64,000 nucleotides of DNA, from sequence record MT129654.1; one strand, given 5' to 3'. The notes below the pieces were generated by a model, which was not told where the DNA came from, searched no databases, and saw only the letters and a list, made by a program, of their open reading frames with translations. Positions within the stretch are counted from its first letter, which is position 1, and each line of letters begins with the position of its first letter. The translations under genes and the position numbers were made by a program. Of the stretch, positions 1 through 64,000 are shown one piece after another. Origin of the DNA: Escherichia phage MN04.

Positions 1-1
1 G

Positions 2-181
2 ACTCTTGCCGGACAAGACTGGAAAACTGATGACCCAGATAGCCCGTATTATTTGCACCGATATACACTTCAAAAAATGATTACCGATTATCCGGAGGTT
101 GATGTACAAGAATCTCGTAATGGTCGAATTATTCATCGCACCGCTTTAGAAGCTGGTATTATATACGATTACGTTTATTAA
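2..181 (+). CDS. 3' fragment of a gene truncated by the window edge (hypothetical)
   Basis: Open frame from window start to TAA at 179-181; followed by a GC hairpin. Confidence 0.3.
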   Translation, partial: TLAGQDWKTDDPDSPYYLHRYTLQKMITDYPEVDVQESRNGRIIHRTALEAGIIYDYVY

Positions 182-185
182 TTAA

Positions 186-206
186 GGGCCGCAAGGCCCA
201 TTTTGC
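186..206 (+). terminator. Rho-independent terminator hairpin (GGGCC-GCAA-GGCCC then T-rich)
   Basis: Perfect 5-bp GC stem with GCAA loop followed by ATTTTG. Confidence 0.5.
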
Positions 207-225
207 ATTAAAGTACAAAATTCCT

Positions 226-255
226 GTTTACAAGTTAAAAATTCTATGTTAAGAT
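226..255 (+). promoter_or_regulatory. T4-type early promoter candidate (GTTTAC -35, TAAGAT -10)
   Basis: GTTTAC at 226, 17-bp spacer, -10-like hexamer, about 30 nt before ATG 286. Confidence 0.4.
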
Positions 256-285
256 GAGTTTTACCGACTCAACGAGAGAATTGTT

Positions 286-495
286 ATGGATAAGGTTAAA
301 GTACATTTTTTACACGAATCTGGGTTGAATTTTATAGAAATTGCTAAAAAAATGGGCGGGACCGCTAAGGACATGGCCAAAGCATGGGTTGATGTAGAAC
401 AAGCCAAGGCCAAATTTAAAGCGAAAGAAAAGGTTGTTTATCGTAAAAGATTGAACAACAAGGTTCGGCGCAAAGCGCGTTCTGGTTCAAAGTAA
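286..495 (+). CDS. Small basic protein with helix-turn-helix-like segment (hypothetical)
   Basis: 69 aa ORF; HTH-like 'LNFIEIAKKMGGTAKDMAKAW'; Lys/Arg-rich tail. Confidence 0.45.
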   Translation: MDKVKVHFLHESGLNFIEIAKKMGGTAKDMAKAWVDVEQAKAKFKAKEKVVYRKRLNNKVRRKARSGSK

Positions 496-498
496 TAT

Positions 499-523
499 GC
501 TTTAAATTTAGGTGTGTTATAAT
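499..523 (+). promoter_or_regulatory. MotA-dependent middle promoter candidate for rnlB
   Basis: MotA box GCTTTA 499-504, 13-bp spacer, TATAAT 518-523; conserved GGGTCTAGGTCCTT downstream. Confidence 0.5.
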
Positions 524-609
524 GGGTCTAGGTCCTTCCGTTAAACCATTTGGCTTGGTGACAGAAGACTACTAGCTCTTCTATTTAATTATATTTATTA
601 TGGTGATTT

Positions 610-1614
610 ATGTTCAAGAAATATAGCAGTCTCGAAAACCACTACAACAGTAAGTTTATCGAAAAACTCCGTACTAACGGTTTGACTGGTGGTGAATGGG
701 TAGCACGTGAGAAGATTCATGGAACCAACTTTAGTTTAATCATAGAACGTGACGCAGTCACATGCGCCAAGCGCACTGGCCCTATCCTCCCTGCTGAAGA
801 TTTCTATGGTTATGAAATTGTACTCAAGAACTATGCTGATTCTATTAAATCCGTTCAACATCTAATTGAATCGATTAATTACCAGTCATACCAGATTTAT
901 GGCGAATTCGCTGGGCCAGGTATCCAGAAGAATGTGGACTACGGTGATAAAGACTTTTATGTGTTCGATATCCGAGTTACTAAGGAAGATGGCACTGAAT
1001 CTGTTCTAACCGATACATTGATGGAAGCCTTCTGTATTATCCATAAGTTTAAGGTAGCCCCATGTCTGGCCACTGGTAGCTTTGAAGACCTTATTAAATT
1101 ACCTAATGACTTTGATTCGGTTGTTCCTGATTATAATTTTGCAGTGGATAACGCAGGCTTAACTATTGCTAACTCAACCGATTTTATTCCTAAGGTTGAA
1201 GGTAAAGTATTCACGGCTGAAGGCTTTGTACTTAAACCTGATATTCCTACCTGGCTTCCTAATGGAAATCGTGTAGCGATTAAATGTAAGAACTCTAAAT
1301 TCAGCGAGAAGAAAAAGTCTGATAAGCCTATTAAAGCTGCAGTGGTTTTATCCCAAGATGATATGGATTTGATGTGGCAATTCACTGATTATGTGACTGT
1401 TAACCGCATTAATAATGTCATCAGTAAGATTGGTGAAGTATCTAAAAAGGATTTTGGAAAGGTAATGGGCTTGACAGTTCAAGATATCCTTGAAGAAGCT
1501 GCCCGTGAAGAATTAGAATTAACTGATGCCGAAAATCCTGTTGAAGTTAAAAAGCAGCTCGTTGAGTGCGTAAAAGATACCTTACGAGCCGTATGGATTG
1601 AATTAGTGTCATAA
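610..1614 (+). CDS. rnlB: RNA ligase 2 (Rnl2)
   Basis: 334 aa; N-terminus [20 protein letters not shown] and KIHGTNF lysine-adenylylation motif as in T4 Rnl2; convergent with gene 24 as in T4. Confidence 0.9.
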
Positions 1615-1620
1615 GACGAC

Positions 1621-1646
1621 AAAGGGACCTTACGGTCCCTTTTTAG
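1621..1646. terminator. Bidirectional terminator between convergent rnlB and gp24 paralog
   Basis: AAAGGGACC-TTAC-GGTCCCTTT hairpin with flanking T/A runs. Confidence 0.6.
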
Positions 1647-2926
1647 TTTTTATCCAATGGAGGAAGTTTTACACCAAGATAAGAACTCAATTGACTTTGA
1701 TTAGCCATTTTGTCCATATCCGCACCATCAATAATACGAGCTTCTTTGTCGTCTTTAGCGACGGTATAAGGATTCGCAGTCAATGCATACCGAGCCAATA
1801 AAGATATGGTAGGTTGCAATGAATCCGGGTCTACAATAACCTTGAATTCACCTACTGAAGTATCACCTTCATCATCAACCTCTTCGAGCCCTTCCGTATA
1901 AGGCGCATAATACAAAGATGCGACCGTCTGCCCTTCACCCATCTGAGCATTTACACCGACAATAACATAATCACACGGGCTATTCATATCAGCATAAAGT
2001 GGTAGACCGTTCTTTAATACGCCATAAGCTAATTCGTCTTGGTCTTCTTTTTTCTCAACCCAACCGGATGCAGCTAAAATAGCAGCGCAGCGAGAAGAAG
2101 CTACTGCATAAGTACCTGCAAACGAAGTCTGGCGTTGAACAGCAGAATTCATTTCACACATATAGTAATACAAGGTACGTGCTCGGTCTTGGGCGTTATC
2201 GTATTGTGGGTCTGTTAAGTTCAAGACACCTTTCTCAGAAACTCCTTGGACTTTAAAACGAGAACTTACCGTAATTAAGGACTGTAATACGTCTTTATTA
2301 ATTTCTTCAGCCATTTGAATAGCCAAAATATTGTCTATAAAGTCCGGTGCATTAAACCCGTTGGATTCTAAATCCTGGGCCAGTTCCACAGTCAAAGAAG
2401 TTTTAAGTTTACGCGATTTAACTTCAGTCTGCCACTTATCAATACGGAACCCTGCTTCAGCAATCTCAGGATGACCTTTTTCAAATTTATTGGTAAAGGC
2501 TGCATCAGACATCATACGAATATGGCCCGCGGCAATAGCTTCTGAAATAACTTCACTCAAATCGGTTTCAGTTGTTCCTGCAAACGGAGAAGCTTCTAAT
2601 ACCTTGAAAACCACACTTTCGAATTGGAACATATCGCCAACAGCATATGCTTCGTCTTTATCGGTGAACTCAGGAATGTTTTTACGTTCGAACATACCAA
2701 TTTCGCCTGCAAAAGTGGCTCCGCCGAGATAAGTCATTTTATCGTCTGGGTTTAAAACACGGACACCATATAATGCTGCAACAGGTTGAGTAGTTTTTTG
2801 TTCAGCAACAAGGGCTTTAAAAATTCTTTTATTAGTTGCCTGGGTATATGAAAGAAGATTAGGACGGGCGACCTGGTTGGCCGCCGTCAAAGTTGATTCT
2901 TGTATTAATGCATTAATCTTTTTCAT
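1643..2926 (-). CDS. gp24: Head vertex protein gp24, divergent second paralog
   Basis: 427 aa; clearly paralogous to adjacent gp24 (shared KSRKLKT, ELAQD, NKDVLQSLITVS, NPYTVAKDDKEAR); start ATG abuts upstream stop (TAAATG). Confidence 0.8.
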   Translation of the reverse strand: MKKINALIQESTLTAANQVARPNLLSYTQATNKRIFKALVAEQKTTQPVAALYGVRVLNPDDKMTYLGGATFAGEIGMFERKNIPEFTDKDEAYAVGDMFQFESVVFKVLEASPFAGTTETDLSEVISEAIAAGHIRMMSDAAFTNKFEKGHPEIAEAGFRIDKWQTEVKSRKLKTSLTVELAQDLESNGFNAPDFIDNILAIQMAEEINKDVLQSLITVSSRFKVQGVSEKGVLNLTDPQYDNAQDRARTLYYYMCEMNSAVQRQTSFAGTYAVASSRCAAILAASGWVEKKEDQDELAYGVLKNGLPLYADMNSPCDYVIVGVNAQMGEGQTVASLYYAPYTEGLEEVDDEGDTSVGEFKVIVDPDSLQPTISLLARYALTANPYTVAKDDKEARIIDGADMDKMANQSQLSSYLGVKLPPLDKN

Positions 2927-4207
2927 TTATGCCTCGTAAATAATCGGAGGAAGTTTAACACCAAGCAGATAAGACATGTTACTCTGACCTGCCATTAAAT
3001 CCATATTAGTTGCGTCTATAACACGAGCTTCTTTATCATCTTTAGCAACGGTATATGGGTTTGCTGAAAGTGCATAACGAACCATCAGAGAAATAGCCGG
3101 TTGTAAACTATCAGGGTCTACAATAACTTTATACGCACCAACATGTTCTTGGTCGTCTAAATCCAGACCTTCGGTATACGGAGCATAGAAAATAGAACCA
3201 ACTACTTCATTACCGCCGTAATCTTCTTTAACGCCTACGATAACATAATCTAAAGGACTATTAACATCACAGAATACAGGCAATCCATTAATCAAATAAC
3301 CGTAAGCAGTTTCTGGGAGCCAAGCTTCATCTTCTGGTTTATGTTTCAACCAACCTGAACCAGCGAGCATAGCAGCAGCACGACTAGATGCGACAACAAA
3401 CGTACCTGAATAAGAAGTGGTTTTCTGAATTTCAGAATTCATCTCACAAACCATTTCATATAATTTACGTGCACTTTCTGGGGCGGAATTATAGGACAAA
3501 TCAATAATACCATTATCAGATACACCAGTTACTTTGTAACGTTTAGATACGGTAATCAAGGATTGTAGTACGTCTTTATTGATTTCATCAGCCATTACAG
3601 TGGCTAAAAGGTCTTCTAAGAACGCAGGGGCGTCGAAGCCATTGGATTCCATGTCTTGGGCTAGTTCTACAGTCAAAGCGGTTTTAAGTTTACGAGACTT
3701 AACAGGTGCGTTCCATTTATTAACCTGGAATACTGCATTACTAATTTCAACATCACCTGCTTCGAATTTCTCTGTGTGAGCCGCATCAGGAACCAGACGA
3801 CATGTTAATGACACCAAACCTTCTTGAAGGGCCTCAGCCAATTCTGTAGCGCTAGTGGATGCGAGTGGGCTTGCTTGAAGAGCCTTATAAACTATGTTCT
3901 GATACTTGAAATATTCACCCTTGGCAATAGCCTGGGCCTTATCTGTGAGTTCTGGGATAGTTTCACGGTCTTTAGAACCAACTTCACCGCCATAAACGGC
4001 ACCAGTTTGGAAGCTAAATTCATTATCAGGAGTAAGATATTTGACACCATACAATGCAGCAATAGGCTGGCTAGTACGTTGTTCAGCAATAATATCACGG
4101 TAAATCAATTTGGTTGTAGCACGGGTCAAAGCAACAAGATTAGGGCGACCCAATGAGTTGCTAGAAGTAGTTGTTGACTCGCGCAGTAATTCGTTAATCT
4201 TTGCCAT
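2927..4207 (-). CDS. gp24: Head vertex protein gp24
   Basis: 426 aa; MAKINELLRESTTT N-terminus and overall match to T4 gp24; adjacent to gp23. Confidence 0.85.
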   Translation of the reverse strand: MAKINELLRESTTTSSNSLGRPNLVALTRATTKLIYRDIIAEQRTSQPIAALYGVKYLTPDNEFSFQTGAVYGGEVGSKDRETIPELTDKAQAIAKGEYFKYQNIVYKALQASPLASTSATELAEALQEGLVSLTCRLVPDAAHTEKFEAGDVEISNAVFQVNKWNAPVKSRKLKTALTVELAQDMESNGFDAPAFLEDLLATVMADEINKDVLQSLITVSKRYKVTGVSDNGIIDLSYNSAPESARKLYEMVCEMNSEIQKTTSYSGTFVVASSRAAAMLAGSGWLKHKPEDEAWLPETAYGYLINGLPVFCDVNSPLDYVIVGVKEDYGGNEVVGSIFYAPYTEGLDLDDQEHVGAYKVIVDPDSLQPAISLMVRYALSANPYTVAKDDKEARVIDATNMDLMAGQSNMSYLLGVKLPPIIYEA

Positions 4208-4235
4208 TGCGCTTTCCTTATTGAGGGTATATGTT

Positions 4236-4243
4236 TATTTATA
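4236..4243 (-). promoter_or_regulatory. Late promoter TATAAATA for gp24
   Basis: TATAAATA on minus strand about 30 nt upstream of gp24 ATG (4207). Confidence 0.6.
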
Positions 4244-4249
4244 AAAGTT

Positions 4250-4290
4250 GTTTACAGCAAGGTTATCACATGTTACTATAGACCTATCAA
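4250..4290 (+). promoter_or_regulatory. Early promoter module (GTTTACA ... TACTATAGACCTATCAA)
   Basis: GTTTACA at 4250; conserved TATAGACCTATCAAAACA box shared with more than 8 other copies in window. Confidence 0.6.
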
Positions 4291-4308
4291 AACATGAGGA
4301 GATTAAAA

Positions 4309-4575
4309 ATGAACAAGTTAAACTTTATTCGTACTACTCTTTCCGCTCTTGATAAAGACATCAAAGCCCTGGTAGAAAAATATGGTTCCAATCCTAACGG
4401 TAATGCAGTGAATGCACTAGTTAAGAAATACGAAGCCATGGCTTATGCTACCGACTTCTGGTGGAACGGTGAATACTCTACCCATACCAAAGACAAATCT
4501 GGTAACTGGCTGAAAATCCAAGAAAATCGTATTGACTTCCGTGATATCATCAACCGTCGTGTTAAGATTGCATAG
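4309..4575 (+). CDS. Hypothetical 88 aa protein, early-promoter driven, inside the late capsid module
   Basis: ATG 4309 with GAGGAG RBS; track ORF 4294 is a 5-codon extension; flanked by promoter and terminator hairpin. Confidence 0.5.
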   Translation: MNKLNFIRTTLSALDKDIKALVEKYGSNPNGNAVNALVKKYEAMAYATDFWWNGEYSTHTKDKSGNWLKIQENRIDFRDIINRRVKIA

Positions 4576-4588
4576 TATAGAAACAAGA

Positions 4589-4610
4589 ATGGGAGACCGA
4601 AGTCTCCCAT
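4589..4610. terminator. Bidirectional terminator hairpin (ATGGGAGAC-CGAA-GTCTCCCAT)
   Basis: 9-bp stem between stop of ORF 4309-4575 and stop of gp23. Confidence 0.55.
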
Positions 4611-4623
4611 AATAAGGTTTATA

Positions 4624-6183
4624 TTAGATACCTTTAACATATACGCGACGGAAGTAACCATTCAGACCGAGGCTGTTAACGATGTCAGGCATACCATTCT
4701 GAATACGTTTGGTAGGTGCCTGAGCAGCTGGGTCAGCGAACGGGTTAATACCGATACCGTAACGAGTTTTGAAGCCCATTACCGGTTGGAAGTTCTTCGG
4801 ATCGGAACCACGCAGCGGAGTCAGCGCAACGTACGGAGCATAGTAGATACCTGCGTCCATTTCGTTGGAACCTTTATAACCGATGGTGAAGTAATCGGAA
4901 CGAGCATACTGGTCGATGTAAACACGATATTTACCACCAAGAACACCGGCAAATACTGCTTTGGTTGTGTCAACGTTGAAACCCTGACCCAGACCTTGAG
5001 CTGCATAACTTACAGAAGTATCAACTGCAGCCAGTACGTTAACTACGTTACGGGAAGCGATGATGAAGTTACCAGCACCACGACCGGTCTGACGAGCGAT
5101 TTCGGCTGCTTCTTTATCAATCTGGAACAGAAGGGCTTTAAAGCTCTCACCGGCCCAACGAGCACCACGGATATCAATCGGGTCCTGGAAGTCAAACACA
5201 CCAGCTTTAGCGCCAACGGTGTTGGTCATACCAGATTTACCAACCTGTGCAGAGTAGTTAATCCAATCGATAACTTCACGGTTGATTTCGAGCATAATTT
5301 CGGTAGCAAGGATACCGGACAGTTCAGCATCTGCATCCATACCGTGTACTGCACGAAGGTCCTGTGCCAGTTCGATAGAGTAGCTTGCTTTCAGCTGACG
5401 AGATTTAGCTTCGATAACTTGTTTGTCGATGCGGAAGCCCATTTCGTTCCACGGGTTATCGGTAGAACCGTTGAAACCTTCCTGAAGTTCGGCGATAGAA
5501 GTAGCCATACCTTCAGCGATTTCAGCCAGCTGACCAGCTTCAACCAGAGCGGTAACAGCAGCATCCAGTTTAGCGGCATCAGTAGCGCCTGCATCAACGG
5601 TTACAGCTTCAACAGCCTGGAAGTGTGCAGAACCGGTAGCTTCGAAGAAGTGAGAATAAATTTTACCAACTTCCAGAACTTTGCTTGCAGCCAGTGCTTC
5701 GAAAGTTTCAGCAGCACCCTGACCAGAGAACATAGCGTTCGGAGCATACATCGGATGGAAAGCTTCTTTAGCGCCTGCAGCGATAGGGTCTTTACCATAT
5801 ACTGCACGCAGTGCAAATACCTGACCGGTAGGGTTATTCAGAGGCTGAACACCACAAATATCAAAAGCAATCAGATGAGGAATAGCACGACGAACCATAC
5901 CCATTACTGCCGGCCCAATCTGAGTTACAGCACCAGAAGTCTGGCCAGCTGCGATATTGGTAGCATCATAACCGTGGTCACCACCAATTTCAGCTTCGGT
6001 CAGGAAAGAACCAAATGCTTCAGAGATTTTTTCATCACGGTATTCCGGGGCAGTCAGGATGTCTTGTTCCTGGTTTTCGAAAATTTTAGCGATGATAGCT
6101 TGTTTAGAAGCACCAACGATTTCAGGAAGAGCTTCGTTTTCCAGCAGAGCGGACCATTTTTGAACTAATGCATTCTTTTTCAT
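4624..6183 (-). CDS. gp23: Major capsid protein gp23
   Basis: 519 aa; N-terminal propeptide and body closely match T4 gp23. Confidence 0.95.
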   Translation of the reverse strand: MKKNALVQKWSALLENEALPEIVGASKQAIIAKIFENQEQDILTAPEYRDEKISEAFGSFLTEAEIGGDHGYDATNIAAGQTSGAVTQIGPAVMGMVRRAIPHLIAFDICGVQPLNNPTGQVFALRAVYGKDPIAAGAKEAFHPMYAPNAMFSGQGAAETFEALAASKVLEVGKIYSHFFEATGSAHFQAVEAVTVDAGATDAAKLDAAVTALVEAGQLAEIAEGMATSIAELQEGFNGSTDNPWNEMGFRIDKQVIEAKSRQLKASYSIELAQDLRAVHGMDADAELSGILATEIMLEINREVIDWINYSAQVGKSGMTNTVGAKAGVFDFQDPIDIRGARWAGESFKALLFQIDKEAAEIARQTGRGAGNFIIASRNVVNVLAAVDTSVSYAAQGLGQGFNVDTTKAVFAGVLGGKYRVYIDQYARSDYFTIGYKGSNEMDAGIYYAPYVALTPLRGSDPKNFQPVMGFKTRYGIGINPFADPAAQAPTKRIQNGMPDIVNSLGLNGYFRRVYVKGI

Positions 6184-6204
6184 GTGTTGTATAACCTTAT
6201 TAAA

Positions 6205-7020
6205 TTAAGAAATTCGAGATGCTGCGATTGCAGACAGGTCCGCGAAGGACAGGGTAGGCTTAGTGCCTTTTTCTTCAACTGCTTCCGAAATATAATTCAG
6301 TGCTGCAGCATCGTCTTCAGTTTTATTTATAGCGGCTTCGGTGATTGGTTTTTCAACGTCAGTCTGGCCTTTAACCATTTCAACGATAGCGCCAATTTTT
6401 TTACCAAATGCATCGGAATAATCCATGCCTTCTACCAGAGAACTAACTTTTTCTTTCTGAGATTCAGTCAGGTCTTTAGTTGCTTCAGTCAACGCAACTT
6501 CACGCTGTACGTAATTAATATATGCATCACGCTTACCAACTTCTTCGAACAGACGAGCGGTTTCATCTTTCTGCTCTTGGAGTTCTTCTTCCATTTCAGC
6601 AACAACATCCACTGCTTCTTCTGGAACAACCACATTGTGTTCAACAAACAGTTCTTTCATACCCATCAACATGGATTCGAACAGTTCGGCTTTAATACCT
6701 TTATCAACAGCCAGCTGGTTTTCAGCCATCCATTCTTTAGCAACGTGGTCAAGGAAACGACCAGCAGCTTCTTGGATTTTCTTATCAGCTTTTTCTTCAG
6801 CTTCTTCTTTATTTTTCTCAACTTCTTCTTCCGCTTTTTCAGCGATTTTAGCGATGTGAGATTCAGCCAGTTTAACGGCGTGTTGCTTGACGGTAGCTTC
6901 GAATACAGTGCCGAAAGTTTCTTTTGCTTCCGGAGAAATATTAACTGATTCGAAAATACTGTCAAGAGCAACGGAAGCATCAATATTCTGTGCTTCGGCG
7001 ATCAGTTGTTCTTTAAGCAT
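6205..7020 (-). CDS. gp22: Prohead core scaffold protein gp22
   Basis: 271 aa acidic, helical, Glu/Lys-rich; T4 position between 21 and 23. Confidence 0.8.
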   Translation of the reverse strand: MLKEQLIAEAQNIDASVALDSIFESVNISPEAKETFGTVFEATVKQHAVKLAESHIAKIAEKAEEEVEKNKEEAEEKADKKIQEAAGRFLDHVAKEWMAENQLAVDKGIKAELFESMLMGMKELFVEHNVVVPEEAVDVVAEMEEELQEQKDETARLFEEVGKRDAYINYVQREVALTEATKDLTESQKEKVSSLVEGMDYSDAFGKKIGAIVEMVKGQTDVEKPITEAAINKTEDDAAALNYISEAVEEKGTKPTLSFADLSAIAASRIS

Positions 7021-7047
7021 TTTGTAGTCCTGTTGTTTAGATAATAA

Positions 7048-7055
7048 TATTTATA
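7048..7055 (-). promoter_or_regulatory. Late promoter TATAAATA for gp22
   Basis: TATAAATA on minus strand overlapping gp21 stop, about 28 nt upstream of gp22 ATG. Confidence 0.55.
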
Positions 7056-7686
7056 ACGCTTTTTTCATGGCCTCTGCGAGAGCCATAAAGGCGTCATCGG
7101 CACTGGTATCGGTATCTACCGTTTGTGATTCTGTAATTTGTTTAGGAGTTACATAAGCATCAGGAGCAGATGGACCCCATACTGCATCAACACCGACGGT
7201 TAATTTATAACCTTCGTTTACACGCTTATATCCTTTATTGGTTTCGGTTAAAGAACCTAGACCACGAGAACTAACACCAGGCACCCAACCGGCTCTAATA
7301 TTAGCAGCTAGTTTATCACCAGGACCATGGTCGCCTTCAATAATACGAGCACGTCCATAAACGTCATTACCTTTCCACCACATATCTTCAATAATAATAG
7401 CGGCTTGCATAGGGTCGACGTTAGCACGAGGCGGATGATTTAATTCTCCTAAAGCTTGTTTAGTAGCAACCTGTTCTGCCATATAATCGGCAACAGCTTT
7501 TTCCAAAATAGGTTTTGGATAAAGGCGTTTATTACGGTTAACCACTTCGGCTTGCATGAATATGCCTTCTATATAAAGGCCCGGGGCAAGTCCAGAATCT
7601 TTTCCATCATGAGATTCCAACATCGGAACCCCATCGATAATTTCACCTGGTTGTCCCCAATGTTCGATGAGCAATTCAGGTTTCAT
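7051..7686 (-). CDS. gp21: Prohead protease gp21
   Basis: 211 aa; size and position match T4 gp21. Confidence 0.85.
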   Translation of the reverse strand: MKPELLIEHWGQPGEIIDGVPMLESHDGKDSGLAPGLYIEGIFMQAEVVNRNKRLYPKPILEKAVADYMAEQVATKQALGELNHPPRANVDPMQAAIIIEDMWWKGNDVYGRARIIEGDHGPGDKLAANIRAGWVPGVSSRGLGSLTETNKGYKRVNEGYKLTVGVDAVWGPSAPDAYVTPKQITESQTVDTDTSADDAFMALAEAMKKAL

Positions 7687-8114
7687 TAGTTAAGTCCAAA
7701 GGCTTTACGTTTAGAACGAGCTTTCTTACGCTTACGTTCAGCACGTACTTGAGTAGACGGGTTAGCACGTTTGGTTTTAGATGCTTTGCGAGCAATCTGA
7801 CGGCGTTTTGCTTTAGACAACCCAGTCGTTTGATAAGCGTTGCGTTGACGGGTTTTAATATCTTTAGTACGAGTAAGCTCACCTTTAGAAGAGACGTGCT
7901 TAACGATAAATTCGTTAAGAGCCATATTTTCATTCAAAGAGGCGATGGCAATAGCTGTATCGATATCACCATCAGCAATCATGTTCTCTACAAGATTATT
8001 TATATCGCTTTTCTCGAGGGCTTCAGAAAGAGTAGCAAAACGTCCCTGTGCTTCTGGAATTTTGGCCTCTACGCTTTCTAGAGTTAATTCGTAATCATCA
8101 GGGATAAGGAACAT
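7686..8114 (-). CDS. gp68: Prohead core protein gp68
   Basis: 142 aa; T4 order 20-67-68-21; basic C-terminus. Confidence 0.65.
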
Positions 8115-8389
8115 TATTCGTCGTCCTCGTCGTCTTCATCATCGTCATCACCTTCATCCGCATCGTCAGATTCTTTTTTGTCTTTCTTATCTGCTTTATC
8201 GGATTTTTCGTCTTTATCTTCGTCTTCGTCATCTTCGTCGGCTTCTTCGCCTTCAATCATAACGGAGCGAGCAATTTCTGCTTTACGGGCTTCAATCAAA
8301 GCGGCTACTCGAGATTCGATAAGCGGGCCTGCTGCTTTACGAACTGCTACGAGGTCGTTTGATTTAATAGCTTCGATTAAATCTTCCAT
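8114..8389 (-). CDS. gp67: Prohead core protein gp67
   Basis: 91 aa with poly-acidic Asp/Glu tail; T4 synteny. Confidence 0.65.
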
Positions 8390-9963
8390 TAGAAATCCTC
8401 TTCTTCTTCATCTGGGTTTTGGAAACGAGCCTCTTTAGACTCTTCTTCAATTTGCTTAGCTTCTTGATTAATTTCTTCGTCAGTCATCTGAAGGAAATCT
8501 TTCATAGCCGTTTGATGTGAAATATACTTACCAATAAATGGTTCAGCCATCGTTAGCATATTGATTCTGCGTTCCATGATTTCCGCATCTTTCATTTCAC
8601 TGAAATAGCTATCACGGTTGAACGTAACTTTAATATTATTTATTTCTCTTTCCCACTCATCTTCTGTAATAATCTTTTTAAGAATGAGGTTTGTTTTTAA
8701 TGGGTCTAAGAAAATTTCTTCAAATTTATTTTGGAGCTGTCGAATCCATTTAGCAAATTTCAACTCATCGCGGGTGATTGCTGTACCAGCATCAAACATA
8801 ACACCGGAATTAGATTCACTAGGGATACGTGACTCTGGGATACGCAGCGCACGATAAAGTGCTGTGCGGAAATAAAGAACGTCATCCATATCACTCATAC
8901 CTGTGGCACCAGGCATGGTATCAACTTCTGTTACCGCTTTACCGTCTCGACGTTGCAACCAATAGTCTTCGGTCATTGACATATTATGTTGCTGGTTTTT
9001 AATTTTACCGGTCGAAGCATCATATACCACACGGTTTTTCATCGTGTTCATGATATGTTGCATTTGTGCTGCAGCCTTACGTGAAGGCATATTACCTGTA
9101 TCGATATAAAACACACGACGGTCGGGAGCACGTGTAATACGGTAGATGACCATTGCGTCTTCCATCAATTTAAGCTGGTTTGCAGGCTTAATAGCACGTT
9201 GCAAATAGCCAATGATGTTTTTACCACAACAATCTAATAATCCAGAATGTGCATAAACTACAGCAGCACGAGGAATTTTAACTTTAGTCCCAGCTGAATA
9301 AATGCGTCCGTCAGCACAATAACTTTCATGACCAGTATCGTAAACGAAAAACTCGCGGTACCCATCTACAATTTTAACACCATCTTCCATACGTGTAACA
9401 ATTTCACGAATATATTGGACTTGGCGCGGGTCTAAGCGTCGAAGCTCTTGTACGCCATCTTTCATTTTTTTAGGGTTTATAATTTTATGAAAGAATATTC
9501 TTGAGTCTACATACCAACGTTGGAAATGGTCGGTGCCTTTACGTTGGAAATTTAAAAGATTCAAAACTTCACTAAATTCAGCCAAAATTTTATCTTTAAT
9601 TGATTGACTGAAATCTGTCCCGTCTAAATTTAATGCAACTACTTCTTTATCATCCTCGTAGACAATAGCGTCAGACACAATTTCTTGAACTGCGTTATCG
9701 ACTTCATAGTTGTTCATCAAATTACGGTAGGTATCAATGAGTTCCCTGGTGTTTTTAACTTCAGGCTCATTACTACCAAACATTTGTTGCATAAGAGCGT
9801 TATAAGGAATATTTTGCTCTTGGGTTTCAATTTCGCGAGCGCCATCATCAAGCTTAGGTGCAGTGACAGACTCTAAATTGTTATTAATTTGTTGTTTATA
9901 TTCTTTTTCGTCTTCATTAGCCCATGGCTTAAGAAAACTTAATATTGTATTAAAGTTTGCCAT
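8389..9963 (-). CDS. gp20: Portal vertex protein gp20
   Basis: 524 aa, same length as T4 gp20; synteny. Confidence 0.9.
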
Positions 9964-10011
9964 TAGAGTCTCCGATGAATGGGATAAGGAGCCGAAGCTC
10001 CTTTATAATTC

Positions 10012-10019
10012 TATTTATA
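10012..10019 (-). promoter_or_regulatory. Late promoter TATAAATA for gp20
   Basis: TATAAATA on minus strand just after gp19 stop; GGAGC-CGAA-GCTCC hairpin in 5' leader. Confidence 0.55.
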
Positions 10020-10020
10020 C

Positions 10021-10524
10021 TCATTCCCACCAATCGATAGCGAACGTAGATTCGAAAGTTTCTACCTCGTTGTTTGAATCCCAATCCATCTGGACTTCAC
10101 CAACGTTAGTAGGCCATAAGCCATAAATTGTAACTTCTTTAGTCACAGTCTTACCGTCACGATGGAACTGACGAACAACTGCTTGTTTCTTATATTCTGC
10201 AGGTGCAGCACCTGTAATTTCATTGGTCATACCATGGCAGAGGTTTTGCCAATCAACAATTGCCTGACGGGTGTCATGGGCGTCATCGTTATAAATGGTA
10301 ATGGTCCAATCATCAAATGTACGGTCACCAGCTACGTTAATTTTACGGTTCATGTAGCCAACCGGTACTTTTTCTACAATGCCTGCCGGCATAGGTGCTG
10401 CTTTACATTTAAAGCTAAAGTTTTTACCAAGAAATGGAATTTCCACTTCGAAAAGGTTAGGGCGTGCAAAGTCACCTGACTCAAACGCACGAGTGATATC
10501 TGTCAACTCCATGGGATGCCTCAT
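10021..10524 (-). CDS. gp19: Tail tube protein gp19
   Basis: 167 aa; T4 synteny between 18 and 20. Confidence 0.85.
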   Translation of the reverse strand: MRHPMELTDITRAFESGDFARPNLFEVEIPFLGKNFSFKCKAAPMPAGIVEKVPVGYMNRKINVAGDRTFDDWTITIYNDDAHDTRQAIVDWQNLCHGMTNEITGAAPAEYKKQAVVRQFHRDGKTVTKEVTIYGLWPTNVGEVQMDWDSNNEVETFESTFAIDWWE

Positions 10525-10564
10525 AAGTCAGTTCCTGGCCACACCAGGAACGTTCTGATTAATT

Positions 10565-10572
10565 TATTTATA
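10565..10572 (-). promoter_or_regulatory. Late promoter TATAAATA for gp19
   Basis: TATAAATA on minus strand about 40 nt upstream of gp19 ATG; leader hairpin 10531-10551 overlaps RBS. Confidence 0.55.
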
Positions 10573-10634
10573 ACAGTTGATAAATCATATTCCTGATAGT
10601 TAATCAATCCCAGGCGCAATTCTACGTGATGTAC

Positions 10635-10673
10635 GCTGTAACCAAACACATGGTATAATGGTTTTAGGTTCTT
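10635..10673 (+). promoter_or_regulatory. MotA-box middle-promoter-like element oriented antisense to gene 18
   Basis: GCTGTA box, 13-bp spacer, TATAAT 10654-10659, then GGTTTTAGGTTCTT matching the 14-mer after two other middle promoters. Confidence 0.4.
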
Positions 10674-10697
10674 TATATTACAGCCTGGGATAATAGA

Positions 10698-12680
10698 TTA
10701 TACTAAAGGTCCAATCAATTCATCAAAATCAGCACCAGTGCTCGTTGCAACGAAGTTCAACGTGATGTAATTTATCGATCTCGCAGGTTTGATGTATATA
10801 TTAGCAATAAACTCATTACGGTCGATAACCGCAGGGGTGTTCACTGTAGTATCACAAACCACACGTCCTTCATAAATCCCACCAAGTGCCTTAATACCGT
10901 CTAAGTACTGAGAAACTTCCATACGGAAGCTTGAACGAGTGAAGTTATCGTTCAATTCAAACAGTTTATATTTAGAGGCATCACCGATATTTTTCTTAAG
11001 CATGTTGAACAGACGGCGAACGTTAATGTGGTCCATCGGAGATGGAACTTTAGTTGCAGTCTTATCACCAAACAATACGAAACCATCACCGCCAGCAAAA
11101 CCAACAACCGGGTTAATAGCTTCCTGGTACATGCGGTCACGTTGTGCTTGACGTGGTTCAATTGCCAATTTCAGAACGTTAAGAATCTGACCACGGTTAT
11201 AACCGGCAGGAGACATCCAAGGCTGAGACACATCATCAGTACGTGCACACAAACCAGCCAAATCAGCAGCCAGTGGTACCCAACGGTTTACGTCGTTATA
11301 TTTGTCGTATTGATATTTATAGTTACCATCAATAGCGGCATAAGTGGTACTGATGTTCATGTTGTTGGCATCGAAAGTACCGGCACCGGTACGCCAGTCG
11401 ATAAGGTTATCTACTGCACGAGTCAGTGGAACGTTAACCAACAGACCTTTAGGAGGAGAAATAAATGCTAAGCAATCCTGACGTTCATCAGCAATACTCA
11501 CAACGTGTTTCTGAACAGTAGAAGCCACTTCATCGCCTTCACCAGCAACAGCACCAGCAATAAGCAGGTTAATATGGAGTGCTTCACGGTCGGCAAACAA
11601 ATCCCAACCCTGCATCAAATCGCCTGCAGTAACTTTATCGTTGGCGGAAATACCACCAGACAGATTAATGATACCACTAAATCCTTTCGGCCAGTTTAAC
11701 GAGGTAGCATAGATGTAATTAGAAGTACCTTTAGCGAAATAATCGTCAAGATAAATGTTATTACCGTAAACGTCTTTTTCACCTTCTTTGGTGGAAAGTA
11801 CGACTGATTCTACTATAGCGCCATCGCGACGAACGATAATTGCGTATTGGTCATCTGTTTGTGGGCCGTAATTAAATACTGCCTTGGCAATAGAAGCACG
11901 GGTACCGCCACCAGGATAAACATCCAACATTTTAGAAGAACCGGCTTCGTAAGCTGCTTTAGAAACGATTTCTACTTCCAGAGTAGAACCAATTTCACCA
12001 GGATAAAGGGCCACTACGCCTGGCATAGCAAATTTCTTAAGGGCCGCTTGGAATTCAAGAGAAGTAATAGCTTCTTCACTATTCTCGGCTTCTGTCAAAA
12101 GAATACCGGAATCCGTAACAATTTTACCTACGGTAATAGTACCAGAAACACCCGAAGAGGCGGAAGTAACTTCAGCAGTCCAAGCCGGGCCTAGGGTAGG
12201 ATACTGGTTTAAAGAACGTGCGTAAGCAATAATTTTTGCTGACGGAATAAACACAGAAAGAATTTTACCGTCTGTATCTACAGAAGTCACACGACCTTCA
12301 GATTCGACTACAGTTTGGTTATATTTAATATTAATTTTATCGCCTACAGCATAGTTGGAACCAGCCGTAGTAATAGTGGTTTCAATATTACCAGCGATAG
12401 GAGATGCGTTTTTAGCAAATTCGCGACTAACAACACGAACTGTACGAAGGTCATTACCATACTGGAGGAAGTTCATACCAGACATAAAGTAATCTGCTAC
12501 TTCGTTATTAGGACCTCCAAACAAATCAACCAGTTCAACTTCATTGGTAATCTGAGTTACCTGGAAAGCAGGGCCCCACTGGAATTTACCAACCAGCGCT
12601 GCACGACCCGTTGCGTTACGAACGACAGTACTCTGTACGGACGTTTCTTTGAGCTCAATGCCCGGTGATAATAAAGCCAT
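10698..12680 (-). CDS. gp18: Tail sheath protein gp18
   Basis: 660 aa (T4 gp18 is 659); synteny. Confidence 0.9.
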   Translation of the reverse strand: MALLSPGIELKETSVQSTVVRNATGRAALVGKFQWGPAFQVTQITNEVELVDLFGGPNNEVADYFMSGMNFLQYGNDLRTVRVVSREFAKNASPIAGNIETTITTAGSNYAVGDKINIKYNQTVVESEGRVTSVDTDGKILSVFIPSAKIIAYARSLNQYPTLGPAWTAEVTSASSGVSGTITVGKIVTDSGILLTEAENSEEAITSLEFQAALKKFAMPGVVALYPGEIGSTLEVEIVSKAAYEAGSSKMLDVYPGGGTRASIAKAVFNYGPQTDDQYAIIVRRDGAIVESVVLSTKEGEKDVYGNNIYLDDYFAKGTSNYIYATSLNWPKGFSGIINLSGGISANDKVTAGDLMQGWDLFADREALHINLLIAGAVAGEGDEVASTVQKHVVSIADERQDCLAFISPPKGLLVNVPLTRAVDNLIDWRTGAGTFDANNMNISTTYAAIDGNYKYQYDKYNDVNRWVPLAADLAGLCARTDDVSQPWMSPAGYNRGQILNVLKLAIEPRQAQRDRMYQEAINPVVGFAGGDGFVLFGDKTATKVPSPMDHINVRRLFNMLKKNIGDASKYKLFELNDNFTRSSFRMEVSQYLDGIKALGGIYEGRVVCDTTVNTPAVIDRNEFIANIYIKPARSINYITLNFVATSTGADFDELIGPLV

Positions 12681-12709
12681 TTTGAATCCTCTTGGTTATG
12701 CTTTATTGT

Positions 12710-15107
<2,398 letters not shown>

Positions 15108-15925
15108 TCTGCTTGTTCTACATCTCTTGGAACCACTTCGCTATCAACAGATTCAAAATTACCTTCAGGAGCGAGTTCCTTTGAGTTAGCAAAGAAATCA
15201 AGATAAATGGTTTTAATTTCGCCTTCCATTTCTTTAACTGGAGGATATAACCATCCGTTAACCTCAAACATCATAGACCATTCTAAACGTCGACGAGAAG
15301 TGGTATCACCTTCTAATTGTTCGTCCATTGCAATAGACTGGAATACAATACGAATATCACGGTCAAATTTAATTTCGTTTGTATAGAGTTCCGTAATGGT
15401 GGTATTGAAATGAGGTTGGAAATAAGGCATAATCTGTTCCACAATTTGGAACATATCATCTTGGGTTCTAGTGTAAATGCCCAGTTCGAAAATCATTTTT
15501 ACTGGAGTAGGAGAATATTGGCTAACCCGTTTACGAGGGTCGCCATTCTCAAATTGAATTTGTGTTCTGTTCTGAAGAGCTGTTTTGTATTGTGAGTTAT
15601 AAAGCATATCAACCATTTGAAGGTTCATACGTGGAAGAACTGTTTCCACCTTAGCCTTTTGTTCAGCTCGTTCTTTAGGAGACATATTAGGGTTTGGAAT
15701 ATTTTGAACGGCTGTCCATTTACCCAAATTTGCCATAAATCTTTCTTTAGAAGCATACGTAATAGGAACCTTAATAAATTTAAGTCCTGTATCTTCTCTT
15801 TGACGTGCTACTTGAACATGGGAAAATAAATCACCCATCAAAACAATATAGCGACGTAGCGAACTATTATACCAATGTCCAAACATCAAACCTCCTAAAA
15901 TGGCGCACCATGCGCCATGTATTAT

Positions 15926-16699
15926 TTAATCATCTAAAAAAGCATCATCAAATGCTGTAGGAGGAGCATCTTCTCCTCGTCCATTAATCACAACATAAGG
16001 ATGCACGAATTCCGCCGCTTCAGCATTAATCTCATTGACCTCTTCATATTGAATGTCGGAGACGTCAGCCAATCCGTCGATATTCTTAATAGGCATTAAA
16101 TCAAGCTCACTAAACTCAGGAATATTAATACCTTCATTTCTCTGTAATTCAGGACGAAGTTCTTCACCATTGTAAATGAACTTGGTAGCGGTGATTCTAC
16201 GCTGGACGTTAGCACCCACTTGATAGAACGGGTCGTAAGGCTGTACCCAGTTAATTTCGAATAGGCTGTTGTCCATTGGGAAATAAATCAAATCGCCTGA
16301 AACAGGTTCAGTGCCATTGCATTGATGTTTAAAAAGGTTAGGGTTAATTGTGATTGTTACTTCATCATTAACCATCATACCGAACTTACTGAAATAAGTA
16401 TTGTCACCGGAATAACCTTCAAAGGAATCTAAATACCCTGCAAATTTCCAGGCTTTAGTAAATTTGTTCTGAAGGTCTTCGCCAAATAGCTGGTCCGGTT
16501 TAACGTATTCACGCGGTATATAATAAAGCTCAATACCCCGCATTTGAATAGACTCAGCAACTAAAGCATCAGCCAATGTTTGGGTATTCTCATGCTTGTA
16601 GAAGTTGACGAACGGATTCATTATTTCAGTTTCGTTCGTGTTAGCATAGCCAGTGTTATTTTCTAGCTTGGCAAATAAACTCGAATCGAAAGTAGCCAT
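15926..16699 (-). CDS. gp14: Neck protein gp14
   Basis: 257 aa (T4 256); synteny. Confidence 0.7.
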
Positions 16700-16701
16700 A
16701 A

Positions 16702-17637
16702 TTATCCAATTAAAATAGGTGTTGGTGGGTCGAGTAAATCTAATTCTTCGCGAAGACGTTCTTTTTCTAAACGAGCTTCTTCAATCAATCGAATACCATC
16801 TACAGTGGTTCCACCTGCAAGTTGCATGCCTTGGTGTTTGGCCAAAATATTACCATTGACTTCTTTAACCAATGCCGTGGCATAATCTTTGACCCAACGG
16901 TTATTATATGAACCATCTTGCAAACCAAGGTCTTCACCTGCTCTCATACCTGAAATACGACGAGCCGGGTTATCCCAAATAGCTCCAGGGCTCCATTCAT
17001 TTTCGTCACACCCGCCAGAGGCATATCCATATCCTGCGGTATTTCCTACCATAGAATCAACCCCATTAAAAGAGCGAGTATAAACTTCAATTACAATAAA
17101 ATCACCTTTAACAAAGTTACCCATTACCTTCAACTGTTCAGTGGCATCGTTATACCAATAATCAGGCAACGGAACCAAAAGGTCTTGCATCATAGAACGA
17201 TATTGCATTAATTGTGTAAAATAACCAAGGTCAGCACCAAAGGCATTAGGTCCAAAGCTGTTACAAGAAGTTCCAAGACCGCCATTAATACCTGCTAAGC
17301 CTAATACAAAATCAGTAAACCATGGATAAGTCGCTTGGCCATCCATAGATGTTAAAGAACCTACATTAGTTCTTAAAATTTGTGTCACTGCAAATATATT
17401 ACGGCCTTTAAGGTCAAATACGCCGTTACGGAATTTTTCTTCGTCATCATGGCCTATATAAAAAGCCTGATAACCTTTGTTATAACCGTTATAATGATAC
17501 TCACCGTAGAGCTCCAGGGCGCGCTGGATGCAATCGTATACTTGGTCTGTAGTTACTTCAATATTTGTAATTGGTGCACCCAGGCGGCGCAGGATTGCGT
17601 CCTTGAGTTGCTTAGGGTTATATGATTCACTTGCCAT
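16702..17637 (-). CDS. gp13: Neck protein gp13
   Basis: 311 aa (T4 309); synteny; late promoter upstream. Confidence 0.7.
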
Positions 17638-17658
17638 GGTTTATTCCTCTAATAACCG

Positions 17659-17666
17659 TATTTATA
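17659..17666 (-). promoter_or_regulatory. Late promoter TATAAATA for gp13
   Basis: TATAAATA on minus strand about 22 nt upstream of gp13 ATG. Confidence 0.55.
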
Positions 17667-17670
17667 GCAA

Positions 17671-17690
17671 AAAAGGGCCGAAGCCCTTTT
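17671..17690. terminator. Terminator hairpin downstream of wac (GGGC-CGAA-GCCC flanked by A/T runs)
   Basis: AAAAGGGCCGAAGCCCTTTT palindrome. Confidence 0.55.
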
Positions 17691-17691
17691 A

Positions 17692-19281
17692 TTATGGTGC
17701 TGAGTTTAAAGTCACAAAATCTGACAATAACACCCACGCATTATCAACAAGAACATACGGAAGTCCATCAGCCACAGGAGCAACAGGAGGGCGTTTAGCC
17801 AACTCAGTTTCTAGTGCAGCGATTTTATCTTCTGCTGTAGTAACTCTAGAAGTTAAAGCTGCCACTTTACCATCGGTAACAACTAAATCATCCTTAACAG
17901 ATTCTATTTCAGTAGAAACGTTAGGAACTTCTGTCCATGTAGCATTACGACGAGCATAAAGTTTACCATCGGAAGGGGCATCATTCAACTTACCTAACAT
18001 CTGGGTTTCTAAAGAAGTAACCGCATTAATAAGACCACGTTCTTCTACAGTAGTACCGTTAGGGTTTGTCCCGTCAACCTTATTGGTGAGTTTAAGTAAA
18101 GTACCCTTAATACCAGATTGGTTATTTCCAATTTCTACTTGAATATCCTGGATAGATGAAGTAGATTGGTTTGCTTGGATAATAACGTCATTTAAACGCT
18201 TATTAATGGTCCCAGCTGCCGGAGATACTTCACTACCTAAACGGCGGTTGATATCAGTAACTTGGAAACGTAAGCCATCACTTGAACTAACACCCACTAT
18301 GGTTTTAAGGTCATTTACATCAGTACGAAGACCGCTTAAACGTCCATTAATAGAAGTAGGAGTTGATTCAGAACCTATTTGGGTTTCAATTGATGTTACA
18401 CGAGGTTTTAAATCAACGTTGACTGAATTTTCTAGGGTAAGAGTTTTGCTTTCTAAAGTAGTTACTCGGTCCTTTATAGGCATACCAGAGAAATCAATAT
18501 CAGCCTTAATTTCGTCGATAGATGTATTAAAATTAATTGCGGCCGTTTCTAATACAGAAATTCGGGTATAAGCCGGTTGTTTACCTACAGTATCAGAATG
18601 AGGGCCAAGTTCAGCACGAATTTCATTTAATTTAATACCCAATTGCCCGACGTCAGAATCTTCATAATTCCTTTCAAGGGTATCAATGCGAAGACGATGG
18701 TCGACCAATTGAGTGGTATTATCAATGATGCGACGTTTCATACCGGTGGCTTCACTGGTTTCACCAGGAGGCAATGGATTGCCATTTATATCCTGGTTTT
18801 CATAATGACCTATTTCGGTTTTAAGAAGAACAATATTTTCACGTATAGTTAAATATGGGCCGTCTTGTAAAGGGTCATGGTAACCAACGTCTTCTTTTAG
18901 GTGGTCGAAATTTATGGTTAAATTGTTTAGCCCGGCAGTGGTTTCGCCTTCTACTCTCTTAAGCTCTACGATATCAACACGGTTTTTCTCAATTTGCTGA
19001 ATGGCGGAAATATCCGTAGCCATTTCTAAGGCATCATTGATATTATTAACGTTTTCTACCAGTTCGTTAACTTTATCTGCGGTTTTCAAATCATTCGCAT
19101 CAAGAGCTTCAACGTTTTTCTGAACTCCTAAAGCAGCAGCGTTCAAATTACCTTCATTGCCGTATTTTGTTTTTGCTGCAGACATACAATCACCCTCGCG
19201 TATCCATTGGATACGCTTTTGAGGAGCATCAGGTACGCCGTCAACAAATGGTAACTCACTAAGTTCCAATTTGTTAATCAT
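17692..19281 (-). CDS. wac: Fibritin (whisker antigen control, neck whiskers)
   Basis: 529 aa coiled-coil-rich; C-terminal foldon-like 'DGLPYVLVDNAWVLLSDFV' resembling T4 foldon. Confidence 0.85.
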   Translation of the reverse strand: MINKLELSELPFVDGVPDAPQKRIQWIREGDCMSAAKTKYGNEGNLNAAALGVQKNVEALDANDLKTADKVNELVENVNNINDALEMATDISAIQQIEKNRVDIVELKRVEGETTAGLNNLTINFDHLKEDVGYHDPLQDGPYLTIRENIVLLKTEIGHYENQDINGNPLPPGETSEATGMKRRIIDNTTQLVDHRLRIDTLERNYEDSDVGQLGIKLNEIRAELGPHSDTVGKQPAYTRISVLETAAINFNTSIDEIKADIDFSGMPIKDRVTTLESKTLTLENSVNVDLKPRVTSIETQIGSESTPTSINGRLSGLRTDVNDLKTIVGVSSSDGLRFQVTDINRRLGSEVSPAAGTINKRLNDVIIQANQSTSSIQDIQVEIGNNQSGIKGTLLKLTNKVDGTNPNGTTVEERGLINAVTSLETQMLGKLNDAPSDGKLYARRNATWTEVPNVSTEIESVKDDLVVTDGKVAALTSRVTTAEDKIAALETELAKRPPVAPVADGLPYVLVDNAWVLLSDFVTLNSAP

Positions 19282-19290
19282 TTTTTACCC

Positions 19291-20817
19291 TTATTCTACT
19301 TTAATAATAAAAAGAACGGACATTGTCCAAGGACGAGTTTCATTTGCAATAAGTCCTTCACTATTCAATGTGGTATGTCCATCGCGGTTCCAAGGATCGG
19401 TGGTCTCAAAACCTTCGTTGGTATAATAACTACGGTTATCCCAGTCAAGTCCTTTACGAGTACCAACATATCCAGAGTTAGCGGTGTTACCAAAAGCACC
19501 ATAGTTATCATGTTCACCAAAACCACCAGCATGTTTATGATAACGTAATGCTTGGGCTTGAACGGAAGATTGCGGGAACGAACCGACACCATTACCTAAA
19601 CGGGCCTTACCTTTACCGTCTTGTCCTCGGTTACCGGCAATATGTGGGTTAACTTCGCCTTCAGAATATCCGCCAACCATGTTAGCACCGCGAGGATATA
19701 ATCCACGGAAATCTGGAATAGCACCCCACCATCCCCAACGTCCGCCAACAGCATTTAAATATGCACCACCAGTATAAGTCCCACCTACACAAGCTCGCCA
19801 TTTGCCTGGGATATTACCTTCATGTCCACCCCACATACAAATAGTACCTACCGGAACGCTATCTGATAATTGGTCGTGGGTAACAACATCAACACCATTA
19901 CGACGTAATGCGCCATTAACGTTTAAAGTACCCCATATTTCACCACCGGAAGTAGAAATAACGTTAGCATTATAAGCCAGTGCTGTATTACCATCACCTT
20001 GACCTACGGTAGTAGATAAACGAACTAACCCAATACGTCCGGTATTGCCTGTACGAGCTAACAAAGAAGCCGGTGTAACTGCGGCGGTATGGTCGGTACC
20101 ATTAGATACCATATCCCAACCAGCGAGTTTAATAATACCACTTCTGGCTTCGGTGGAAGTTAATGTGGCTAATCCTGCTGGAGAAATAGCAATACCTACC
20201 GAAAGACTTCCATTACCAACCTCGGCATTGGTCGCTAAACGAACTAAACCTTCATTTGTAGTCGTTGCCGTAGAATAAACCGGTAACGCTGCTGTGGCCG
20301 CACCAATTGCTTGAGATACTTTAAGTGGGGTCATTGCTGTGGTATCATCGGTACCAGCTAATGCAGCAGGCGTAGTTGAAATCTTGATAACGCCTGTAGT
20401 GTTCTCTGTTGATAAACGGTTCTCAAATGTATAATCCATTACCGCTTTCAAAGAGGTTGCTACGATTGCAGCCTGGGGCTCTGTACCTGCTATAGCTTCA
20501 GCGTTAGTAGCATAACGGGTAATACCTACATAAGTTTCTGTTGCCTGAGTAGGAATATCTAAACGTGCTTTTAAAGTTGCCGGGGTCACTGCACTATAGG
20601 CATCCAACCCATCCATTACTTCTTGTGTTGTGGCAAGACGAATAATACCTTGGGATGTTTCTGTGGCTGAAGGAACATTACCTGTGACACCGATTAATGA
20701 AATAGCCGCCAATGCTTCTTGAACATTAGTAATATCAGGCGGGAAATTCGACCCAGTAGGGTCGAATGATTTGAATTCCGATTTATCACTAATGTGTTTT
20801 AGTGTGTTTGTTGACAT
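19291..20817 (-). CDS. gp12: Short tail fiber gp12
   Basis: 508 aa Gly/Thr/Ala-rich fibrous protein; T4 synteny. Confidence 0.75.
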   Translation of the reverse strand: MSTNTLKHISDKSEFKSFDPTGSNFPPDITNVQEALAAISLIGVTGNVPSATETSQGIIRLATTQEVMDGLDAYSAVTPATLKARLDIPTQATETYVGITRYATNAEAIAGTEPQAAIVATSLKAVMDYTFENRLSTENTTGVIKISTTPAALAGTDDTTAMTPLKVSQAIGAATAALPVYSTATTTNEGLVRLATNAEVGNGSLSVGIAISPAGLATLTSTEARSGIIKLAGWDMVSNGTDHTAAVTPASLLARTGNTGRIGLVRLSTTVGQGDGNTALAYNANVISTSGGEIWGTLNVNGALRRNGVDVVTHDQLSDSVPVGTICMWGGHEGNIPGKWRACVGGTYTGGAYLNAVGGRWGWWGAIPDFRGLYPRGANMVGGYSEGEVNPHIAGNRGQDGKGKARLGNGVGSFPQSSVQAQALRYHKHAGGFGEHDNYGAFGNTANSGYVGTRKGLDWDNRSYYTNEGFETTDPWNRDGHTTLNSEGLIANETRPWTMSVLFIIKVE

Positions 20818-21482
20818 TAATATAATCTCTTATAGTAATATAAAGGAATCGTGCCGTTAACTGTACCACCTGCTAACGATTGGGTAGAGTTACCTAAGTA
20901 TTCCCACTTACCGTATCCAGCCCTTGGCTGTTGGACTATAGTATGGGAAATTGTACAACCCGATTGTTTATATGGTGAAAAAATATGATTCTGATAGTCA
21001 TTGTATTTAATATTCAAGGTAGATTGGTCTAAGACATCAATAGCAGTTTCGGCCAAAATATAGCTATTAGCAATAGCGTCTAAAAACACATCATTTACTT
21101 TAGATGCAACCAATACAGATGAATCGCCAACTAAGACCTCTACAGGAAGTCCGAACACTTTAATAATAACCGGGTCGCCAAGTTCACCGCCTGAAGAAAT
21201 AGAACCGGTAAATGTAATTTTATCAGATTGCTGGATAAATCCAGGTGCTCTGTTTTCTGTGGTAATAATAACAGAGTTCACAGGAAGCTCTGTTCTAAAT
21301 GCAATATCATCTATTGCACTTTGGACCGTAGGAAAATAAACACCCTTCTGGGTTTGGTTTGCAGAAGGGCCACCGATAGGTCGTTGGTCAGCAACAGCAG
21401 TAGGCTTGTCACTGGTGTAAGATAATTCCAAATAGTCAGCTAAGCGGGATTTTAACCCGCTTTTCATTTCAGTTAAAGTCAT
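20817..21482 (-). CDS. gp11: Baseplate wedge protein gp11
   Basis: 221 aa (T4 219); synteny. Confidence 0.7.
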   Translation of the reverse strand: MTLTEMKSGLKSRLADYLELSYTSDKPTAVADQRPIGGPSANQTQKGVYFPTVQSAIDDIAFRTELPVNSVIITTENRAPGFIQQSDKITFTGSISSGGELGDPVIIKVFGLPVEVLVGDSSVLVASKVNDVFLDAIANSYILAETAIDVLDQSTLNIKYNDYQNHIFSPYKQSGCTISHTIVQQPRAGYGKWEYLGNSTQSLAGGTVNGTIPLYYYKRLY

Positions 21483-23293
21483 TATGCAATCCTCATCCAG
21501 CGATGAACAGTTAAGTATGGTGGTAGAGTATTAACCGGGATAGGAGTGGTCCCTTGAGCCTTATTAATACTGGCTTTATCTTCACGATATTTTGTATAAG
21601 CCGGTCCTTGTGAATCAGGGTCAACTAAACATCCACCTACAAAAATAGGGCCATCGTTATCAGAAATAAGAACTTTATCATCAGTATTAAGTTCAGGGAT
21701 ATTCTCATATTTCAAATTAGCCACATGAGCACCACCAGTACCACCAGCAGTTGACTGTGGAATACCAGCAGAATCCAGATCGTTATTATTTGCATTAAAC
21801 AAAGAACTAGCGTCAGGAGACCAACCTACCAAGAACACATCAGATAAACGCTTCCATGAACCAAAGCCCATATAAGTTTTAGGGTTATTAGGGTTCACTG
21901 TATTCTCATAGATGGTTCCTATAGGGTAGATTAAATCAAAAAATGTTGATGCCGTATCTATTGTAATATTAGATGGGGCTACTGATTCAACGTTAGGTGC
22001 AAAAGGATTATCTACATCAGTAATACGAACCTGGCCTGTTATATCAATCGACAGGCCTTTAGAAATATAGATGTTATTGGTATAATCCAAAATCTCATCA
22101 ATTTCCATGGTAGTACCGATATCATTATTGTACCAAATTACCGTAAGAATATCGCCGTGTTCAAAGTTACGTCCAAATTCGATGGATTCAATCTTGTCTT
22201 CAGGAGTCAAATTAAAAATATAGTCTGATTTAGATTGTGTCCATTGGCCACCTGCATTAAAACACTCGGTAGCAGTACGACCATCAGCACCTTCACAATA
22301 AAATGAAGGAAGGCCCGCAGTACCAGCTTGATGAAGTAATGTGCTATTAAGCATGACTTGGCAAGCATTTGGGTTGATAGGACTGTTAACAGAAATATTC
22401 AAATCAGCTGCTGATATAACATGCGAAGTATTCAAATCGGCCACGAAAGAAGAACCGGGAACAGAAACGTTTTTAGTCAATTCTGAACTTTGGATTGTTA
22501 TATCACGGCGGTTATAAGAACTACGCCATTGAGCAAGCCCGTCATTATATGATTTGATAATAACAGTATCACCTGCTTCACAAGGATATTTTAAACGGAT
22601 GTCTTTACCATTCAAAGCTACCAATTCGCCAGGTTGAGCACCCGGAGAACCGAACTCTGCGGTAGCCGCATCAAAAATATCATCAACACCGTAGAACAAA
22701 TTGTTACCACGTTGCGAAACGCTTAAACTTGCTACGTTATAAGAAAGACCCGGGAAAATGTCTAGAAAATCTGTTTGACCTTCGGTTGCAATAAACTGCT
22801 TAGTTGCTACAGTAGCGAGGTCGTTATTTGGAATACGGTTTACTTGCTTATTTTCAACATATTCCCAACGACCAGGTGCACAATAAACCAATTCAAGGTC
22901 AGAGAAGTTGCGAGCAATTTCAACTTGAGTAGCTGAACCCTTAATGGTATCACCTGTGGCAGGGATTAAGGTTACTGGGTTAGCTTGCCATGAAGAATAC
23001 ACGTCACGTACACGGATAACAAAGTTATATTCTTCAGGAGAGCCTTTAGGAAGCTGGACGTTAATACGCCCACCCTGGGTATTAAGGGTATAGCTATGGC
23101 CCATTACGGCATTCAACAAAGCACCATCTGCAGTAGAATGCTGTTTCCAAGCGCCTGCTGCATGTGGGTTGTTGCCATCACCTAATTGGTAATAAAGCTC
23201 ATTGAAGTTGTTATTAATTTTAAGACCACCTGCACGCAGGTAATCACCGGACCCGTCATCAACAGCGGAACCTACTTTTAAGTCTTGTTTCAT
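21482..23293 (-). CDS. gp10: Baseplate wedge protein gp10
   Basis: 603 aa (T4 602); synteny. Confidence 0.7.
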   Translation of the reverse strand: MKQDLKVGSAVDDGSGDYLRAGGLKINNNFNELYYQLGDGNNPHAAGAWKQHSTADGALLNAVMGHSYTLNTQGGRINVQLPKGSPEEYNFVIRVRDVYSSWQANPVTLIPATGDTIKGSATQVEIARNFSDLELVYCAPGRWEYVENKQVNRIPNNDLATVATKQFIATEGQTDFLDIFPGLSYNVASLSVSQRGNNLFYGVDDIFDAATAEFGSPGAQPGELVALNGKDIRLKYPCEAGDTVIIKSYNDGLAQWRSSYNRRDITIQSSELTKNVSVPGSSFVADLNTSHVISAADLNISVNSPINPNACQVMLNSTLLHQAGTAGLPSFYCEGADGRTATECFNAGGQWTQSKSDYIFNLTPEDKIESIEFGRNFEHGDILTVIWYNNDIGTTMEIDEILDYTNNIYISKGLSIDITGQVRITDVDNPFAPNVESVAPSNITIDTASTFFDLIYPIGTIYENTVNPNNPKTYMGFGSWKRLSDVFLVGWSPDASSLFNANNNDLDSAGIPQSTAGGTGGAHVANLKYENIPELNTDDKVLISDNDGPIFVGGCLVDPDSQGPAYTKYREDKASINKAQGTTPIPVNTLPPYLTVHRWMRIA

Positions 23294-24153
23294 TATACTG
23301 GAACTCCAATAGTTTGGGTTTCTACGACCTTAATTGCAAGCCTCATAGGATTGACGGAAGAAGCGGTCGCGATAATATAGTTTGATGTATCGAATTTAAA
23401 ATCTAGAGAATAAATTTCGTCATCATCTGAAGTTTGTCCACGTTTAATAACTGCGTATTCAGTGGAATAAATCTTTTTAGCTTGGTTGTCAATAAACACA
23501 AGATATTCTGAAGCTTTGTAAATGGTTTCGTTGGCATTCACCGCCGTAACTAAAAGTTTGACCAATGAATACTGACCTGAATAAACCACTGGGATATCAC
23601 GAGCGACAGAAGATATATTATATGTCTTATTTAATGGAACCCGTTTATCACCAAACATGCTTTCAATTGAATAATCCCATACCGCAACACCATTTGTATC
23701 TGATACACACCATAAAAGAACTCGTGTATAAGGTGTTACAATACGCAAAGTCGAAGTTGAATGGCTTGCAAAAGTATCTAATATACGGATTTCAAGATAG
23801 TTGGTAGGTGAAATACTTCCATTAGAGTTGATAATCTCAATTCCTTCACCAACTGCGCCTTTTACAGTGGTTAACACGATAGAACCGGTAGAAGCATCGA
23901 TATCCACCAAAGAGCCTAAATCAACCGAGCTTGCTTGGTCTGTATCACCAAATTTTTGATAATAACCTGTAGCGTGTAATTTCTGGCCGGTCAATTCGCC
24001 GGTTAAAGCAGTTTTACGTTGGTCGCCGAAAGTATTATAGATGTTGTTTAAGTCAGTGTTCAGTTTAACACCGCCGTCATAAAGAATGTCGCCGGTGCTG
24101 GCATTACCAATTTCACCGACGTCAATTAGTTCTTTACCAGTTTGCTTAATCAT
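23293..24153 (-). CDS. gp9: Baseplate wedge / long-tail-fiber socket gp9
   Basis: 286 aa (T4 288); synteny. Confidence 0.7.
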   Translation of the reverse strand: MIKQTGKELIDVGEIGNASTGDILYDGGVKLNTDLNNIYNTFGDQRKTALTGELTGQKLHATGYYQKFGDTDQASSVDLGSLVDIDASTGSIVLTTVKGAVGEGIEIINSNGSISPTNYLEIRILDTFASHSTSTLRIVTPYTRVLLWCVSDTNGVAVWDYSIESMFGDKRVPLNKTYNISSVARDIPVVYSGQYSLVKLLVTAVNANETIYKASEYLVFIDNQAKKIYSTEYAVIKRGQTSDDDEIYSLDFKFDTSNYIIATASSVNPMRLAIKVVETQTIGVPV

Positions 24154-24195
24154 AGGTATGCCTCATTATTGATATACTGTATTTATTAAACCCGA

Positions 24196-24213
24196 AAGGG
24201 CCTTGCGGCCCTT
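24196..24213. terminator. Hairpin AAGGGCC-TTGC-GGCCCTT between gp8 and gp9
   Basis: 7-bp GC stem immediately after gp8 stop. Confidence 0.45.
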
Positions 24214-24214
24214 A

Positions 24215-25219
24215 TTAGAATTCGAAGACAATGTTAATTTCTTCTGTTTGGTCCATGGAACGAATAACCGGAGGACGGTTTTCCATATAAATCATTTCAC
24301 CGGAGTGGCGGGAGAGGTCTATAACATCATAGTACTCTTTTTCGGCTTTAATGATCGGATCGGATGGGTGAGCTTTAGCTTCTAACGGGTTAGAAATTAT
24401 CGAAAGCTGTCTAAAACCTTTGTTGCCAGGCAAACTAAATTCAGGGAAATAAACTGAATCTAAGAATGCTTTAAAGCGAATAGTATTGGCTTTAATACGG
24501 TAAATTAATCCATAATCGTCTTGTTGCCAAGTGAGGTTATTCTCATATCCCCAACGTTCTGGGTCCTCAGCAATTTCTTCTGGCCATGGAACTACAATAT
24601 ATTCATTAGTGCATCGGTTAATACTTACATCAGGTGGAATCTCATACAAATATTCCCAGAGATATCCATCACCAGTATCCACCATACCTTCCGTATCGCC
24701 TTGTCCTGCCGGGGCTTTAACTGATTGCACATTTGAAGTCCATTTGCCACCAAGTTTAATACACTCGGTTTTATTATCAAGGGACAAAATAGAACATGTA
24801 CCTGATTCAGGAATATCTACACAACGATAAACCATCCACCCAGCACCTACATCAGTACGGTTTTGCGGCTGGCTATTCGCTACTACAATTTCACCGATCT
24901 GGAAAGTAAATGGGTTAGGATAAGTTGTGTCACCCCAGTCTTTGCGTGGGACAACACAATCCAGCATACTCTTATAAACCTTAACACAACCCATCATGTT
25001 GGTCCAGACGTCTTCTACGCCTTCAGAATCATCTACAGGATAGGGTGGTGCAAAACCAGGGTCATTTTCGTTATCGGCCCACGGTCGGGCCCTTCCGAAA
25101 GATACATACATAGTGTTCTGGTCTTCACCGTCACCTATTGTTCTGTAAAAGTTGTACATTTTTTCCGTTCTAAATTTTGAAGTAACAATAGAACGATAAA
25201 CTACTGTAGAATTAATCAT
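24215..25219 (-). CDS. gp8: Baseplate wedge protein gp8
   Basis: 334 aa (T4 334); synteny. Confidence 0.7.
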   Translation of the reverse strand: MINSTVVYRSIVTSKFRTEKMYNFYRTIGDGEDQNTMYVSFGRARPWADNENDPGFAPPYPVDDSEGVEDVWTNMMGCVKVYKSMLDCVVPRKDWGDTTYPNPFTFQIGEIVVANSQPQNRTDVGAGWMVYRCVDIPESGTCSILSLDNKTECIKLGGKWTSNVQSVKAPAGQGDTEGMVDTGDGYLWEYLYEIPPDVSINRCTNEYIVVPWPEEIAEDPERWGYENNLTWQQDDYGLIYRIKANTIRFKAFLDSVYFPEFSLPGNKGFRQLSIISNPLEAKAHPSDPIIKAEKEYYDVIDLSRHSGEMIYMENRPPVIRSMDQTEEINIVFEF

Positions 25220-28200
25220 TAATTTTTACCTGAGTTGGAACTTTAGGGTCTCTAGGATTTCCAATATCGTCTTTAAGACGCTTATCAACCAGTGCACGCC
25301 AATTGGCAAAAGTCACAGCACTTTGGTCAAACAATGGACTATGCTTTTTAATACGTTCGTGTGGTAATTGACCTTGGAATACAGAGAAATCATTTTCTGC
25401 ATCATAATCGGCAGGAATATCAAACGGTTCACCTGCTTTAGGTCCAACGTTGTACATCGGAGCACCTGTACGAGGGTCTCGTTCTATATTACCATCAAAA
25501 CCTATTACAGCAACTCTATCATACCATTCAGATGGCAAACCTGAGTCCCATTTATAGTTCTTAAGGATATTAATAATGGTTTCTGTATGTTTTAGTGTTA
25601 AACCAACGTTAACAAACATAGAAAGCAAAGTTATACCTATAAAGCCGAAACCTACCGGGTGAACAAATCTCAAAACGTCGTTGCGATAACGAGAGGTTGG
25701 GAGATTAGACTTAATAGTCATCACATAGTAAGAACGGTTACGGTTGATATAATCGATATTGTTACTCAAAAGCTCTTTGCCGCGAACACCTTGAACAATC
25801 ATACCCTTAAATGAAGTACGTTCAGATTTGATTTCCTGACCGACTATAAAACGACCTAAAAGATTATGAATGGTTAAACGCCATTGCAATTTACCGTCTT
25901 TGTAATTTCGTTCTATATAAGTAACATTACTTCTTCCTGTAGGAGTATAAATCGTTTGGCCTACGATATCTTCACTGATATTGTCGGATTCTACGATGAT
26001 ATCATATTCGATAGAGTTCTTGGACTCGATATCAATTTCGACATCTTCATTATAAAGCAATTTAAACAGGAATTTATATGAAGCTTCAGTACCTTTAGTT
26101 GACCAAAAATCAGACTGACGAGCTTGGAAAAATCTAACAACTTCGTCGCGTTTTTCTTTTGACAAATAGATATTACGTTTATAAATTTCAGACCACAGGT
26201 ATTCCCATGAGTCTTCTTCACGAGGATACTGATTTCGAATAAGGTTTAACAAATTATTATAATGAGTGCCGGAACCATCACTAATAAACTGTAGATAATA
26301 TTCGCAGAATTTTTCAAAATTGGAATCTTGGAGTAAATAACTATCCGGAACCATTTTGACCAATAACGGTTTCAAATCAGGGTCTTGTTCGCCAGTCTCT
26401 TCTTTAGGGGCCCATGGAATTTCATGCTCTTGGTTTTGGAGCTCTGCCGTAAACATAATTTCTTTAGGCTTCCAAATAACACGAACTTCATCACGCACAC
26501 GATAGTCGAATTCAAAATAACCAACTAATTCACCCGTAGATTTGTGAATCATCATACCAGAAGAATATTTTTTAAAGCCATTAAATTCGATATTAGGGGA
26601 TGTAACTTTGCAAAATCCTTTATTCCAAATCTCGTGAACAATACGTTCCGGCGATGAACCACTATTAAGGTCGATTATTTTCTGATACAAAGCATCATTA
26701 TAAACGACCATAGCATGGTCACCCGTAGTAATCCAAGAACGGGTTCCATCACGACGTGACCAACTGAAGAACGGTTCAGCATAATAAGCCATACGACCCG
26801 GTTTAAATTCTTTAAAATCTGATTTAGAGTTAGACCTAAAGCTCATCATCAAATAATGCTTATTATGAATCCACTGTTCGTCTTTAACGTATTTAACGGC
26901 CGAAGTAACAATTTCAGGATATTTCCAAGGAAGTTCAGAATCAACCTCTACTTCATATCTAAAGTTGCTTGAACTGAAAAATAATTCTTCACCATCTGTA
27001 GACATGCTAGTATATCCATGCTCTATACGACGACGTTCTTCTTCAGTATTTCCGAATACGCGAGTCCAAGTATCTGTTTCTACATCTAACCAATAGACAC
27101 CTTTAGATTCAGAATCAATTACGTTAGCCTCTACTGTAGGGTCCATTTTTTCTTCTTTAACTTCACCTGTAATTAAAGCAAACGTATGCCCTTGAATAGA
27201 ATCTAATTTATAACAAACAGCTTTAGGGTTCCCTGTGATAGTTGAATATCCGCTTTCAAATATCTTCTCGCCGTAAGTTGGTGAGCTAGGGTCAGTGTCT
27301 ATAGGGGCCTCGGATGTTTTTGCTTTATAAACTCTGTCTCTACCCGCAACATAAATGAAATCGTCAGAAGCACACATAGCTTCGGCGATAGTGGAAATAG
27401 GCAATGGGAGTTTTGCGTATGACCCAAATATTTCTATTTCAAACGGAAGGTCTATATCACTACCTATTTTAGCAAAAGTTACATCTTGGGAACTAAATCT
27501 AACATCATCAGCAGACCAACGAATATCACTTGATTTACGTCCGTAAAATATTTGGTCATAACCTAGAACATAAGTAGTCGTTTCAGTTTGGTAATGTACC
27601 GTACGTGAAACAGGGTTACCTACCCGGTCATTAAACAAACGGATATAATGCCAGTTCTGCCCTTTATCATTAGAAACCTTAGCGGTACTTTGGAATCTTT
27701 CTAAAAGGTAAAGTACACCGCCAAGTTCCATTAAAATAGAACGTTTAGGGTCTTTACAAACTGCTTGAATGCTTCCTTGGATTTCATGGAATCGGTCGGC
27801 TTTTAAAACATAATTTGATATAGATGACAAATGCGAATACGCTGGCGTAAAGTTGAAATCTTCCGTCATTAAGGAAGCCATAATGGCATCAGTATTAAAG
27901 TTCACATAATTCTGATTATTTTTTGTGAATTTTTCTTCAATAAATTTATTAGACAAAGCGAATTCGCGCATATGCTCAAATGTATATGCGTTGGTAGAGA
28001 AAGTTTCAAATTCTTCAGTGTAAACCCATTCAGACTGCTCAAACCCCTGAGCAGCTACCGCAACTCGCATTTTATAAAATGAATTAGGAGAAATGAATGC
28101 CTCTTCAAACCATTCGTTATTAGGGGTGTAACCTAAATTTCTCCAAAATAATCTATCGTCGGGAATTTCTACACCCGCATCCTTCGTTTGGGCCAGTTCT

Positions 28201-28307
28201 ACGAAATAATAGAAGTTGGCGCCTACGTCATCCCAAAGAATGCTCACATGGTTAGCCGAGAGCTTATCAATTCTCAGACTAGTAACATAAGGCGCTTGTA
28301 CAGACAT
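25212..28307 (-). CDS. gp7: Baseplate wedge protein gp7
   Basis: 1031 aa (T4 1032); synteny. Confidence 0.75.
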   Translation of the reverse strand: MSVQAPYVTSLRIDKLSANHVSILWDDVGANFYYFVELAQTKDAGVEIPDDRLFWRNLGYTPNNEWFEEAFISPNSFYKMRVAVAAQGFEQSEWVYTEEFETFSTNAYTFEHMREFALSNKFIEEKFTKNNQNYVNFNTDAIMASLMTEDFNFTPAYSHLSSISNYVLKADRFHEIQGSIQAVCKDPKRSILMELGGVLYLLERFQSTAKVSNDKGQNWHYIRLFNDRVGNPVSRTVHYQTETTTYVLGYDQIFYGRKSSDIRWSADDVRFSSQDVTFAKIGSDIDLPFEIEIFGSYAKLPLPISTIAEAMCASDDFIYVAGRDRVYKAKTSEAPIDTDPSSPTYGEKIFESGYSTITGNPKAVCYKLDSIQGHTFALITGEVKEEKMDPTVEANVIDSESKGVYWLDVETDTWTRVFGNTEEERRRIEHGYTSMSTDGEELFFSSSNFRYEVEVDSELPWKYPEIVTSAVKYVKDEQWIHNKHYLMMSFRSNSKSDFKEFKPGRMAYYAEPFFSWSRRDGTRSWITTGDHAMVVYNDALYQKIIDLNSGSSPERIVHEIWNKGFCKVTSPNIEFNGFKKYSSGMMIHKSTGELVGYFEFDYRVRDEVRVIWKPKEIMFTAELQNQEHEIPWAPKEETGEQDPDLKPLLVKMVPDSYLLQDSNFEKFCEYYLQFISDGSGTHYNNLLNLIRNQYPREEDSWEYLWSEIYKRNIYLSKEKRDEVVRFFQARQSDFWSTKGTEASYKFLFKLLYNEDVEIDIESKNSIEYDIIVESDNISEDIVGQTIYTPTGRSNVTYIERNYKDGKLQWRLTIHNLLGRFIVGQEIKSERTSFKGMIVQGVRGKELLSNNIDYINRNRSYYVMTIKSNLPTSRYRNDVLRFVHPVGFGFIGITLLSMFVNVGLTLKHTETIINILKNYKWDSGLPSEWYDRVAVIGFDGNIERDPRTGAPMYNVGPKAGEPFDIPADYDAENDFSVFQGQLPHERIKKHSPLFDQSAVTFANWRALVDKRLKDDIGNPRDPKVPTQVKIND

Positions 28308-28334
28308 TAAATCTCCTTAAACCTCCGAAGAGGC

Positions 28335-30293
28335 TTATATTGTAATTGGTTCCAACTCTATAGTTGTGTACTGAGGACGAAGGTCATCTTCAAATACGAT
28401 TAAAGAACCGTCTTTGGTAAAGATGTTGTCTTGGTCTGGTCCTGCATAAAGTTCAATAGACTGGACTTCAAAACGGTCGGAAGTAAGGCCTATTGCGGCG
28501 ATATCCCAGAAAATAAAGTCTGAGTAATAATCAATTTCGCCAATAACATAGTAGACCGATTGGTCTGCAGGAGCTGCCATTTTATCGAAGTCATCTCCGG
28601 TATAAGGTTGGATGTATTGGTTTTCAATTACATCACCTGGACGGAAAGGACCTATAACCATTTTACCATCGCCTCGTTCGTCTTTATCTGTGGCAACAAT
28701 ACGTACGTTATAAGATTTAATATCATCCGATACGTTTGTTGGGACGAACTCAAATTCACTAGAAGTTACAGAACGGTTGGTGTATTGATTATAGTATTTA
28801 ATACCCGCTTCAGGTGTTTTGAAGAAGTTTAATACCTCGCGAACCATTGTTACCGTAGCCGAAGAGCCAAGGATACTGTGGTCTGCGTTATCAATATAAG
28901 TCAGCATTTTAGACTTGGCAAATCCATGGTTGAATATTTCAACTTCGTTAATATAATAACGGTCTATTTGGGAAAGGATTTGGGCCGTTAGCCATTGTTC
29001 GGATTCCTGTAATTTGTTCAGTGCATATGAAACCTTAATTTTATGCTTTAAGAACAAATAGTCTGGAGAAATAACCGAAGGAGTAATAGGCGCCAAGTTA
29101 AATTCTGAAAGATAATTTTGGATATCTTCGCGTTGAACCGCTGTCAAATACAATCCTGATTTAGGTTTAATAGTAACAAAGGCGTAACCTGGTTTATTTG
29201 GGTCTGTAAATGTTTGTACTGCTTGTACAATAGAACCAAATCGTTCTGAAACGAATGTATCATAATCTGTACCGGTTACGGCACGCATCTGGGCTTCGCG
29301 TTTAACTACAGCCAGTTCACGAATACGTTCGATATCTTCAGGGTCACCGCCGCCATCAGCACCTACATAATCCGGGTTCCCATCATAGTTTTCTGTAATT
29401 TTTTCAACTGTAATATATGCCAAAGAATCCGCATAACTAAAGTCCACTGCGCCGTTAGCAACTTCACCATCGGTACGAAGATATTCTATAACAATGGTAG
29501 CATCTTTAACAGGTTTTAAACCACCAATATAGTTAGCTTCTAATACACCGCCCGCAACTGATTTTTCGGCAACGCCTTCACCAAAGAAGAATTCAGTATT
29601 ACCATCTACGGTTTCACGCATATAGTAAATGGTTGATGTACTACCAGCATGAACCATGGATTTATTAGTCCAGTTAGTCCATTCTGCACCATCGACATAA
29701 AGTTTAACTTCTTGTCTATCAATATCCGGGTCACGAATAAGAATAGGGGTTTTAGGGTCATACTTAAGTTCAGTACGAATAATACGACCTTGTGCTAAAG
29801 ATACAATAGGGAGATATTGGTTATTAACATCACGTACGGCAATAACGTTTTCCGTGGTAACAAAAGCATACGGGTCTGCCGAAGTATCACGAGCATAGGC
29901 CAAGAATTTAGTACCACGTGGGATACGAATATTCTTTTCATTCAGGGCCTGAGTACAGGTCAACATAATACTTGTTTTTGCCGCGGATTTGGAACTAGGA
30001 AGGTATCCGTTATCTTGTGCAGCCTGGACAACCGAAGAACGAAGGTTTGCCGTTCCTATAAAAGACTCGTATAAAGCTGTGTTAGCAAATTGCTGTATAT
30101 AAAGAGTATTATAAGCAAGCATATCAATAAGGATATTCATTCGAGAACCAACGAAATCATAATCCTTAAATTCTTCCTGGCTGGAAAGCCAATCGATAAT
30201 ATTCTTTTTAATTTCTTCAAACGTAGCTCCCACAAATACTTTTGGGATAGCGTTAACGGTTCTTGTTAATTGGTAATTCGTAGGAGTAGCCAT
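28335..30293 (-). CDS. gp6: Baseplate wedge protein gp6
   Basis: 652 aa (T4 660); synteny. Confidence 0.75.
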   Translation of the reverse strand: MATPTNYQLTRTVNAIPKVFVGATFEEIKKNIIDWLSSQEEFKDYDFVGSRMNILIDMLAYNTLYIQQFANTALYESFIGTANLRSSVVQAAQDNGYLPSSKSAAKTSIMLTCTQALNEKNIRIPRGTKFLAYARDTSADPYAFVTTENVIAVRDVNNQYLPIVSLAQGRIIRTELKYDPKTPILIRDPDIDRQEVKLYVDGAEWTNWTNKSMVHAGSTSTIYYMRETVDGNTEFFFGEGVAEKSVAGGVLEANYIGGLKPVKDATIVIEYLRTDGEVANGAVDFSYADSLAYITVEKITENYDGNPDYVGADGGGDPEDIERIRELAVVKREAQMRAVTGTDYDTFVSERFGSIVQAVQTFTDPNKPGYAFVTIKPKSGLYLTAVQREDIQNYLSEFNLAPITPSVISPDYLFLKHKIKVSYALNKLQESEQWLTAQILSQIDRYYINEVEIFNHGFAKSKMLTYIDNADHSILGSSATVTMVREVLNFFKTPEAGIKYYNQYTNRSVTSSEFEFVPTNVSDDIKSYNVRIVATDKDERGDGKMVIGPFRPGDVIENQYIQPYTGDDFDKMAAPADQSVYYVIGEIDYYSDFIFWDIAAIGLTSDRFEVQSIELYAGPDQDNIFTKDGSLIVFEDDLRPQYTTIELEPITI

Positions 30294-30301
30294 TTTAATT
30301 C

Positions 30302-30595
30302 CTATTTTATGAATACTTTAGATGAGGCTTGTGCGACTGTATCTCCGCACGAAATAGGGTCTGCCATTTGGACAGCCTTTTTGCCTGTAACATATACCTT
30401 TGATGTTCTAGGTTGGGTTACCCCACCGTGGGTTTCATATGGTTTTTTAATTTCTGTATGAGGAGTTATTGGGTCCCCATCGACTAATACAGGAATGCCG
30501 CCTGTAAATACTTTACCCTGGGTGGCATTTATTACTGTAGGAGGCCATGCTTCATGACCTGCTGTTACGCATTGGTTATAACTTAAGCCCGACAT
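30302..30595 (-). CDS. gp5.4: PAAR-repeat baseplate spike tip protein gp5.4
   Basis: 97 aa, same size and position as T4 gp5.4. Confidence 0.75.
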
Positions 30596-31092
30596 TATGG
30601 CCTCGCATATACATATTCTCTAAGTTGATTAGCCCATTTGCTCCAATTACCCACTATAACCTTGGTATAAACCTTAGTAAGAGTTTTTCTTACCGGTGCT
30701 GGAGGAGGGTCTGTTTCGTTACCGGCTCTAGAATTACTTCCTCCTGAGCTCCCTGTATCACCTCCTGATGACTCTTCCTGAAAGTCATAGATTAATGTGA
30801 CGGTATAGGAAAAAGTCTTCTGAAGATTACCAGGGGCTTTCCAGAGGTATAATTGGGTGCTCTTGTCCTCTGGTAAATCTTTCCATGACCCTGCTGTTTT
30901 AAATTCATCACCTAATCGATATTTTAACGCATCTTCAGAAAATCCGAATACCGATTCATAGGTTCCGTATAAACGAGCCCCATCGACAATAATGCCTTCT
31001 GTTGGCTCATATTCTGTTATATTTATTTCAACTAATGTTTCGTTTGTTTCTAATTGAGCGGTAAACGTAACATCGATTGAGGCTCCTTCCAT
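30595..31092 (-). CDS. gp5.1-like hypothetical protein
   Basis: Start set to ATG 31092 with AGGAG RBS, 34 nt after gp5 stop; track ORF 30595-31176 overlaps gp5. Confidence 0.5.
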
Positions 31093-31126
31093 GGAGTCTC
31101 CTAAATCTGTGCTCATAGGTAAAATA

Positions 31127-32869
31127 TTAGCCAATGTCAATCCTCGAACCATCAATAGTATATTGACCGGACGCAATAGAACTCATAGTCGACATAGTTT
31201 CAGACCAATTACCGGCAACAGTCATATCGACGTTTCCGTTTACCGACCACTTAACATTTCCATTTACTGTATAATCATGATTGCCTTCGACTAAGGTTTT
31301 TGCATCACCTTTAACAGTTATATCGGCATTGCCTTCAACAATAACTGTAACATTTCCTTTAACAATAAGGGTCCCGTCGCCTTCTACCGTTTTGGTTTCA
31401 TTACCACGAATATGGATGCTTTCAGAACCGTCAGTTTGACGTCGAACGTTTGCCATATTATAATAGGTTTCATCACCGCCTATATTGACTTTATTATTAC
31501 CACCAACATAAGTATTAGAATCGCCTTGGGTCATATAATACCCGTCGGCTACTGTCTTAGAAGTTTTACGTCCGTCAGGAGCGACTTCTTCGTAACTACC
31601 TGTAGGGTGGATTAATCGGTAACGTTCTTGCCCTGGGGTGTTATCGAATTCTTGGATATGCCCACCTTCAGTTTGCATGGTTTGGACATACGGGTATTCG
31701 CCTTTATAACTAGAATCTGGCTCTTTAAAAAGAATCCTTGTATCTTCCGGAGTCCATGGGTCGGCAGGGTCAGAATTTGTAGGGGCTGCAAAGGTTTGAA
31801 TCATCCTATAAGAACGTCCTTTAAATTCTCTTTCTTTAGGGGCCATAATACCGTATGATTCCATATTACCTGTAAGGATAATCATTGATACCCTTGATGC
31901 TCGGCCTTTAGTTTGGTTGAACCATACTGAATCACGAGCGGCATCAAATGCTTTCTTATAATCTCCGACTAGCATTGCGCCAAGCATCGTTTTAAATTTG
32001 GCAAGTCCACCTAAACCCATTTGGAAAGCCATGTTTTCAAGAGCCATTTGTCTTGAACGGTTTTCTTTATTGTAAACCGGACCTACAACACTATGCCTGC
32101 CTATATCGTTTTGAACTTTTTTAAGGTCTTCTTGGAATAACTTGGAAGCCTCGTCCATTGATATTGCACCCGGGTTTCCTTTAACTTCACGACCTATTTG
32201 ATTAGATAATATTTTGTTTATCTGATTCATATCTCTAATAGGTTGTGGTGTAATAAGGTGACCTATACCAATAGTAGGGTATCCTTCGGTATCCCAATAT
32301 ACCTTCAGTCTAAGCCCTTCATCACGATGAAGCATGTTTTCTATTGTGAAATTAGGATTATCATCAGGCTTAACTTGGCTTAAATCTAATCCATCCGGAT
32401 TAATACCTACATCAGTGTTTGCATCTTGTATTACGTTAGAAGTGGCATCATATCCAACTTCACCACCTCGGTTTAGTGCAGCGGCATCATTACCTAAATA
32501 AAGCGGATACTGTCCTGTCGGGTCACTAAAACCTTCGTTTGGATTTGCCTTTTGTTTTGAAGCCGAACCGTATGTACCGAGGACAAGCCCGTTTAATTTC
32601 CACTTATCAAGAAAGTGTCCGTAAACTTGTGTACCTGGGACCATACCAGTCATAGCGGTTTGGATACCTGAAACAGAGGCAGAAGATGTAGGCATTAATA
32701 CCGACATCCATGGTAAATCTTCTGTACGAAGGCCTTTTACAGGACCTTGTACTTTTTCATATGGATGCATACCCCAGACGCGTACGCGTACTCGGCCTTG
32801 TTTGAGTGGGTCCATTCGGTCTTCAACTACACCGACGAACCAACTTAAATTATCAGACATGTTAATCAT
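31127..32869 (-). CDS. gp5: Baseplate hub and tail lysozyme gp5
   Basis: 580 aa; internal lysozyme domain 'YWDTEGYPTIGIGHLI' and C-terminal VxGxxxV beta-helix repeats. Confidence 0.9.
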   Translation of the reverse strand: MINMSDNLSWFVGVVEDRMDPLKQGRVRVRVWGMHPYEKVQGPVKGLRTEDLPWMSVLMPTSSASVSGIQTAMTGMVPGTQVYGHFLDKWKLNGLVLGTYGSASKQKANPNEGFSDPTGQYPLYLGNDAAALNRGGEVGYDATSNVIQDANTDVGINPDGLDLSQVKPDDNPNFTIENMLHRDEGLRLKVYWDTEGYPTIGIGHLITPQPIRDMNQINKILSNQIGREVKGNPGAISMDEASKLFQEDLKKVQNDIGRHSVVGPVYNKENRSRQMALENMAFQMGLGGLAKFKTMLGAMLVGDYKKAFDAARDSVWFNQTKGRASRVSMIILTGNMESYGIMAPKEREFKGRSYRMIQTFAAPTNSDPADPWTPEDTRILFKEPDSSYKGEYPYVQTMQTEGGHIQEFDNTPGQERYRLIHPTGSYEEVAPDGRKTSKTVADGYYMTQGDSNTYVGGNNKVNIGGDETYYNMANVRRQTDGSESIHIRGNETKTVEGDGTLIVKGNVTVIVEGNADITVKGDAKTLVEGNHDYTVNGNVKWSVNGNVDMTVAGNWSETMSTMSSIASGQYTIDGSRIDIG

Positions 32870-33471
32870 TAGAGGGCTTTCTCCATTTCGCGAATAAGAG
32901 CAGAAATAAAAGACTCAATATCATTAGGGTCTATAATTTTTATTTCGCGCTTATATTCATTTTTGCGAATAGCATCCTCGTAAATATCTACTGCGGCCAA
33001 TGGGCCTTCGTATTGAGGATAACGTTTTTCTGTATCGCCTTTATCATACCAAGTATATGGATTTTCTGGTGTGTTGACAAGATTCCAGAATTTCTCGCCT
33101 TTTTCGTTTACATGGTAAAGGACCTGGTTTCCACCAGCGGTAGAATATCTTTGGATGGCTGCTTGGTAGGCGGCTTCTTGGCCGGTAATCCATCCATAAT
33201 ACGGGTCGTATATATTATTACACATCAGTAGAACCCAATATAATTGGACATTGCCATAAAGAAGATGGGCTAATTCTTCCGGACGCGGGGCTCCATTGAT
33301 ATAATAAGTTTTTAGTGTATAATTTTTAGCCACTCTATCAAAGTATTCTTTATAATTTCTAAATATATCAGTCATCGGCACGCTCAATACATCGGCATTT
33401 GTTAATGAGCCGGAATCTGGCTTGACTGTTTTTGATTCGTAATCGATAGGATCGAAAAATGAGAAGAGCAT
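32869..33471 (-). CDS. gp53: Baseplate wedge protein gp53
   Basis: 200 aa (T4 196); synteny; late promoter upstream. Confidence 0.7.
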   Translation of the reverse strand: MLFSFFDPIDYESKTVKPDSGSLTNADVLSVPMTDIFRNYKEYFDRVAKNYTLKTYYINGAPRPEELAHLLYGNVQLYWVLLMCNNIYDPYYGWITGQEAAYQAAIQRYSTAGGNQVLYHVNEKGEKFWNLVNTPENPYTWYDKGDTEKRYPQYEGPLAAVDIYEDAIRKNEYKREIKIIDPNDIESFISALIREMEKAL

Positions 33472-33483
33472 AGGGCCTCCGAG

Positions 33484-33491
33484 TATAAATA
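33484..33491 (+). promoter_or_regulatory. Late promoter TATAAATA for gp4-gp2-gp3
   Basis: TATAAATA about 27 nt upstream of gp4 ATG. Confidence 0.55.
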
Positions 33492-33498
33492 ATATTAA

Positions 33499-33506
33499 TA
33501 TTTATA
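33499..33506 (-). promoter_or_regulatory. Late promoter TATAAATA for gp53 (divergent)
   Basis: TATAAATA on minus strand about 28 nt upstream of gp53 ATG. Confidence 0.55.
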
Positions 33507-33517
33507 AGGAGGCAACT

Positions 33518-33967
33518 ATGGCTTACTCAGGGAAATTTAAACCTACCAACTTACAAAAATATAAAGGTGACTGGAAGAAAATCCAATATCGTTCCTCATG
33601 GGAAGCATGGCTCATGCGTTGGCTTGACAATCATCCTAACGTAGTCCAATGGAACTCTGAAGAGGTAGTTATTCCGTATTTTAGTAATGCTGATGGAAAG
33701 AAACGTCGATATTTTATGGACTTCTGGGTTAAGTTTGATAACGGCCAACAATTCTTTTTTGAAGTCAAACCTTTTAAAGAAACCCATCCTCCAGCGGCTC
33801 CTGCTAAAATGACTACAGCCGCTAAAAAGAGATATATCAACGAACATTATACATGGAGTGTAAATAAAGATAAATGGAAAGCTGCTAAAGCTACAGCAGA
33901 TAAAATGGGAATCAATTTTAGATTGATAACTGAAAACTCACTGAAAAAATTAGGATGGAAAGGATGA
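33518..33967 (+). CDS. gp4: Head completion protein gp4
   Basis: 149 aa (T4 150); synteny 53/4/2/3/1. Confidence 0.75.
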
Positions 33968-34791
33968 GTATATTTTCCTACATCAATGAGGCTACTGAAA
34001 CCACAAAAGGTTCTAAGCCTACTCGTTCAGAACAACAATGGATAACTTTAGGCGTTGAATATGCCAAAGCTAAGGCCAAAGGTGTCTCGGCTAAGAAATT
34101 CGCTGAAGATAAAGGCATCAAGTATTCTAGCTTTACATCTGCGATGTCTCGATACTCGAGTCGAATTAAAACTGCTGTACAGGTTGAAAAGCTTCAGAAT
34201 AAACCTGGCAATAAATTGACCAAAGCCGAACGTCAATTAATTTTGGTGAATAGTTTTAGAAAGAGTATTCGTGATAAGATTGCTAACGAAGGCGCTGCTG
34301 TAAACAATAAATCAGCTAAATGGTTTACAGAAACATTAAAGAAAGGAATTCGTGGACACCAGGTATCTAAACCATCTCCTGGTAAGCTTTATGCTTATAT
34401 CTATGATGCTAAACACAAGGACACATTACCCTACTGGGACAAATATCCTTTAATCATTTATCTTGGGCTTGGTAAGCATAATCTGATGTACGGGTTGAAC
34501 TTACACTATATTCCGCCTAAAGCACGCCAGCAATTTCTAGAAGAATTGCTGAAGCAATACGCGAGTACGCCTACCATTACGAACTCGACTAAATTAAAAA
34601 TCGATTGGAGTAAGGTAAAAGGATTCGCTGGCGCTGACGTGATGATTAAGGCTTATATCCCTGGAAATATCAAGGGTCCTTTAGTAGAGATAAAACCTTC
34701 TGATTGGGCTAATGTAGTCATGCTTCCGCTTCAGCAATTTGTATCTAAAGGTAAGCGTTACTCAGCTCAGAAAGTATGGAAGAACGCATAA
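33955..34791 (+). CDS. gp2: DNA end protector protein gp2
   Basis: 278 aa (T4 274); synteny. Confidence 0.7.
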
Positions 34792-34876
34792 TAATCTATT
34801 ATCCCAGCCAGTTATTGAATGGAACAGACCTAGGACCATTATACACTGGCTAGGACTTAAGCAATATAGGAATCCT

Positions 34877-35467
34877 ATGAACGGTTTATTTAACCAAACT
34901 AACACTACCAACTTTATCTTAGAGGTTAGTGACTCAGGAATGACGCAGTCATTCAAATTGAACGTACAAGATGTAACACTACCAGGTATCCATATTCCGG
35001 TCTCAGACGTCCCAGGATCGACCCAAGGTATAAACCGTGCTAAACTGCCAGGTTCTACTGTAGAATTCGACCCTTTGATTGTGAACTTTCTTGTAGACCG
35101 CGAATTGAAATCATGGCTGGACGTTTATAAATGGATGCTATCATTAAACAACTATGTAACACATGAATCCGAAGCCTGGCATCCTAAAGGTCAGCCTGAG
35201 GCTATCACCCTCCACATCCTTGATAACAACAAACAGAAAATCGTAATGAGCATTCATTACTACGGTGGTTGGCCATCAGACCTTTCCGAGATTCAGTACT
35301 CTTATAAAGAAGATTCCGACCCTGCGATAATCGCTACAGCAACATTCAACTTCAAATCGTTTGCTGTAGAAATAGATGGTACAATAGTTACAGGTCGTCC
35401 ACAAATTGATTCGTATGCCGAACAACGTGTGGCTCGTATGTCTATGCATCCATCTATGAGAAAATAA
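34877..35467 (+). CDS. gp3: Tail tube terminator / tail completion gp3
   Basis: ATG 34877 with AGGA RBS; track ORF 34739 is a run-on through the gp2 overlap. Confidence 0.65.
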   Translation: MNGLFNQTNTTNFILEVSDSGMTQSFKLNVQDVTLPGIHIPVSDVPGSTQGINRAKLPGSTVEFDPLIVNFLVDRELKSWLDVYKWMLSLNNYVTHESEAWHPKGQPEAITLHILDNNKQKIVMSIHYYGGWPSDLSEIQYSYKEDSDPAIIATATFNFKSFAVEIDGTIVTGRPQIDSYAEQRVARMSMHPSMRK

Positions 35468-36220
35468 TGAAACTAATATCAATTGTAGGAATCAAACGTA
35501 GCGGTAAGGATACCGTTGCTAACTATGTAATTGAGAATATGGATTCCGTAAAATTCCAACTCGCTGGTCCTATTAAAAAGTATCTGGCTGAAGCTTATGA
35601 ATACATATCTGATGACCCTGTATTCGACCGTAGCTATATGCCTAAACTTGATTTTAACTGTTTTGAAGGTATCGGTTACGACCGTGAAGAAATCCTTCCT
35701 TTAAAACCATATGATGTGGTTGATATTTTTGAACATGCTATTGTTAAACTGAATAATATCCTTCCTATTCCAGGAATTGATGTTCTTACCGCATATCATT
35801 ATGGTCTTACCCCGGTCCAGTATCTGTCTGAAGAAACAAAAGACCAGCTATTTGAAGTAATAAATAAAAATAACAATTGGTCAGTACGTCGTCTCATGCA
35901 GACCCTTGGGACTGATATTATTGTTAACCAATTTGATAAGATGTATTGGGTTAAGTTGTTCGCTTTAGACTATTTTGATAAAATATACTCTGATGCGAAA
36001 TACTATGTCGTACCTGATGTTCGTCAAACACATGAAATTGATTCGCTCAGAGCGATGGGTGCTACGATTATTCATGTAGTTCGCGCTGAAACCGGTCAAG
36101 TACAAGACTCGCACATCACTGAAGCGGGTCTACCAATTTTACCTGGTGACGTTGTTGTTGAAAATAACGGCACTCTTTCTGAACTATACACCACTATTGA
36201 TAAATTATTAGGAAATAAAA

Positions 36221-36228
<8 letters not shown>
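35467..36228 (+). CDS. gp1: Deoxynucleoside monophosphate kinase gp1
   Basis: 253 aa; P-loop 'GIKRSGKDT'; 'SVRRLMQTLGTDIIVNQFDKMYWVKLFALDY' matches T4 gp1. Confidence 0.85.
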
Positions 36229-37127
<899 letters not shown>

Positions 37128-37139
37128 TTTAAAAAAGAT

Positions 37140-37185
37140 GTTTACAAGGTCTATAGACATGATACTATAGACCTATCAAAACAAA
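37140..37185 (+). promoter_or_regulatory. Early promoter module
   Basis: GTTTACA, 17-bp spacer, TACTAT, conserved AGACCTATCAAAACA. Confidence 0.6.
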
Positions 37186-37208
37186 CCCAACCTAACGGAA
37201 ACAAAAAA

Positions 37209-37502
37209 ATGAAAACTTATCAAGAATTTATCAAAGAATCGACAGATTTGTATTCCATTAACAAAGCGGCTATGGCCGATATTAGTAGCGATATTAAAAG
37301 AGCCTTTGGCTCAGGTGATGTTGATAAGGCTCAGCAAATTACTATTACAGTAAATGGTAAACCTGTTAGTATAGCATTCAATACGGTTAAAAAGAAATAT
37401 TATATTAATCTTGGTGATGATATCCACTTTACAAAATATAAGACTTTTTCCGGTCTTACCAAAGATAAAGTAGTTTCTAAAATCAAAGAAATTACAAAAT
37501 AA
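37209..37502 (+). CDS. Internal-protein-like protein (ipI-locus) with capsid targeting sequence
   Basis: N-terminus MKTYQEFIKES; 97 aa; early promoter upstream. Confidence 0.65.
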   Translation: MKTYQEFIKESTDLYSINKAAMADISSDIKRAFGSGDVDKAQQITITVNGKPVSIAFNTVKKKYYINLGDDIHFTKYKTFSGLTKDKVVSKIKEITK

Positions 37503-37504
37503 TT

Positions 37505-37550
37505 GTTTACAACGGGCTTTAGTTGATGATACTATAGCCCTATCAAAACA
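37505..37550 (+). promoter_or_regulatory. Early promoter module
   Basis: GTTTACA ... GATACTATAGCCCTATCAAAACA. Confidence 0.6.
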
Positions 37551-37571
37551 AATGAGTGATTGGAGAATAAA

Positions 37572-37757
37572 ATGAAACGTTGTGAATTAATTAGAAATGT
37601 TACTGCACTGACCGCCGTTACTGCTTTTGGCTTTAGTATGTTTGCAGGATTCATGTTGGATTTGCTTACAACTTCCGAGAATACAATCTCTTTAGTAGTG
37701 GCATTCTTAATTGGTTCAATCTCTTTCGTTATGGATAAAATCTCTAAAGGTGAATAA
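37572..37757 (+). CDS. Small membrane protein (hypothetical)
   Basis: 61 aa from ATG 37572 (GGAG RBS); two hydrophobic helices. Confidence 0.45.
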   Translation: MKRCELIRNVTALTAVTAFGFSMFAGFMLDLLTTSENTISLVVAFLIGSISFVMDKISKGE

Positions 37758-38158
37758 TGAACGTTGAATATTATGTATATGCGGATTACGAAAATAATCC
37801 GTCTAAAGATGAAGATAATCGTTTAGGTGTTGATGCTTTTGAATCCCCTGCAGCAGCATGGCAATGGGTTGAAAGTACTGATATTCCTTACCGTTATATT
37901 GAAGTGGTAGACCATGCAGGAAACAAGTATCCTAAGGAAGCATATGTTCCTTCCGGAAAGGTAAATTTCCTTTTGTTTGCGGGTGATAATTATTATCCAC
38001 GCGGTGGGTATACTGATTTAATCGCTAAAGCCTTCTCTGAAGATGAACTGCACGATATCATTAAAGAAAACGAGAATAAGCCTCTTTACGGTTCTAATCG
38101 TTTTGGTTGGTGGCAGATTGTTAATGCCAATACCCACACTATTGTAGACGAGGGTTAA
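37757..38158 (+). CDS. Hypothetical protein
   Basis: 133 aa; ATG overlaps upstream stop (TAATG). Confidence 0.5.
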   Translation: MNVEYYVYADYENNPSKDEDNRLGVDAFESPAAAWQWVESTDIPYRYIEVVDHAGNKYPKEAYVPSGKVNFLLFAGDNYYPRGGYTDLIAKAFSEDELHDIIKENENKPLYGSNRFGWWQIVNANTHTIVDEG

Positions 38159-38449
38159 ATGTTATACGTTAAGGTTACTAATCCAGAGAATGGCTATAAA
38201 TCCGATCAGGTTGCAGCTGAGTTGTTGATTCGAAATTACGGCAAAGATGCTGTGCTTGATGTTCAACAGGTTAATATTGGCCGTAGTTCAAGCGATGTTA
38301 AACTCAAAGTTAACGGCCATCGCTATAATTCTGTTAACTTTACTTTTTATACTGCAACTGAAAATGGATTGGTCGAATACGACATCTTTAAAAATCCTTT
38401 GAAGATTGCTTCTATTAAACTTGATTATATTAATATGTGGCCACAATGA
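38159..38449 (+). CDS. Hypothetical protein
   Basis: 96 aa; tight spacing to upstream stop. Confidence 0.5.
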   Translation: MLYVKVTNPENGYKSDQVAAELLIRNYGKDAVLDVQQVNIGRSSSDVKLKVNGHRYNSVNFTFYTATENGLVEYDIFKNPLKIASIKLDYINMWPQ

Positions 38450-38922
38450 ATATTAAATTCGGACAAGTTATTCCTAAAGGTTATGCGATTGAAATTGAAA
38501 CCTGGGAAAATGATGGCGATAACTATAAAACCCAGACTATATTTGGCGTAGAAGAACAAGAAATCCAACAGTACAAATATATCCTAGAACTTTTCCATGG
38601 TTCGCATTGCAACAACCCGGATAAATGCGGTAATTCGGAATGGGACGTAGTTAAGCATTTGGTTATTGCTCACATTGAATCCGGTGTAAAATCAGGCCAA
38701 TTGACTCCTGAATTTTTAGATAAAGTCCTCGGTATCCAAGACTTAGAAGCCTTGCTGAACGATGACGAAGAAGAATACTACTTGAATGAAGCCCTTACTG
38801 AGCTCCTTGGTATGGCTTGTGAATATGGTGGCGATTTTATCCGTGCAATTTCTTATGTCAAGCTGTATATCATTGAAGAAGAAATTAAAATCCCTGATGT
38901 GAAAGCACTTGATATGCTTTAA
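38446..38922 (+). CDS. Hypothetical acidic protein
   Basis: ATG 38446 overlapping upstream stop (ATGA); 158 aa. Confidence 0.5.
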   Translation: MNIKFGQVIPKGYAIEIETWENDGDNYKTQTIFGVEEQEIQQYKYILELFHGSHCNNPDKCGNSEWDVVKHLVIAHIESGVKSGQLTPEFLDKVLGIQDLEALLNDDEEEYYLNEALTELLGMACEYGGDFIRAISYVKLYIIEEEIKIPDVKALDML

Positions 38923-39051
38923 GAATTATGTGATATTATTACTCTATCATTAATACCCTCTATTACCAAAGGTTCTTCCCTCAAAGAGCCTTTCATAATA
39001 GACAAGGTCTATTAATCAAACTTACTTTACTTAATTTTATTTGAGGTGTTT

Positions 39052-39318
39052 ATGTTAGTATTAAAATTAGCTTTTTATGACCCAGAAACCAAGACAACAA
39101 CTACTAAACGTTGTTCTATTTCATATGAATGCCAATTTGGCGAAGTTGAGACCGACGGCGAGCCCTTTATGGCAATTGCCGATAGCACATTCGCTAAACC
39201 AAAAATAATTCCACTAGTTAACGCTGCGGCTTATCTGGTTGCTCCTGAAGAAATGACTTATCATACAATTCAGCACATGGCTAAAGACGATAATGCTCCT
39301 GCTGGATTTGTAATTTAA
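39052..39318 (+). CDS. Hypothetical protein
   Basis: ATG 39052 with GAGGTG RBS (track start 39046 is GTG); ends 5 nt before first tRNA. Confidence 0.45.
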   Translation: MLVLKLAFYDPETKTTTTKRCSISYECQFGEVETDGEPFMAIADSTFAKPKIIPLVNAAAYLVAPEEMTYHTIQHMAKDDNAPAGFVI

Positions 39319-39323
39319 ATTAA

Positions 39324-39397
39324 GGCCCTGTAGCTGGACGGTCAAGCGAGCGACTCATAATCGCTGGATGGTGGTTCGATTCCACCCAGGGCCACCA
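39324..39397 (+). tRNA. tRNA-Met (anticodon CAU; could be Ile2 if lysidine-modified)
   Basis: Perfect 7-bp acceptor stem, anticodon stem AGCGA/TCGCT with loop CTCATAA, T-arm GGTGG-TTCGATT-CCACC, encoded CCA. Confidence 0.8.
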
Positions 39398-39401
39398 ATT
39401 T

Positions 39402-39476
39402 GGATGTGTAGCTCAGTGGTAGAGCAGTTGACTGTTAATCAATTGGTCCATGGTTCGAATCCATGCATGTCCGCCA
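39402..39476 (+). tRNA. tRNA-Asn (anticodon GUU)
   Basis: Cloverleaf: D-arm GCTC/GAGC, anticodon loop CTGTTAA, T-arm CATGG-TTCGAAT-CCATG, acceptor with two G-U pairs, CCA. Confidence 0.75.
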
Positions 39477-39480
39477 AATA

Positions 39481-39556
39481 CGAGGCATAGCTCAGAAGGA
39501 AGAGCAACGGTCTTCTAAACCGTAGGTCGTAGGTTCGATCCCTACTGTCTCGACCA
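39481..39556 (+). tRNA. tRNA-Arg (anticodon UCU)
   Basis: Cloverleaf: D-arm GCTC/GAGC, anticodon stem ACGGT/ACCGT loop CTTCTAA, T-arm GTAGG-TTCGATC-CCTAC, CCA. Confidence 0.85.
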
Positions 39557-39840
39557 AACAAGAAACCGGGTCGCTACCGGTAAGCCGTCGGACTGATGTT
39601 CCCTGAGTAAGGACTGACATTAACAAATCTTTACGATCTGTTAACGTCCCCTTACATCACAGCAGAAACGGCGCACCGAATTATCGATTCGAGGAAATAT
39701 CTTTGCCGTAAGCCGAGTAGCGTTTTTGACGGAACGTTCGGATATGGTCGAGATATGGCCTTTTAAAAATATTGAGTAGCGTCAACTACTTAATAACCGG
39801 GTTCGAATCCTGGCGTTTCGTACAAACACTTGCCTAGCAG
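39557..39840 (+). ncRNA. Candidate small stable RNA(s) or degenerate tRNA-like element after the tRNA cluster
   Basis: No ORF; tRNA-like T-arm (CCGGG-TTCGAAT-CCTGG) and 7-bp acceptor pairing 39730-36 with 39814-20; internal repeats CGGTAAGCCG and GAGTAGCG. Confidence 0.3.
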
Positions 39841-39872
39841 GTGGAACCCCGACAAGGTTACCCTAGGTTAAA

Positions 39873-39909
39873 GGCCCTTCCGAAAGGTTGGGCCTTTTTT
39901 GTATAAATA
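39873..39909 (+). repeat. Terminator hairpin plus late promoter cassette, copy 1
   Basis: GGCCCTTCCGAAAGGTTGGGCC, T-run, then GTATAAATA; near-identical copy at 40496. Confidence 0.7.
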
Positions 39910-39935
39910 TACAGTAAACTAACTTAGGAAATAAT

Positions 39936-40490
39936 ATGAAACTTTTAAAATATTTGAGTTGGATTCTGTTGGTCCCACTAGATTTTATCTCTATGGTTCT
40001 AGCCGTTATCCTTGCGCCTTTTGTGGTTCCTTTCCACAATAAAAAGACTGGTAAATTGCCGTACGGTTTTGATTGGATGATGACATACGATAATCCAATT
40101 GACGGTGACAAAGGTCATATTAAACGTTGGGCTAAAATCAGGAAAATGCCTGGCGGTGTTTATCTCCAGAGGGTAGCTTGGCTATGGCGAAATAAAGCTT
40201 ATAACTTTGCTTACCATAAACTCGGTCGCGATTGTAGCTCAGAATTCCATTATCGTGGTAATCCTGATGTGGAATCAGGTTCTCCTGATAAAGCTCACCA
40301 TGGTTGGTTGTGGATGTGGAATGATGACGCCTGGGGTGTATTTGCTTCAGTTCCTTATCTTAAGGTCGGTGGAATCACATTTTACCTTCGCGTGTACTGT
40401 GGCTGGAAGCTTAAGAGTCTTTTGTCTCGTAAAATCCCTAAAGCTATGTTAGCCTTCCACGTGAACCCGTTCCGGTTCTACAAGAACTGA
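39936..40490 (+). CDS. Membrane-anchored hypothetical protein (late-promoter driven)
   Basis: 184 aa; N-terminal TM helix (LSWILLVPLDFISMVLAVILAPFVVPF); Trp-rich; AGGAA RBS. Confidence 0.55.
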   Translation: MKLLKYLSWILLVPLDFISMVLAVILAPFVVPFHNKKTGKLPYGFDWMMTYDNPIDGDKGHIKRWAKIRKMPGGVYLQRVAWLWRNKAYNFAYHKLGRDCSSEFHYRGNPDVESGSPDKAHHGWLWMWNDDAWGVFASVPYLKVGGITFYLRVYCGWKLKSLLSRKIPKAMLAFHVNPFRFYKN

Positions 40491-40495
40491 TTTAC

Positions 40496-40531
40496 GGCCC
40501 TTCCGAAAGGTTGGGCCTTTTTGTATAAATA
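40496..40531 (+). repeat. Terminator hairpin plus late promoter cassette, copy 2
   Basis: Same 36-bp sequence as 39873-39909 with one fewer T. Confidence 0.7.
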
Positions 40532-40559
40532 GATAAGTTAATTAACACAGGAAACAATA

Positions 40560-41177
40560 ATGAAAACTTACAATGAATTTTTGAACGAAAGCGTTCTGAC
40601 TGAAGCCAGCGTGCGCATGACTAAAGATATGTGGCAAGCTGCTTATGATAAAATTTCCGGGACTAAAACCACTACCGAGTTCTTTAAAAACGTTTATGAT
40701 ATGTATGGTTTTGATACTAGTAGCCAGAAAGAATATTACAAAGCTTCCAAAGCTTTTAAAGATATCGTAGCCGGTGGCGCTACTAAGCCTGCTAAACCAG
40801 CTAAAGCTCCTGTTTCTAAACCCGTGGCTCAGACCAAAGTTGCAGCACCGAAACCGACACCTAAAGCAGAGCCTGTAAAAGAAGCTCCTAAACCTAAAAT
40901 CAAGTTCGACACCAGCACTATTGTTAAAAAATATAACCAGCTGGCTTCTTTGGTTTCTGAAATCGAATCCGAAACTAAACAACTCGTTCGAGAATTCAAC
41001 GCCCTTCGTAATGGGCAGCACATTAACAACCTGGATACCCCAGACCTCTATCGTCTTTACCTGACGGTTGAAGGCCTTAAGTATACCCAGCCTATGCACG
41101 AAGAAATTGATAACAAACTTCGTCAAGCCCGCCGCCTTGCAGGTGACGCAGCACAGTTCGAAAAGACCCGTAAATAA
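40560..41177 (+). CDS. Internal-protein-like protein with capsid targeting sequence and Pro/Ala/Lys-rich linker
   Basis: N-terminus MKTYNEFLNES; 'KPAKPAKAPVSKPVAQTKVAAPKPTPKAEPVKEAPKPK' linker; late promoter upstream. Confidence 0.65.
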   Translation: MKTYNEFLNESVLTEASVRMTKDMWQAAYDKISGTKTTTEFFKNVYDMYGFDTSSQKEYYKASKAFKDIVAGGATKPAKPAKAPVSKPVAQTKVAAPKPTPKAEPVKEAPKPKIKFDTSTIVKKYNQLASLVSEIESETKQLVREFNALRNGQHINNLDTPDLYRLYLTVEGLKYTQPMHEEIDNKLRQARRLAGDAAQFEKTRK

Positions 41178-41180
41178 TGA

Positions 41181-41203
41181 AAGGAGACTTTGGTCTCCTT
41201 TTA
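41181..41203 (+). terminator. Rho-independent terminator (AAGGAGAC-TTTG-GTCTCCTT then T-run)
   Basis: 8-bp stem plus T-run right after stop at 41177. Confidence 0.6.
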
Positions 41204-41236
41204 GGGGGTTTAAACTAAAAATAATTTCACAAAGTT

Positions 41237-41280
41237 GTTTACACCTCCTTTAAATATGATACTATAGACCTATCAAAACA
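41237..41280 (+). promoter_or_regulatory. Early promoter module
   Basis: GTTTACA ... ATGATACTATAGACCTATCAAAACA. Confidence 0.6.
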
Positions 41281-41300
41281 ACAGTGTGAAGGAGAGTAAA

Positions 41301-41564
41301 ATGGATAATTATGGTGAATTGTTTAATTTCTTTATGAAATGCGTTCCTGAAGAATTTGGTGCTACTGTTAACGATATTAAGGTTATCGGTCCTGAACACC
41401 CAGTGTATGAAACCTATGCAGTAATGGGTAACGAAGATGGACAGTGGTATACAATTAAAGTTGTGATTAATATGTTCTCAGCTGAAGGCTACGCCAAAAC
41501 GTCTACCAAAGTTTACCATGATAACGATTTTGATGCAGAAGATTATTTCAATAATATGAAATAA
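41301..41564 (+). CDS. Hypothetical protein
   Basis: ATG 41301 with GGAG RBS (track 41286 is GTG extension); 87 aa. Confidence 0.5.
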   Translation: MDNYGELFNFFMKCVPEEFGATVNDIKVIGPEHPVYETYAVMGNEDGQWYTIKVVINMFSAEGYAKTSTKVYHDNDFDAEDYFNNMK

Positions 41565-41566
41565 TT

Positions 41567-41596
41567 GTTTACATGGGCCCATGATTGAGATATTAT
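41567..41596 (+). promoter_or_regulatory. Early promoter candidate (GTTTACA ... TATTAT)
   Basis: GTTTACA, 18-bp spacer, TATTAT; GGGCCC-containing inverted repeat spans -10. Confidence 0.45.
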
Positions 41597-41621
41597 GAGC
41601 CCATAATTTGAGGAGAGCATA

Positions 41622-42020
41622 ATGAATATCGAAGATAAAGAAATGCAAGAGTTATATAATTCATTAACACCTGAACAACAAAAAGCTGCCAAAGAATTAG
41701 AGAAAGCTCTTGCTTTCAACTTGGCAAAAACCGATTGGGCCGCCATGTATGAAGAAAAAAGGAGATCGGAAATTGAAGCTGCCGAGAGAAATGAATGGAT
41801 TGTAGAAACCAAGATTTCTGATGGTGGTTGCTCTGTTGAGGTGTCAGCTGTGGTTAAAGGTAGTCATGGCGAAAAATCACTAGGTTGGCATAATGAGGCA
41901 AACAAATATATTGTTCTCTCAACGTCAAAAACTTATGGTCAAAAGGTTCCTGTATCCAAAGCTATTATTAAGCAAGCTCAATGGGAAGCCAATGAAATCT
42001 GCCTCACCAAAATGAAATAA
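41622..42020 (+). CDS. Hypothetical protein
   Basis: 132 aa; GAGGAG RBS. Confidence 0.5.
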
Positions 42021-42023
42021 AAT

Positions 42024-42053
42024 GTTTACAACCCTCAGAGGACGGGGTATAAT
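42024..42053 (+). promoter_or_regulatory. Early promoter (GTTTACA, 18 bp, TATAAT)
   Basis: Consensus hexamers; lies inside the N-terminal extension of track ORF 42022. Confidence 0.6.
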
Positions 42054-42096
42054 GTCCTCATGGATTACAAAATACCAACCGACTGAAGGAAATACT

Positions 42097-42690
42097 ATGA
42101 ATACTTTAAAGAAAATTGTTGAGTTCATCCGTTCTAAACTGGGTACCGCAATGACTCAGAACCTGTCAATCGAAGACCAGTATACTAAAGCTGCTTCTAC
42201 CCTGATTGATAAAATTACTGAACTCCAGACTGCTCATGTTAAGTCTGTGAATGAAGAAAAACGCATTCGTGCATTGGCAAATGAAAAAGACCAACTGGCT
42301 GCTTCTAAAGAACGTGAAATTCGTAAACTGATTGCCGAAGGCGCCGATGTTCAGGTACATGCTAAACTCGGCCTCCTTTATCGTCGTACAGCCACTCAAC
42401 TTCGTAAGAAAGCTGACGATTATATCGAAATGCGTAATGAAATTAAACTGAAGGTCAAGGAACTTGATGACTCTCGCCAGGAACTGGCTGTTAAGCTCGA
42501 GTACATCCGTGAAACTCGTAATATGGCTGCCCTTGGTATTGCTACTGCCGATGATGTGGTTGAAATCGCTGCACTGACTAAGATTGATATTGAAGACACT
42601 CTGATGCGTGTAGAAACGTTTAAAGGCCCACAAGTTGGAATGGATACGACTTCAGCTGATATCGAAGACTACATTAATTCACTTAAGTAA
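42097..42690 (+). CDS. Coiled-coil protein (possible PspA/IM30-like), hypothetical
   Basis: ATG 42097 with GAAGGA RBS, downstream of promoter; 197 aa, heptad-rich, charged. Confidence 0.5.
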
Positions 42691-42697
42691 TGTTACC

Positions 42698-42720
42698 CGG
42701 AGACTTCGGTCTCCCTATTT
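42698..42720 (+). terminator. Rho-independent terminator (GGAGAC-TTCG-GTCTCC)
   Basis: Stem-loop then TATTT, immediately after stop at 42690. Confidence 0.5.
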
Positions 42721-42738
42721 GGAGGAGAGGAGAATATT

Positions 42739-43284
42739 ATGAGTTTATATGATGACCTGATATCAAATGTTGGCTGGTTTAAAAATAGTGGTCTTTCCCA
42801 TGAAACTAATTCGGTTCTTTATAGAATTCGCCAAGACCTAGGTTATTCTAATGATTTCTTAAGTCGAACAAGTAGCAGCCGTGGATATACTACCAAATTA
42901 CCCTTTATCTTTGCTTTAGCTGAAGACCTTTCTTTTGCAGAAGCTTTAGAAATTATTGACGTAAATCTGGGTATTCAACGGGTGGAATTCGCTGGACTAC
43001 GTTATTCAGTATACTCTTTAAATGAACCAAGCGATTATAAACAGCTTGTTGATGCTGATGATGATTATCACTTGGTATGCTATTTGATGTTAGAAAACGG
43101 TGACCACTTTGGTATGGTCGACCGCCGTCCGAGTTATTCGGATATAAAAAACTATGATAAAGATGAGCTTATTATTTTAGCCAACGAATACACATCAGAG
43201 AGTCGTAAACAGCAACGTAAACTTAATCGTTTTATTAAAGAATGCCGTGAATACGCTAAAGAGGTTCAAAATGGAGCGGCCTAG
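42739..43284 (+). CDS. Hypothetical protein
   Basis: 181 aa; GGAGGAGAGG RBS. Confidence 0.5.
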   Translation: MSLYDDLISNVGWFKNSGLSHETNSVLYRIRQDLGYSNDFLSRTSSSRGYTTKLPFIFALAEDLSFAEALEIIDVNLGIQRVEFAGLRYSVYSLNEPSDYKQLVDADDDYHLVCYLMLENGDHFGMVDRRPSYSDIKNYDKDELIILANEYTSESRKQQRKLNRFIKECREYAKEVQNGAA

Positions 43285-43624
43285 TCTTGCATCACATGTT
43301 TATCAATTGGCTGAATATAATATTGGTGACAATTTATTATTAGGGATTGCCACCGGTATGCTTGGTGGTTTGGTTGGTCTGGTAATGACCACGGTTATGG
43401 CTGCAATCGAAGGAGTCATGCCCGTTGAGATGGGTTTCTATATGATAATCGCTCCGGCTGTCGTGGCTTATTTTATCCCTCTCGTGTATGATATTTGCCA
43501 TACAAATGCTTTGAATGCTCCCATCCGTAAGAGATATGCTTTAGAGATGGCTAATTATAATGAGTATGTAAAACAAACCAAACGTAATGACCTTGAAACC
43601 TTTATTAAGGAATGTAAATCATGA
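43271..43624 (+). CDS. Small membrane protein (hypothetical)
   Basis: ATG 43271; two or three TM helices (LLLGIATGMLGGLVGLVMTTVMAAI...). Confidence 0.45.
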   Translation: MERPSLASHVYQLAEYNIGDNLLLGIATGMLGGLVGLVMTTVMAAIEGVMPVEMGFYMIIAPAVVAYFIPLVYDICHTNALNAPIRKRYALEMANYNEYVKQTKRNDLETFIKECKS

Positions 43625-43911
43625 ATAAAATTGAAATTGAAATCCCTGAATACAACGACGAGAAATCTGCAGAAAAAGCTATCTATGCTCTTCTGAATAA
43701 AGTAGATACCATCGAACATGAATGTGAAGCTATTGCCGATAAGTACGGTATTCAATTCGGAACAGGTGATTATGGCTCAGGACGTACATACTACCCCGTT
43801 GGTTATGAATGCTCACAGTGGTTTAAAGATGAAATTGAAAACAATGGTGGTGAAGTTGAAAATGGCGTCGTTACAGTTGGTGCCTGGGTCTCCTCTTCAG
43901 CATTATGCTAA
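43621..43911 (+). CDS. Member 1 of tandem small-protein family with W-V-S-S-S-x-x-C C-terminus
   Basis: 96 aa ending ...GAWVSSSALC; ATGA overlap with upstream gene. Confidence 0.55.
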   Translation: MNKIEIEIPEYNDEKSAEKAIYALLNKVDTIEHECEAIADKYGIQFGTGDYGSGRTYYPVGYECSQWFKDEIENNGGEVENGVVTVGAWVSSSALC

Positions 43912-43920
43912 GGAAACGCT

Positions 43921-44202
43921 ATGATGAATGATAATCATAACCACCCAGAGCTTCTGGCCGCAGTAAAAGAAATTCATGAAGCTATTCGTCGTGCCGAGGA
44001 AATTGCAGACAAATATGAGTCCCATTTTAATATATACCCTGCTCGCGGTATGGGCGGCGACTATTATTCTCCTGGTGCCTTGAAAGCTGACCTTGCCCAT
44101 TGGGAAGAAGATGGTCATCCTGAATGGGCTATTGTTAATACTCATGACTATACAACTGACCTGGAAAATGGTGGTTGGGTGTCCTCTTCTTCTGAATGTT
44201 AA
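43921..44202 (+). CDS. Member 2 of tandem small-protein family
   Basis: 93 aa ending ...ENGGWVSSSSEC; shares EAIADKY/EEIADKY with member 1. Confidence 0.55.
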   Translation: MMNDNHNHPELLAAVKEIHEAIRRAEEIADKYESHFNIYPARGMGGDYYSPGALKADLAHWEEDGHPEWAIVNTHDYTTDLENGGWVSSSSEC

Positions 44203-44211
44203 GGAAATATT

Positions 44212-44409
44212 ATGTCTCGTGAATTAGATTGTGCAATCCGAACTGCCGCCGCAGCTATTGAAAACGTTATCCAGATTTGTAAAGAAGAACGCGAAGAAGC
44301 TGATATCTATATCGATGGTGTTCGTGACTTAGAACGACATATCACGCTTTATAATGGTTGTATTACTATTAGTGGTACCTCTTGGGTATCATCCTCTTAC
44401 GAATGCTAA
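44212..44409 (+). CDS. Member 3 of tandem small-protein family
   Basis: 65 aa ending ...SGTSWVSSSYEC. Confidence 0.55.
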   Translation: MSRELDCAIRTAAAAIENVIQICKEEREEADIYIDGVRDLERHITLYNGCITISGTSWVSSSYEC

Positions 44410-44418
44410 GGTAATAAA

Positions 44419-44631
44419 ATGACTATTGATGAAATCGAAAAACAAATCCGTGAATTAGTACGTAAAGGCCAGTCCGTGGCTGACGAAACAGGTGAAGAGT
44501 TCCATGTTTCCGGACGTGGACAATACATTTCTCCAAAGAATCCGGAATATGATGATTACGAATGGGTCCGTGACGATTACGGTATCCCAGATGGTGAAGG
44601 TTTCTGGTTTACATCCTCTATGTCTTGCTAA
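44419..44631 (+). CDS. Member 4 of tandem small-protein family
   Basis: 70 aa ending ...GEGFWFTSSMSC. Confidence 0.55.
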   Translation: MTIDEIEKQIRELVRKGQSVADETGEEFHVSGRGQYISPKNPEYDDYEWVRDDYGIPDGEGFWFTSSMSC

Positions 44632-44642
44632 GGAATAAAAAA

Positions 44643-44867
44643 ATGACCGATATTGATGAATTAGAAAAAGCTGCCCTTGAACTGGCTGCCCTGTATAAGA
44701 AAGTAAAAGATATGGCTTCTGCTCAGGATTTTGGTGTTGAGCTAGATGATTATGACGGTGAAGTTCGTCTTGAAGATTGGCTGAATAGTTCTTGTTATGG
44801 TGAAGAAGCTGGTCGTACCTTCGTTGCTCGTCCCGATGGTAAAATCTGGTACCCGAGCTCATGCTAA
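44643..44867 (+). CDS. Member 5 of tandem small-protein family
   Basis: 74 aa from ATG 44643, ending ...GKIWYPSSC; TAAGGA stop-RBS junction as in other members. Confidence 0.5.
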   Translation: MTDIDELEKAALELAALYKKVKDMASAQDFGVELDDYDGEVRLEDWLNSSCYGEEAGRTFVARPDGKIWYPSSC

Positions 44868-45088
44868 AATTAAAGAAAAGATATATTCGTAAAATAAACG
44901 GTCTTCGTGATTATGCCAAAGGTTGGCCGTTAAGTATTATTATGGCCGATAGACACCCACGTTATAATACTGAGATGACTTATTACAAAAAGTATGATTC
45001 ATATTGTCGGTCTAAAGCTGGTCGTTTAGATGGTTCTTATGAAGAATATTTTGGCAAAAAACCTACTCGTATTTCGTTAGGAAAATAA
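44861..45088 (+). CDS. Hypothetical basic protein
   Basis: 75 aa; ATG overlaps upstream stop. Confidence 0.4.
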   Translation: MLKLKKRYIRKINGLRDYAKGWPLSIIMADRHPRYNTEMTYYKKYDSYCRSKAGRLDGSYEEYFGKKPTRISLGK

Positions 45089-45118
45089 TTTAACCACAAG
45101 GATGTGGTAGGAGGACTT

Positions 45119-45448
45119 ATGCACAAAGATTCAGTATTCAAATACCTTTTGAAAACAGATAAAGAATTCTATATGAATGGACAAGCTTTCTTGTTCATTC
45201 GTGGTAAACGTGAGATGTTTTATAAATGCGACCTCTCAATGCATCATCATATGTATCATACTCATGGTGAGCCTATACTAGGGTTTTCTGGTGACGAGAC
45301 TAGACGCATAGCTATGTACTACGACCATTTTAAGCTCAATGATTGTGGTGACAACGCTTTGGTCTGGAACCCGTCTTGGCGTCGTTGGGATACAGTAGAC
45401 AACGATAAATTATTTTTAGAATATTGCAGAAGTGATGTACAACTCTAA
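45119..45448 (+). CDS. Hypothetical protein
   Basis: ATG 45119 with AGGAGG RBS; 109 aa; His/Cys-rich. Confidence 0.5.
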   Translation: MHKDSVFKYLLKTDKEFYMNGQAFLFIRGKREMFYKCDLSMHHHMYHTHGEPILGFSGDETRRIAMYYDHFKLNDCGDNALVWNPSWRRWDTVDNDKLFLEYCRSDVQL

Positions 45449-45492
45449 AAATACGTGTTACTATTACCGTACACCAACATGAGGAGAACATT

Positions 45493-45732
45493 ATGTGGTA
45501 TTACTCTCCACTGTCTGATAAGTCTGATGAGCCGGTACGAATTAGTCGTGCTAAGTTTAAAAAGATTTATGGCTTTGCCTATAAGAAGTCTGATTACGGC
45601 GTTCGTTTTGAAGATGCCCACTGTATCAATGACCCTTATGCAGAAGAAATCTCTAATGAGATAATTCCTATCATTAAGAATAATTCTGATGATATGTGGG
45701 AGTTGCATAACGATTATGTTGCTGAAATTTAA
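45493..45732 (+). CDS. Hypothetical protein
   Basis: 79 aa; GAGGAG RBS. Confidence 0.5.
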   Translation: MWYYSPLSDKSDEPVRISRAKFKKIYGFAYKKSDYGVRFEDAHCINDPYAEEISNEIIPIIKNNSDDMWELHNDYVAEI

Positions 45733-45753
45733 GTTTACTCTGAGGAAAATATT

Positions 45754-45921
45754 ATGTATAATGTTCTTATTGTTTTTGTTACTCACCCACAAGGTGGCGT
45801 AAGGCAGAATACTTCCCAAGTGGTCCAATTTTCTTCGGTAGAGGCTGCTAATCTAGCCGCAACGCGTATTGAAGCAAAAAAATCTGAACTGGGTAAATAT
45901 GAAGTAACTCGTCTTTATTAA
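45754..45921 (+). CDS. Hypothetical 55 aa protein (below ORF-track cutoff)
   Basis: GAGGAAAATATT-ATG RBS arrangement identical to the next gene; open to TAA 45919-21. Confidence 0.35.
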   Translation: MYNVLIVFVTHPQGGVRQNTSQVVQFSSVEAANLAATRIEAKKSELGKYEVTRLY

Positions 45922-45934
45922 TGAGGAAAATATT

Positions 45935-46894
45935 ATGATGTTAGTTATTGGTTCTCGTGCACTGCACCAAGCTGGTCTGATTGAAAGTAAGTATATCGAA
46001 AATTCTGATTGGGATTTCATTGCCGACCAAGGCTCATGGAATCACTTTAAAGCCCGGATGTTCGGCGCTCATGTTCCTGTGGATAATCCTGATGTCCAGG
46101 CCTTTAAATGTATGTACAATGGTAAAGAAACCTATTTTGAAGCTTATATCGTCCGTGCCCTGACTAACGTACGAGAAATCACCGGCGAGCTTCAGGACGA
46201 AGATTTCACCTCAAGTTATCGTCTCCTGAAATATGCCGAAAATCATATTAAAAAGGACCGTCTTACGGGTTTCTATTGGGCCACACCTGATATCTGTCTG
46301 GCCATCAAAATGAGCCATCGTTATCTGAAGAATAACCCTTTCTTTTTGAAGACGATGTCCCACATCAAATACCTTCGTAATAAAGGTGTAACCCTGAATG
46401 AAGAGCTCCAAGAAATCATGCTGCAACGTCAGAAAGAAACGTTGAGCTATTCTCATCCTAAATTGGATGTAAACAAATCATCATTCTTTAATGACACCAT
46501 TTATACGCTAGACCATGACTCTATCCACGAAGCTGTGGCATTGGCTGGACGCCCTGCATATACCTTTTATATGAAAGATGGTTCTGAAGTCATGACCTCA
46601 CGTGAGAAGTTTGAAGCTTTGCCTGAAGCTATTAAACTGGCTGGCGTATATGAAGAAACTTGTGTGTTGGCCCTAGAACGTTCACAGGTTCCTAATGACT
46701 TCAATATTTCACCATCATTAAGTTTCTATATGGCTCTTGAGAAAGTGTGTACCTCAATCACTTCAGGCTGGTTCCGCGAGTATGCCTGGGAAAACTACCA
46801 AGCTGTAGTGAATATGTATAAGACGCTAGGTGAAAATGACTACATCAAGCGATTCCAAGATAACCAACATTTAATTCGTCCTTTCACAAAATAA
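45935..46894 (+). CDS. Hypothetical protein with possible nucleotidyltransferase-fold motif
   Basis: 319 aa; 'VIGSRALHQAG...SDWDFI' resembles GS-x(n)-DxD NTase signature. Confidence 0.5.
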   Translation: MMLVIGSRALHQAGLIESKYIENSDWDFIADQGSWNHFKARMFGAHVPVDNPDVQAFKCMYNGKETYFEAYIVRALTNVREITGELQDEDFTSSYRLLKYAENHIKKDRLTGFYWATPDICLAIKMSHRYLKNNPFFLKTMSHIKYLRNKGVTLNEELQEIMLQRQKETLSYSHPKLDVNKSSFFNDTIYTLDHDSIHEAVALAGRPAYTFYMKDGSEVMTSREKFEALPEAIKLAGVYEETCVLALERSQVPNDFNISPSLSFYMALEKVCTSITSGWFREYAWENYQAVVNMYKTLGENDYIKRFQDNQHLIRPFTK

Positions 46895-46906
46895 TTGCAT
46901 AAAACA

Positions 46907-46950
46907 GTATACAAGGTCTATAGGTGTGATACTATAGACCTATCAAAACA
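46907..46950 (+). promoter_or_regulatory. Early promoter module (GTATAC variant of -35)
   Basis: GTATACAAGGTCTATAGGTGTGATACTATAGACCTATCAAAACA. Confidence 0.5.
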
Positions 46951-46972
46951 ACAGAGTGAAATGGAGAATAAA

Positions 46973-47185
46973 ATGAAACTTTCTAACCAAGCAATCAACA
47001 TGTTAAACGAAGTTCGTGCAGCTGGTGCTAAATGTCTGATGGTTAACACTCGTGACGGTGACCTTCGTCAAGCATTTGGTGAATTGAAATCTGCTGACCT
47101 GGTTAAATGTTCAGTTGGTATTGGTAACGCACTTCGTGTATCCTTATCCCCTAAAGGTAAAATGTACTTTTTCAACAAAAAGTAA
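46973..47185 (+). CDS. Hypothetical protein
   Basis: ATG 46973 with GGAG RBS (alternative ATG 46961); 70 aa. Confidence 0.45.
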   Translation: MKLSNQAINMLNEVRAAGAKCLMVNTRDGDLRQAFGELKSADLVKCSVGIGNALRVSLSPKGKMYFFNKK

Positions 47186-47199
47186 TTGAGGAAAATATT

Positions 47200-47886
47200 A
47201 TGAACAGCCCGAAAACTTTTAATTCTCAAGCTCGTGCAGTAGGCGGTTTCGCCGGTAAAATTTCTAACGATAAAATCAAAAATGAAACTATGTTCTTCAA
47301 CAGCTCATTGGCTTTCGCTTTTGATAATGGTGGTCCTATTACTCGCAGCTTCATCATGAACCTGCCAGATGGGTGGAACACCGACCAGGTTGTATTTGAT
47401 TCTCGGGTTCATATGCTGATGCCTGGTTGGTATCCTGCTATCCCAGGTTATCACCATGATGATGTACCACGTCCGGATATTCCGGTTGGTCAACACTTTA
47501 TTACTGCAGGGCAACCTGATTATGATAATCCTCGATACCATTCTGAACATATTCTTGGTCTTGTTAACGCTGATGTGTGTCCTACTTATTTTGCAACCGG
47601 AACTGCGCAATTTAGCCAGATTCCTGAAGGCGAACTTATCTATCGCCAGTGGCATAAAGAAGTTCTGGAAAAAATCGAGTCCAATGAATTAACCAAGTGG
47701 GATGCTCCTGACCGCACATTGCTCCAGTTTGATTGGCAGACATGGCATACAGGTTCTCGTGCAGTAAGTAACGGTTGGCGCTGGTTTGGTCGTGTGTCTC
47801 GTAATACTGACCGTGTTAAAAAGATTACAAATGAAATCCGCGTTAATGCTCAAGTATATCTGGAATTCCCTATGGAGGGCTGGTAA
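47200..47886 (+). CDS. Hypothetical protein (His/Asp-rich, possible metal-binding)
   Basis: 228 aa; 'PGYHHDDVPRP' and 'YHSEHILG'; GAGGAAAATATT RBS. Confidence 0.5.
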   Translation: MNSPKTFNSQARAVGGFAGKISNDKIKNETMFFNSSLAFAFDNGGPITRSFIMNLPDGWNTDQVVFDSRVHMLMPGWYPAIPGYHHDDVPRPDIPVGQHFITAGQPDYDNPRYHSEHILGLVNADVCPTYFATGTAQFSQIPEGELIYRQWHKEVLEKIESNELTKWDAPDRTLLQFDWQTWHTGSRAVSNGWRWFGRVSRNTDRVKKITNEIRVNAQVYLEFPMEGW

Positions 47887-48473
47887 TGGCCCTTTATGAA
47901 CCAGGTTGTATGGGTGTTGATGTAAACTTCATCCGTCGGTCTGAAAATGCCGGAATCATTATCCCAAGTGGTGAGAATATGATTATTAAAAAGTCCTGGC
48001 GAAATATTGATGATGGTGATGAAGGAATTTCAGCCAGTACAATAGATTGGTCAGGTTGTACTGCTGAAATGAAACAACTTTTAATTGAGGAATATAAAAT
48101 GGGTTATATCGTAAATGGTTGGCAACCAGAACCTCATAAAGAACAGACTCCAGACCCATTGATTTGTTATAGCAAAAAATATGGCTTTCGTGCATGGAGT
48201 GATGAATACGACAAATTGGTGAGTTCTAGGTTCTATGTTTGGATGGGTATATTATTTTTCCCACTCCTAGGGTTTTTCCTGACAACAGATAATGACCTGC
48301 CTATTACTGTATTCGCTTCGGCCATGTCTGCAGCTATCTTAGGTCTTATTGCATCATTTTTATGGACCTCTGTTATCGAAGTACCTTTTCGTATTTCTAA
48401 AGTTAAAAAGGTGTATGACGATATAACCAAGAAAAATACATTAAACTCTTTTATTGAGGAATGCCGTAAATGA
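47886..48473 (+). CDS. Membrane protein (hypothetical)
   Basis: 195 aa; two TM helices in C-terminal half; ATG overlaps upstream stop. Confidence 0.5.
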   Translation: MALYEPGCMGVDVNFIRRSENAGIIIPSGENMIIKKSWRNIDDGDEGISASTIDWSGCTAEMKQLLIEEYKMGYIVNGWQPEPHKEQTPDPLICYSKKYGFRAWSDEYDKLVSSRFYVWMGILFFPLLGFFLTTDNDLPITVFASAMSAAILGLIASFLWTSVIEVPFRISKVKKVYDDITKKNTLNSFIEECRK

Positions 48474-48706
48474 GTATTGCAATTTATATTAAATCTGAGT
48501 CGTGTGATTCTTATCTGTATTCCTATGATACGGGTACATCAGAAGAGAAAATCAAAGAAGATTTAGAAAGCGACTTGGATATGTTCCGCCCTATTTCTGA
48601 CTATATGGTCCAAATATCTGATAGTGAAAGTCCGTCAACAGAAACGTGTGTTGAAATTATTATACGAGATATTTTTGAACAATCATGGAAACGAGACGAT
48701 GAGTAA
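48470..48706 (+). CDS. Hypothetical acidic protein
   Basis: 78 aa; ATGA overlap. Confidence 0.4.
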   Translation: MSIAIYIKSESCDSYLYSYDTGTSEEKIKEDLESDLDMFRPISDYMVQISDSESPSTETCVEIIIRDIFEQSWKRDDE

Positions 48707-49145
48707 AGTTAAAGAATTATCCGCAGGTATTTTGTTCATGACCGCCGATAAAGAATTGGTTATGGGTCGTGTAACAGGCTCTCGTAATCCAGAGAACATG
48801 CGTCATAAATGGGACATTCCTAAAGGTCATGTCGAACCAGGCGAAGAGCCTATTCAAGCAGCAATGCGTGAAACCGAAGAAGAGATTGGATTCACGGCAT
48901 ACGACCCTGCGTTCCTGAAAGACCTAGGTGAGTTCAAATATTCAAGCAATAAGAATCTACACCTGTTCTTATATACTGTGCCTGTCGAACACGAGCAGTT
49001 CAAGAATTGCAAATGTACAGCTTACCATACGTTCCCTGATGGTCGTACGATTCCGGAATTCGACGCTTTCGCTTTGATTAAACGTCCGCAATGGGAATAT
49101 GTCATGGGCCCGTCGATGTTTAAGGTTTTAGATTCGCTCTTTTGA
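48699..49145 (+). CDS. nudE: Nudix hydrolase
   Basis: Nudix box 'GHVEPGEEPIQAAMRETEEEIG'; ATG 48699 (track start is upstream extension); directly upstream of e as in T4. Confidence 0.8.
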   Translation: MSKVKELSAGILFMTADKELVMGRVTGSRNPENMRHKWDIPKGHVEPGEEPIQAAMRETEEEIGFTAYDPAFLKDLGEFKYSSNKNLHLFLYTVPVEHEQFKNCKCTAYHTFPDGRTIPEFDAFALIKRPQWEYVMGPSMFKVLDSLF

Positions 49146-49175
49146 TATAAATACCTCCTATAATCAGGAGGTATT

Positions 49176-49664
49176 ATGGATATTTTTGATATGTTACGTC
49201 AAGACGAAGGTCTTGATTTAAATCTTTATAAAGACACTGAAGGTTATTGGACTATTGGTATTGGCCAGTTAGTTACCAAGAACCCATCTAAAGATGTTGC
49301 TCGCGCTGAACTTGATAAGCTTATGGGCCGAGTTTGTAATGGTCGTATTACTATGGCTGAAGCTGAACAACTCTTTAATCGTTCAGTGGAAAATGCTCGT
49401 AGAGCTATAATGCGTAATCCTAAATTGAAACCGGTTTATGATGTGCTGGACGAAGTTCGTCGTTGCGCATTGATTAATATGGTCTTCCAAATGGGCGAAG
49501 CTGGTGTAGCAGGATTTACCAACTCTCTGCGTATGCTCCAACAGAAACGTTGGGATGATGCCGCAGTTAACCTGGCGCAGTCTCGTTGGTACAAGCAAAC
49601 CCCGAATCGTGCCAAGCGTGTTATCGCCACTTTTAAAACAGGTACTTGGGCTGCTTATAGATAA
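49176..49664 (+). CDS. e: Lysozyme (endolysin)
   Basis: 162 aa; '[30 protein letters not shown]...' near-collinear with T4 lysozyme. Confidence 0.95.
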
Positions 49665-49669
49665 AAGCA

Positions 49670-49698
49670 GTTTACATCTCCTAGAATTGTGATAGTAT
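49670..49698 (+). promoter_or_regulatory. Early promoter (GTTTACA ... TAGTAT)
   Basis: GTTTACATCTCCT shared with promoter at 52196. Confidence 0.55.
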
Positions 49699-49748
49699 AT
49701 CTACAGTTACTTGAACAGACTAATTAAATTTACATTTGAAGGACCCGT

Positions 49749-50345
49749 ATGAAAACGTATAAAGAATTTATCACCGAAGCTACTGCAGGAAAGGTCAAAG
49801 GCATTAATAAAGATGAGTGGACCTACCGAGGAAACGGCGTTGACAACCCAGGAAACGGCTTTGACGCTAAAACAGCTCCTATTGAACGGTATTTAGCTAC
49901 AAAAGCTTCCGACTTTAAAGCTTTCGCCTGGGAAGGACTTCGCTGGCGTAACGACCTAAATATTGAAGCTGATGGACTTAAATTTGCTCATATTCAGGAT
50001 GTTGTTGCTAGTAACTTAGACGCAGCTTTTGTTAAAGCTGACAGCGACCTTCGTCGCTGGAATTTAAAACTGTTCTCTAAACAGAAAGGTCCGGTATTTG
50101 TACCTAAAGCAGGTAAATGGACTATTGATAATAAATTGGCTAAAGCAGTCAACTTCGCTGGTCTTGAATTTGCCAAGCATAAATCAGCATGGAAAGGTCT
50201 TGATACAATGGCTTTCCGTAAAGAATTTGCCGATGTTATGACTAAAGCCGGCTTTAAGGCAGAGCTAGATACCTCTAAAGGTACGTTTAAAGACGCTAAT
50301 ATTCAGTACGCTTACGCCGTTGCTAATGCCGCTCGTGGTAATTAA
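49749..50345 (+). CDS. ipIII: Internal protein III-like (capsid targeting sequence)
   Basis: 198 aa; N-terminus MKTYKEFITEA; position after e as T4 ipIII. Confidence 0.7.
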   Translation: MKTYKEFITEATAGKVKGINKDEWTYRGNGVDNPGNGFDAKTAPIERYLATKASDFKAFAWEGLRWRNDLNIEADGLKFAHIQDVVASNLDAAFVKADSDLRRWNLKLFSKQKGPVFVPKAGKWTIDNKLAKAVNFAGLEFAKHKSAWKGLDTMAFRKEFADVMTKAGFKAELDTSKGTFKDANIQYAYAVANAARGN

Positions 50346-50405
50346 TAAAGCCTATACTGACCCTTAAATCCGTGATAGAATACTTCTATCAACTTAAGGA
50401 ATAAT

Positions 50406-50705
50406 ATGAAAACTTATCAAGAATTTATTACAGAAGCCAAAGCTCCTAAAGCATTCCAAATAGGTGTCCAAGGCACCTTAGACCAAGAATATGTTGATGC
50501 TATTGTAGCAAGCCTCGGTAAACAGGGTGTACAAGTGGATTTGGTTGATTTTACTAAAGGTAATACTTTTAATATTGTTACATCTAAAGGCTCTTTAGCT
50601 AAAGTTAAAAAGGCCTTTGGTGTAGCCCAAGCATACGAAATCGACCACTCCGAATTGGAAAATAAAGGTCGCCAGAACACAATTAAAGGTTCTGGTTCTT
50701 TCTAA
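50406..50705 (+). CDS. ipII: Internal protein II-like (capsid targeting sequence)
   Basis: 99 aa (T4 IPII about 100); N-terminus MKTYQEFITEA. Confidence 0.7.
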   Translation: MKTYQEFITEAKAPKAFQIGVQGTLDQEYVDAIVASLGKQGVQVDLVDFTKGNTFNIVTSKGSLAKVKKAFGVAQAYEIDHSELENKGRQNTIKGSGSF

Positions 50706-50801
50706 TAAAGGCAAGCCGGCCCTCTCCTCATGAACGTCGCGTCCTCTGAGTGATGGACCTTTCCCTACCTGTAATAAGGTCGAGCCCAAGTGCGGTAAAG
50801 G

Positions 50802-50830
50802 GTTTACATACGGATACATGGATGAATTAT
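50802..50830 (+). promoter_or_regulatory. Early promoter (GTTTACA, 17 bp, AATTAT)
   Basis: Hexamers with 17-bp spacer, 35 nt upstream of ATG 50866. Confidence 0.5.
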
Positions 50831-50865
50831 GTGCCAAGGAATGGCCCCACAACTAAGAGACAATT

Positions 50866-51411
50866 ATGAAAACGTTTTTAACCGGTAGTTATCTATCCCT
50901 GATGAATGCTTTTGCAAACCATTCTGATGCTAGAGTAGAACACATTTGTAATAGTGGGTTTTATGTACCCGATTCACCAACCCTGTTTAAAGAATGCTGC
51001 ACCTTAAAACTTGACGGCGGACGCCAATCTGGCAAAACAAGGGCAGTATCCATTTTTGCTACAGAATGGTTAGCTAATGGTGGCTCTATTGTTATTTTGT
51101 CTAATAACACGGCGTATGCTAATGTTTCGGCTACTGCAATCCGAAAAGAATATTTTAATAACCATACAGAAAGTATTAAGTACCGTTTGTACACTGATTC
51201 TGTTCGTAGTTTTATTGGTAACACTGCATGCAAATTCCGTGGATTATCACTTTCACGGGTTCTGTATATAATTGATGAGCCTGTTAAAACACCTGATATG
51301 GATAAGATTTATGATGCTCATATAAAGGTAGTCCAGAATTGCTGCCGAGCTCAATGCGTAGAAAGAAATCAAACCGCAAGACCTTTGTTTTTTGTGATAG
51401 GAATGCAATGA
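50866..51411 (+). CDS. P-loop NTPase (hypothetical)
   Basis: 181 aa; Walker A 'GGRQSGKT', Walker B 'LYIIDEP'. Confidence 0.55.
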   Translation: MKTFLTGSYLSLMNAFANHSDARVEHICNSGFYVPDSPTLFKECCTLKLDGGRQSGKTRAVSIFATEWLANGGSIVILSNNTAYANVSATAIRKEYFNNHTESIKYRLYTDSVRSFIGNTACKFRGLSLSRVLYIIDEPVKTPDMDKIYDAHIKVVQNCCRAQCVERNQTARPLFFVIGMQ

Positions 51412-51704
51412 TGACTGATGAAGAGCTTTTTGAGTTCTGTTATTTCTCACGTAAGGTTCGAAGAGAGGACCTTACTGCAAATTTCGAATATGCTTATTTC
51501 TATCCATTAGAATATGTATTCATGTCAGGGCCCTTTAAGGGCTCTCGTTTTAGATGCCATGCCCCAAGCATCCGATTAATGAAACAGGTTCCTTACTTCA
51601 CTCTCGAGTTCATCTCTGGGCCGTGTAAGGGTATTATTACTCGCAGTCTCTTGACGTATGACCAAGAGATTCATATGATTTCTGACTGGAAAAAATATGT
51701 CTAA
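51408..51704 (+). CDS. Hypothetical protein, translationally coupled to P-loop gene
   Basis: ATG 51408 overlapping upstream TGA; 98 aa with internal duplication (YVFMSGPFKGSRF / LEFISGPCKGII). Confidence 0.45.
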   Translation: MMTDEELFEFCYFSRKVRREDLTANFEYAYFYPLEYVFMSGPFKGSRFRCHAPSIRLMKQVPYFTLEFISGPCKGIITRSLLTYDQEIHMISDWKKYV

Positions 51705-51915
51705 ATTGACAATTGAAGGCTCTGATGAAGCCCTGAAGATGTTTGTTGACTGGTTCCACGAACAGGGCGAACAAGGCTTTATGGAATGTTGGGACGGTGG
51801 CCAATGGAATGGTAAAGAAATTGTTTACCCGACTACGTATATCTCTGTTAGTGGTGGATACGATGGCCTTCGTTTTGTAGAATATGATATTGCATCTGAT
51901 GAGGAAGTGAAATGA
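51697..51915 (+). CDS. Hypothetical protein
   Basis: 72 aa; ATG overlaps upstream stop. Confidence 0.45.
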   Translation: MSKLTIEGSDEALKMFVDWFHEQGEQGFMECWDGGQWNGKEIVYPTTYISVSGGYDGLRFVEYDIASDEEVK

Positions 51916-52190
51916 TTGAAGATATCAAGGGTTACAAGCCACATACCGACGATAAAATCAGTAAAGTGAATGCCATTAAAGATGCTGAAGTTCGATTAGG
52001 CTTAATCTTTAAAGCATTAGAAGAAGAATACGTTGAAGCCTTTACATGCTCAGGTGTTGATAAAATGAGTGATGAAGAATTCGACCTCACTCATGAACGT
52101 CTCGCCCAGATTCGTACGGCAATCGAACGCTTGAAAGAAGCCTCCATGTGGGCCTGTCGTTCTGTTTTCCAACCCGAAGAAAAATACTAA
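51912..52190 (+). CDS. Hypothetical protein
   Basis: 92 aa; ATGA overlap. Confidence 0.45.
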   Translation: MIEDIKGYKPHTDDKISKVNAIKDAEVRLGLIFKALEEEYVEAFTCSGVDKMSDEEFDLTHERLAQIRTAIERLKEASMWACRSVFQPEEKY

Positions 52191-52195
52191 AAGCA

Positions 52196-52240
52196 GTTTA
52201 CATCTCCTGTAGACGTGGTACTATAGACCTATCAACTACA
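52196..52240 (+). promoter_or_regulatory. Early promoter module with flanking inverted repeat
   Basis: GTTTACA; CTCCTGTAG ... TACTATAGACCTATCAA ... CTACAGGAG. Confidence 0.6.
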
Positions 52241-52252
52241 GGAGATTACAAA

Positions 52253-52711
52253 ATGTCAGAAATTAATTCAGAAGTATTCATCCGCCGCAACAAATTACGT
52301 CGTCAGTTCGAAACCGAATTTCGTGAACTTAACGCGTCCATCAAAAAAGCCGCCATCAAGAGCGGTGTCCCAGCTTTCTTTATTAAGTACTCTAATCACT
52401 TGTTGGACCGTGCTATCCAACGTGAAATTGACGAAAAATATGTTTTCTCTTTGTTCAAGAAGCTCCATAATCATGTTAAAGAAATCCATGAATTTTTAAT
52501 CCAGGAGCCTCTTCCTGACATAGAATCTGAAATTGTCCCAGGTAAAGTGTATCGTCCACTGCGTCTCGAGATTACCGATAAAACCTTATGGTTGGGTATG
52601 ACCGTAGATCGTAAACATCCTGATAAAGGATATTCATTAAAATGTCGTATGGCATTTGTTAACTCTAAACGTTTAGAAGGTAAAACCAGCACGAAAGTAA
52701 TCTATCTTTAA
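52253..52711 (+). CDS. regB: RegB-like endoribonuclease (tentative)
   Basis: 152 aa (T4 RegB 153); early promoter; position between ip genes and tk; assignment by size and synteny, not confirmed alignment. Confidence 0.45.
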   Translation: MSEINSEVFIRRNKLRRQFETEFRELNASIKKAAIKSGVPAFFIKYSNHLLDRAIQREIDEKYVFSLFKKLHNHVKEIHEFLIQEPLPDIESEIVPGKVYRPLRLEITDKTLWLGMTVDRKHPDKGYSLKCRMAFVNSKRLEGKTSTKVIYL

Positions 52712-52723
52712 TAATGAGGTCTC

Positions 52724-53263
52724 ATGAAAAAAGTATTAGCCACTTTACTATTGACAGTTAGTATGTCTGCCTATAGCGTAGAGCCTACTTTCAGTAATGA
52801 ACAACTCGATAATTTACATTATGCGTATGCTTTCGGTGAACAATACCAAAAGTCGGGAAAGTTCAAAGAAAACCCTAATCAAAAAGGATTAGGATATATA
52901 ATGGCCGGATTATTATGGCAGGAATCATCTGCTGGAATTAATCAAGGTTTAAATAAAGATAAGCACCATGCTTATGGCATGTTCCAAAATTACTTGCCTA
53001 CGTTAAGAAGTCGTGTTCAACAGGTAGGTTGGAAGATGTCAGACAAAGAAATAATTCGTATGGTCCAAAAACGACAGAACAGTGCCTCTTGGGCCTACAT
53101 TGAGCTGTCTTATTGGATTAATGTTCACAAAGGTGACCTGAGAAAAGCGATTGCTTCTTATAATGCGGGCTGGAATGTCAAAGCAGGCAGTAAATATGCT
53201 TCCGAAGTTCTAGAAAAGGCCAATTACCTAAAATCTAAAAAGATGTTTGAGGCGGTATATTAA
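52724..53263 (+). CDS. Secreted lytic transglycosylase-like protein (SLT family motifs)
   Basis: Signal peptide MKKVLATLLLTVSMSAYS; motifs 'WQESS', 'AYGMFQ', 'ASYNAGWN' resembling SLT E-S / GLMQ / AYNAG. Confidence 0.6.
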   Translation: MKKVLATLLLTVSMSAYSVEPTFSNEQLDNLHYAYAFGEQYQKSGKFKENPNQKGLGYIMAGLLWQESSAGINQGLNKDKHHAYGMFQNYLPTLRSRVQQVGWKMSDKEIIRMVQKRQNSASWAYIELSYWINVHKGDLRKAIASYNAGWNVKAGSKYASEVLEKANYLKSKKMFEAVY

Positions 53264-53620
53264 ATGATTAAACAGATGACTATAGCGCTTATGTTGATTG
53301 CTCCGGGAGTATTAGCATCACAGGTTGATGATACAAATAATTCAATTGTCGAGTATGCCACCCGTACAGCAAAAGATTATTGTCATCCAAGTAATACTGA
53401 ATGTGTTATTGAATTCAGTTCAAAAATAACAGCTGCTTTTAAAGATGGGCAGAACGACGTCGAGCATCGCCGAATGAAAGAGAAAACTCTTTCTAAAAGA
53501 TACGAGCAACGTCTAAACGTTACTGAATGTGTTCCGTCTGATAAAAAGTACAAAGAAATGTGCGCGTCTATGGTAGACAGACTCGTTGACTCTTACAACC
53601 GAGGGCTAAACTCTAAATGA
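53264..53620 (+). CDS. Secreted Cys-containing small protein (hypothetical)
   Basis: Signal peptide MIKQMTIALMLIAPGVLAS; four Cys; 118 aa. Confidence 0.5.
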   Translation: MIKQMTIALMLIAPGVLASQVDDTNNSIVEYATRTAKDYCHPSNTECVIEFSSKITAAFKDGQNDVEHRRMKEKTLSKRYEQRLNVTECVPSDKKYKEMCASMVDRLVDSYNRGLNSK

Positions 53621-54096
53621 TTATTGATTATATTAAGGGCGATATCGTCGCCCTGTTTCTCCAAGGTAATATTATTGCACATGGGTGTAACTGCTTTCAC
53701 ACAATGGGTTCAGGTGTAGCGGGTCAATTAGCAAGAGCTTATCCTAAAATTTTAGAAATTGATAAGACTACTACCGAATACGGCTCTCGTGATAAATTAG
53801 GTGATATGTCTATTGTTTTTAAACATAAGCCTAATGGATTTGCAATGTGCTATAATTTATACACCCAATACGAACCAGGCCCTAATCTTGATTACGGTGC
53901 TTTAGTAAACTGTATGATAGAATTAAATCTACAAGCAAATGACCTTTTGTTTAAACCAAGAATTTATATTCCTCGTATAGGTTGTGGTATTGCTGGTGGC
54001 GATTGGGACAAGGTTTCTCAATTAATTGATATGTTTACCCCTGATATTGATTTAATAGTGGTGGATTATGAAAGCACATTACCCACATCCGTTTGA
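53617..54096 (+). CDS. Macro-domain-like protein (putative ADP-ribose binding/processing)
   Basis: 159 aa; 'GDIVAL...NIIAHGCNCFHTMGSGVAGQLARAY' and 'IPRIGCGIAGGDWDKV' resemble macro-domain Gly-rich motifs. Confidence 0.55.
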   Translation: MIIDYIKGDIVALFLQGNIIAHGCNCFHTMGSGVAGQLARAYPKILEIDKTTTEYGSRDKLGDMSIVFKHKPNGFAMCYNLYTQYEPGPNLDYGALVNCMIELNLQANDLLFKPRIYIPRIGCGIAGGDWDKVSQLIDMFTPDIDLIVVDYESTLPTSV

Positions 54097-54280
54097 CCCT
54101 AAAAACAAAGCGGAAATTATTCGGAGTTGGACCGAAACCCGAGTAACTAAATGCCCTATAAAAAGTCAGCATAACACCGATAAATGGTATATTGGTGAAT
54201 ACGTTGAATATACTTTTATAGATAAAAATAAACGTAAACAGCATGTAGAAGAATATTGCTTAAAGGTGCAATGGTTATGA
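54068..54280 (+). CDS. Hypothetical protein
   Basis: 70 aa; overlaps upstream gene by 29 nt. Confidence 0.4.
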   Translation: MKAHYPHPFDPKNKAEIIRSWTETRVTKCPIKSQHNTDKWYIGEYVEYTFIDKNKRKQHVEEYCLKVQWL

Positions 54281-54483
54281 GCCAAGCCCGAATTCTTAAA
54301 ACGGCTAAATGTGAAAAATGTGAATGGCCGGTAATCGCAGCTTTATGCAACGATGAAATGGAATGTGAATTTGATTACTGGTGGTACTGTTCTAATAAAG
54401 GATGTTCTAATCATAAGGGTGAAGGTTTTCATTCTGGTTATTGCGAACATCCTAAATTTGTGCGATATGGTGAACCTAAATGA
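54271..54483 (+). CDS. Cys-rich small protein (putative zinc-binding)
   Basis: ATG 54271; 9 Cys including CEKCEW and CSNKGC. Confidence 0.4.
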   Translation: MVMSQARILKTAKCEKCEWPVIAALCNDEMECEFDYWWYCSNKGCSNHKGEGFHSGYCEHPKFVRYGEPK

Positions 54484-54665
54484 GTTTAAGTATTAGTCAG
54501 AAAAGTAGATTGTTTGAGCTTATTCATGAGCTTTTGGATGAACATACCGAAGCAAACGCTTTTTACGATGAATATGGCCCGCTATCCCCCGAACAGCAAG
54601 AAGAATTTGCTGATCGGTTTGATGAGAAAGAAAACGAATTAATTGCTTATGTGAATACGCTTTAA
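54480..54665 (+). CDS. Hypothetical acidic protein
   Basis: 61 aa; ATGA overlap. Confidence 0.4.
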   Translation: MSLSISQKSRLFELIHELLDEHTEANAFYDEYGPLSPEQQEEFADRFDEKENELIAYVNTL

Positions 54666-54674
54666 GAAGGTAAT

Positions 54675-55247
54675 ATGGCTCAACTTTATTTTCATTATGC
54701 GGCAATGAACTCAGGTAAGACCGCTTCATTGCTAACGGCCGCTCATAACTACAAAGAACGCGGTATGGGCGTGCTCCTTTTAAAGCCTGCGATAGACAAT
54801 AGAGAATCAAGCCATACCATTTCGTCTCGTATAGGGATTAGTCAAGAGGCCAATGCGGTGACTCCGGATATGGACCTATACGAGTTCTATCGTTGGGCTG
54901 AATCTCAAAAAGATATCCACTGTGTGTTTGTGGATGAAGCACAGTTCTTAGAACCTGCACAGATAAAACAACTGGCAAAGATAGTAGACAATTATAATGT
55001 TCCGGTTATGTGTTACGGGCTAAGAACTGATTTTCAGGGTAAACTGTTTCCTGGTTCTGCTGAATTACTCGCTACGGCAGATAAACTCGTTGAGTACAAA
55101 GGTGTGTGCCATTGCGGCCGTAAAGCTACTATGACTGCTAGGGTCCAAGATGGTGTCGCAATTAAGGACGGAGCCCAAGTTTCTATAGGTGGCAACGATT
55201 CTTACGTGTCATTGTGCAGGAAGCACTGGATAGAAATAACGAGTTGA
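54675..55247 (+). CDS. tk: Thymidine kinase
   Basis: 190 aa; 'YAAMNSGKTASLLTAAHNYKERGM' P-loop; 'VFVDEAQF'; C-terminal Cys zinc ribbon. Confidence 0.9.
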   Translation: MAQLYFHYAAMNSGKTASLLTAAHNYKERGMGVLLLKPAIDNRESSHTISSRIGISQEANAVTPDMDLYEFYRWAESQKDIHCVFVDEAQFLEPAQIKQLAKIVDNYNVPVMCYGLRTDFQGKLFPGSAELLATADKLVEYKGVCHCGRKATMTARVQDGVAIKDGAQVSIGGNDSYVSLCRKHWIEITS

Positions 55248-55254
55248 GGGTACT

Positions 55255-55533
55255 ATGGACCTAAATTCAAAGATTTTAATTCTAGCGTTCGCTGTGGCCA
55301 TCTCTTATATTGTTCTTTTGCCCATCATGGATGATGCGGCTTACAAAAGAGAGATAGAAGTTGTAGCAGCGACGTATAATGCTAATAATAAAGAATGTCC
55401 TAATAAAAATGGAATGGATTTAATTAAAGCGCATTATATGCTTTCCATTACCTCGCCTATACAGAGGAATTGGGTTGAATATAATTTTAACGACGTGTTC
55501 TATTCTTATTGTCGTAAGCTTAAAAAGCTATAA
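55255..55533 (+). CDS. Small membrane protein (hypothetical)
   Basis: 92 aa; N-terminal TM helix. Confidence 0.45.
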   Translation: MDLNSKILILAFAVAISYIVLLPIMDDAAYKREIEVVAATYNANNKECPNKNGMDLIKAHYMLSITSPIQRNWVEYNFNDVFYSYCRKLKKL

Positions 55534-55626
55534 ATAGTAATACTAACCGTAGAGCTTTAGCTTTTGGTAATCGCTATCGGTTAAGGCCGAAAGGCAAATT
55601 CGTATAAAATAACAAAGGACTTTTGT

Positions 55627-55920
55627 ATGGGTATTTTCCGTACAGTGGCTTGTATCCTTATGATTGGATGTTTAAGCCCAACATCTTCACTAGCAAACAA
55701 ATCCGACCCTAAATTGATGGACGCCTTTGCTAGTAGTGCGATGCCAGTTTATGCGCAAATGAGTAAACCTAGTGTAAAGGCCTCCGAAGACTACTGGGCT
55801 TATGTAACTGCTTCTTGGAAAATTTCAAATTGCAATACAATAGAGTCTTGCTCGATTGAAGGTCGGGCTATCGGAGAACGATACGCTAAACTAATGAAGG
55901 TAGATGATGAAATTCAATGA
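55627..55920 (+). CDS. Secreted protein or lipoprotein (hypothetical)
   Basis: Signal peptide MGIFRTVACILMIGCLSPTSSLA with lipobox-like LMIGC. Confidence 0.5.
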   Translation: MGIFRTVACILMIGCLSPTSSLANKSDPKLMDAFASSAMPVYAQMSKPSVKASEDYWAYVTASWKISNCNTIESCSIEGRAIGERYAKLMKVDDEIQ

Positions 55921-56290
55921 TTTCGTACTTAGTCGAGGGACTGAAGTAGATTCTTATATTGGTTGGCTGTTGGTTTCTTTAGCCTATTTTAAGTCAGCCC
56001 ATTTGGAAACCAAAAGCTATGCAAGACACAAAGCATATGACTTCTATTATACAGAAGTTCAAGGACCACTAGACCAGTTCAGTGAACAGTATTTAGGATT
56101 TAGTGGCAAAGAATATAAAGCATCACTACCATCTGCTTCAGAACTGCCTAAAGACCCCATAGATTTTCTTGATGAACTTATTAAAGCGTCTGATAAAATC
56201 TACAAAAATCTTCCTAAGGCCATCCAATCGACTTTGGACGACATCACTGGTGTCTTTTACCAGACTAAGTATTTGTTAACGTTAGAATAA
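55904..56290 (+). CDS. Hypothetical protein
   Basis: 128 aa; followed by strong terminator. Confidence 0.45.
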   Translation: MMKFNDFVLSRGTEVDSYIGWLLVSLAYFKSAHLETKSYARHKAYDFYYTEVQGPLDQFSEQYLGFSGKEYKASLPSASELPKDPIDFLDELIKASDKIYKNLPKAIQSTLDDITGVFYQTKYLLTLE

Positions 56291-56295
56291 TCAAA

Positions 56296-56322
56296 GGTCT
56301 CACTTCGGTGGGACCTTTTTTC
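56296..56322 (+). terminator. Rho-independent terminator (GGTCTCAC-TTCG-GTGGGACC then TTTTTT)
   Basis: 8-bp stem plus T6 right after stop 56290. Confidence 0.65.
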
Positions 56323-56330
56323 GTTTTAGT

Positions 56331-56371
56331 GTTTACATCCTCTAGGAACGTGATACTATAGACCTATCAAC
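56331..56371 (+). promoter_or_regulatory. Early promoter module
   Basis: GTTTACA ... GTGATACTATAGACCTATCAACTA. Confidence 0.6.
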
Positions 56372-56387
56372 TAATGAGGAGAACAGT

Positions 56388-56624
56388 ATGAAACTTACAA
56401 GTACTACGGTTTCATTGGAATATGAAATCAATAACCGCCTCCTTGAGATTAAGATATTCGACGACCGAAGTATCTTTGCTGACTACCGAGGGTACAGAAT
56501 TCGTCTAGAAAAGGACGAGCTCAAGGAACCATGGCTCCTTAAAGACACATTAAAGGGTTGTGGGTGTAAGCTGAAGACCACTCAAGCCCAAGAATTAATT
56601 TCTACTATCAACAAATACTGGTGA
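56388..56624 (+). CDS. Hypothetical protein
   Basis: 78 aa; GAGGAG RBS. Confidence 0.45.
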   Translation: MKLTSTTVSLEYEINNRLLEIKIFDDRSIFADYRGYRIRLEKDELKEPWLLKDTLKGCGCKLKTTQAQELISTINKYW

Positions 56625-56628
56625 TATT

Positions 56629-56811
56629 ATGTTAACTACCGAACAGATTGAGAAAATTATCAAACTCGCCCAGCATATTGAAAACGCATCCAATGACCTA
56701 GCTGTTGAATATTGCGAAGGTTATTCATATTCCGGAATAGAGCAGTGTAAACGAGATTTGGCTAACTCTAAAGCAGCCTTGGCTGAGTATCTTAATGAGT
56801 TGAAAGCATAA
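56629..56811 (+). CDS. Hypothetical protein
   Basis: 60 aa. Confidence 0.4.
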   Translation: MLTTEQIEKIIKLAQHIENASNDLAVEYCEGYSYSGIEQCKRDLANSKAALAEYLNELKA

Positions 56812-57068
56812 TGGCCGTTGGATTTGCTAAGGACGGAGCCGAACAGCTCGAAATGGAAGCGGTCGTTCAGGCCGCTATAGTACACGCCCGTAAGCAAGTA
56901 GCAGTTGAACGTGAATCGGCTAAATATTGTTTTGATTGCGATGAAGAGATTCCTGAAGCACGACGTCAAGCTATCAAAGGTGTGATATATTGTATAGGTT
57001 GTCAGTCAATGCATGATGAAATTTTTAAACGTGAGCCACGTAACTGTTGGCACAGGAGCATGAGATGA
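56811..57068 (+). CDS. TraR/DksA-type C4 zinc-finger protein
   Basis: CFDC-x17-CIGC (CxxC-x17-CxxC) spacing typical of the DksA/TraR family. Confidence 0.55.
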   Translation: MAVGFAKDGAEQLEMEAVVQAAIVHARKQVAVERESAKYCFDCDEEIPEARRQAIKGVIYCIGCQSMHDEIFKREPRNCWHRSMR

Positions 57069-57160
57069 TTTACTATCTTGAACCTTGGGCTTGGCTTACA
57101 ATGCTTATTGGTCCAGTTTTAATAGGTTTATTCTTTTCATGGCTAGCGAGGAAACTGTAA
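57065..57160 (+). CDS. Hydrophobic micro-peptide (31 aa), tentative
   Basis: MIYYLEPWAWLTMLIGPVLIGLFFSWLARKL; overlap-coupled on both sides (ATGA / TAATG). Confidence 0.3.
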   Translation: MIYYLEPWAWLTMLIGPVLIGLFFSWLARKL

Positions 57161-57357
57161 TGTTATACGACCCAAGTGGTAATTCTGAAGACGGTATTAT
57201 TGTCCTTTTGGCAGATGTTGAAGAGTCTGACGATGACATTTTTGTTAAAGATTGGGAAGAAAAAGGCGGAATCACAATCCAGCAAGAAAATGATATGATT
57301 TGTCTGAATGCAAGCCAAGTCGAAGAACTTTATAGTATTTTAAAACATAACCGTTGA
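57160..57357 (+). CDS. Hypothetical acidic protein
   Basis: ATG 57160 (track start 57085 is a TTG-initiated extension); 65 aa. Confidence 0.4.
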   Translation: MLYDPSGNSEDGIIVLLADVEESDDDIFVKDWEEKGGITIQQENDMICLNASQVEELYSILKHNR

Positions 57358-57367
57358 GGAACAGAAA

Positions 57368-57928
57368 ATGATTATTGAAACAACTGAATTGTTTGGTGAA
57401 CTGACCGCTGAAGTAGTTGATAATGCAATTGTGCTTTCACAAGAAGACGATAAAATCGTACTAACTATCCAAGATATTAAACCACTTTATGATTTAAAGG
57501 TTTTGGATAAAGATGGGTATCTTGATGGACGCCATAGAGCATCGTTTGATATTAACGACGATGTATGGGCCCAGATTTATAAAAATGAAGACGGGTTTAA
57601 TATCGAAACTGATACGGAATGTCTAAGCATTAGGAATTCTAGTAATTTCTTTAAATGTATTTTTAAACTGTTCCAGGAAGAATGCAAGCCTGAAGTTGAA
57701 TGGAAAGTTCCAGGTCAAGATGCGGTGATTCGTTCTAGTGAAACATTCGAAGGTGATGAAGAAGAACTGGATTATGATACCGAATTATCCGTGTATCAAC
57801 ACCAGGGTCGTGATTTGCTATCCTTGACCCAAAGACACGACGGTGAAAATGAAGTGGTATTTACTAAAGACGAGCTAAAAGTTTTAGTCTCTTATCTGAA
57901 CTCTGTTATCCCAACTATGAACCCTTAA
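57368..57928 (+). CDS. Hypothetical acidic protein
   Basis: 186 aa. Confidence 0.5.
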   Translation: MIIETTELFGELTAEVVDNAIVLSQEDDKIVLTIQDIKPLYDLKVLDKDGYLDGRHRASFDINDDVWAQIYKNEDGFNIETDTECLSIRNSSNFFKCIFKLFQEECKPEVEWKVPGQDAVIRSSETFEGDEEELDYDTELSVYQHQGRDLLSLTQRHDGENEVVFTKDELKVLVSYLNSVIPTMNP

Positions 57929-57938
57929 GGAAAATATT

Positions 57939-58391
57939 ATGATTATCAATTCAAACTCTTGGCACGTTAAATTACACGACCGTTTTTATGACCGTCATTC
58001 TCGACCGCACTCTTTGTGTGCTTATTTCTGGAAAATGGTTTGGGCTTGTTTTGCTTGTGCCATTGTTGCAGGTAGTACGCTTTTTGGATTAACTGTTGCA
58101 GGCGCTGGTGTATTAGAGCATTTCTTTGTATTAAGTACTCCCGTTCTGTTGAGTCTAGGGTTTGTTTTAGGGTTGATTGCAATAGCTCTTATTATTGCTC
58201 TATCCATTGGTTTGGCATTAGGTGCGATGAATTTACACGCGTGGTATGATGCACGTAGAGAAGAAAAGGAATGGCAACGTATTCAAGCTGAGCGTGAAGG
58301 CCGAGAAACTAAAGAAAATATCGTCGTCCAATACATTAAAGCTCGTAAATCTAAGATGTGTCCTGTAATCCACTTCGAGAACAAAGAATGA
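57939..58391 (+). CDS. Membrane protein (hypothetical)
   Basis: 150 aa; two long TM segments. Confidence 0.5.
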   Translation: MIINSNSWHVKLHDRFYDRHSRPHSLCAYFWKMVWACFACAIVAGSTLFGLTVAGAGVLEHFFVLSTPVLLSLGFVLGLIAIALIIALSIGLALGAMNLHAWYDARREEKEWQRIQAEREGRETKENIVVQYIKARKSKMCPVIHFENKE

Positions 58392-59398
58392 GAACTGTTA
58401 TGAAAGGCTACTTCGGTAGCCACCTTTATGGAACAAGTACTCCGGAATCTGATGTCGATTTTAAAGAAATCTTTGTTCCACATCCGCGTGATATTCTGTT
58501 AGGTACGGCTATGAACCATACCAACCTGAACACGAATAACACTGCTTCCAAAAACACTAAAGATGATGTTGACCATGAGCTTTATAGTCTGAAATATTTC
58601 TTTAAACTGGCTGCTGAAGGCGAAACCGTTGCTCTGGATATGCTCCACACTCCGCCTGAAATGGTGGTTAAATCTGATTTACCTGATGTATGGAAATTTA
58701 TCCAAGACAACCGTTCTCGGTTCTATACAACCAACATGAAAGCCTATTTAGGGTACGTCCGTAAGCAAGCTTCTAAATATGGTGTTAAGGGTTCTCGACT
58801 GGCTGCTCTGCGTGGTGTACTGGCTATTGTTAACCAGATTCCTGAACAATGGGTCGATTATCAAGAAGACGGTTCGACTAAGCAACGTCGCACTAAGGTA
58901 GAAGATATCAAACATCGACTCCCTGAAAATGAGTTCTGTGAATGGGTATTCCATAACCATGAGAAAACAGGACCTCAAACGTTCTATACTGTTCTCGGAC
59001 GTAAGTACCAAACCACTTTGTCATTAATCGAGCTCAAGCAATCTCTGAATAAGCTCGATGCGGAATATGGTGAACGCGCTCGTAAAGCTGAAGCTAACGA
59101 AGGTATTGACTGGAAAGCTCTGAGCCATGCTTATCGTGCTGGTTATCAGTTGAAGGAAATCTATCAAACTGGTGACCTCCAATATCCTTTACGTACAGCA
59201 CCGTTTATCCTTGAAATCAAACAAGGGCTTCATGCTTTTAAAGATGTACAGGCCGAACTTGAAGCTATCGTTGATGAAGTCGAAACCAATGCTATCTGGG
59301 CCGCTAAGAACGGCATGCCTGAGAAGGTAGACATGAAGTTCTGGGACAAGTTCGTTGAAGAGGTGTACCTTGACAACCACAACGCTTATTACCGCTAA
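58388..59398 (+). CDS. Nucleotidyltransferase-fold protein (hypothetical)
   Basis: ATG 58388 (ATGA overlap; alt 58400); 'GYFGSHLYGTSTPESDVDF' = GS-x11-DxD NTase signature, downstream third Asp (ALDMLH). Confidence 0.55.
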   Translation: MRTVMKGYFGSHLYGTSTPESDVDFKEIFVPHPRDILLGTAMNHTNLNTNNTASKNTKDDVDHELYSLKYFFKLAAEGETVALDMLHTPPEMVVKSDLPDVWKFIQDNRSRFYTTNMKAYLGYVRKQASKYGVKGSRLAALRGVLAIVNQIPEQWVDYQEDGSTKQRRTKVEDIKHRLPENEFCEWVFHNHEKTGPQTFYTVLGRKYQTTLSLIELKQSLNKLDAEYGERARKAEANEGIDWKALSHAYRAGYQLKEIYQTGDLQYPLRTAPFILEIKQGLHAFKDVQAELEAIVDEVETNAIWAAKNGMPEKVDMKFWDKFVEEVYLDNHNAYYR

Positions 59399-59594
59399 AG
59401 AAGAAATTAACGTCTTTCTATCGTATGGAAGACCTCATAAAACTCGACGTTGGTATCTTGAAGCTGTCTGTAAAGAAACCGGACGTCGAGTCAATGTCAA
59501 ATACGTATGTAAACCGTCTCCCAAACAAACTCGCAGGTTTGTTAACTGGGCTATCAATACTATAAGATTCCATAATTTTTGGAGTGCAATATAA
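59355..59594 (+). CDS. Small basic ORF, questionable
   Basis: TTG-initiated, overlaps 3' end of upstream gene; terminator follows directly. Confidence 0.25.
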   Translation: MKRCTLTTTTLITAKEEINVFLSYGRPHKTRRWYLEAVCKETGRRVNVKYVCKPSPKQTRRFVNWAINTIRFHNFWSAI

Positions 59595-59616
59595 GGGCCG
59601 TATGGCCCTTTTTTTG
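59595..59616. terminator. Bidirectional terminator (GGGCC-GTAT-GGCCC then T7)
   Basis: Separates plus-strand early unit from convergent minus-strand collagen-like gene. Confidence 0.65.
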
Positions 59617-59617
59617 T

Positions 59618-60373
59618 TTACGAAGTCACTGTTTGTTCGGCTACTAACAATGCAGAGGTTATTGTAAAGTTGCCGCCATTTGGCGTAACAGTTATAGCTG
59701 TACCATTGGTTGCCATTGGCCCATCTTTATCAATGCTAAAGAACGTCGTAAAAGACAAAATATCTGTAGCATTTTCTGGACGGTTCTGTATATAGGAGTT
59801 TCCGTTGGTTCCAACGAAATTTAATGTTATACTTCGAGCTTGCGAGACTCCTGTAAAATTACCAATAAGGTTGAGTTTAAACATTAGGCTTCTGTCTTGC
59901 TTATATGGCCACATCTTATCATCAGCGGTTCTAAAAAACGGAGATAGAGTCCCTGCTGTCGGCGGAATCCCCTTTAAAATACTAATTATGTTTGAAGCCG
60001 CACCATTAGTTAATAGAACGTTTATACCACTCCAAAACACTTCTGATTTTCTTCTCTTTCCTGCTGTTGCAGTCAAAAAATCATCTACTGTTCCACTATT
60101 ACCCTCATCAATCCATAATTGGTATGAAGACTTTCCTGGTTCACCTTGAACTCCCGGGTCGCCAGGATTTCCCGGGTCACCTTTATCACCTTTTTGTCCA
60201 GGAGGTCCTGGAATCTGGGTAACTGATTTTGACATCGTTTGAAAGAACCGTTCGCTGTTATCAGTTACGGTATTAGGAAGGACTACCGTTGAACCAAAAA
60301 GATGCCAGTTATCGTCTAATGCTAACTGGACCTTCTCGTTCAATTCATCGATGGTTTTTGCTGATAAAATCAT
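59618..60373 (-). CDS. Collagen-like repeat protein (putative virion fiber or decoration protein), late gene
   Basis: 251 aa; G-X-Y run 'GPPGQKGDKGDPGNPGDPGVQGEPG'; late promoter TATAAATA plus AAGGAG RBS upstream. Confidence 0.65.
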   Translation of the reverse strand: MILSAKTIDELNEKVQLALDDNWHLFGSTVVLPNTVTDNSERFFQTMSKSVTQIPGPPGQKGDKGDPGNPGDPGVQGEPGKSSYQLWIDEGNSGTVDDFLTATAGKRRKSEVFWSGINVLLTNGAASNIISILKGIPPTAGTLSPFFRTADDKMWPYKQDRSLMFKLNLIGNFTGVSQARSITLNFVGTNGNSYIQNRPENATDILSFTTFFSIDKDGPMATNGTAITVTPNGGNFTITSALLVAEQTVTS

Positions 60374-60395
60374 AAACCTTCTCCTTTAAATAAAA

Positions 60396-60403
60396 TATTT
60401 ATA
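60396..60403 (-). promoter_or_regulatory. Late promoter TATAAATA for collagen-like gene
   Basis: TATAAATA on minus strand about 23 nt upstream of ATG 60373. Confidence 0.55.
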
Positions 60404-60409
60404 AAAGTA

Positions 60410-60450
60410 GTTTACACTTTCGTAGAGCATGTTATTATGGACCTATCAAA
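60410..60450 (+). promoter_or_regulatory. Early promoter module
   Basis: GTTTACA ... TGTTATTATGGACCTATCAAATC. Confidence 0.55.
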
Positions 60451-60475
60451 TCTACTGAGTGAAACGGAGAATATA

Positions 60476-61456
60476 ATGTTAACTATCAAAATCAACAAAG
60501 GTATCTATCGCGGTAATGAAATCTCTGGTACGTTCATGAGTTCAGGTAAAACCTGGTTCCCTAATAAAATTCATGAATCCGAAGCTCATCTCGGTGATGG
60601 CAAGGTATTTGTACAGATTGATGGTGTTGAACGTGGTGTATGGGTGTTCAAATGTGACGTTGAAATGGAAGGTGTTGAAGCTCCTGCAATGGTTACTGAA
60701 TCCGCTGAAGAAATGAAACATCGCATCAACAAACGTTTTAAAGTAATGAACATGATGACTAACGGAATCATTGATGGTAAAATTCGTTCCCTTATCATCT
60801 CTGGTGCCGCAGGTATCGGTAAAACGTATTCTTTGGATAAAGCATTACAAAATGCCCACGAAAATGAAACTATCGAATATAAATCAATCAACGGAAAGAT
60901 TAGTGGAATCGGTCTTTACGAGCAGCTTTGGAATAACCGCGGCCCTAATAGTGTTCTTCTTATTGATGATGTTGATGTATTCTCTGACATGGATATCCTG
61001 AACCTTCTTAAAGCTGCATTGGATACCGGTGAGAAACGTAAGGTGTGCTGGAGCACTTCAAGTTCTTATCTCGATGATAAAAATATCGATAAAGAATTCG
61101 AATACGAAGGCACCATCGTGTTCATCACCAACGTTGATATTGATCGTGAATTAGAGCGTGGAACTAAACTTGCTCCACACCTCCAAGCTTTAGTATCTCG
61201 TTCAGTTTACTTAGACCTCGGAGTTCACTCGAATGAAGAGATTATGGTTCGTGTTGAAGACGTTATCCTGTCCACCGATATGATGCAAAACCGAGGTCTG
61301 ACTGATGCTGAGACTTATCAAGCTCTAGCATGGATGAAGGCCAATGTATCTCGTCTTCGTAACGTATCATTACGTACAGCTCTTTATCTGGCGGACTTCA
61401 TTGCCACCGATAAAAATGACTGGAGCGAAATCGCCGAAGTTACACTTCTGAAATAA
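60476..61456 (+). CDS. P-loop ATPase, AAA+-like (hypothetical)
   Basis: ATG 60476 with GGAG RBS; Walker A 'GAAGIGKT', Walker B 'VLLIDDVD'. Confidence 0.6.
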   Translation: MLTIKINKGIYRGNEISGTFMSSGKTWFPNKIHESEAHLGDGKVFVQIDGVERGVWVFKCDVEMEGVEAPAMVTESAEEMKHRINKRFKVMNMMTNGIIDGKIRSLIISGAAGIGKTYSLDKALQNAHENETIEYKSINGKISGIGLYEQLWNNRGPNSVLLIDDVDVFSDMDILNLLKAALDTGEKRKVCWSTSSSYLDDKNIDKEFEYEGTIVFITNVDIDRELERGTKLAPHLQALVSRSVYLDLGVHSNEEIMVRVEDVILSTDMMQNRGLTDAETYQALAWMKANVSRLRNVSLRTALYLADFIATDKNDWSEIAEVTLLK

Positions 61457-61466
61457 AGGTGAAATT

Positions 61467-61808
61467 ATGTTCGAACAATTTATTTACAATCTTTTTAATG
61501 CAGGCCAAACTTTTTCCAAAGCCATGAAACAGTCCGTCGAGGACTATGATAAAGAAGTTATCGACGGATATACCAATAGAGTTTATAAAACGGATTGTGA
61601 AGAAGGAGACTACAGGAGACTGCTCTTGGCAGCGAAGACCCAAGCCTTAATAAATCTAGACCGTAAGCAGGTTAAGTTGGCAGGCGACTTCAGAGATGAA
61701 CTCTGTGCCATCAGGAACGAATACCTTATTCGTATTAAACACCAACGGAAAGAGAACACACAATCCGCCTGGTTTAGTGGGCAAGCCGGTGAAAAAAGTT
61801 TTTATTAG
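61467..61808 (+). CDS. Hypothetical protein
   Basis: 113 aa. Confidence 0.45.
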   Translation: MFEQFIYNLFNAGQTFSKAMKQSVEDYDKEVIDGYTNRVYKTDCEEGDYRRLLLAAKTQALINLDRKQVKLAGDFRDELCAIRNEYLIRIKHQRKENTQSAWFSGQAGEKSFY

Positions 61809-61810
61809 TT

Positions 61811-61851
61811 GTTTACATCTCCAGTAGAAATGATACTATAGACCTATCAAC
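61811..61851 (+). promoter_or_regulatory. Early promoter module with flanking inverted repeat
   Basis: GTTTACA; CTCCAGTAG ... TACTATAGACCTATCAA ... CTACTGGAG. Confidence 0.6.
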
Positions 61852-61865
61852 TACTGGAGGTTATC

Positions 61866-62390
61866 ATGAACGCTAAAGATATTTTTTCATTGATTAATTT
61901 TAACAATGGTAATTTCAAATCTGAAAAACAAAGCAAGTTCTTTAACGACGTTGCTTGTGGTAATGAGATTACCGTATCTGGAGGAGAGATTTACAAAAGC
62001 CGTTGGAACTGGATTGCTATCATCGATTCAGTTGGTATTGTAGAGCTCTATAAAAACACCAACAAAAAACGTACTCTTCACTGGAGTCGTGAAACCAACC
62101 AAGCTTATCAAGCTGAGCGTAATAAACGTTTAATGCCTACTGAATCTGACCTGGCAAACGTTAAATCAGATATCGCTTATTTTGATAACTTGATTGCCGA
62201 ACAACAAGCGGTTATTGATAAGTTTGACGAAATCAAAGCTTGTAAAGAGATTCCTGAATTCATGCGGGAATCAGTAAACGAACAGTACGCCCTCACTTCA
62301 GGTCGTATTGAGCAGTACAAATCACAACGAGCTGAACGCCAAGCTCTGCTTCAGAAATTTGAAGAGCGTTTAAAGACGGTTCTCGCATAA
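61866..62390 (+). CDS. Hypothetical protein
   Basis: 174 aa; helical C-terminal region. Confidence 0.5.
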   Translation: MNAKDIFSLINFNNGNFKSEKQSKFFNDVACGNEITVSGGEIYKSRWNWIAIIDSVGIVELYKNTNKKRTLHWSRETNQAYQAERNKRLMPTESDLANVKSDIAYFDNLIAEQQAVIDKFDEIKACKEIPEFMRESVNEQYALTSGRIEQYKSQRAERQALLQKFEERLKTVLA

Positions 62391-62392
62391 AC

Positions 62393-62430
62393 GCTTTATA
62401 CCAAGGATGGTATAATGGTTCTAGGTTCTT
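62393..62430 (+). promoter_or_regulatory. MotA-dependent middle promoter candidate
   Basis: GCTTTA box, 12-bp spacer, TATAAT 62411-16, conserved GGTTCTAGGTTCTT downstream. Confidence 0.5.
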
Positions 62431-62453
62431 AATTACTTACTGAGGAAATTATT

Positions 62454-63299
62454 ATGTCACAAGCAATTAATCAAATTCGTTCTGAAGTTAAAAAAGTTGT
62501 TAAATTTGGTCGTATTCCGAGTTCTAAAGAAGTGGTTGAAAAGGTCCTATATATGATGTGGGACAAGTTCAACGTTTGTACTGTTAAAGATGACTTCACT
62601 AAAATCTTTGACAAGACTAAAGGTTCGTTTACGTTAGAAGACCGAGTCATGAAAACTCTTCGTAAAACAGGTATGTTGTCTCGTGCTAATGCCAAAATTA
62701 TTCTTAAAAATTATAACAAAGGCTACGACCTCTATGGTCGTTTAATCCCGGCGATGACATTTGATGAAGTTGTTAAAGACCTTAATACTAATCAACGTCG
62801 TCTACTGGCCCTTGGTGCTCGCCTTGCAAAAGGTCAAGATAAACAAATGACCTTTAAAACCAATGGTTCAGGCGATTGGATTATCTTTAATATTGTTAAC
62901 CATCCAAGAAATGAAAACGAGTATACTATTTCCCATTACAGTGGGTGTCAATATGACAACTGGAAGTTCCATCTCCGATTAGCCCTGTCTGAATTAGAAC
63001 AGCACGGTGTTCTTAGTTTTGGTGATGCTGAAACTGGAATGGGTCAGCGTATTAAACTTTATAAAATTAAAGACCTGGCTGAAGAGCATTCAGAACAAGC
63101 TCCTAAAATGGAACCTGTACCAGTGCGCAGCAATGAGAAACATCAAGCCCAGATTGAGTATTTTAGCAATTTGCTTACTTGCTTGAATGTTACAATCCAA
63201 CAACAAGATGATGAGATTTTCCGACTCTCTGGTCTGAATGCCAAAGCTAAGGCTGAACGCCAGAAATATATCGATATCCTAAATCTTCTTAAGGATTAA
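62454..63299 (+). CDS. Hypothetical protein
   Basis: 281 aa; GAGGAAATTATT RBS. Confidence 0.5.
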   Translation: MSQAINQIRSEVKKVVKFGRIPSSKEVVEKVLYMMWDKFNVCTVKDDFTKIFDKTKGSFTLEDRVMKTLRKTGMLSRANAKIILKNYNKGYDLYGRLIPAMTFDEVVKDLNTNQRRLLALGARLAKGQDKQMTFKTNGSGDWIIFNIVNHPRNENEYTISHYSGCQYDNWKFHLRLALSELEQHGVLSFGDAETGMGQRIKLYKIKDLAEEHSEQAPKMEPVPVRSNEKHQAQIEYFSNLLTCLNVTIQQQDDEIFRLSGLNAKAKAERQKYIDILNLLKD

Positions 63300-63301
63300 T
63301 T

Positions 63302-63382
63302 ATGGAATGGCTCACTGTTCTTGGTTATGTAATCGTAGCCACGGGTGTTCTGTGGCTAATTTTCTCAAACATTATAGGTTAA
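63302..63382 (+). CDS. Hydrophobic micro-peptide (26 aa), tentative
   Basis: MEWLTVLGYVIVATGVLWLIFSNIIG; tightly packed between genes. Confidence 0.3.
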   Translation: MEWLTVLGYVIVATGVLWLIFSNIIG

Positions 63383-63383
63383 T

Positions 63384-63599
63384 ATGGAAATCTTAGGTTT
63401 TATTCTCCTTTACTTTGTGCTAGGATTTATGACGACCTTTATCATTCATAAATCGGGTGATTGGAATCCAATCGAAATTGAATCAAGCTATGATGCAGTA
63501 TTCATTACACTAGTATGGCCTATGTTTTGGATAGTGGGCATTATAATGTGTATCGCATGGCCTTTCGCTAAATTCTATGAAAAATTATTTGGACTTTAA
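63384..63599 (+). CDS. Small membrane protein (hypothetical)
   Basis: 71 aa; two TM helices. Confidence 0.4.
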   Translation: MEILGFILLYFVLGFMTTFIIHKSGDWNPIEIESSYDAVFITLVWPMFWIVGIIMCIAWPFAKFYEKLFGL

Positions 63600-63600
63600 T

Positions 63601-64000
63601 ATGAACATTAAAACACGTAAAGAATATTCTATATATGACCATGACACGACTCGTCGTATCGCTATTGACCGGCTGGCCGACTTTGGTTATATTTGTAATG
63701 GTAATTATACTTATGGTGTAGGCCATAAAGGAACTTATATCGGTTCTTTGAACGATTATTGCCGTTGCCCAGCCCACCTGTTTGGTGCAACATTGCGAGC
63801 TAATATCAAAGACCTCTTGGCTACTGCAGGACGTATTTCTACGGTTCCTGTTAATATCAAAAGTATTAATTTTACGGCTCGTAACCTGGTCATTAATATT
63901 CTGGCTGAGGGTATTCAAGTTCGTTTCCGTCCTACCTCAAAAGGTAATAAGGCCCTTCGTGAAGCATTCGAAACCTTATTCAGAGAAGCAATGACTCGTA
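63601..64000 (+). CDS. 5' part of a gene truncated by the window edge (hypothetical)
   Basis: ATG 63601; open frame to end of window. Confidence 0.4.
   Translation, partial: MNIKTRKEYSIYDHDTTRRIAIDRLADFGYICNGNYTYGVGHKGTYIGSLNDYCRCPAHLFGATLRANIKDLLATAGRISTVPVNIKSINFTARNLVINILAEGIQVRFRPTSKGNKALREAFETLFREAMTR

What the first reader, a model, noticed from the sequence alone, without database searches (positions are those of the whole stretch)
1643..4207. Tandem duplication of the gp24 vertex protein gene
Two adjacent 426/427-aa paralogs share long identical blocks but diverge elsewhere; the gp23-proximal copy is closer to T4 gp24. The distal copy starts at the stop of the proximal one (TAAATG). 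T4 has a single gp24 (itself an ancient gp23 paralog). A second vertex paralog could form mixed or alternative pentons.
Basis: partly seen in the sequence, partly recalled or inferred. Interest (0 to 1): 0.5.

Follow-up and report, generated by a model that had tools for sequence, protein, structure and literature searches.

The report
Two vertex-protein genes in phage JS98
This T4-like coliphage (JS98) carries two adjacent, intact genes for the protein that caps the corners of its head; the pair is already annotated in public records, and it proves to be old, widely conserved and still without a known function rather than a recent duplication.

Summary
Two minus-strand ORFs (2927..4207, 426 aa; 1643..2926, 427 aa) are full-length gp24 homologs, 56% identical to each other, joined as TAA|ATG. 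The g23-proximal copy is closer to T4 gp24 (70.5% vs 55.7%). The window is phage JS98 (99.8%), and GenBank has named the genes 24a and 24b since 2007, so the feature is already known.

The "tandem duplication" reading needs revision.
- The same pair, in the same order, occurs in Dhaka-, Gelderland-, Kanagawa- and Marfavirus, and in Erwinia phage FBB1-like phages.
- 24a and T4 gp24 fall together in one 100%-supported "a-type" clade that excludes all 24b orthologs, so the a/b split predates the T4-JS98 divergence.
- Synonymous sites between the copies are saturated and there is no gene conversion. The identical blocks are motifs shared by all gp24.
- Both copies are under purifying selection as strong as for a sole gp24 (omega 0.02-0.10).
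- One late promoter drives both genes, with tight start/stop coupling. Both keep the gp21 cleavage motif.
- The b-type is never found alone, and it carries derived changes at positions that are near-invariant in other gp24.
- Phage MX01, on a near-identical backbone, has the pair precisely replaced by one gene.

Function remains unknown; no proteomics or structure of a two-copy phage was found.

The parts
4236..4243 (-). T4-type late promoter TATAAATA. The motif starts 36 nt upstream of the 24a ATG. It is the only such motif serving the pair.
   Evidence: exact match; 17 in the window vs 6.9 expected by chance; none lies between 1643 and 4207; the same motif sits 33-37 nt upstream of the a-gene ATG in every two-copy locus with upstream sequence, and never inside the a ORF.
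4215..4219 (-). Shine-Dalgarno-like AAGGA ahead of the 24a start codon (ATG at 4207..4205).
   Evidence: Read directly from the sequence.
2927..4207 (-). Gene 24a: a-type vertex protein, 426 aa. It is the ortholog of T4 gp24 (70.5% identity).
   Evidence: Pfam PF07068 at E = 3e-97. Inside the a-type clade with T4 at 99-100% bootstrap. omega 0.04-0.10.
2932..2935 (-). GAGG ribosome-binding site for 24b, lying inside the last codons of 24a. The 24a stop TAA is at 2929..2927 and the 24b ATG at 2926..2924 (0-nt spacer).
   Evidence: One search shows spacing of -4 to +1 nt in all 17 non-redundant two-copy loci.
1643..2926 (-). Gene 24b: b-type second vertex-protein paralog, 427 aa. It is 56% identical to 24a and to T4 gp24.
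   Evidence: Pfam PF07068 at E = 4e-98. Aligns end-to-end with T4 gp24 structures 1YUE/7VS5/5VF3/8GMO at E = 4e-150. AlphaFold model best matches T4 gp24, TM 0.75-0.77. omega 0.02-0.10. b-clade supported at 100%.
1621..1642 (.). G+C-rich hairpin between the convergent 24b and rnlB genes; a likely shared terminator. This intergenic island is 95-100% conserved among Dhakaviruses.
   Evidence: 9-bp stem with 5 GC pairs, followed by a T-run. (conservation). The downstream MX01 breakpoint falls here.
4589..4610 (-). Terminator-like hairpin just after the g23 stop codon. It separates g23 transcription from the 24a-24b unit.
4624..6183 (-). Gene 23, the major capsid protein (context). Its product forms the hexamers that surround the vertex pentamers.
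   Evidence: It is 27-29% identical to 24a and 24b.

Best explanation
The locus is a conserved two-gene late operon, P-late-24a-24b, encoding two non-redundant head-vertex (penton) subunits of the T4 gp24 family.

24a is the ordinary gp24 ortholog. 24b is an ancient paralog that exists only next to an a-type gene. It has acquired fixed changes at positions that are otherwise near-invariant in gp24.

Proposed mechanism:
1. Both proteins are made late from one transcript, with translational coupling.
2. Both enter the prohead and lose their first 10 residues to the gp21 protease.
3. Both end up at five-fold vertices.
4. 24b most likely forms its own pentamers rather than mixing subunit-by-subunit with 24a. 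Its class-specific changes sit in the N-terminal segment and the start of I-domain linker 1, elements that pair between neighbouring subunits in the T4 penton. It also has a longer, more acidic 348-359 loop.
5. 24b-containing vertices add a beneficial but backbone-dependent property, such as capsid robustness or altered recognition by capsid-sensing host defences.

Shown here: homology, fold, operon architecture, conservation, purifying selection, phylogeny, and cassette replacement in MX01. Inferred: expression level, cleavage, incorporation into the virion, homopentamer formation, and the selective benefit.
For: Family and fold:
- Both are full-length PF07068 proteins.
- 24b aligns end-to-end with solved T4 gp24 at E = 4e-150.
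- The 24b model matches T4 gp24 (TM 0.75-0.77) ahead of gp23 (TM 0.5-0.6).

Expression architecture:
- A single late promoter lies 36 nt upstream of 24a, and none precedes 24b.
- 24b's GAGG RBS lies inside the 24a 3' end, with a 0-nt spacer.
- The same architecture, with spacing of -4 to +1 nt, is found in 17 of 17 non-redundant two-copy loci.

Processing:
- The (L/I)-x-E|S motif at residues 8-11 is conserved in every a and b ortholog.
- This matches the 10-residue gp21 cleavage of T4 gp24 (PMC9546572; mature chains in 5VF3 and 8GMO start at residue 11).

Non-redundancy:
- omega is 0.02-0.10 for both copies in 11 ortholog pairs, the same as sole-copy gp24 (0.045-0.13) and gp23.
- The two copies evolve at equal rates (mean p-distance 0.21 vs 0.19) and are co-inherited (r = 0.91).
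- Both are intact in every two-copy locus across at least 5 lineages.

Specialisation of b:
- There are nine class-specific sites: V25L, T32N, L34R, K56R, Y57V, Y108F, P244Q, E335Q, L415Y.
- At 6 of the 9, b is the derived state relative to 27 outgroup gp24 sequences. Five of the 9 lie in residues 25-57.
- In T4, aa 26-29 beta-pair with an I-domain linker of the adjacent gp24* subunit.
- The 348-359 loop has a fixed length in all 54 a-type sequences but is a median of 3 residues (up to 7) longer and more acidic in b.
- The b-signature is never found in a sole vertex gene.

Argument against obligate a/b co-assembly:
- Closely related b genes pair with a-alleles from three different a-subclades.
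- Paired a-alleles can carry the T4-like states at positions 258, 268 and 269.

Plausible selective pressures, from the literature:
- gp24 confers acid, heat and protease stability on T4 (PMC10580926).
- T6 gp24 is required to trigger type IV Thoeris (PMC13243611).
Against: - There is no protein-level evidence for either copy in any two-copy phage. Ten literature searches found no proteomics or cryo-EM, and the JS98 genome paper is not held.
- In T4 all 55 gp24* subunits are conformationally alike, so a prolate head does not obviously need two penton types.
- MX01 has a near-isogenic backbone (gp23 97% identical) and a single vertex gene, so 24b is not essential for this capsid design.
- The link between the class-specific sites and the subunit interface rests on T4 coordinates described in a paper, not on a measured contact map. 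The AlphaFold model is of low confidence precisely in residues 1-33 and 339-386.
- Tight translational coupling and r = 0.91 co-inheritance would fit heteromers equally well.
- 24b has a somewhat lower codon-adaptation proxy than 24a (0.38 vs 0.46). This is uninformative about stoichiometry.
Confidence: 0.45

Rival explanations
1. This is a recent, lineage-specific tandem duplication of the resident gene 24, giving a redundant spare copy that is free to drift. This is the simplest reading of the first-stage note.
For: The genes are adjacent, in the same orientation, of near-equal length and 56% identical.
Against: - 24a groups with T4, Mosigvirus and Karamvirus gp24 at 99-100% bootstrap, excluding 24b.
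- Site patterns favour (24a,T4)|(24b,outgroup) over (24a,24b)|(T4,outgroup) by 10 to 1.
- Orthologous pairs occur in at least 5 divergent lineages, including FBB1-like phages.
- Synonymous sites are saturated, and the longest shared DNA word is 14 nt.
- Both copies have omega 0.02-0.10, the same as a sole gp24.
Confidence: 0.03
2. This rival concerns origin only. 24b is a xenolog: the sole vertex gene of some divergent T4-like phage was captured by recombination and landed beside the resident gene 24. On this view there was no in-genome duplication.
For: - 24b branches outside the whole a-type clade, and its position relative to Jiaoda-, Teguna- and Acinetobacter-phage gp24 is unresolved (23-51% support).
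- It shares some loop states with those groups.
- Whole-cassette exchange at this locus demonstrably happens (MX01), as does swapping of a-alleles.
Against: - No phage or contig with a b-type gene as its only vertex gene was found in the 50,697 phage records, in IMG/VR, or in the 5.8-billion-protein collection.
- The b-signature changes affect positions that are 85-100% conserved in every sole-copy gp24. This looks like specialisation after duplication rather than the state of a stand-alone vertex protein.
- The loop indels are homoplastic, because FBB1-type b has the long loop.
Confidence: 0.15
3. 24a and 24b co-assemble into mixed heteropentamers at every vertex, in a fixed or stochastic ratio, rather than forming separate pentons.
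For: - Start/stop coupling (-4 to +1 nt) is conserved in 17 of 17 loci, which suggests coordinated synthesis.
- The a and b distance matrices correlate at r = 0.91, higher than either does with gp23.
- b is never found without a.
Against: - Five is prime, so an ordered two-component penton cannot keep five-fold symmetry.
- Closely related b genes tolerate a-partners from three different a-subclades. This argues against a tightly co-evolved a/b interface.
- The class-specific changes cluster in the inter-subunit N-terminal and linker region. That would more simply give self-specific interfaces.
- The r = 0.91 correlation is expected from physical linkage alone.
Confidence: 0.2
4. 24b is not a stable virion component. 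It acts during infection as an assembly factor, or as a decoy or shield against host defences that sense the vertex protein.
For: - The T6 vertex protein is required for type IV Thoeris activation (PMC13243611).
- The vertex cassette and its downstream neighbours are more divergent among Dhakaviruses (81-87% nt identity) than g22 and g23 (95-99%).
- 24b is dispensable in the MX01 backbone.
Against: - 24b keeps the complete HK97 + I-domain architecture, the gp21 cleavage motif, and all family motifs that build the shell, such as the spine helix and the P-domain strands.
- The Thoeris-escape position A380 is Ala in both copies and in 21 of 22 b-type sequences, so b would probably be sensed as well.
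- Adding a second copy does not remove the sensed one.
Confidence: 0.1
5. One copy is a decaying pseudogene.
For: None found.
Against: Both ORFs are intact at 422-432 aa in every two-copy locus examined. omega is 0.02-0.10. All 71 invariant family columns are retained in the 47-sequence alignment, which includes both copies.
Confidence: 0.01

Closest known systems
Bacteriophage T4 gp24 head vertex protein (PDB 1YUE, 5VF3, 7VRT/7VS5, 8GMO; Pfam PF07068)
   Same: Same family, length, fold and gene position downstream of g23 behind a late promoter. Same 10-residue propeptide motif. 24a is its ortholog at 70.5% identity, and 24b is 55.7% identical over the full length.
   Different: T4 has one gene, and its 55 gp24* subunits are all alike. 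Here a second, diverged gene follows the first. That gene has nine class-specific substitutions, six of them at positions conserved in 85-100% of other gp24 sequences, and a longer acidic 348-359 loop.
Annotated '24a/24b' or 'vertex protein I/II' pairs in JS98, JS10, IME08, VR5, ZX14, CGG4-1, Melville and other records
   Same: This window is JS98 itself (99.8%). The pair is annotated in GenBank EF469154 and NC_010105 and in dozens of related records.
   Different: The records only name the genes. No function, stoichiometry or location for the second protein was found in the held literature.
The older gp23 to gp24 duplication, and T4 'bypass-24' mutants
   Same: The precedent is a capsid-protein paralog that specialises for a geometric position (hexamer vs pentamer). 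gp24 can be replaced when gp23 acquires bypass mutations. In the same way, the 24a-24b pair can be replaced by a single gene in MX01.
   Different: gp23 and gp24 are about 25% identical and have clearly different oligomeric roles. 24a and 24b are 56% identical, and both look like penton subunits. No positional difference between them is known.
Modular cassette exchange in T4-like genomes, with conserved boundaries around variable cargo
   Same: The MX01 vs JS98 breakpoints lie in the two conserved intergenic islands flanking the vertex gene or genes. a-alleles are shuffled between backgrounds.
   Different: Here the exchanged cargo is an essential structural gene set whose copy number differs (two genes vs one), rather than accessory or host-range genes.

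Membership tests
T4 gp24 vertex-protein family (Pfam PF07068, Gp23/Gp24) | Full-length sequence match to the family profile above the curated cut-off | tested here: met
   24a scores 326.8 bits and 24b 329.8 bits against a cut-off of 24.4. Both cover profile positions 3-376 of 376.
T4 gp24 vertex-protein family (Pfam PF07068, Gp23/Gp24) | Closer to gp24 than to the major capsid protein gp23 | tested here: met
   24a and 24b are 70.5% and 55.7% identical to T4 gp24, vs 27-29% to gp23. PDB sequence search: gp24 at E = 4e-150, gp23 at about 1e-11. Fold search: gp24 TM 0.65-0.77, gp23 TM 0.43-0.60.
T4 gp24 vertex-protein family (Pfam PF07068, Gp23/Gp24) | HK97-like fold with the T4-type insertion (I) domain | tested here: met
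   The AlphaFold2 model of 24b (pLDDT 64.6, pTM 0.61) has confident I- and A-domain cores. Its top three PDB matches are T4 gp24 chains 5VF3_a, 7VRT_he and 1YUE. The N-arm and residues 339-386 are of low confidence. 24a was not modelled; it is 70% identical to 1YUE.
T4 gp24 vertex-protein family (Pfam PF07068, Gp23/Gp24) | Late-gene position directly downstream of g23 in the head-gene cluster, behind a TATAAATA late promoter | tested here: met
   Gene order is g20-g21-g22-g23-(orf173)-24a-24b. The late promoter is at 4243..4236. 24b has no promoter of its own and depends on read-through from 24a.
T4 gp24 vertex-protein family (Pfam PF07068, Gp23/Gp24) | N-terminal 10-residue propeptide removed by the prohead protease gp21, cutting after (L/I)-x-E | tested here: inconclusive
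   The motif is present and conserved in all a and b orthologs: LLRE|S in a, LI(Q/H/K/R/Y)E|S in b. A gp21 homolog is encoded nearby at 7051..7686. Actual cleavage cannot be shown from sequence.
T4 gp24 vertex-protein family (Pfam PF07068, Gp23/Gp24) | Forms pentamers occupying the 11 non-portal vertices of the mature head | not testable with these tools
   This needs virion proteomics or cryo-EM. No such data for any two-copy phage were found, and every gp24-like solved structure in the PDB is from T4.
Recent tandem gene duplicate (paralogs that are each other's closest relatives) | The two copies are sister to each other relative to orthologs in related genomes | tested here: not met
   24a is sister to the T4-type genes. 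The a-type clade is supported at 100% and contains no b. 24a+T4, excluding FBB1_a, is supported at 99%. Site patterns are 10:1:4 against a+b. The trees are NJ only; no ML software was available.
Recent tandem gene duplicate (paralogs that are each other's closest relatives) | Residual DNA-level similarity or gene-conversion tracts | tested here: not met
   pS = 0.68 overall. No window shows low synonymous divergence. The longest shared word is 14 nt.

The most novel reading that the evidence does not exclude
A two-penton capsid is the ancestral state for a large part of the Tevenvirinae, and T4 itself is secondarily simplified. In two-copy phages such as JS98, the a- and b-pentamers occupy different classes of the 11 non-portal vertices of the prolate head, for example the apical vertex versus the ten 'shoulder' vertices, or the portal-proximal versus the distal ring. 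That would be a built-in positional code in a capsid long assumed to use a single vertex protein.
Probability: 0.12. Interest if true: 0.7.

Novelty: already known. Interest (0 to 1): 0.35.

Why it matters
T4 is the reference model for large prolate capsids, and its description (one hexamer protein, one penton protein) is taken as general for the group. At least 91 sequenced relatives, plus many metagenomic contigs, encode a second, strongly conserved penton-like protein whose role has never been established.

If both proteins are in the virion, these phages build heads with two kinds of corners. That bears on three questions:
- How vertices are specified during assembly.
- How capsids are stabilised. 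gp24 is the main determinant of acid, heat and protease resistance in T4.
- How phages vary a protein that host defences use as a trigger (type IV Thoeris).

Many two-copy phages (JS98, JS10, IME08, S16-like Salmonella phages, Klebsiella Marfaviruses) are candidates for phage therapy, so particle stability matters in practice.

The feature itself is ordinary in the sense of being already annotated. The value added here is the evolutionary re-reading (old pair, T4 as the a-type survivor, precise cassette swap in MX01) and a short list of residues and experiments that make the question testable.

Tried and rejected
1. MX01 as a 24a/24b chimera from unequal crossing-over: rejected. Its gene is 68.5% identical to 24a and 52.7% to 24b, and branches outside the whole 24a core clade. 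It is a clean replacement.
2. Gene conversion as the source of the identical blocks: rejected.
3. Loop indels as decisive proof that 24b is 'outgroup-like': downgraded. FBB1-type b proteins carry the long form of the SGW loop, so these loops are homoplastic.
4. P0041 as a b-like single-copy donor lineage: rejected. It is single-copy but a-like at 7 of the 9 signature sites.
5. Pairing-specific adaptation of the a-copy (N258, S268, G269): rejected. The paired a-alleles P0049 and P0080 have the T4 states.
6. Accelerated evolution of 24b as an artefact explaining its deep position: not supported. Root-to-tip path lengths are similar (0.35 vs 0.32), and present-day rates are equal. The base of the tree remains unresolved.
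   - The '24b' hits in PMC10580926 are 'delta-24 byp24' T4 mutants.
   - The Tn-seq preprint's gp24 belongs to an unrelated jumbo phage.
   - The Klebsiella proteomics paper covers single-copy Jiaodavirus.
   - Zuber et al. 2007 (JS98 genome) and Fokine et al. 2005 (gp24 structure) are not held.
8. No ML phylogeny software was available, so all trees are bootstrapped NJ on Kimura-corrected distances.
10. Codon-adaptation proxy for stoichiometry: uninformative.
Full report
WHAT IS THERE

The stated interval is filled exactly by two intact minus-strand ORFs: 2927..4207 (426 aa) and 1643..2926 (427 aa). They lie downstream of the gp23 ORF (4624..6183) in a T4-type head-gene cluster, g20-g21-g22-g23. 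The two products align over their full length at 56% identity (239/428, E = 5e-180). The junction reads GCA TAA ATG, so the second gene starts on the base after the first gene's stop codon.

Megablast identifies the window as Escherichia phage JS98 (99.8% over 3.2 kb). The GenBank record already names the genes 24a (EpJS98_0174) and 24b (EpJS98_0175), both as 'gp24 head vertex protein'. Both window proteins are 100% identical to those entries.

FAMILY MEMBERSHIP

- Both proteins are full-length PF07068 members, at about 327-330 bits against a cut-off of 24.4.
- 24b aligns end-to-end with solved T4 gp24 (1YUE, 7VRT/7VS5, 5VF3, 8GMO) at E = 4e-150. It matches gp23 only at about 1e-11.
- An AlphaFold2 model of 24b (pLDDT 64.6, pTM 0.61) is confident in the I- and A-domain cores and weak in residues 1-33 and 339-386. 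Its three best PDB matches are T4 gp24 chains (TM 0.65-0.77), ahead of gp23.
- T4 has a single gp24, with segD upstream.

THE 'IDENTICAL BLOCKS'

There are nine runs of 6-14 identical residues. Of those 83 residues, 75 are also identical in T4 gp24. They are motifs of the spine helix, the P-domain strands and the C-terminus shared by all gp24. At the DNA level the proportion of synonymous differences between the copies is 0.68 (saturated), no window shows reduced synonymous divergence, and the longest shared word is 14 nt. There is no gene conversion and no sign of a recent copy.

EXPRESSION ARCHITECTURE

- One T4-type late promoter (TATAAATA, 4243..4236) starts 36 nt upstream of the 24a ATG. 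No such motif lies inside 24a or ahead of 24b.
- A terminator-like hairpin follows g23 (4610..4589). A second hairpin (1621..1642) lies between the convergent 24b and rnlB genes.
- 24b's GAGG ribosome-binding site lies in the last codons of 24a.
- Across 17 non-redundant two-copy loci, the a-stop/b-start spacing is always -4 to +1 nt. The late promoter is always 33-37 nt upstream of the a ATG, and never inside a.
- The pair is therefore a conserved bicistronic late operon. This is shown from sequence; transcription itself is inferred.
- All a and b orthologs keep the (L/I)-x-E|S motif at residues 8-11. This corresponds to the 10-residue gp21 cleavage of T4 gp24 (PMC9546572; mature chains in 5VF3 and 8GMO start at residue 11). 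Conservation of a prohead-protease site in b is the best sequence-level hint that b enters the prohead.

DISTRIBUTION

tblastn against 50,697 phage records finds 91 records with a match of at least 80% to 24b, and likewise 91 with at least 80% to 24a. Annotated tandem pairs occur in:
- Dhakavirus: JS98, JS10, VR5
- Gelderlandvirus: Melville
- Marfavirus: Kpn BM7
- a Kanagawavirus-labelled Enterobacter phage: ZX14

All 16 IMG/VR loci with a b-type gene of at least 79% identity (L019-L034) have an a-type gene immediately upstream. In the 5.8-billion-protein collection the b-type comprises 21 clusters (P0001-P0021). The most divergent of these (65-69% identity; Erwinia phage FBB1 and metagenomic relatives) are again g23-a-b tandems.

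Single-copy phages include T4, Mosigvirus, Karamvirus, Jiaodavirus, Tegunavirus, Bragavirus, Acinetobacter phages, Krischvirus, Slopekvirus and Tulanevirus.

No phage or contig with a b-type gene as its sole vertex gene was found. The one weak candidate (P0041) is single-copy but a-like at 7 of the 9 signature positions.

PHYLOGENY

All trees are NJ on Kimura-corrected distances, with 100-300 bootstraps; no ML software was available.

- 24a orthologs and 24b orthologs each form 100%-supported clades. Their internal topologies mirror each other: (Marfa,(Kanagawa,(Gelderland,Dhaka))).
- In the 108-taxon tree, the b-type clade including FBB1_b is supported at 100%.
- A 100%-supported a-type clade contains FBB1_a, EcS1, the 24a core clade, the T4/Mosig/Karam/Merlin group and the MX01/PEi20/PM2 group. 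It contains no b.
- 24a+T4, excluding FBB1_a, is supported at 99%.
- Four-group site patterns give 10 for (24a,T4)|(24b,outgroup), 1 for (24a,24b)|(T4,outgroup), and 4 for the third arrangement.
- Root-to-tip path lengths from the a/b node are similar (24a 0.317, 24b 0.350, T4 0.318). Present-day rates are equal (mean p-distance 0.21 vs 0.19). So b is an old lineage, not simply a fast one.
- The position of the a/b node relative to Jiaoda-, Teguna- and Acinetobacter-phage gp24 is unresolved (23-51% support).

Inference: the a/b split predates the divergence of T4 from JS98, and T4 gp24 is an a-type gene. Since FBB1-like and JS98-like phages both carry orthologous pairs and T4 nests between their a-copies, there are two options. 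Either T4-type lineages lost b, or the pair (or its a-slot) moves between backbones by recombination.

EVIDENCE FOR RECOMBINATION

- MX01 is a Dhakavirus with gp23 97% identical to JS98's. Its DNA is 92-99% identical to JS98 through g22-g23 and rnlB-hoc. Identity drops to 59-74% exactly over a single vertex gene, with breakpoints in the two intergenic islands. That gene branches outside the whole 24a core clade.
- Closely related b genes (P0013, P0014, P0015) pair with a-partners from three different a-subclades: P0049 in the T4/Karam group, P0105 in the 24a core, and P0080 in the PM2 group.
- Among Dhakaviruses, the flanking intergenic islands are 95-100% conserved, while 24a and 24b are 81-87% identical and g22/g23 95-99%. 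rnlB-hoc downstream is also variable.
- Overall the pair is largely co-inherited (a vs b distance r = 0.91, vs 0.76-0.80 with gp23), with occasional slot-wise exchange.

SELECTION AND SPECIALISATION

- In 11 ortholog pairs omega is 0.02-0.10 for both copies. This matches sole-copy gp24 (0.045-0.13) and gp23 (0.01-0.12). Neither copy is relaxed, so they are not redundant.
- Nine positions are fixed (at least 90%) to different, non-overlapping residues in the 54 a-type and 22 b-type sequences: V25L, T32N, L34R, K56R, Y57V, Y108F, P244Q, E335Q, L415Y (T4 numbering).
- At six of these, 27 outgroup gp24 sequences share the a-state at 85-100%. So b carries derived changes at positions otherwise near-invariant in the family. 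Five of the nine lie in residues 25-57.
- In the expanded T4 head, aa 26-29 form a parallel beta interaction with an I-domain linker of the adjacent gp24* subunit. Residues 11-20 reach onto a neighbouring hexamer, and linker 1 begins near residue 60 (PMC9546572).
- The 348-359 loop has a fixed length in all a-type sequences but is a median of 3 residues (up to 7) longer and more acidic in b.
- Paired a-alleles show no pairing-specific signature.

HOW IT MOST LIKELY WORKS

Both proteins are made late from one coupled message, enter the prohead, are trimmed by gp21, and serve as vertex subunits. This is inference. I favour separate a5 and b5 pentons for three reasons: five-fold capsomers cannot be ordered heteromers, b's defining changes lie in elements that pair between neighbouring subunits, and b tolerates very different a partners.

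The benefit is unknown. Two candidates come from the literature:
- Capsid robustness. gp24 gives T4 acid, heat and protease resistance (PMC10580926).
- Altered interaction with defences that need the vertex protein as a trigger. T6 escapes type IV Thoeris by gp24 A380V (PMC13243611). However, A380 is Ala in both copies here.

Points against a strict structural need:
- All 55 gp24* subunits in T4 are alike.
- MX01 manages with one gene.

Mixed pentons, a non-virion role, and lateral capture as the origin of b all remain open rivals.

COMPARISON WITH WHAT IS KNOWN, AND VERDICT

The pair belongs to the T4 gp24 family on every feature that could be tested. Pentamer formation and vertex location could not be tested. 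It fails the tests for a recent tandem duplicate.

The feature is already known as an annotation (24a/24b; 'vertex protein I/II'). I found no published functional, proteomic or structural study in the held library, but the primary JS98 genome paper could not be read.

Interest is moderate. A specialist would not be surprised that the genes exist. The questions of what a second, ancient, strongly conserved penton protein does, and whether T4 is the simplified case, are open and directly testable.

Noticed in passing
window 4294..4575 (+); homologs in L008 2632..2898, L013 2634..2900, L014 5306..5572, L015 3133..3399: A conserved 88-93-aa ORF (JS98 orf173; phrog_6003, unknown function, no Pfam hit) lies on the opposite strand in the g23-g24 gap. 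T4 holds the homing endonuclease segD in the same slot. IME341, IME08 and Mosigvirus LF82-31 carry a homing endonuclease next to the orf173 homolog.
   Followed up: partly
L008 (Escherichia phage MX01, KU878969) 2900..4345 vs window 1620..4300: This is a precise cassette replacement. A Dhakavirus backbone 92-99% identical to JS98 on both sides carries one foreign a-type vertex gene (59-74% nt identity) in place of 24a+24b. The breakpoints lie in the conserved late-promoter and terminator-hairpin islands.
   Followed up: yes
L043 2676..4506, L044 4890..6427, L049 6331..7856, L051 6326..7841 (FBB1-like and metagenomic two-copy loci): Directly after the b gene, and co-oriented with it, lie a collagen-like 'tail fibre' protein (phrog_5073, E down to 1e-43) and a small protein matching only the capsid-binding C-terminus of Hoc (phrog_1149, E down to 5e-38). 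This may be a head-fibre or decoration module encoded next to the second vertex gene. JS98 lacks it.
   Followed up: partly
L019 (IME281-like) vs window 1643..4207: There is a mosaic boundary inside the pair. Against JS98, 24b is 99.5% identical at the nt level (dS 0.025), but the adjacent 24a is only 94.4% (dS 0.23). Recombination therefore also separates the two genes.
   Followed up: partly
L015 (JS10) 7868..8278 and L014 (VR5) 1..1131, compared with the JS98 hoc gene (L001 834..1682; upstream of the window's first base): JS10 and VR5 give no blastn match to JS98 hoc at this position. JS10 instead has a gene annotated 'tail fiber protein' on the g24 strand, and IME08 has a 'tail fiber-like protein' in the same neighbourhood. 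The head-decoration slot downstream of the vertex genes is highly variable within the genus.
   Followed up: no
window, whole: The late-promoter motif TATAAATA occurs 17 times against 6.9 expected. All ten sites below 18 kb are on the minus strand. Five of the seven sites beyond 33 kb are on the plus strand, which marks a switch in late-gene orientation.
   Followed up: no
P0021 (b-type protein of contig L046), T4-numbering position 380: One natural b-type protein has Val at position 380 (RYVL). This is the same substitution that lets T6 escape type IV Thoeris. All 54 a-type and the other 21 b-type sequences have Ala.
   Followed up: no
ICTV labels of L005 (ZX14) and PEi20 (P0114): Both are labelled Kanagawavirus. 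ZX14 carries the a+b pair, while the one PEi20 vertex protein recovered belongs to the MX01-type a-group, whose checked member (MX01) is single-copy. If PEi20 really has one gene, copy number varies within a nominal genus; its locus was not inspected.
   Followed up: no

Follow-up and report, generated by a model that had tools for sequence, protein, structure and literature searches.

A putative early-gene cassette between the capsid genes gp24 and gp23 of a Dhakavirus phage

Why does a small gene with an early-type promoter of its own stand between two capsid genes, on the strand opposite to both? The question is raised by positions 4250 to 4610 of a 64,000-nucleotide stretch of DNA from Escherichia phage MN04 (MT129654.1), which, at its full length, we call the window. 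From the letters of this DNA, the original prediction had read a late promoter for gp24, an early promoter followed by an 88-aa ORF, and a bidirectional hairpin, and had proposed that the gene could be a mobile cassette insertion or a regulator. Here, we examine what the gene is, which signals surround it, and what occupies the same site in other phages.

Results and discussion

Layout of the locus

The window belongs to a JS98-like Dhakavirus (T4-type; Straboviridae, Tevenvirinae), the genus of which JS98 is the type. Over 551 bp around the feature, the Escherichia phages EcWhh-1 and NC-G are 100% identical and JS98 is 99.8% identical. The genes follow each other in the order rnlB (+), gp24b (-), gp24a (-), small ORF (+), gp23 (-), gp22, gp21, gp68, gp67, and gp20. 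The tandem gp24 paralogues, 24b (1643-2926, -) and 24a (2927-4207, -), share 56% protein identity; the duplication is also seen in two metagenomic T4-like contigs and in the annotations of JS98, IME08, and VR26, and gp24 is single in Mosigvirus and T4.

All elements listed in the original prediction were found where it had placed them when positions 4208-4623 were read directly. The features are as follows:

2927..4207, minus strand: gp24a, head vertex gene, left flank of the slot (paralogue 24b at 1643-2926)
4236..4243, minus strand: T4-type late promoter of gp24a, TATAAATA, outside the cassette
4244..4580, plus strand: approximate extent of the indel cassette (early promoter, Shine-Dalgarno, and ORF), from comparison with the empty site of T2 and KP179
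4250..4279, plus strand: predicted sigma-70 / T4-early-type promoter, from motif scan, conservation, and consensus
4296..4301, plus strand: Shine-Dalgarno GAGGAG, 7 nt before ATG 4309; left recombination junction in LF82-1
4309..4575, plus strand: 88-aa ORF, JS98 orf173, phrog_6003, with its TAG stop at 4573-4575
4579..4610, minus strand: gp23 intrinsic terminator, stem 4610..4589, C(UUCG)G tetraloop, tail UUCUUGUUUC at 4588..4579
4624..6183, minus strand: gp23, major capsid gene, right flank of the slot, with its stop codon at 4624-4626

One distance had been misread. The “86-nt gp24-gp23 gap” of the original prediction is the distance from the start of gp24a (4207) to an upstream in-frame ATG at 4294, and the two capsid genes are in fact 416 nt apart (4208-4623). 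As this ATG overlaps the Shine-Dalgarno sequence, would be only about 8 nt away from the predicted 5' end of the transcript, and lacks conservation among relatives, we place the start of the ORF at 4309.

The ORF is a conserved and patchily distributed gene

The ORF at 4309-4575 corresponds to JS98 orf173 (EpJS98_0173), which is annotated as “hypothetical protein” and whose product is 100% identical. It matched phrog_6003 with E = 4.2e-50, residues 1-88 aligning to profile positions 1-88 of 90; PHROGs labels this family “unknown function”, and divergent relatives of the ORF match it as well. Homologues, annotated as hypothetical, were found by tblastn in about 237 phage records, with identities of ~90-100% in Dhakavirus, ~63-67% in Gaprivervirus (the VR phages), and ~35-39% in Mosigvirus (RB69-like). 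In all cases examined, the homologues of T-even phages lay between gp24 and gp23 on the opposite strand. Across four phage groups, homologues that are 30-97% identical keep a constant length, and dN/dS (Nei-Gojobori) was 0.13-0.17 for close pairs and 0.13-0.34 for distant pairs, in which dS is saturated. As judged from these comparisons, the alignments show a real coding gene under purifying selection. The claim of an 88-aa ORF with a GAGGAG ribosome-binding site was borne out, with the Shine-Dalgarno sequence 7 nt upstream of the start.

The gene is not intact everywhere. In RB69, ORF188c and ORF189c (RB69ORF188c and RB69ORF189c; NC_004928, locus L008 9292-9532) are frameshifted pieces of it, unlike JS09 and O157 typing phage 6, in which it is intact; the RB69 copy is either a pseudogene or the product of indel errors in an old sequence. 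Truncated versions of 41-64 aa exist in other phages (P0007, P0014, P0015, and P0022). Since the gene is absent from T4, T2, and Jiaodavirus, frameshifted in RB69, and truncated elsewhere, it is dispensable and patchy in its occurrence, a pattern typical of T-even early accessory genes.

The encoded protein is small and basic (10.2 kDa, pI 9.6), and a pI of 9.5-9.8 was found in 7 of 8 divergent members that share only 30-40% identity. An AlphaFold (AF2) model, made from an 11-sequence alignment, reached a pLDDT of 83.6 and contains helices at residues 3-25, 31-48, and 77-87, with an irregular segment at 49-76. Invariant residues are found in the loop between the first 2 helices (N30-G31-N32-x-x-N35), along with F6, W51, and Q71.

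Searches for relatives of assigned function returned little. In Pfam, nothing scored above cutoff, the only entry being DUF5380 at E = 0.1, and no GIY-YIG or HNH nuclease domain was detected in the protein. NCBIfam gave noise only, PDB sequence profiles gave no meaningful match (best E at least 0.13), a Foldseek comparison of the model against the PDB gave no informative fold (E at least 2), and BFVD contained one family member only. An exhaustive profile search of 1.84 billion representatives yielded 10 matches, the non-phage ones among them being artefacts, and a scan of IMG/VR returned known isolates only. In the literature on RB69ORF188c, orf173, and phrog_6003, nothing on function was found.

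Several apparent relatives or origins were discarded. Two long repeat proteins (P0017 and P0020) turned out on inspection to be spurious, repeat-driven matches, and a 160-aa metagenomic protein (P0021) was judged to be a spurious, chimeric ORF. In the latter, a segment of about 30 residues, almost identical to positions 34-63 of the protein, is fused to unrelated sequence, and it is probably an assembly chimera. The possibility of a degenerate endonuclease fragment was rejected, as BLASTP found no similarity to SegD of T4, IME08, or LF82-1, and a foreign base composition was rejected as well (GC 0.397 for the ORF, 0.398 for the window). Separately, a clear family member in a T4-like contig (P0013) carries in one source the label “NADPH-dependent curcumin reductase CurA”, which is evidently wrong.

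Further homologues were detected in the rV5-like Acinetobacter phage ABPH49 and in 2 contigs, where the gene stands in a long array of small same-strand genes (L013) or after a gene for a large protein with GpJ-type tail-fibre domains (L012). The neighbours of these 3 homologues are neither capsid genes nor endonucleases. Promoter-like sites lie 50-60 nt upstream of the L012 and L013 homologues, in counts not above chance.

Because the net positive charge is conserved, binding of nucleic acid or of an acidic partner can be guessed at. With low confidence, the protein may serve as a small effector early in infection, with nucleic acid or an acidic protein of the host or of a competitor as its target, and, as tentatively, it may act in host takeover, anti-defence, or inter-phage competition. 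In broader terms, a dispensable early factor directed at the host or at a competitor is the role that we predict as most likely.

Back-to-back late and early promoters

The late box of gp24a reads TATTTATA on the plus strand at 4236-4243, that is, TATAAATA on the minus strand, and sits 29 nt upstream of the gp24a ATG (4207). In the window, TATAAATA occurs 17 times against 6.9 expected, and within the late-gene region at 4-18 kb it lies on the minus strand in every case. The minus-strand late promoter claimed for gp24 is thus present, with its box at 4243..4236.

On the plus strand, a candidate early promoter consists of a -35 element GTTTACA (4250-4256), a 17-nt spacer, an extended -10 TG (4271-4272), and a -10 element TACTAT (4274-4279), with a predicted transcription start at about 4286. 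A scan of 3900-4900 found exactly one promoter-like site, TTTACA-17-TACTAT with TG on the plus strand. The pattern GTTTAC-N16-18-TAnnAT has 12 matches in the 64-kb window, against 0.76 expected, all 12 on the plus strand, and most of them share the form (A/G)TG(A/T)TA(C/T)TAT; as one of these 12, the site at 4250 falls into the early-promoter class of this phage. It also fits TTTACW-N17-TAYWAT, the early promoter consensus of the T4 group (PMC4122927). A middle (MotA) promoter was rejected on inspection of the sequence, as no TGCTT box is found at -30.

Conservation of these signals was assessed in an alignment of the gp24-proximal intergenic region of ten phages (JS98-like, IME08, VR26, JS09, O157 typing phage 6, LF82-1, RB69, T4, and two metagenomic T4-like contigs). 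The late box was invariant in all ten. Across Dhaka-, Gapriver-, Mosig-, and Tequatrovirus, the -35, TG, and -10 elements were conserved but the spacer had diverged freely, and a GGAG-type Shine-Dalgarno sequence was conserved 7-8 nt before the ATG. Conserved elements around a diverged spacer are the signature of functional signals. The plus-strand early promoter module of the original prediction is therefore backed by motif statistics and cross-genus conservation, as well as by analogy with T4 segD (see below), and early expression of the small gene is supported by these sequence features and that analogy.

The gp24 late box ends 6 nt from the early -35 element (4236-4256). As a result, this A/T-rich box stands where an UP element of the early promoter would be expected (about -38 to -46), and the divergent late and early promoters may interact.

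The hairpin is the terminator of gp23

Positions 4589-4610 form a perfect 9-bp stem, ATGGGAGAC-CGAA-GTCTCCCAT. Its folding energies on the two strands are -15.2 and -14.8 kcal/mol, the latter being that of the plus strand, with z about -4.3 for both. On the gp23 strand, the hairpin has a UUCG loop with a C-G closing pair and is followed by the tail UUCUUGUUUC; on the ORF strand, it is followed by UAAUAAGG, which contains no U-tract. The features of a rho-independent terminator are thus complete for gp23 on the minus strand and incomplete for the small gene on the plus strand, where the U-tract is absent. A scan of 3900-4900 found exactly one terminator-like site; it lies at 4610..4589 of the minus strand, and its tail reads TCTTGTTTCT. 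Of the “bidirectional hairpin” that had been proposed, the hairpin itself stands, being strong on both strands; termination in both directions finds no such backing, as a U-tract occurs just on the minus strand.

The end of gp23 in T4 has the same arrangement, with AGGGAACC-UUCG-GGUUCCCU followed by UUUUUUC, and it recurs in T2, KP179, JS09, and metagenomic contigs. When T4, T2, KP179, and VR26 are compared, inner stem pairs differ yet stay complementary, and 7 of 8 cases retain the UUCG loop. Hairpins of the C(UUCG)G type were reportedly described in T4 intercistronic regions by Tuerk and colleagues in 1988. Because the hairpin is also present in phages in which the site is empty, we assign it to gp23 as its terminator and place it outside the cassette.

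The slot between gp24 and gp23 holds variable cargo

According to the original prediction, T4 has no gene at this place. This was incorrect: segD, which encodes a GIY-YIG homing endonuclease (106561-107232), lies between genes 23 and 24 of T4, antisense to both, in an orientation unique among T4 endonuclease genes (PMC2988022). A promoter specific to segD could not be found according to that review (PMC2988022; 2010). Upstream of T4 segD, we identified TATTTAT-AAAGTT-ATTTACA-N17-TATTAT with TG, the same module as in the window, and in a scan this site was top-ranked on its strand (10 of 12 positions, with TG; NC_000866, L007 3282..3254). Time-resolved omics of T4 place segD among early RNAs and middle proteins (PMC9697503, supplement), and its early-RNA class fits an active early promoter in front of segD. 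The annotated T4 SegD begins with MFKMKYLIY, and SegD of IME08 and LF82-1 (MNYLIY...) aligns from M4 of the T4 protein (L007 3221-3233), which suggests that the true start of T4 segD may be the second ATG.

In other phages, the slot carries nothing. In T2 and the Jiaodavirus KP179, in both of which it was read, its 83 nt comprise just the late box and the terminator hairpin; no -35/-10 module and no ORF were found there. Judged by span length, the short slot is widespread, occurring in most Tequatroviruses, Kosakonia Kc304, Serratia X20, Salmonella STP4-a, and others. The cargo thus ranges from promoter and ORF in phages of the JS98, VR, and RB69 types, through promoter and segD in T4, to promoter, ORF, and segD in IME08 and LF82-1. 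As promoter and ORF are both absent from empty sites, they behave as a single unit of insertion or deletion, which spans about 4244-4580, from the late box to the U-tail of the gp23 terminator. The late box remains in the empty alleles and is therefore not part of the cassette.

A link with segD is seen in IME08, a Dhakavirus, and in LF82-1, where segD follows the ORF stop at a distance of 3 nt and extends almost to the conserved hairpin, encoding a protein 56-57% identical to T4 SegD. A junction probe detected the ORF-segD junction in 38 records. In about 48 JS98-type records, homology to the probe breaks 7-10 nt before the ORF stop, and the window itself carries a segD-less allele.

LF82-1 is a mosaic. 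Its gp24 and gp23 are 92-100% identical to those of the Mosigvirus JS09, and its sequence from the Shine-Dalgarno through the ORF and about 530 bp of segD is 91-99% identical to that of the Dhakavirus IME08, whose flanks are only 53-94% (typically 60-90%) identical to those of LF82-1. The left switch from JS09-type to JS98-type sequence lies inside the GAGGAG Shine-Dalgarno. From this mosaic, the ORF and segD are read as a unit exchanged between genera; on the sequence comparison, they moved from a Dhakavirus-like donor into a Mosigvirus backbone. The segD gene of LF82-1 is itself a mosaic (L006 3501-4500): identity to IME08 drops to about 64% over its last ~130 bp and the spacer that follows, and the C-terminal peptide of its SegD looks closer to that of T4, by which a third parental allele would be implied.

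The suggestion of a mobile cassette insertion gains support from the 83-nt empty sites, the variable cargo, and the cross-genus transfer of ORF and segD into LF82-1. The refuting case named in the original prediction, an orthologue with a known role at this site in T4 and its relatives, does not arise: T4 has no orthologue of the small gene, and the orthologues of its relatives carry no assigned function.

Proposed explanation and alternatives

We consider it probable that the feature is a self-contained early-gene cassette for a dispensable accessory protein, and that the stretch of the capsid module from the gp23 terminator to the gp24 late promoter is a hot-spot for insertions. At 4250-4279, transcription would be started by the unmodified sigma-70 RNA polymerase of the host in the first minutes after infection, and the resulting mRNA, of some 300 nt by prediction, would be translated from GAGGAG/ATG-4309 into the basic, helical 88-aa protein. 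This early transcript would meet the gp23 terminator hairpin backwards and might be stabilised or partly stopped there, no U-tract being present in that direction. As the cassette points away from gp24 and lies outside both late transcription units, it should leave capsid gene expression undisturbed.

Alternatively, the ORF could be mainly a passenger or target of segD homing, maintained and spread by its place next to the segD insertion point (and possibly by holding or abutting the SegD cleavage site) and co-converted with segD during double-strand-break repair, without benefit to the phage. The 3-nt distance between ORF stop and segD in IME08 and LF82-1, the 38 junction records, the break between segD-bearing and segD-less alleles about 7-10 nt before the stop, the joint gain of both genes by the Mosigvirus backbone of LF82-1, and the orthologous promoter in front of T4 segD all speak for such a role. 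We nevertheless regard it as unlikely, as about 200 of the 237 ORF-bearing genomes have no segD, a dN/dS of 0.13-0.17 indicates selection on the protein, the rV5-like and other-phage homologues have no endonuclease next to them, and the ORF shows no similarity to SegD. In addition, T4 SegD is said, by Sokolov and colleagues in 2018, not to drive the homing of its own gene.

A more specific possibility, which we rate as quite improbable, is that the basic 88-aa protein is an unrecognised effector of early infection, blocking for instance a host defence or a co-infecting phage, and that its mini-cassette, promoter included, passes from one T-even genus to another as a hitch-hiker of segD homing. 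If so, the gp23/gp24 slot would be an exchange site for small accessory genes inside the capsid core.

The “regulator” of the original prediction, for which the analysis yielded no support, can be framed as an RNA: transcription reading through into the 3' part of gp23 would yield an antisense transcript that delays or tunes the major capsid protein. Early “anti-late” RNA is a known phenomenon in T4, and read-through is conceivable here, since the scan for terminators reported no U-tract except on the minus strand and the plus-strand tail reads UAAUAAGGUUUAUA. Against this, purifying selection acts on the protein sequence, the cargo of the slot varies (segD, ORF, both, or none) while gp23 is conserved, and on the plus strand, too, the hairpin has high stability (-14.8 kcal/mol). 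Most T-even genera moreover have no promoter in the slot, so gp23 needs no such antisense control. An RNA product is accordingly very unlikely.

Barely plausible is a role in head assembly, as a chaperone or minor capsid factor. The gene is read from the opposite strand, its promoter is of the early and not of the late type, T4 and T2 lack it, RB69 has a frameshifted copy, and its homologues in other phages lie away from capsid genes. Its position between two capsid genes would suit this role, as would its co-occurrence with duplicated gp24 in Dhaka- and Gaprivervirus, but it is also present in Mosigvirus, where gp24 is single. Finally, a chance open frame without expression, conceivable given the many spurious 40-110-aa ORFs of this AT-rich sequence, is effectively refuted by the conservation alignment (30-97% identity at constant length in four phage groups) and a dN/dS well below 1, with the conserved Shine-Dalgarno and promoter and the confidently predicted fold further against it.

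Significance

The early-gene cassette that we favour is an already annotated hypothetical gene of an ordinary kind, and no unusual mechanism is indicated by the analysis. Two points are added. Judging from the shared module, a conserved early (sigma-70) promoter appears to serve the segD slot of T4, and, from the mosaic alleles, the ORF and segD have clearly been exchanged across genera within the capsid core. The capsid module, the most conserved block of T4-type phages, has a defined plastic site, with the gp23 terminator on one side and the gp24 late promoter on the other. This slot is of use to phage engineering, as a neutral and self-expressed site of insertion, and it helps to understand how neighbouring genes are dragged from genus to genus by homing endonucleases. 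The selectively maintained, predicted-early protein is a reasonable candidate for host-takeover and anti-defence screens.

Comparison with known systems

By homology, the window ORF is a direct member of the family formed by phrog_6003, JS98 orf173, and RB69 ORF188c and ORF189c, of which the RB69 copy is frameshifted.

The gp23 hairpin resembles the terminator of T4 gene 23 in its GC-rich stem, UUCG loop, U-tract on the gp23 strand, and compensatory stem changes. It differs in that the hairpin of the window also stands at the 3' end of a convergent early gene.

PeSL and ORFan cassettes of T4-type phages were described by Arbiol et al. 2010 (PMC2839356) and Comeau et al. 2014 (PMC4122927). As in those cassettes, a strong sigma-70-type early promoter (TTTACW-N17-TAYWAT) precedes a small, non-essential, variable ORFan in a unit bounded by a stem-loop, and the LF82-1 junction, which falls within a regulatory motif, at the Shine-Dalgarno downstream of the -10 box and upstream of the start codon, resembles PeSL crossovers (PMC2839356). 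Unlike them, the window has no plus-strand stem-loop upstream of the promoter, in 4208-4250, where the late promoter TATAAATA is found instead; its sole stem-loop follows the ORF and has the make-up of a terminator acting on the other strand. The cassette is also placed inside the conserved capsid core, in antisense, rather than in a hyperplastic region. A canonical PeSL does occur elsewhere in the window, at 56293-56359 (+), with a stem-loop terminator AAAGGTCTCAC-TTCG-GTGGGACCTTT and T-run, followed after 13 nt by GTTTACA-N16-TACTAT. Early promoters with near-identical spacers (GTTTACATCTCC..TAGA..TGATACTAT) are found in the window also at 49670, 52196, and 61811, and are possible substrates for modular shuffling.

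The T4 segD locus shares with the window the slot, the antisense orientation to 23 and 24, the gp23 terminator hairpin downstream, and the back-to-back late and early module TATTTATA-AAAGTT-(G/A)TTTACA...TGnTAyTAT, and in IME08 and LF82-1 segD directly follows the small ORF. The cargo sets the two loci apart: the window has no segD, and in its place encodes an unrelated 88-aa protein without a GIY-YIG domain.

Follow-up and report, generated by a model that had tools for sequence, protein, structure and literature searches.

Conserved intergenic hairpins upstream of the tail tube and portal genes of a T4-type phage lie outside the ribosome-binding sites of both genes

Introduction

Do the stable hairpins in front of the tail tube and portal genes of a T4-type phage hold back translation, or do they act on the messenger RNA itself? 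We address this question in a 64,000-nt stretch of Escherichia phage MN04 (MT129654.1), here called the window. Its segment 9900-10750 shares 99.4% identity with Escherichia phage JS98, a Dhakavirus of the Tevenvirinae, and carries the junctions of genes 18, 19 and 20 (Table 1). A sequence-only reading of this DNA had placed one hairpin between the late promoter of gp19 and its ATG, with the ribosome-binding site of gp19 in its 3' arm, and a similar hairpin ahead of gp20. It had offered two kinds of function, namely RNA processing or stability and a translational attenuation that would tune the stoichiometry of tail tube and portal. We re-examined both spacers in the window and in a comparative set of 79 loci encoding gp19 relatives, together with annotated records.

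Table 1 Features of the gene 18-19-20 region and stem-supported CUUCGG motifs in the window.
Feature	Coordinates	Strand	Basis or remark
Gene 18, tail sheath	12680..10698	minus	Pfam and JS98 annotation
Gene 19, tail tube protein, 163 aa	10021..10512	minus	Pfam PF06841, PDB alignment, JS98 annotation
Gene 20, portal protein	8389..9963	minus	Pfam PF07230, E = 7e-193; JS98 annotation
Late promoter P19, TATAAATA	10565..10572	minus	Sequence; predicted transcription start A10559
Late promoter P20, TATAAATA	10012..10019	minus	Sequence; starts 1 nt past gp19 stop codon; predicted start A10006
Hairpin 1, GUUCCUGG-UGUGG-CCAGGAAC	10531..10551	minus	Perfect 8-bp inverted repeat
Hairpin 2, AAGGAGC-UUCG-GCUCCUU	9986..10003	minus	C(UUCG)G tetraloop, 7-bp stem
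Upstream in-frame ATG, polymorphic	10522..10524	minus	AAG in sister phages; not the conserved gp19 start
gp19 Shine-Dalgarno GAGG	10519..10522	minus	6 nt before ATG 10512; 9 nt 3' of hairpin 1 stem
gp20 Shine-Dalgarno GGAG	9970..9973	minus	6 nt 5' of ATG 9963; outside hairpin 2
Stem-supported CUUCGG motifs	42704, 56303, 58411	plus	All intergenic, sense orientation of local genes
Stem-supported CUUCGG motifs	28330, 17683, 9997, 4602	minus	All intergenic, sense orientation of local genes

Results

Two stable hairpins follow late promoters

Read on the mRNA strand, the 18-19 spacer consists of TATAAATA (10572..10565), AAUUAAUCAGAAC, hairpin 1 (10551..10531) and UGACUUAUGAGGCAUCCC, followed by AUGGAG. 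The 57-nt 19-20 spacer consists of G-TATAAATA, GAAUUAUA, hairpin 2 (10003..9986), AUCCCAUUCAUC, GGAG, ACUCUA and AUG. The late promoter proposed for gp19 is thus present on the minus strand, and a second one, P20, which had gone unmentioned, lies directly 5' of hairpin 2. T4 late promoters span positions -13 to -6 (PMC1524935), and by this rule transcription is predicted to start at A10559 from P19 and at A10006 from P20.

The inverted repeat of hairpin 1 is as it had been described. ViennaRNA adds a ninth G-C pair and folds it at -12.9 kcal/mol, an energy equalled by none of 200 shuffles of the 21-mer, with a loop of 3-5 nt that is not UUCG. Its 5' base lies 8 nt past the predicted P19 start and its 3' base some 18-19 nt before the gp19 AUG. 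The hairpin reported ahead of gp20 also exists (-10.0 kcal/mol, ViennaRNA), with six pairs beyond its closing C-G; the CGAA loop first given for it is the plus-strand sequence, and on the mRNA the loop is UUCG. Hairpin 2 begins 17 nt past the gp19 stop and 3 nt past the predicted P20 start, and its 3' base is located 22 nt before the gp20 AUG and about 12-13 nt before the gp20 GGAG.

The minimum free energy of the whole 19-20 spacer of the window is not significantly below that of shuffles (z = -1.3), and the contrast between sense and antisense energies is uninformative, given that the antisense spacer folds more stably through unrelated pairings (ViennaRNA). For these reasons we adopted the best local hairpin per spacer as the statistic: in each of the two whole spacers it is reached by only 1 of 150 dinucleotide shuffles. 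An Rfam cmscan of 8000-13000 at E <= 10 returned four chance-level matches, none of them at either hairpin.

We also considered whether a promoter-proximal hairpin is a general feature of late promoters, and rejected the idea. Only two of the eight intergenic minus-strand TATAAATA sites in the window, P19 and P20, are followed by a strong hairpin, so that a leader hairpin is no general rule here.

The ribosome-binding sites of genes 19 and 20 lie outside the stems

The proposal that hairpin 1 attenuates translation of the tail tube by sequestering the Shine-Dalgarno AGGAA, with hairpin 2 acting similarly on the portal gene, starts from the list of open reading frames, in which gp19 opens at its first available ATG, 10524 (167 aa, MRHPMELTD...). 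Within the 3' arm of hairpin 1, AGGAA precedes this codon by 7 nt (6 nt had been stated) and is buried, with a probability of being unpaired of 0.03 in our model of the P19 transcript. Moreover, the 167-aa ORF is the one annotated in AnYang and IME08, the only such cases among the records compared.

Sequence comparison, on the other hand, places the genuine gp19 start at ATG 10512 (163 aa, MELTD...). The codon at 10524 is ATG in the window, JS98, VR5, MX01, KIT01, AnYang and IME08, and AAG in five Dhakaviruses (L004, L006, L008, WG01 and ABTNLS3). Nucleotide homology with other genera sets in precisely at query position 239, equivalent to 10512, and relatives with a differing upstream sequence still open gp19 with ATGGA(G/A). 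Two solved 163-aa tail tube proteins align to the long ORF from its fifth or seventh residue (9ev2, residues 5-167; T4 gp19 5iv5, residues 7-167), and a 492-nt gene running from the position equivalent to 10512 is annotated in JS98, MX01, WG01, KIT01 and ABTNLS3.

This start is served by GAGG, which has ideal spacing, lies outside the stem and recurs as (A/U)GAGG in every Dhakavirus examined, the Tegunavirus form being AAGAGG. In the P19 transcript model the mean probability of being unpaired is 0.32 for GAGG and 0.96 for the AUG, and AGGAA stands 19 nt away from ATG 10512. The claim that hairpin 1 sequesters the gp19 ribosome-binding site fails because GAGG and AUG 10512 both fall 3' of the stem. 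AGGAA could serve only the non-conserved ATG 10524, and hairpin 1 would at most silence a spurious, polymorphic upstream AUG.

The same holds for the portal gene: a gap of 12 nt separates hairpin 2 from the gp20 GGAG, where GGAGACTCTAATG shows no variation in the alignment of 19-20 spacers. Neither hairpin masks the Shine-Dalgarno or the AUG of the genuine start codons. Both late promoters are furthermore located 5' of the whole hairpins, unlike those of T4 e, soc and I-TevI (PMC3014915). Taken together, these data make sequestration of either ribosome-binding site very improbable.

A weak second hairpin predicted over the gp19 Shine-Dalgarno and AUG was considered and discarded; it is low in the ensemble and is broken by the AUG/AAG polymorphism. 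A hairpin that does mask a ribosome-binding site is found elsewhere in the same window, at gene e (49146-49171).

The hairpins are conserved as sense-strand RNA structures

A stable hairpin occupies the 19-20 spacer in almost every T4-type lineage, with a UUCG, GAAA, GCAA or UACG loop, except in the most distant lineages, which are cyanophage-like, and in genomes where this spacer has received an endonuclease gene. Folding of 55 distinct 19-20 spacers gave a median z-score of -2.5; for 31 spacers, five or fewer of 200 shuffles do as well. The stem of hairpin 2 varies among its homologues in a compensatory manner, as in AAGGAGC/GCUCCUU, AUGAGGC/GCCUCAU, AUGGGAG/CUCCCAU and GGGCC/GGCCC.

Within Dhakavirus the stem of hairpin 1 is invariant and the loop reads UGUGG, UGUGU or, in ABTNLS3, the flipped ACACA. 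Homologues built round an invariant CUGG are present in Tegunavirus (GGUUCCUGG-CUUA-CUAGGAAUC, with two G-U pairs), in a group of Cronobacter and Enterobacter phages (GCCGUUCUGG-UGAAU-CAGAACGGU, with a variant in which U-A is swapped for C-G) and in the STML-198 and Citrobacter CF1 groups. Two pattern scans of IMG/VR for further Dhakavirus or Tegunavirus leaders yielded no genomes beyond the comparative set. The motif YCTGGTG was examined as a possible repeated element and dismissed, since 17 of its 18 occurrences in the window have no flanking inverted repeat and lie away from the spacer hairpins; nor is it Chi, which is GCTGGTGG.

MAFFT shifted the stem by 1 nt both in the promoter-to-ATG alignment with Tegunavirus and in the alignment of full 19-20 spacers, and we therefore used shorter, hairpin-centred alignments. 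The sequences in these covariation alignments (A3, A4) were picked for having a hairpin in the syntenic spacer, so that the following scores are somewhat inflated: in a sequence-only alignment of 11 UUCG-loop versions of hairpin 2, double compensatory changes are seen at seven of eight pairs and the paired share of cells is 95.5%, versus 27-50% when the 3' partner is slid, while for hairpin 1 there are compensatory changes at five of ten pairs and the paired share is 86%, versus 28-47%. G-U pairs occur in the Tegunavirus homologue of hairpin 1 and in several alignment columns. On the opposite strand they would be C-A mismatches, indicating that the selected structure is the sense-strand RNA.

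This strand specificity bears on a possible role at the DNA level, in which the palindromes would be junctions for recombination or homing endonucleases, or terminators of the antisense strand. Such a role would fit the homing-endonuclease cassettes that in relatives replace exactly the segment made of promoter and hairpin 1, the inverted loop of hairpin 1 in one relative, which amounts to a palindrome event in DNA, and a terminator scan that flags the plus-strand version of hairpin 1. Sense RNA is favoured instead by the G-U pairs and by UUCG loops that are strictly sense-oriented; the plus-strand tail of hairpin 1 is a marginal U-run, and an endonuclease insertion 5' of gene 20 spares hairpin 2. 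We consider a function in DNA highly unlikely.

Late promoters change sides while the hairpins stay in the spacers

We compared the order of promoter and hairpin across lineages. In the 19-20 spacer the promoter precedes the hairpin with a constant gap of 8 nt in Dhakavirus, Kanagawavirus, PEi20 (L010) and VR20 (L017); the hairpin precedes the promoter in T4-type loci (L042, L023, L026, L036 and L041); the promoter lies within the hairpin loop in four loci (L030, L037, L039 and L043); and the predicted start falls inside the 5' arm in L045-L052. In the 18-19 spacer the hairpin adjoins the promoter on its upstream side in most lineages, and a downstream hairpin is found in Dhakavirus, Tegunavirus, VR20-type phages and T4, where it is the second hairpin. 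All arrangements have just one property in common, namely formation of the hairpin on read-through RNA from the upstream gene. In most of them the 3' end of the hairpin is found 13-26 nt before the next AUG.

These arrangements allow us to weigh the possibility that the hairpins chiefly stabilise the 5' ends of the P19 and P20 transcripts by blocking 5'-end-dependent RNase E/G, as in the leaders of T4 gene 32 and ompA. Both hairpins in the window do lie just 3' of TATAAATA, and the 8-nt gap between promoter and stem is kept in four alignable lineages with differing stems (the window, ZX14, L010 and L017), although descent alone may account for the shared spacing. There is also a precedent in T4, where a 5' CUUCGG hairpin in the leader of gene 32 gives mRNA stability (Gorski et al. 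1985, via PMC8948821).

The distances from the predicted starts differ between the two hairpins, with 3 unpaired 5' nucleotides for hairpin 2 and 8 for hairpin 1. Emory, Bouvet and Belasco reportedly found in 1992 that a 5'-stabilising stem-loop needs about 4 or fewer of them. The T4 gene 19 leader hairpin is still more remote, about 27 nt from its predicted start. In addition, many genera have the equivalent hairpin 5' of the promoter, wrapped round it or cut short by the predicted start, and in none of these positions could it occupy the 5' end of the transcript concerned. Stabilisation of promoter-proximal 5' ends is therefore unlikely as the chief role of the hairpins, even though it deserves more credit than the other alternatives.

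Relatives carrying an endonuclease gene provide natural deletions. In Bp7-type Dhakaviruses, as in several further lineages, promoter and hairpin 1 have given way to a homing-endonuclease ORF between genes 18 and 19, and only a GGAGG or GGAAA Shine-Dalgarno is left before gp19. Hairpin 1 is consequently dispensable and not obligatory for control of gp19 translation, and any effect it has would be modulatory. Where the insertion is in the 19-20 spacer, TATAAATA and hairpin 2 are still intact before gene 20.

Similar hairpins recur between late genes, and the two studied here have no U-tract

The hexamer CTTCGG occurs 40 times in the 64-kb window, and seven occurrences, that of hairpin 2 among them, have at least five further stem pairs (Table 1). 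The remaining 33 have no supporting stem (two or fewer flanking complementary pairs) and are scattered on both strands. Among the ten late-region spacers of at least 15 nt that we scanned, six contain a hairpin of -7 kcal/mol or better (after gene 23, 19-20, 18-19, and at 15918, 17690 and 24213), and a seventh has at 28334 a short UUCG stem that does not reach this energy. The commonest order in these spacers is stop codon, hairpin, late promoter.

Some hairpins of the window are followed by a U-run and then a late promoter, for example 17690..17671. They raise the possibility that hairpins 1 and 2 are weak factor-independent terminators or pause sites, which would lower read-through from 18 to 19 and from 19 to 20 in keeping with copy numbers of 138:138:12. 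The two hairpins follow the stop codons of high-copy genes, the 19-20 hairpin bears a U-run in some relatives (L036), and a 19-to-20 terminator was predicted by TransTerm in RB49 (PMC1524935 supplement). The sense-strand tails in the window, CUGACUUAUG and AUCCCAUUCA, contain no U-tract, however, and a terminator scan of 9800-10800 found no terminator-like site on the minus strand. Of the five T4-type genomes analysed with TransTerm, RB49 is the only one with a 19-to-20 terminator, and neither an 18-to-19 nor a 19-to-20 terminator was called in RB69, RB43, 44RR or Aeh1. These results indicate that the hairpins are not classical terminators, and we regard even a weak terminating role as improbable.

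Discussion

Position, conservation and precedents in other phage messengers suggest that both hairpins are elements of mRNA punctuation and end protection which act mainly on polycistronic read-through RNA. We give this reading a probability of roughly 0.55. Of the two functions first put forward, the comparative evidence thus favours processing or stability, and lends no support to translational attenuation.

According to this reading, the hairpins would have their main effect in read-through transcripts of the upstream gene, where they would be structural barriers that delimit and shield RNA ends. They would block 3'-to-5' exonucleases, and perhaps pause the polymerase, behind the high-copy genes 18 and 19. 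After endonuclease cutting, the downstream segment would begin with a structured 5' end provided by the hairpin. By either route the mRNA amounts of sheath and tube versus portal could diverge. In this phage, as in a few related genera, the promoter lies upstream of the hairpin, so that hairpin 2 is also expected to form with only 3 nt between it and the 5' end of the P20 transcript, in an arrangement like that of 5'-terminal stabilisers such as the gene 32 leader hairpin, and it may additionally cap the late message of gene 20. An extra role of this kind is less likely for hairpin 1, which is 8 nt from the predicted P19 5' end. The literature that we reached holds no RNA-end or half-life data at these sites for this phage or for T4, and no Term-seq or start-site atlas of T4 was found.

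A more specific version would have hairpin 1 recognised or processed on read-through RNA, by a host RNase or by an RNA-binding protein of the phage, and would see in this site the control of the mRNA ratio of sheath and tube to portal; the swapped order of promoter and hairpin would in that case be a rewiring peculiar to some lineages, with 5'-end protection as the addition. What speaks for it is that at least five lineages keep, between genes 18 and 19, a homologous stem with an invariant CUGG at the junction of 5' arm and loop, while the late promoter has switched sides. We hold this version to be a long shot.

The analysis corrects the start codon of gp19, for which two GenBank Dhakavirus records have an ORF four codons longer, and it removes a tempting but wrong case of a riboregulator that sequesters a ribosome-binding site. 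It also offers a comparative picture of T4-type late operons, with stable tetraloop hairpins as conserved punctuation marks round which the late promoters slide. If end protection is indeed their function, it would help to explain the unequal output of tail and portal proteins from one late transcription programme, an increment to T4 biology.

Among known systems, the hairpins that sequester ribosome-binding sites in T4 e, soc, 49 and I-TevI (PMC3014915; PMC2988022) share with ours the nearness to a late promoter and to a translation start. There, the Shine-Dalgarno or the AUG is in the helix and the late start lies inside the hairpin, whereas here both signals are outside and the whole hairpin is transcribed. 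For T4 e, soc and I-TevI, late transcription starts at a point where the 5' arm is lost and the ribosome-binding site is freed (PMC3014915); our predicted starts, 10559 and 10006, lie 8 and 3 nt 5' of the stems, so late transcripts would keep the 5' arm. Another parallel is the seg43(25) hairpin of Aeromonas phage 25 (PMC2988022), which is likewise very stable and has its base just 5' of a ribosome-binding site without sequestering it, but which precedes a homing-endonuclease gene, while the hairpins described here precede structural genes.

The T4 gene 32 leader resembles the present case in having a stable hairpin 5' of the ribosome-binding site without overlap, and hairpin 2 would lie 3 nt from the predicted 5' end. 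That leader also has an RNase E site and the pseudoknot operator of gp32 autoregulation (PMC3014915), neither of which is seen here. With intrinsic terminators the hairpins share a G+C-rich stem after a stop codon, and they differ from them by the sense-strand U-tract, which follows neither hairpin.

Hairpins of the C(UUCG)G class are built on a flanking stem of 2-8 or more base pairs, are unusually thermostable and arrest reverse transcriptase. They were discovered in the intercistronic regions of T4 mRNA (Tuerk et al. 1988, via PMC4371310, PMC8948821), and CUUCGG hairpins are common between genes and especially abundant in T4-type phages (PMC8948821). Hairpin 2 shares the UUCG loop, the C-G closure, the stem and the intergenic sense position, and shows no essential difference from this class, its own particularity being that it lies directly 3' of a late promoter. 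Hairpin 1, with its UGUGG loop, is outside the C(UUCG)G class and counts only among intercistronic stem-loops in the wider sense. Both hairpins are ordinary additions to the class of T4 intergenic stem-loops known since 1988.

Start annotation and insertions around gene 19

Dhakavirus records disagree on where the tail tube protein gp19 begins (10510-10524 in the window, minus strand). A 167-residue gp19, starting at the polymorphic upstream ATG, is annotated in two records, MK234886 (AnYang) and NC_014260 (IME08), while the remaining Dhakavirus records use the ATG at 10512 (163 aa). Gene 20 of IME08 is also annotated longer, with a start that would fall within the 19-20 spacer.

Many relatives carry free-standing ORFs resembling homing endonucleases in the 18-19 spacer, the 19-20 spacer or both, and each inserted ORF is accompanied by its own late-promoter motif, TATAAATA, and a terminator-like hairpin upstream. 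Besides phage Bp7 (L002), where one of the inserted ORFs carries an HNH endonuclease annotation, such insertions occur at L005, L011, L015, L018, L024, L026, L030 and L037. The annotation of Bp7 splits the portal gene into two CDSs.

Elements within the 18-19 spacer

Hairpin 1, the hairpin of the 18-19 spacer, has the loop ACACA in Salmonella phage vB_SalD_ABTNLS3 (L096, about 205-225; equivalent to window 10539-10543), which is the exact reverse complement of the UGUGU of sister phages. The change is a small inversion within the palindrome. With the loop inverted and the stem kept, it shows the identity of the hairpin 1 loop to be unconstrained.

In the window, the same spacer contains an extended -10 element oriented antisense to the late genes, and a 24-nt block, ATGGTATAATGGTTnTAGGTTCTT, that recurs nearly identically just upstream of the plus-strand early ORF at 62454. 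By its sequence, the element looks like an early sigma-70-type promoter, which would be directed into the antisense of gene 18. L032/L033 and L017 have the same TGGTATAATG / TGTATAATGG in their 18-19 spacers. In the window, a long-range stem, CCCAGGC...GCCUGGG (about 10690..10607), encloses the element.

Features located in the window and in phage Bp7
Feature	Position	Strand	Remarks
UUCG hairpin with U-rich tail	4589-4610	-	intercistronic; 3' of gene 23
Extended -10 element CATGGTATAATGG	10649-10661 (TATAAT 10653-10658)	+	18-19 spacer; from sequence
Tetraloop hairpin adjoining AGGAGG Shine-Dalgarno	15900-15918	-	intercistronic
UUCG hairpin and U-run	17671-17690	-	intercistronic; then TATAAATA at 17666
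GCAA hairpin	24196-24213	-	intercistronic
Tetraloop hairpin	28308-28334	-	intercistronic
Three UUCG hairpins	42704, 56303, 58411	+	early region; intercistronic
Late-promoter motif TATAAATA	49146-49153	+	5' of lysozyme ORF; from sequence
Gene e hairpin CCUCCUAUAAUCAGGAGG	49154-49171	+	-8.1 kcal/mol; directly 3' of TATAAATA
Late-promoter motif TATAAATA	55529-55536	+	within early-strand gene block
Structured region downstream of late-promoter motif	55529-55600	+	TATAAATA, GCUUUAGCUUUUGGUAAUCGCUAUCGGUUAAGGC, GGCCGAAAGGC
Paralogue of block ATGGTATAATGGTTnTAGGTTCTT	62407-62430	+	just 5' of early ORF at 62454
Endonuclease-like ORF insertions	830-1501, 2098-2679		L002 (phage Bp7)

A sequestering hairpin at the lysozyme gene

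Within the early-strand gene block, the late-promoter motif at 55529-55536 is followed by an extended hairpin, GCUUUAGCUUUUGGUAAUCGCUAUCGGUUAAGGC (-12.1 kcal/mol), and then by GGCCGAAAGGC.

At the lysozyme ORF (ATG 49176, Pfam PF00959), the Shine-Dalgarno is the 3' arm of the gene e hairpin, and a late start predicted near 49159 would yield a late transcript lacking the 5' arm. Positions 49146-49178 (+) are the classical T4 gene e switch (PMC3014915), with a true RBS-sequestering hairpin; such sequestration is absent from hairpin 1 and from hairpin 2 of the 19-20 spacer.

Follow-up and report, generated by a model that had tools for sequence, protein, structure and literature searches.

A candidate middle promoter opposing the late genes 18 and 19 of a JS98-like phage resembles uvsY promoters in its start region

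During T4 infection, prereplicative RNA complementary to late messages is made, and this RNA is known as "anti-late RNA" from hybridisation studies of the 1970s. The middle promoters of T4 combine an excellent sigma-70 -10 element (TAtaaT) with a MotA box, which has the consensus (a/t)(a/t)(a/t)TGCTTtA, tolerates single changes, is centred at -30 and lies 12 ± 1 bp from the -10 element (PMC2988021). Two of these promoters belong to replication origins. The origin oriF consists of the uvsY promoter and a downstream unwinding element, while oriG corresponds to P34i, the primer RNA of which lies opposite the late gene 34 (PMC3016281). The mapped starts of PuvsY and P34i are at 115371 and 153011, respectively (PMC2988021). 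Another kind of composite, the PeSL, joins an early promoter to a stem-loop in intergenic spacers, at points of insertion or deletion (PMC4122927).

Here, we describe a promoter-like element, hereafter called site 3, at 10634-10673 on the plus strand of a 64-kb stretch of DNA ("the window" is this whole stretch). How does it compare with the described systems? Like T4 P34i/oriG, site 3 is of the MotA type, with the -10 sequences TGTATAAT/TGGTATAAT, a GGTYYY discriminator and an A at +1, and it faces a late gene with a predicted non-coding RNA as its product. In contrast to site 3, which is located in a spacer and enclosed by a hairpin, P34i lies inside the coding sequence of gene 34, and its +2 to +8 residues, GAGAGTT, do not match those of site 3. 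Moreover, the origin activity of P34i is proven, whereas that of site 3 is hypothetical. Site 3 also has a post -10 module in common with T4 PuvsY/oriF and with the uvsY promoters of other T4-like genera, although PuvsY additionally drives the uvsY mRNA, while no gene follows site 3. Finally, the predicted product of site 3 resembles the T4 anti-late RNA in being prereplicative and complementary to late messages, but the latter is an RNA class that is not known to be tied to particular promoters.

Three promoter-like sites in the window

Over positions 9800-11500, the window shares 98.8% identity with Escherichia phage JS98 (Dhakavirus, Straboviridae) and 99.0% with the unannotated record of phage Ec2-ASingh. 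The entire window corresponds to the reverse complement of about 110.4-46.4 kb of the 170-kb JS98 genome, and its plus strand therefore runs in the direction of the T4 early and middle genes. The motA and asiA genes are both annotated in JS98, outside the window. According to the annotation transferred from JS98, gene 19 (tail tube) occupies 10021-10512 and gene 18 (tail sheath) occupies 10698-12680, both on the minus strand, and the spacer between them is 185 bp long. This confirms the location given in an earlier, sequence-only reading, which had placed site 3 between gp18 and gp19, on the plus strand amid minus-strand genes. The site is unannotated in JS98, the record of which holds CDS and tRNA features only.

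In the late-mRNA sense, the gene 18 stop codon is followed by a long hairpin, the late promoter of gene 19 (10572-10565), a small hairpin (10551-10531) and gene 19. The late promoter has the consensus TATAAATA at 10565-10572 on the minus strand, as read from the sequence, and is also present in relatives. The small hairpin at 10531-10551, which a repeat search revealed downstream of this late promoter and ahead of the gene 19 start codon, is a perfect 8-bp one (GTTCCTGG/CCAGGAAC). Several other lineages have comparable small hairpins in this position.

Site 3 starts with the MotA-box-like sequence CGCTGTA (tacCGCTGTA; 10634-10640), which is centred near -30 and agrees with the core TGCTTTA at five of the seven positions, while differing at the other two. 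The distance from this box to the -10 element is 13 bp, within the 12 ± 1 bp range of T4 middle promoters. The -10 element, TATAAT (10654-10659), follows TGG and thereby completes a perfect extended -10, TGGTATAAT (10651-10659). The subsequent block, GGTTTT-A-GGTTCTT (10660-10673), is composed of a discriminator (10660-10665), the predicted start A10666 and the residues from +2 to +8. The whole element can be written as CGCTGTA-13-TGGTATAAT-GGTTTTAGGTTCTT.

Two further plus-strand sites share this arrangement. Site 1 (498-537), located about 80 nt upstream of rnlB, reads TGCTTTA-13-TGTTATAAT-GGGTCT-A(530)-GGTCCTT, with the post -10 sequence GGGTCTAGGTCCTT. Site 2 (62392-62430), upstream of an nrdC.6 homologue, reads CGCTTTA-12-TGGTATAAT-GGTTCT-A(62423)-GGTTCTT, with the post -10 sequence GGTTCTAGGTTCTT. 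The sequences at 498-537, 10634-10673 and 62392-62430 thus agree with the common layout that had been proposed for them, namely a MotA-box-like element, a 12-13 bp spacer, TATAAT and the block, and in each of them TGnTATAAT precedes the block GGNTNTAGGTNCTT. From their sequence and position, sites 1 and 2 are putative middle promoters. While all three members of the proposed family read as described, a fourth, weaker member had been overlooked. This member, TTGCTTA-14-TGTATAAT-GGTCCT-A-GGTCTGTTCC (34824-34863, minus strand), lies in the gene 2/gene 3 spacer, is directed against late genes and is orthologous to a T4 element.

The similarity among the three sites exceeds the background. The 20-mer pattern TATAATGGNTNTAGGTNCTT has three exact matches in the window, in addition to two with one to three mismatches, while shuffled sequence gives a mean of 0.27 matches at up to three mismatches. 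We also built a position weight matrix (PWM) that covers 13 positions after the -10 element. Its training set consisted of 15 uvsY and srd-antisense promoters and excluded Dhakavirus. Among the 2,380 -10-like hexamers of JS98, which score -12.4 bits on average (sd 6.9), sites 2, 1 and 3 rank first, with 18.2, 18.1 and 17.1 bits, respectively. The next-best match in the window scores 12.6 bits, and in 100 simulated 64-kb sequences the maximum was 14.3, with none reaching 15 bits. The complete JS98 genome contains four copies of the exact block. Three of them are oriented like early/middle genes and are preceded by TATAAT and a MotA box. The remaining copy (28646-28665 of the window, minus strand; 12.6 bits) lies inside the gene 6 coding sequence, after TAAAAT and without a MotA box, and is probably a chance match.

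At the level of sequence, the interpretation of site 3 as a middle promoter is supported by its extended -10, by the MotA-like box at 13 bp, by the early/middle orientation and by the presence of MotA and AsiA in JS98. We consider it likely that site 3 functions as a MotA/AsiA middle promoter and gives a non-coding anti-late RNA, where we infer the transcription, the MotA dependence, the exact start and the role of the RNA. T4 P34i/oriG provides a precedent for a non-coding antisense transcript of the middle class within a late gene. The two mismatches in the box of site 3 count against this interpretation. Within the late-gene clusters of JS98, site 3 is the best antisense candidate of the MotA type, in a scan that overlooked the P34i orthologue.

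We propose the following course of events. After remodelling of the sigma-70 RNA polymerase by AsiA and its activation by MotA, the enzyme would use site 3 and initiate at A10666 of the plus strand, in opposition to the surrounding late genes. The choice of A10666 as the predicted start is based on the homology to the mapped starts of T4 PuvsY and P34i. The perfect extended -10 might also permit some initiation independent of MotA. As A10666 is 32 nt short of the gene 18 stop codon in the antisense direction, the first 32 nt of the predicted RNA would be intergenic, and from +33 on the RNA would be complementary to the 3' end of the gene 18 message. Its 3' end would probably be set by Rho or by collision; within 2 kb, there is no convincing intrinsic terminator for the antisense RNA.

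What would the product be? No ORF of at least 30 aa starts downstream of 10666, and inspection by eye finds only frames of 1-10 codons. An antisense or small RNA, as the sequence-only reading had suggested for this copy, is therefore the only possible product, and the output of site 3 is probably a non-coding RNA and not a protein. Rfam covariance models gave no match over 10000-11500 up to E = 1; a known RNA is thus rejected as the product, and so is a small ORF. The predicted transcript folds like its shuffles (z = -0.6), which speaks against a structured small RNA. Our literature search on T4-like antisense transcripts, global start-site maps, "anti-late RNA" and Dhakavirus transcripts found nothing usable.

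Conservation of the promoter and its start-region module

We compared 79 gp19 loci of T4-like phages from IMG/VR. In nine Dhakavirus sequences, the MotA-like box, the TGn and the TATAAT are invariant, while the spacer and the flanks vary. The TGn-TATAAT is also kept in Gaprivervirus TH41. Altogether, three lineages have a promoter that points away from gene 19, about 120-135 nt from the gene 19 start, or further off where a mobile ORF intervenes. It reads CGCTGTA-13-TATAAT-ggtttt-A-ggttc in Dhakavirus and TGCTTTT-13-TATAAT-ggttct-A-cgg in Gaprivervirus, where the box is closer to the consensus than that of site 3. In a Marfavirus-like lineage of Klebsiella phages, it reads TGCTAAA-13-TATAAT-gacttc-A-ggtc, and some sequences do not have the TGn. 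Outside the promoter elements, which are the only conserved island, the spacer is unalignable between the three lineages. A lack of conservation in relatives had been named as a refutation of site 3. Instead, the promoter has been kept in Dhakavirus, Gaprivervirus and the Marfavirus-like lineage while the surrounding spacer diverged. On the other hand, it is absent from T4, Tegunavirus, Mosigvirus, Karamvirus, Krischvirus, Bragavirus and the others sampled, which mostly have a short G+C-rich hairpin after gene 18. This absence counts against the middle-promoter interpretation, and the element is therefore dispensable for the T4-like life cycle.

What does the post -10 block represent? The sequence-only reading had left it unexplained, and it can now be explained in part, though not in full. 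In T4, the mapped starts of both PuvsY and P34i are an A seven nucleotides after TATAAT. Accordingly, the block consists of the discriminator, the +1 A and the residues from +2 to +8, and it serves as a marker of promoters of the uvsY/oriF type. We compared the uvsY promoters of about ten lineages, and each of them combines a MotA box and TATAAT with G(G/A)nTYY-A-(n)GGTYC. T4 PuvsY itself reads TGGTATAAT-GAATCT-A-AGTCCATCC, and the uvsY promoters of two other lineages, GGTTTT-A-GGTCCTT and GGATTT-A-GGTTCTT, match the previously proposed pattern exactly. We therefore define, in this analysis, a putative subclass of middle promoters with the module TATAAT-G(G/A)nTYY-A-(n)GGTYC, of which the uvsY promoter would be the prototype. 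Site 3 carries this module, as judged by its 17.1 bits with a PWM derived from non-Dhakavirus promoters only.

The block is not a generic feature of middle promoters, since it is absent from 10 of the 11 strong MotA-type promoters of JS98, the eleventh being the rnlB promoter (site 1). It is likewise missing from T4 Pdex.2, Pdda.1, P56/69 and PrnlB. In an IMG/VR scan with the 20-mer, which returned 33 loci, the combination of MotA box, TATAAT and block appeared at other loci of other T4-like phages, two of them directly upstream of uvsY; the roughly one dozen non-T4-like matches equal the chance expectation for 17 fixed bases. In two unrelated 55-kb viral contigs (L030 and L033), the block follows a textbook sigma-70 promoter, TTGACA-17-TGTTATAAT-GGGTTTAGGTTCTT, which may reflect chance or a block that suits host RNA polymerase generally. 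The residues from +2 to +8 tend to be alike within a genome (AAGTCC at three sites in T4, AGGTYC at most sites in Dhakavirus), in a small sample with exceptions in JS98. This likeness hints at gene conversion or a common partner.

Some promoters with this block have no gene to serve. In the T4 srd/modA spacer, at about 11,860-11,905 (plus strand) of AF158101, the sequence AAATGCTTTAA-12-TGGTATAAT-GAATCT-A-AGTCCTTCC is nearly identical to PuvsY after the -10 element. It points against early genes and is kept in Dhakavirus, Gaprivervirus, CHI14 and others. In the T4 gene 2/3 spacer, at about 75,965-76,010 (plus strand) of the same record, we find AATGCTTTA-12-TGGTATAAT-GGGTCT-A-AGTCCCTTCC. The table of 58 mapped T4 middle promoters lists neither of them (PMC2988021). 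The gene 2/3 promoter of the window is not followed by an ORF, and the inverted repeat AGCCAG/CTGGCT encloses it. At both loci, as at site 3, the distance between the predicted start and the stop codon of the convergent gene is 16-32 nt. These orphans, found in T4, JS98, Gaprivervirus, CHI14 and others, thus resemble site 3 in having a consensus or near-consensus MotA box, the block and no ORF, but they differ from it in occupying other loci and in being more widely conserved, including in T4.

Replication origins and other roles for the transcript

Could site 3 be a replication origin that works through an R-loop, like oriG and oriF of T4? In such an origin, the middle transcript would remain annealed to readily melting DNA immediately downstream, be trimmed, and prime leading-strand synthesis into the late cluster. 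We regard this role as possible but doubtful. The architecture is that of oriG, in which a MotA-dependent promoter, antisense in a late region, makes a non-coding primer RNA (PMC3016281). The post -10 block is a conserved signature of the uvsY (oriF) promoters in about ten lineages, and its other carriers are mostly orphans that are unable to serve an mRNA, such as those that T4 and other phages carry in the srd/modA and gene 2/3 spacers. Since the only gene-independent function of PuvsY is the priming of replication, the module shared with PuvsY and the oriG-like architecture together make an origin or primer role plausible. A middle-mode promoter, as found in the minimal R-loop origin, is present here at the level of sequence. 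However, the block also stands before ordinary genes (rnlB, nrdC.6 and a VR5 ORF), T4 P34i fits only its discriminator half, and R-loop formation in T4 is reported to be independent of specific sequence (PMC3016281). Moreover, JS98 already has promoter orthologues of PuvsY and P34i.

The VR5 case concerns a 92-aa ORF, MFPTYSEIV.... In VR5 (L019) and a Gaprivervirus genome (L036), it is preceded by TGCTTTA or CGCTTTA, a 13-nt spacer and TATAAT-GGGTCT-A-GGTCCTT, while in JS98 no exact-block copy precedes its counterpart.

The stability of the DNA duplex was considered as a sign of an unwinding element. The first 50 transcribed bp of site 3 are 68% A+T and belong to the least stable 7% or so of 50-mers, like the unwinding element of T4 oriF: the calculated dG from +1 to +50 is -58.6 kcal/mol (about the 93rd percentile), as compared to -58.0 for T4 oriF. 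However, the P34i orthologue reaches only the 40th percentile, and this measure therefore has no discriminating power and was rejected as a test for unwinding elements.

The P34i/oriG orthologue of JS98 lies inside gene 34 (152,780-152,840, minus strand; at 152812). It reads CATTTGCTTC...AGTGTATAAT-GGTTCC-A-TAAGGTTCCTGATTC, and the T4 counterpart has GGTCCC-A-GAGAGTTCCTGATTC. As the PWM scan found this orthologue at 152812, site 3 is not a substitute for a missing P34i/oriG of JS98.

A broader version of the origin hypothesis concerns the whole group. With equally tentative standing, we suggest that a distinct MotA-dependent subclass with a 13-14 nt module makes structural or primer RNAs rather than messages, that the module specifies the formation of R-loops or primers or else is recognised by a phage factor, and that site 3 is a lineage-specific extra origin in the late cluster. 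Its members may include PuvsY, P34i (marginally), the orphans at srd/modA and gene 2/3 in T4 and relatives, and the gene 18/19 promoters of the Dhaka-, Gapriver- and Marfavirus-like lineages. Two other roles remain as rivals, namely antisense control of the gene 18/19 late message and a polymerase roadblock against read-through.

The hairpin and the mobile ORFs of the spacer

The promoter is enclosed by a long hairpin (10607-10691), with the arms ATCCCAGGC (10607-10615) and GCCTGGGAT (10683-10691), and with GCTGTAA (10635-10641) pairing with TTACAGC (10678-10684). Folding of the 101-nt segment 10600-10700 against shuffles gave z = -3.8 for the minus (late-mRNA) strand and z = -2.8 for the plus strand. 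Long hairpins of differing sequence enclose the promoter in all three carrier lineages (TH41, z = -4.9; BM7, z = -6.0). The hairpin is not an intrinsic terminator after gene 18, as no T run follows it on either strand.

Could the functional element be the RNA hairpin behind gene 18, which would stabilise the 3' end of the late message or serve in its processing, with only an incidental likeness to a promoter on the other strand? In all three lineages, the folding of the hairpin is significant, with stronger values for the late-mRNA strand, and most other sampled T4-like lineages also have a hairpin directly after gene 18. In addition, a G-to-A change in one relative retains a G-U pair on the late-mRNA strand only. 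The hairpin alone could account for part of the conservation, and this counts against the middle-promoter interpretation. However, the three genera have retained the box, the 13-bp spacing, the TATAAT, the G-start discriminator and the +1 A in hairpins that differ in sequence. A mere loop would have no need of these features, and their conservation makes it less probable that the promoter is a by-product of the hairpin. Furthermore, the block ranks at the top with a matrix trained on true promoters of other genera, and elsewhere hairpins of roughly 14-28 nt suffice, as compared to 85 nt here. We therefore consider it unlikely that the hairpin is the sole functional element. In the preferred interpretation, the MotA/AsiA promoter would be situated in the apical part of the hairpin, and one DNA segment would thus be used by both strands.

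The gene 18/19 spacer is also a hotspot of mobile ORFs. These ORFs of 180-227 aa, which are always on the late-gene strand, belong to phrog_5104 (function unknown) and are found in L001 (1405-2090), L002 (1405-2105), L015, L017 (4216-4899) and L070. In UP19, PSD9 and L015, the insertion is on the right side of the promoter element, while L017 and VR26 have it on the left. A Pfam search of the phrog_5104 ORFs in this spacer gave no match, and PHROGs gave phrog_5104 only; an HNH-like motif, "AYQLDH...N...N", was seen by eye only. In one Dhakavirus genome (L017), a 193-aa ORF related to homing endonucleases lies beside gene 19, at the end that does not face gene 18 (3072-3653, minus strand). It matches phrog_314 and phrog_10820, with a weak Pfam match to SegE GIY-YIG.

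The gene 2/3 promoter in the window is a paralogue of site 3. The two have the -10 and block region in common, and an exact 17-mer, CTGGGATAATAGATTAT, which abuts and overlaps the gene 18 stop codon at 10685-10701 (plus strand), is repeated at 34791-34807 (minus strand), where it abuts the gene 2 stop codon. A duplicated cassette is thus an adequate description of these two elements. For sites 1-3, a recently duplicated cassette is ruled out, because their spacers and flanks are unrelated.

The paralogous copy and the mobile ORFs on both sides count against the preferred interpretation, in that they leave room for a cassette that was merely carried along. In that case, site 3 would be a relic or a hitch-hiking regulatory element, spread by recombination or by mobile endonuclease-like genes, and perhaps active but without a role of its own. 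Invading endonucleases can indeed carry in promoters that generate antisense transcripts (PMC2988022). However, the inserted ORFs are on the opposite strand and cannot be expressed from the site 3 promoter, and genomes without an insert have retained the element in three genera. The conservation of the gene 2/3 and srd/modA orphans from T4 to JS98 also argues for selection. We thus see little likelihood in this explanation. Site 3 also resembles the PeSL cassettes, as a composite of a promoter and a stem-loop in spacers that coincide with insertion/deletion points. However, a PeSL has an early (-35/-10) promoter after a terminator on the same strand and occurs in many near-identical copies in hyperplastic regions, whereas site 3, with only two paralogous copies, lies among core late genes and has a MotA box in place of the -35 element, and its promoter is surrounded by the hairpin and points in the opposite direction. 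PeSL membership is rejected.

Site 3 itself belongs to a known kind of promoter, and the part of this analysis that could be new is the observation at the subclass level. One start-region module marks the uvsY/oriF promoter in every lineage examined, several conserved promoters without a gene, and site 3. This shared module is a concrete sequence candidate, which is directly testable in T4. At site 3, a short DNA segment would serve both strands, as a hairpin in the late mRNA and as a probable promoter on the other strand. If it is transcribed, site 3 would be a defined promoter for the poorly understood anti-late RNA of T4-like phages.
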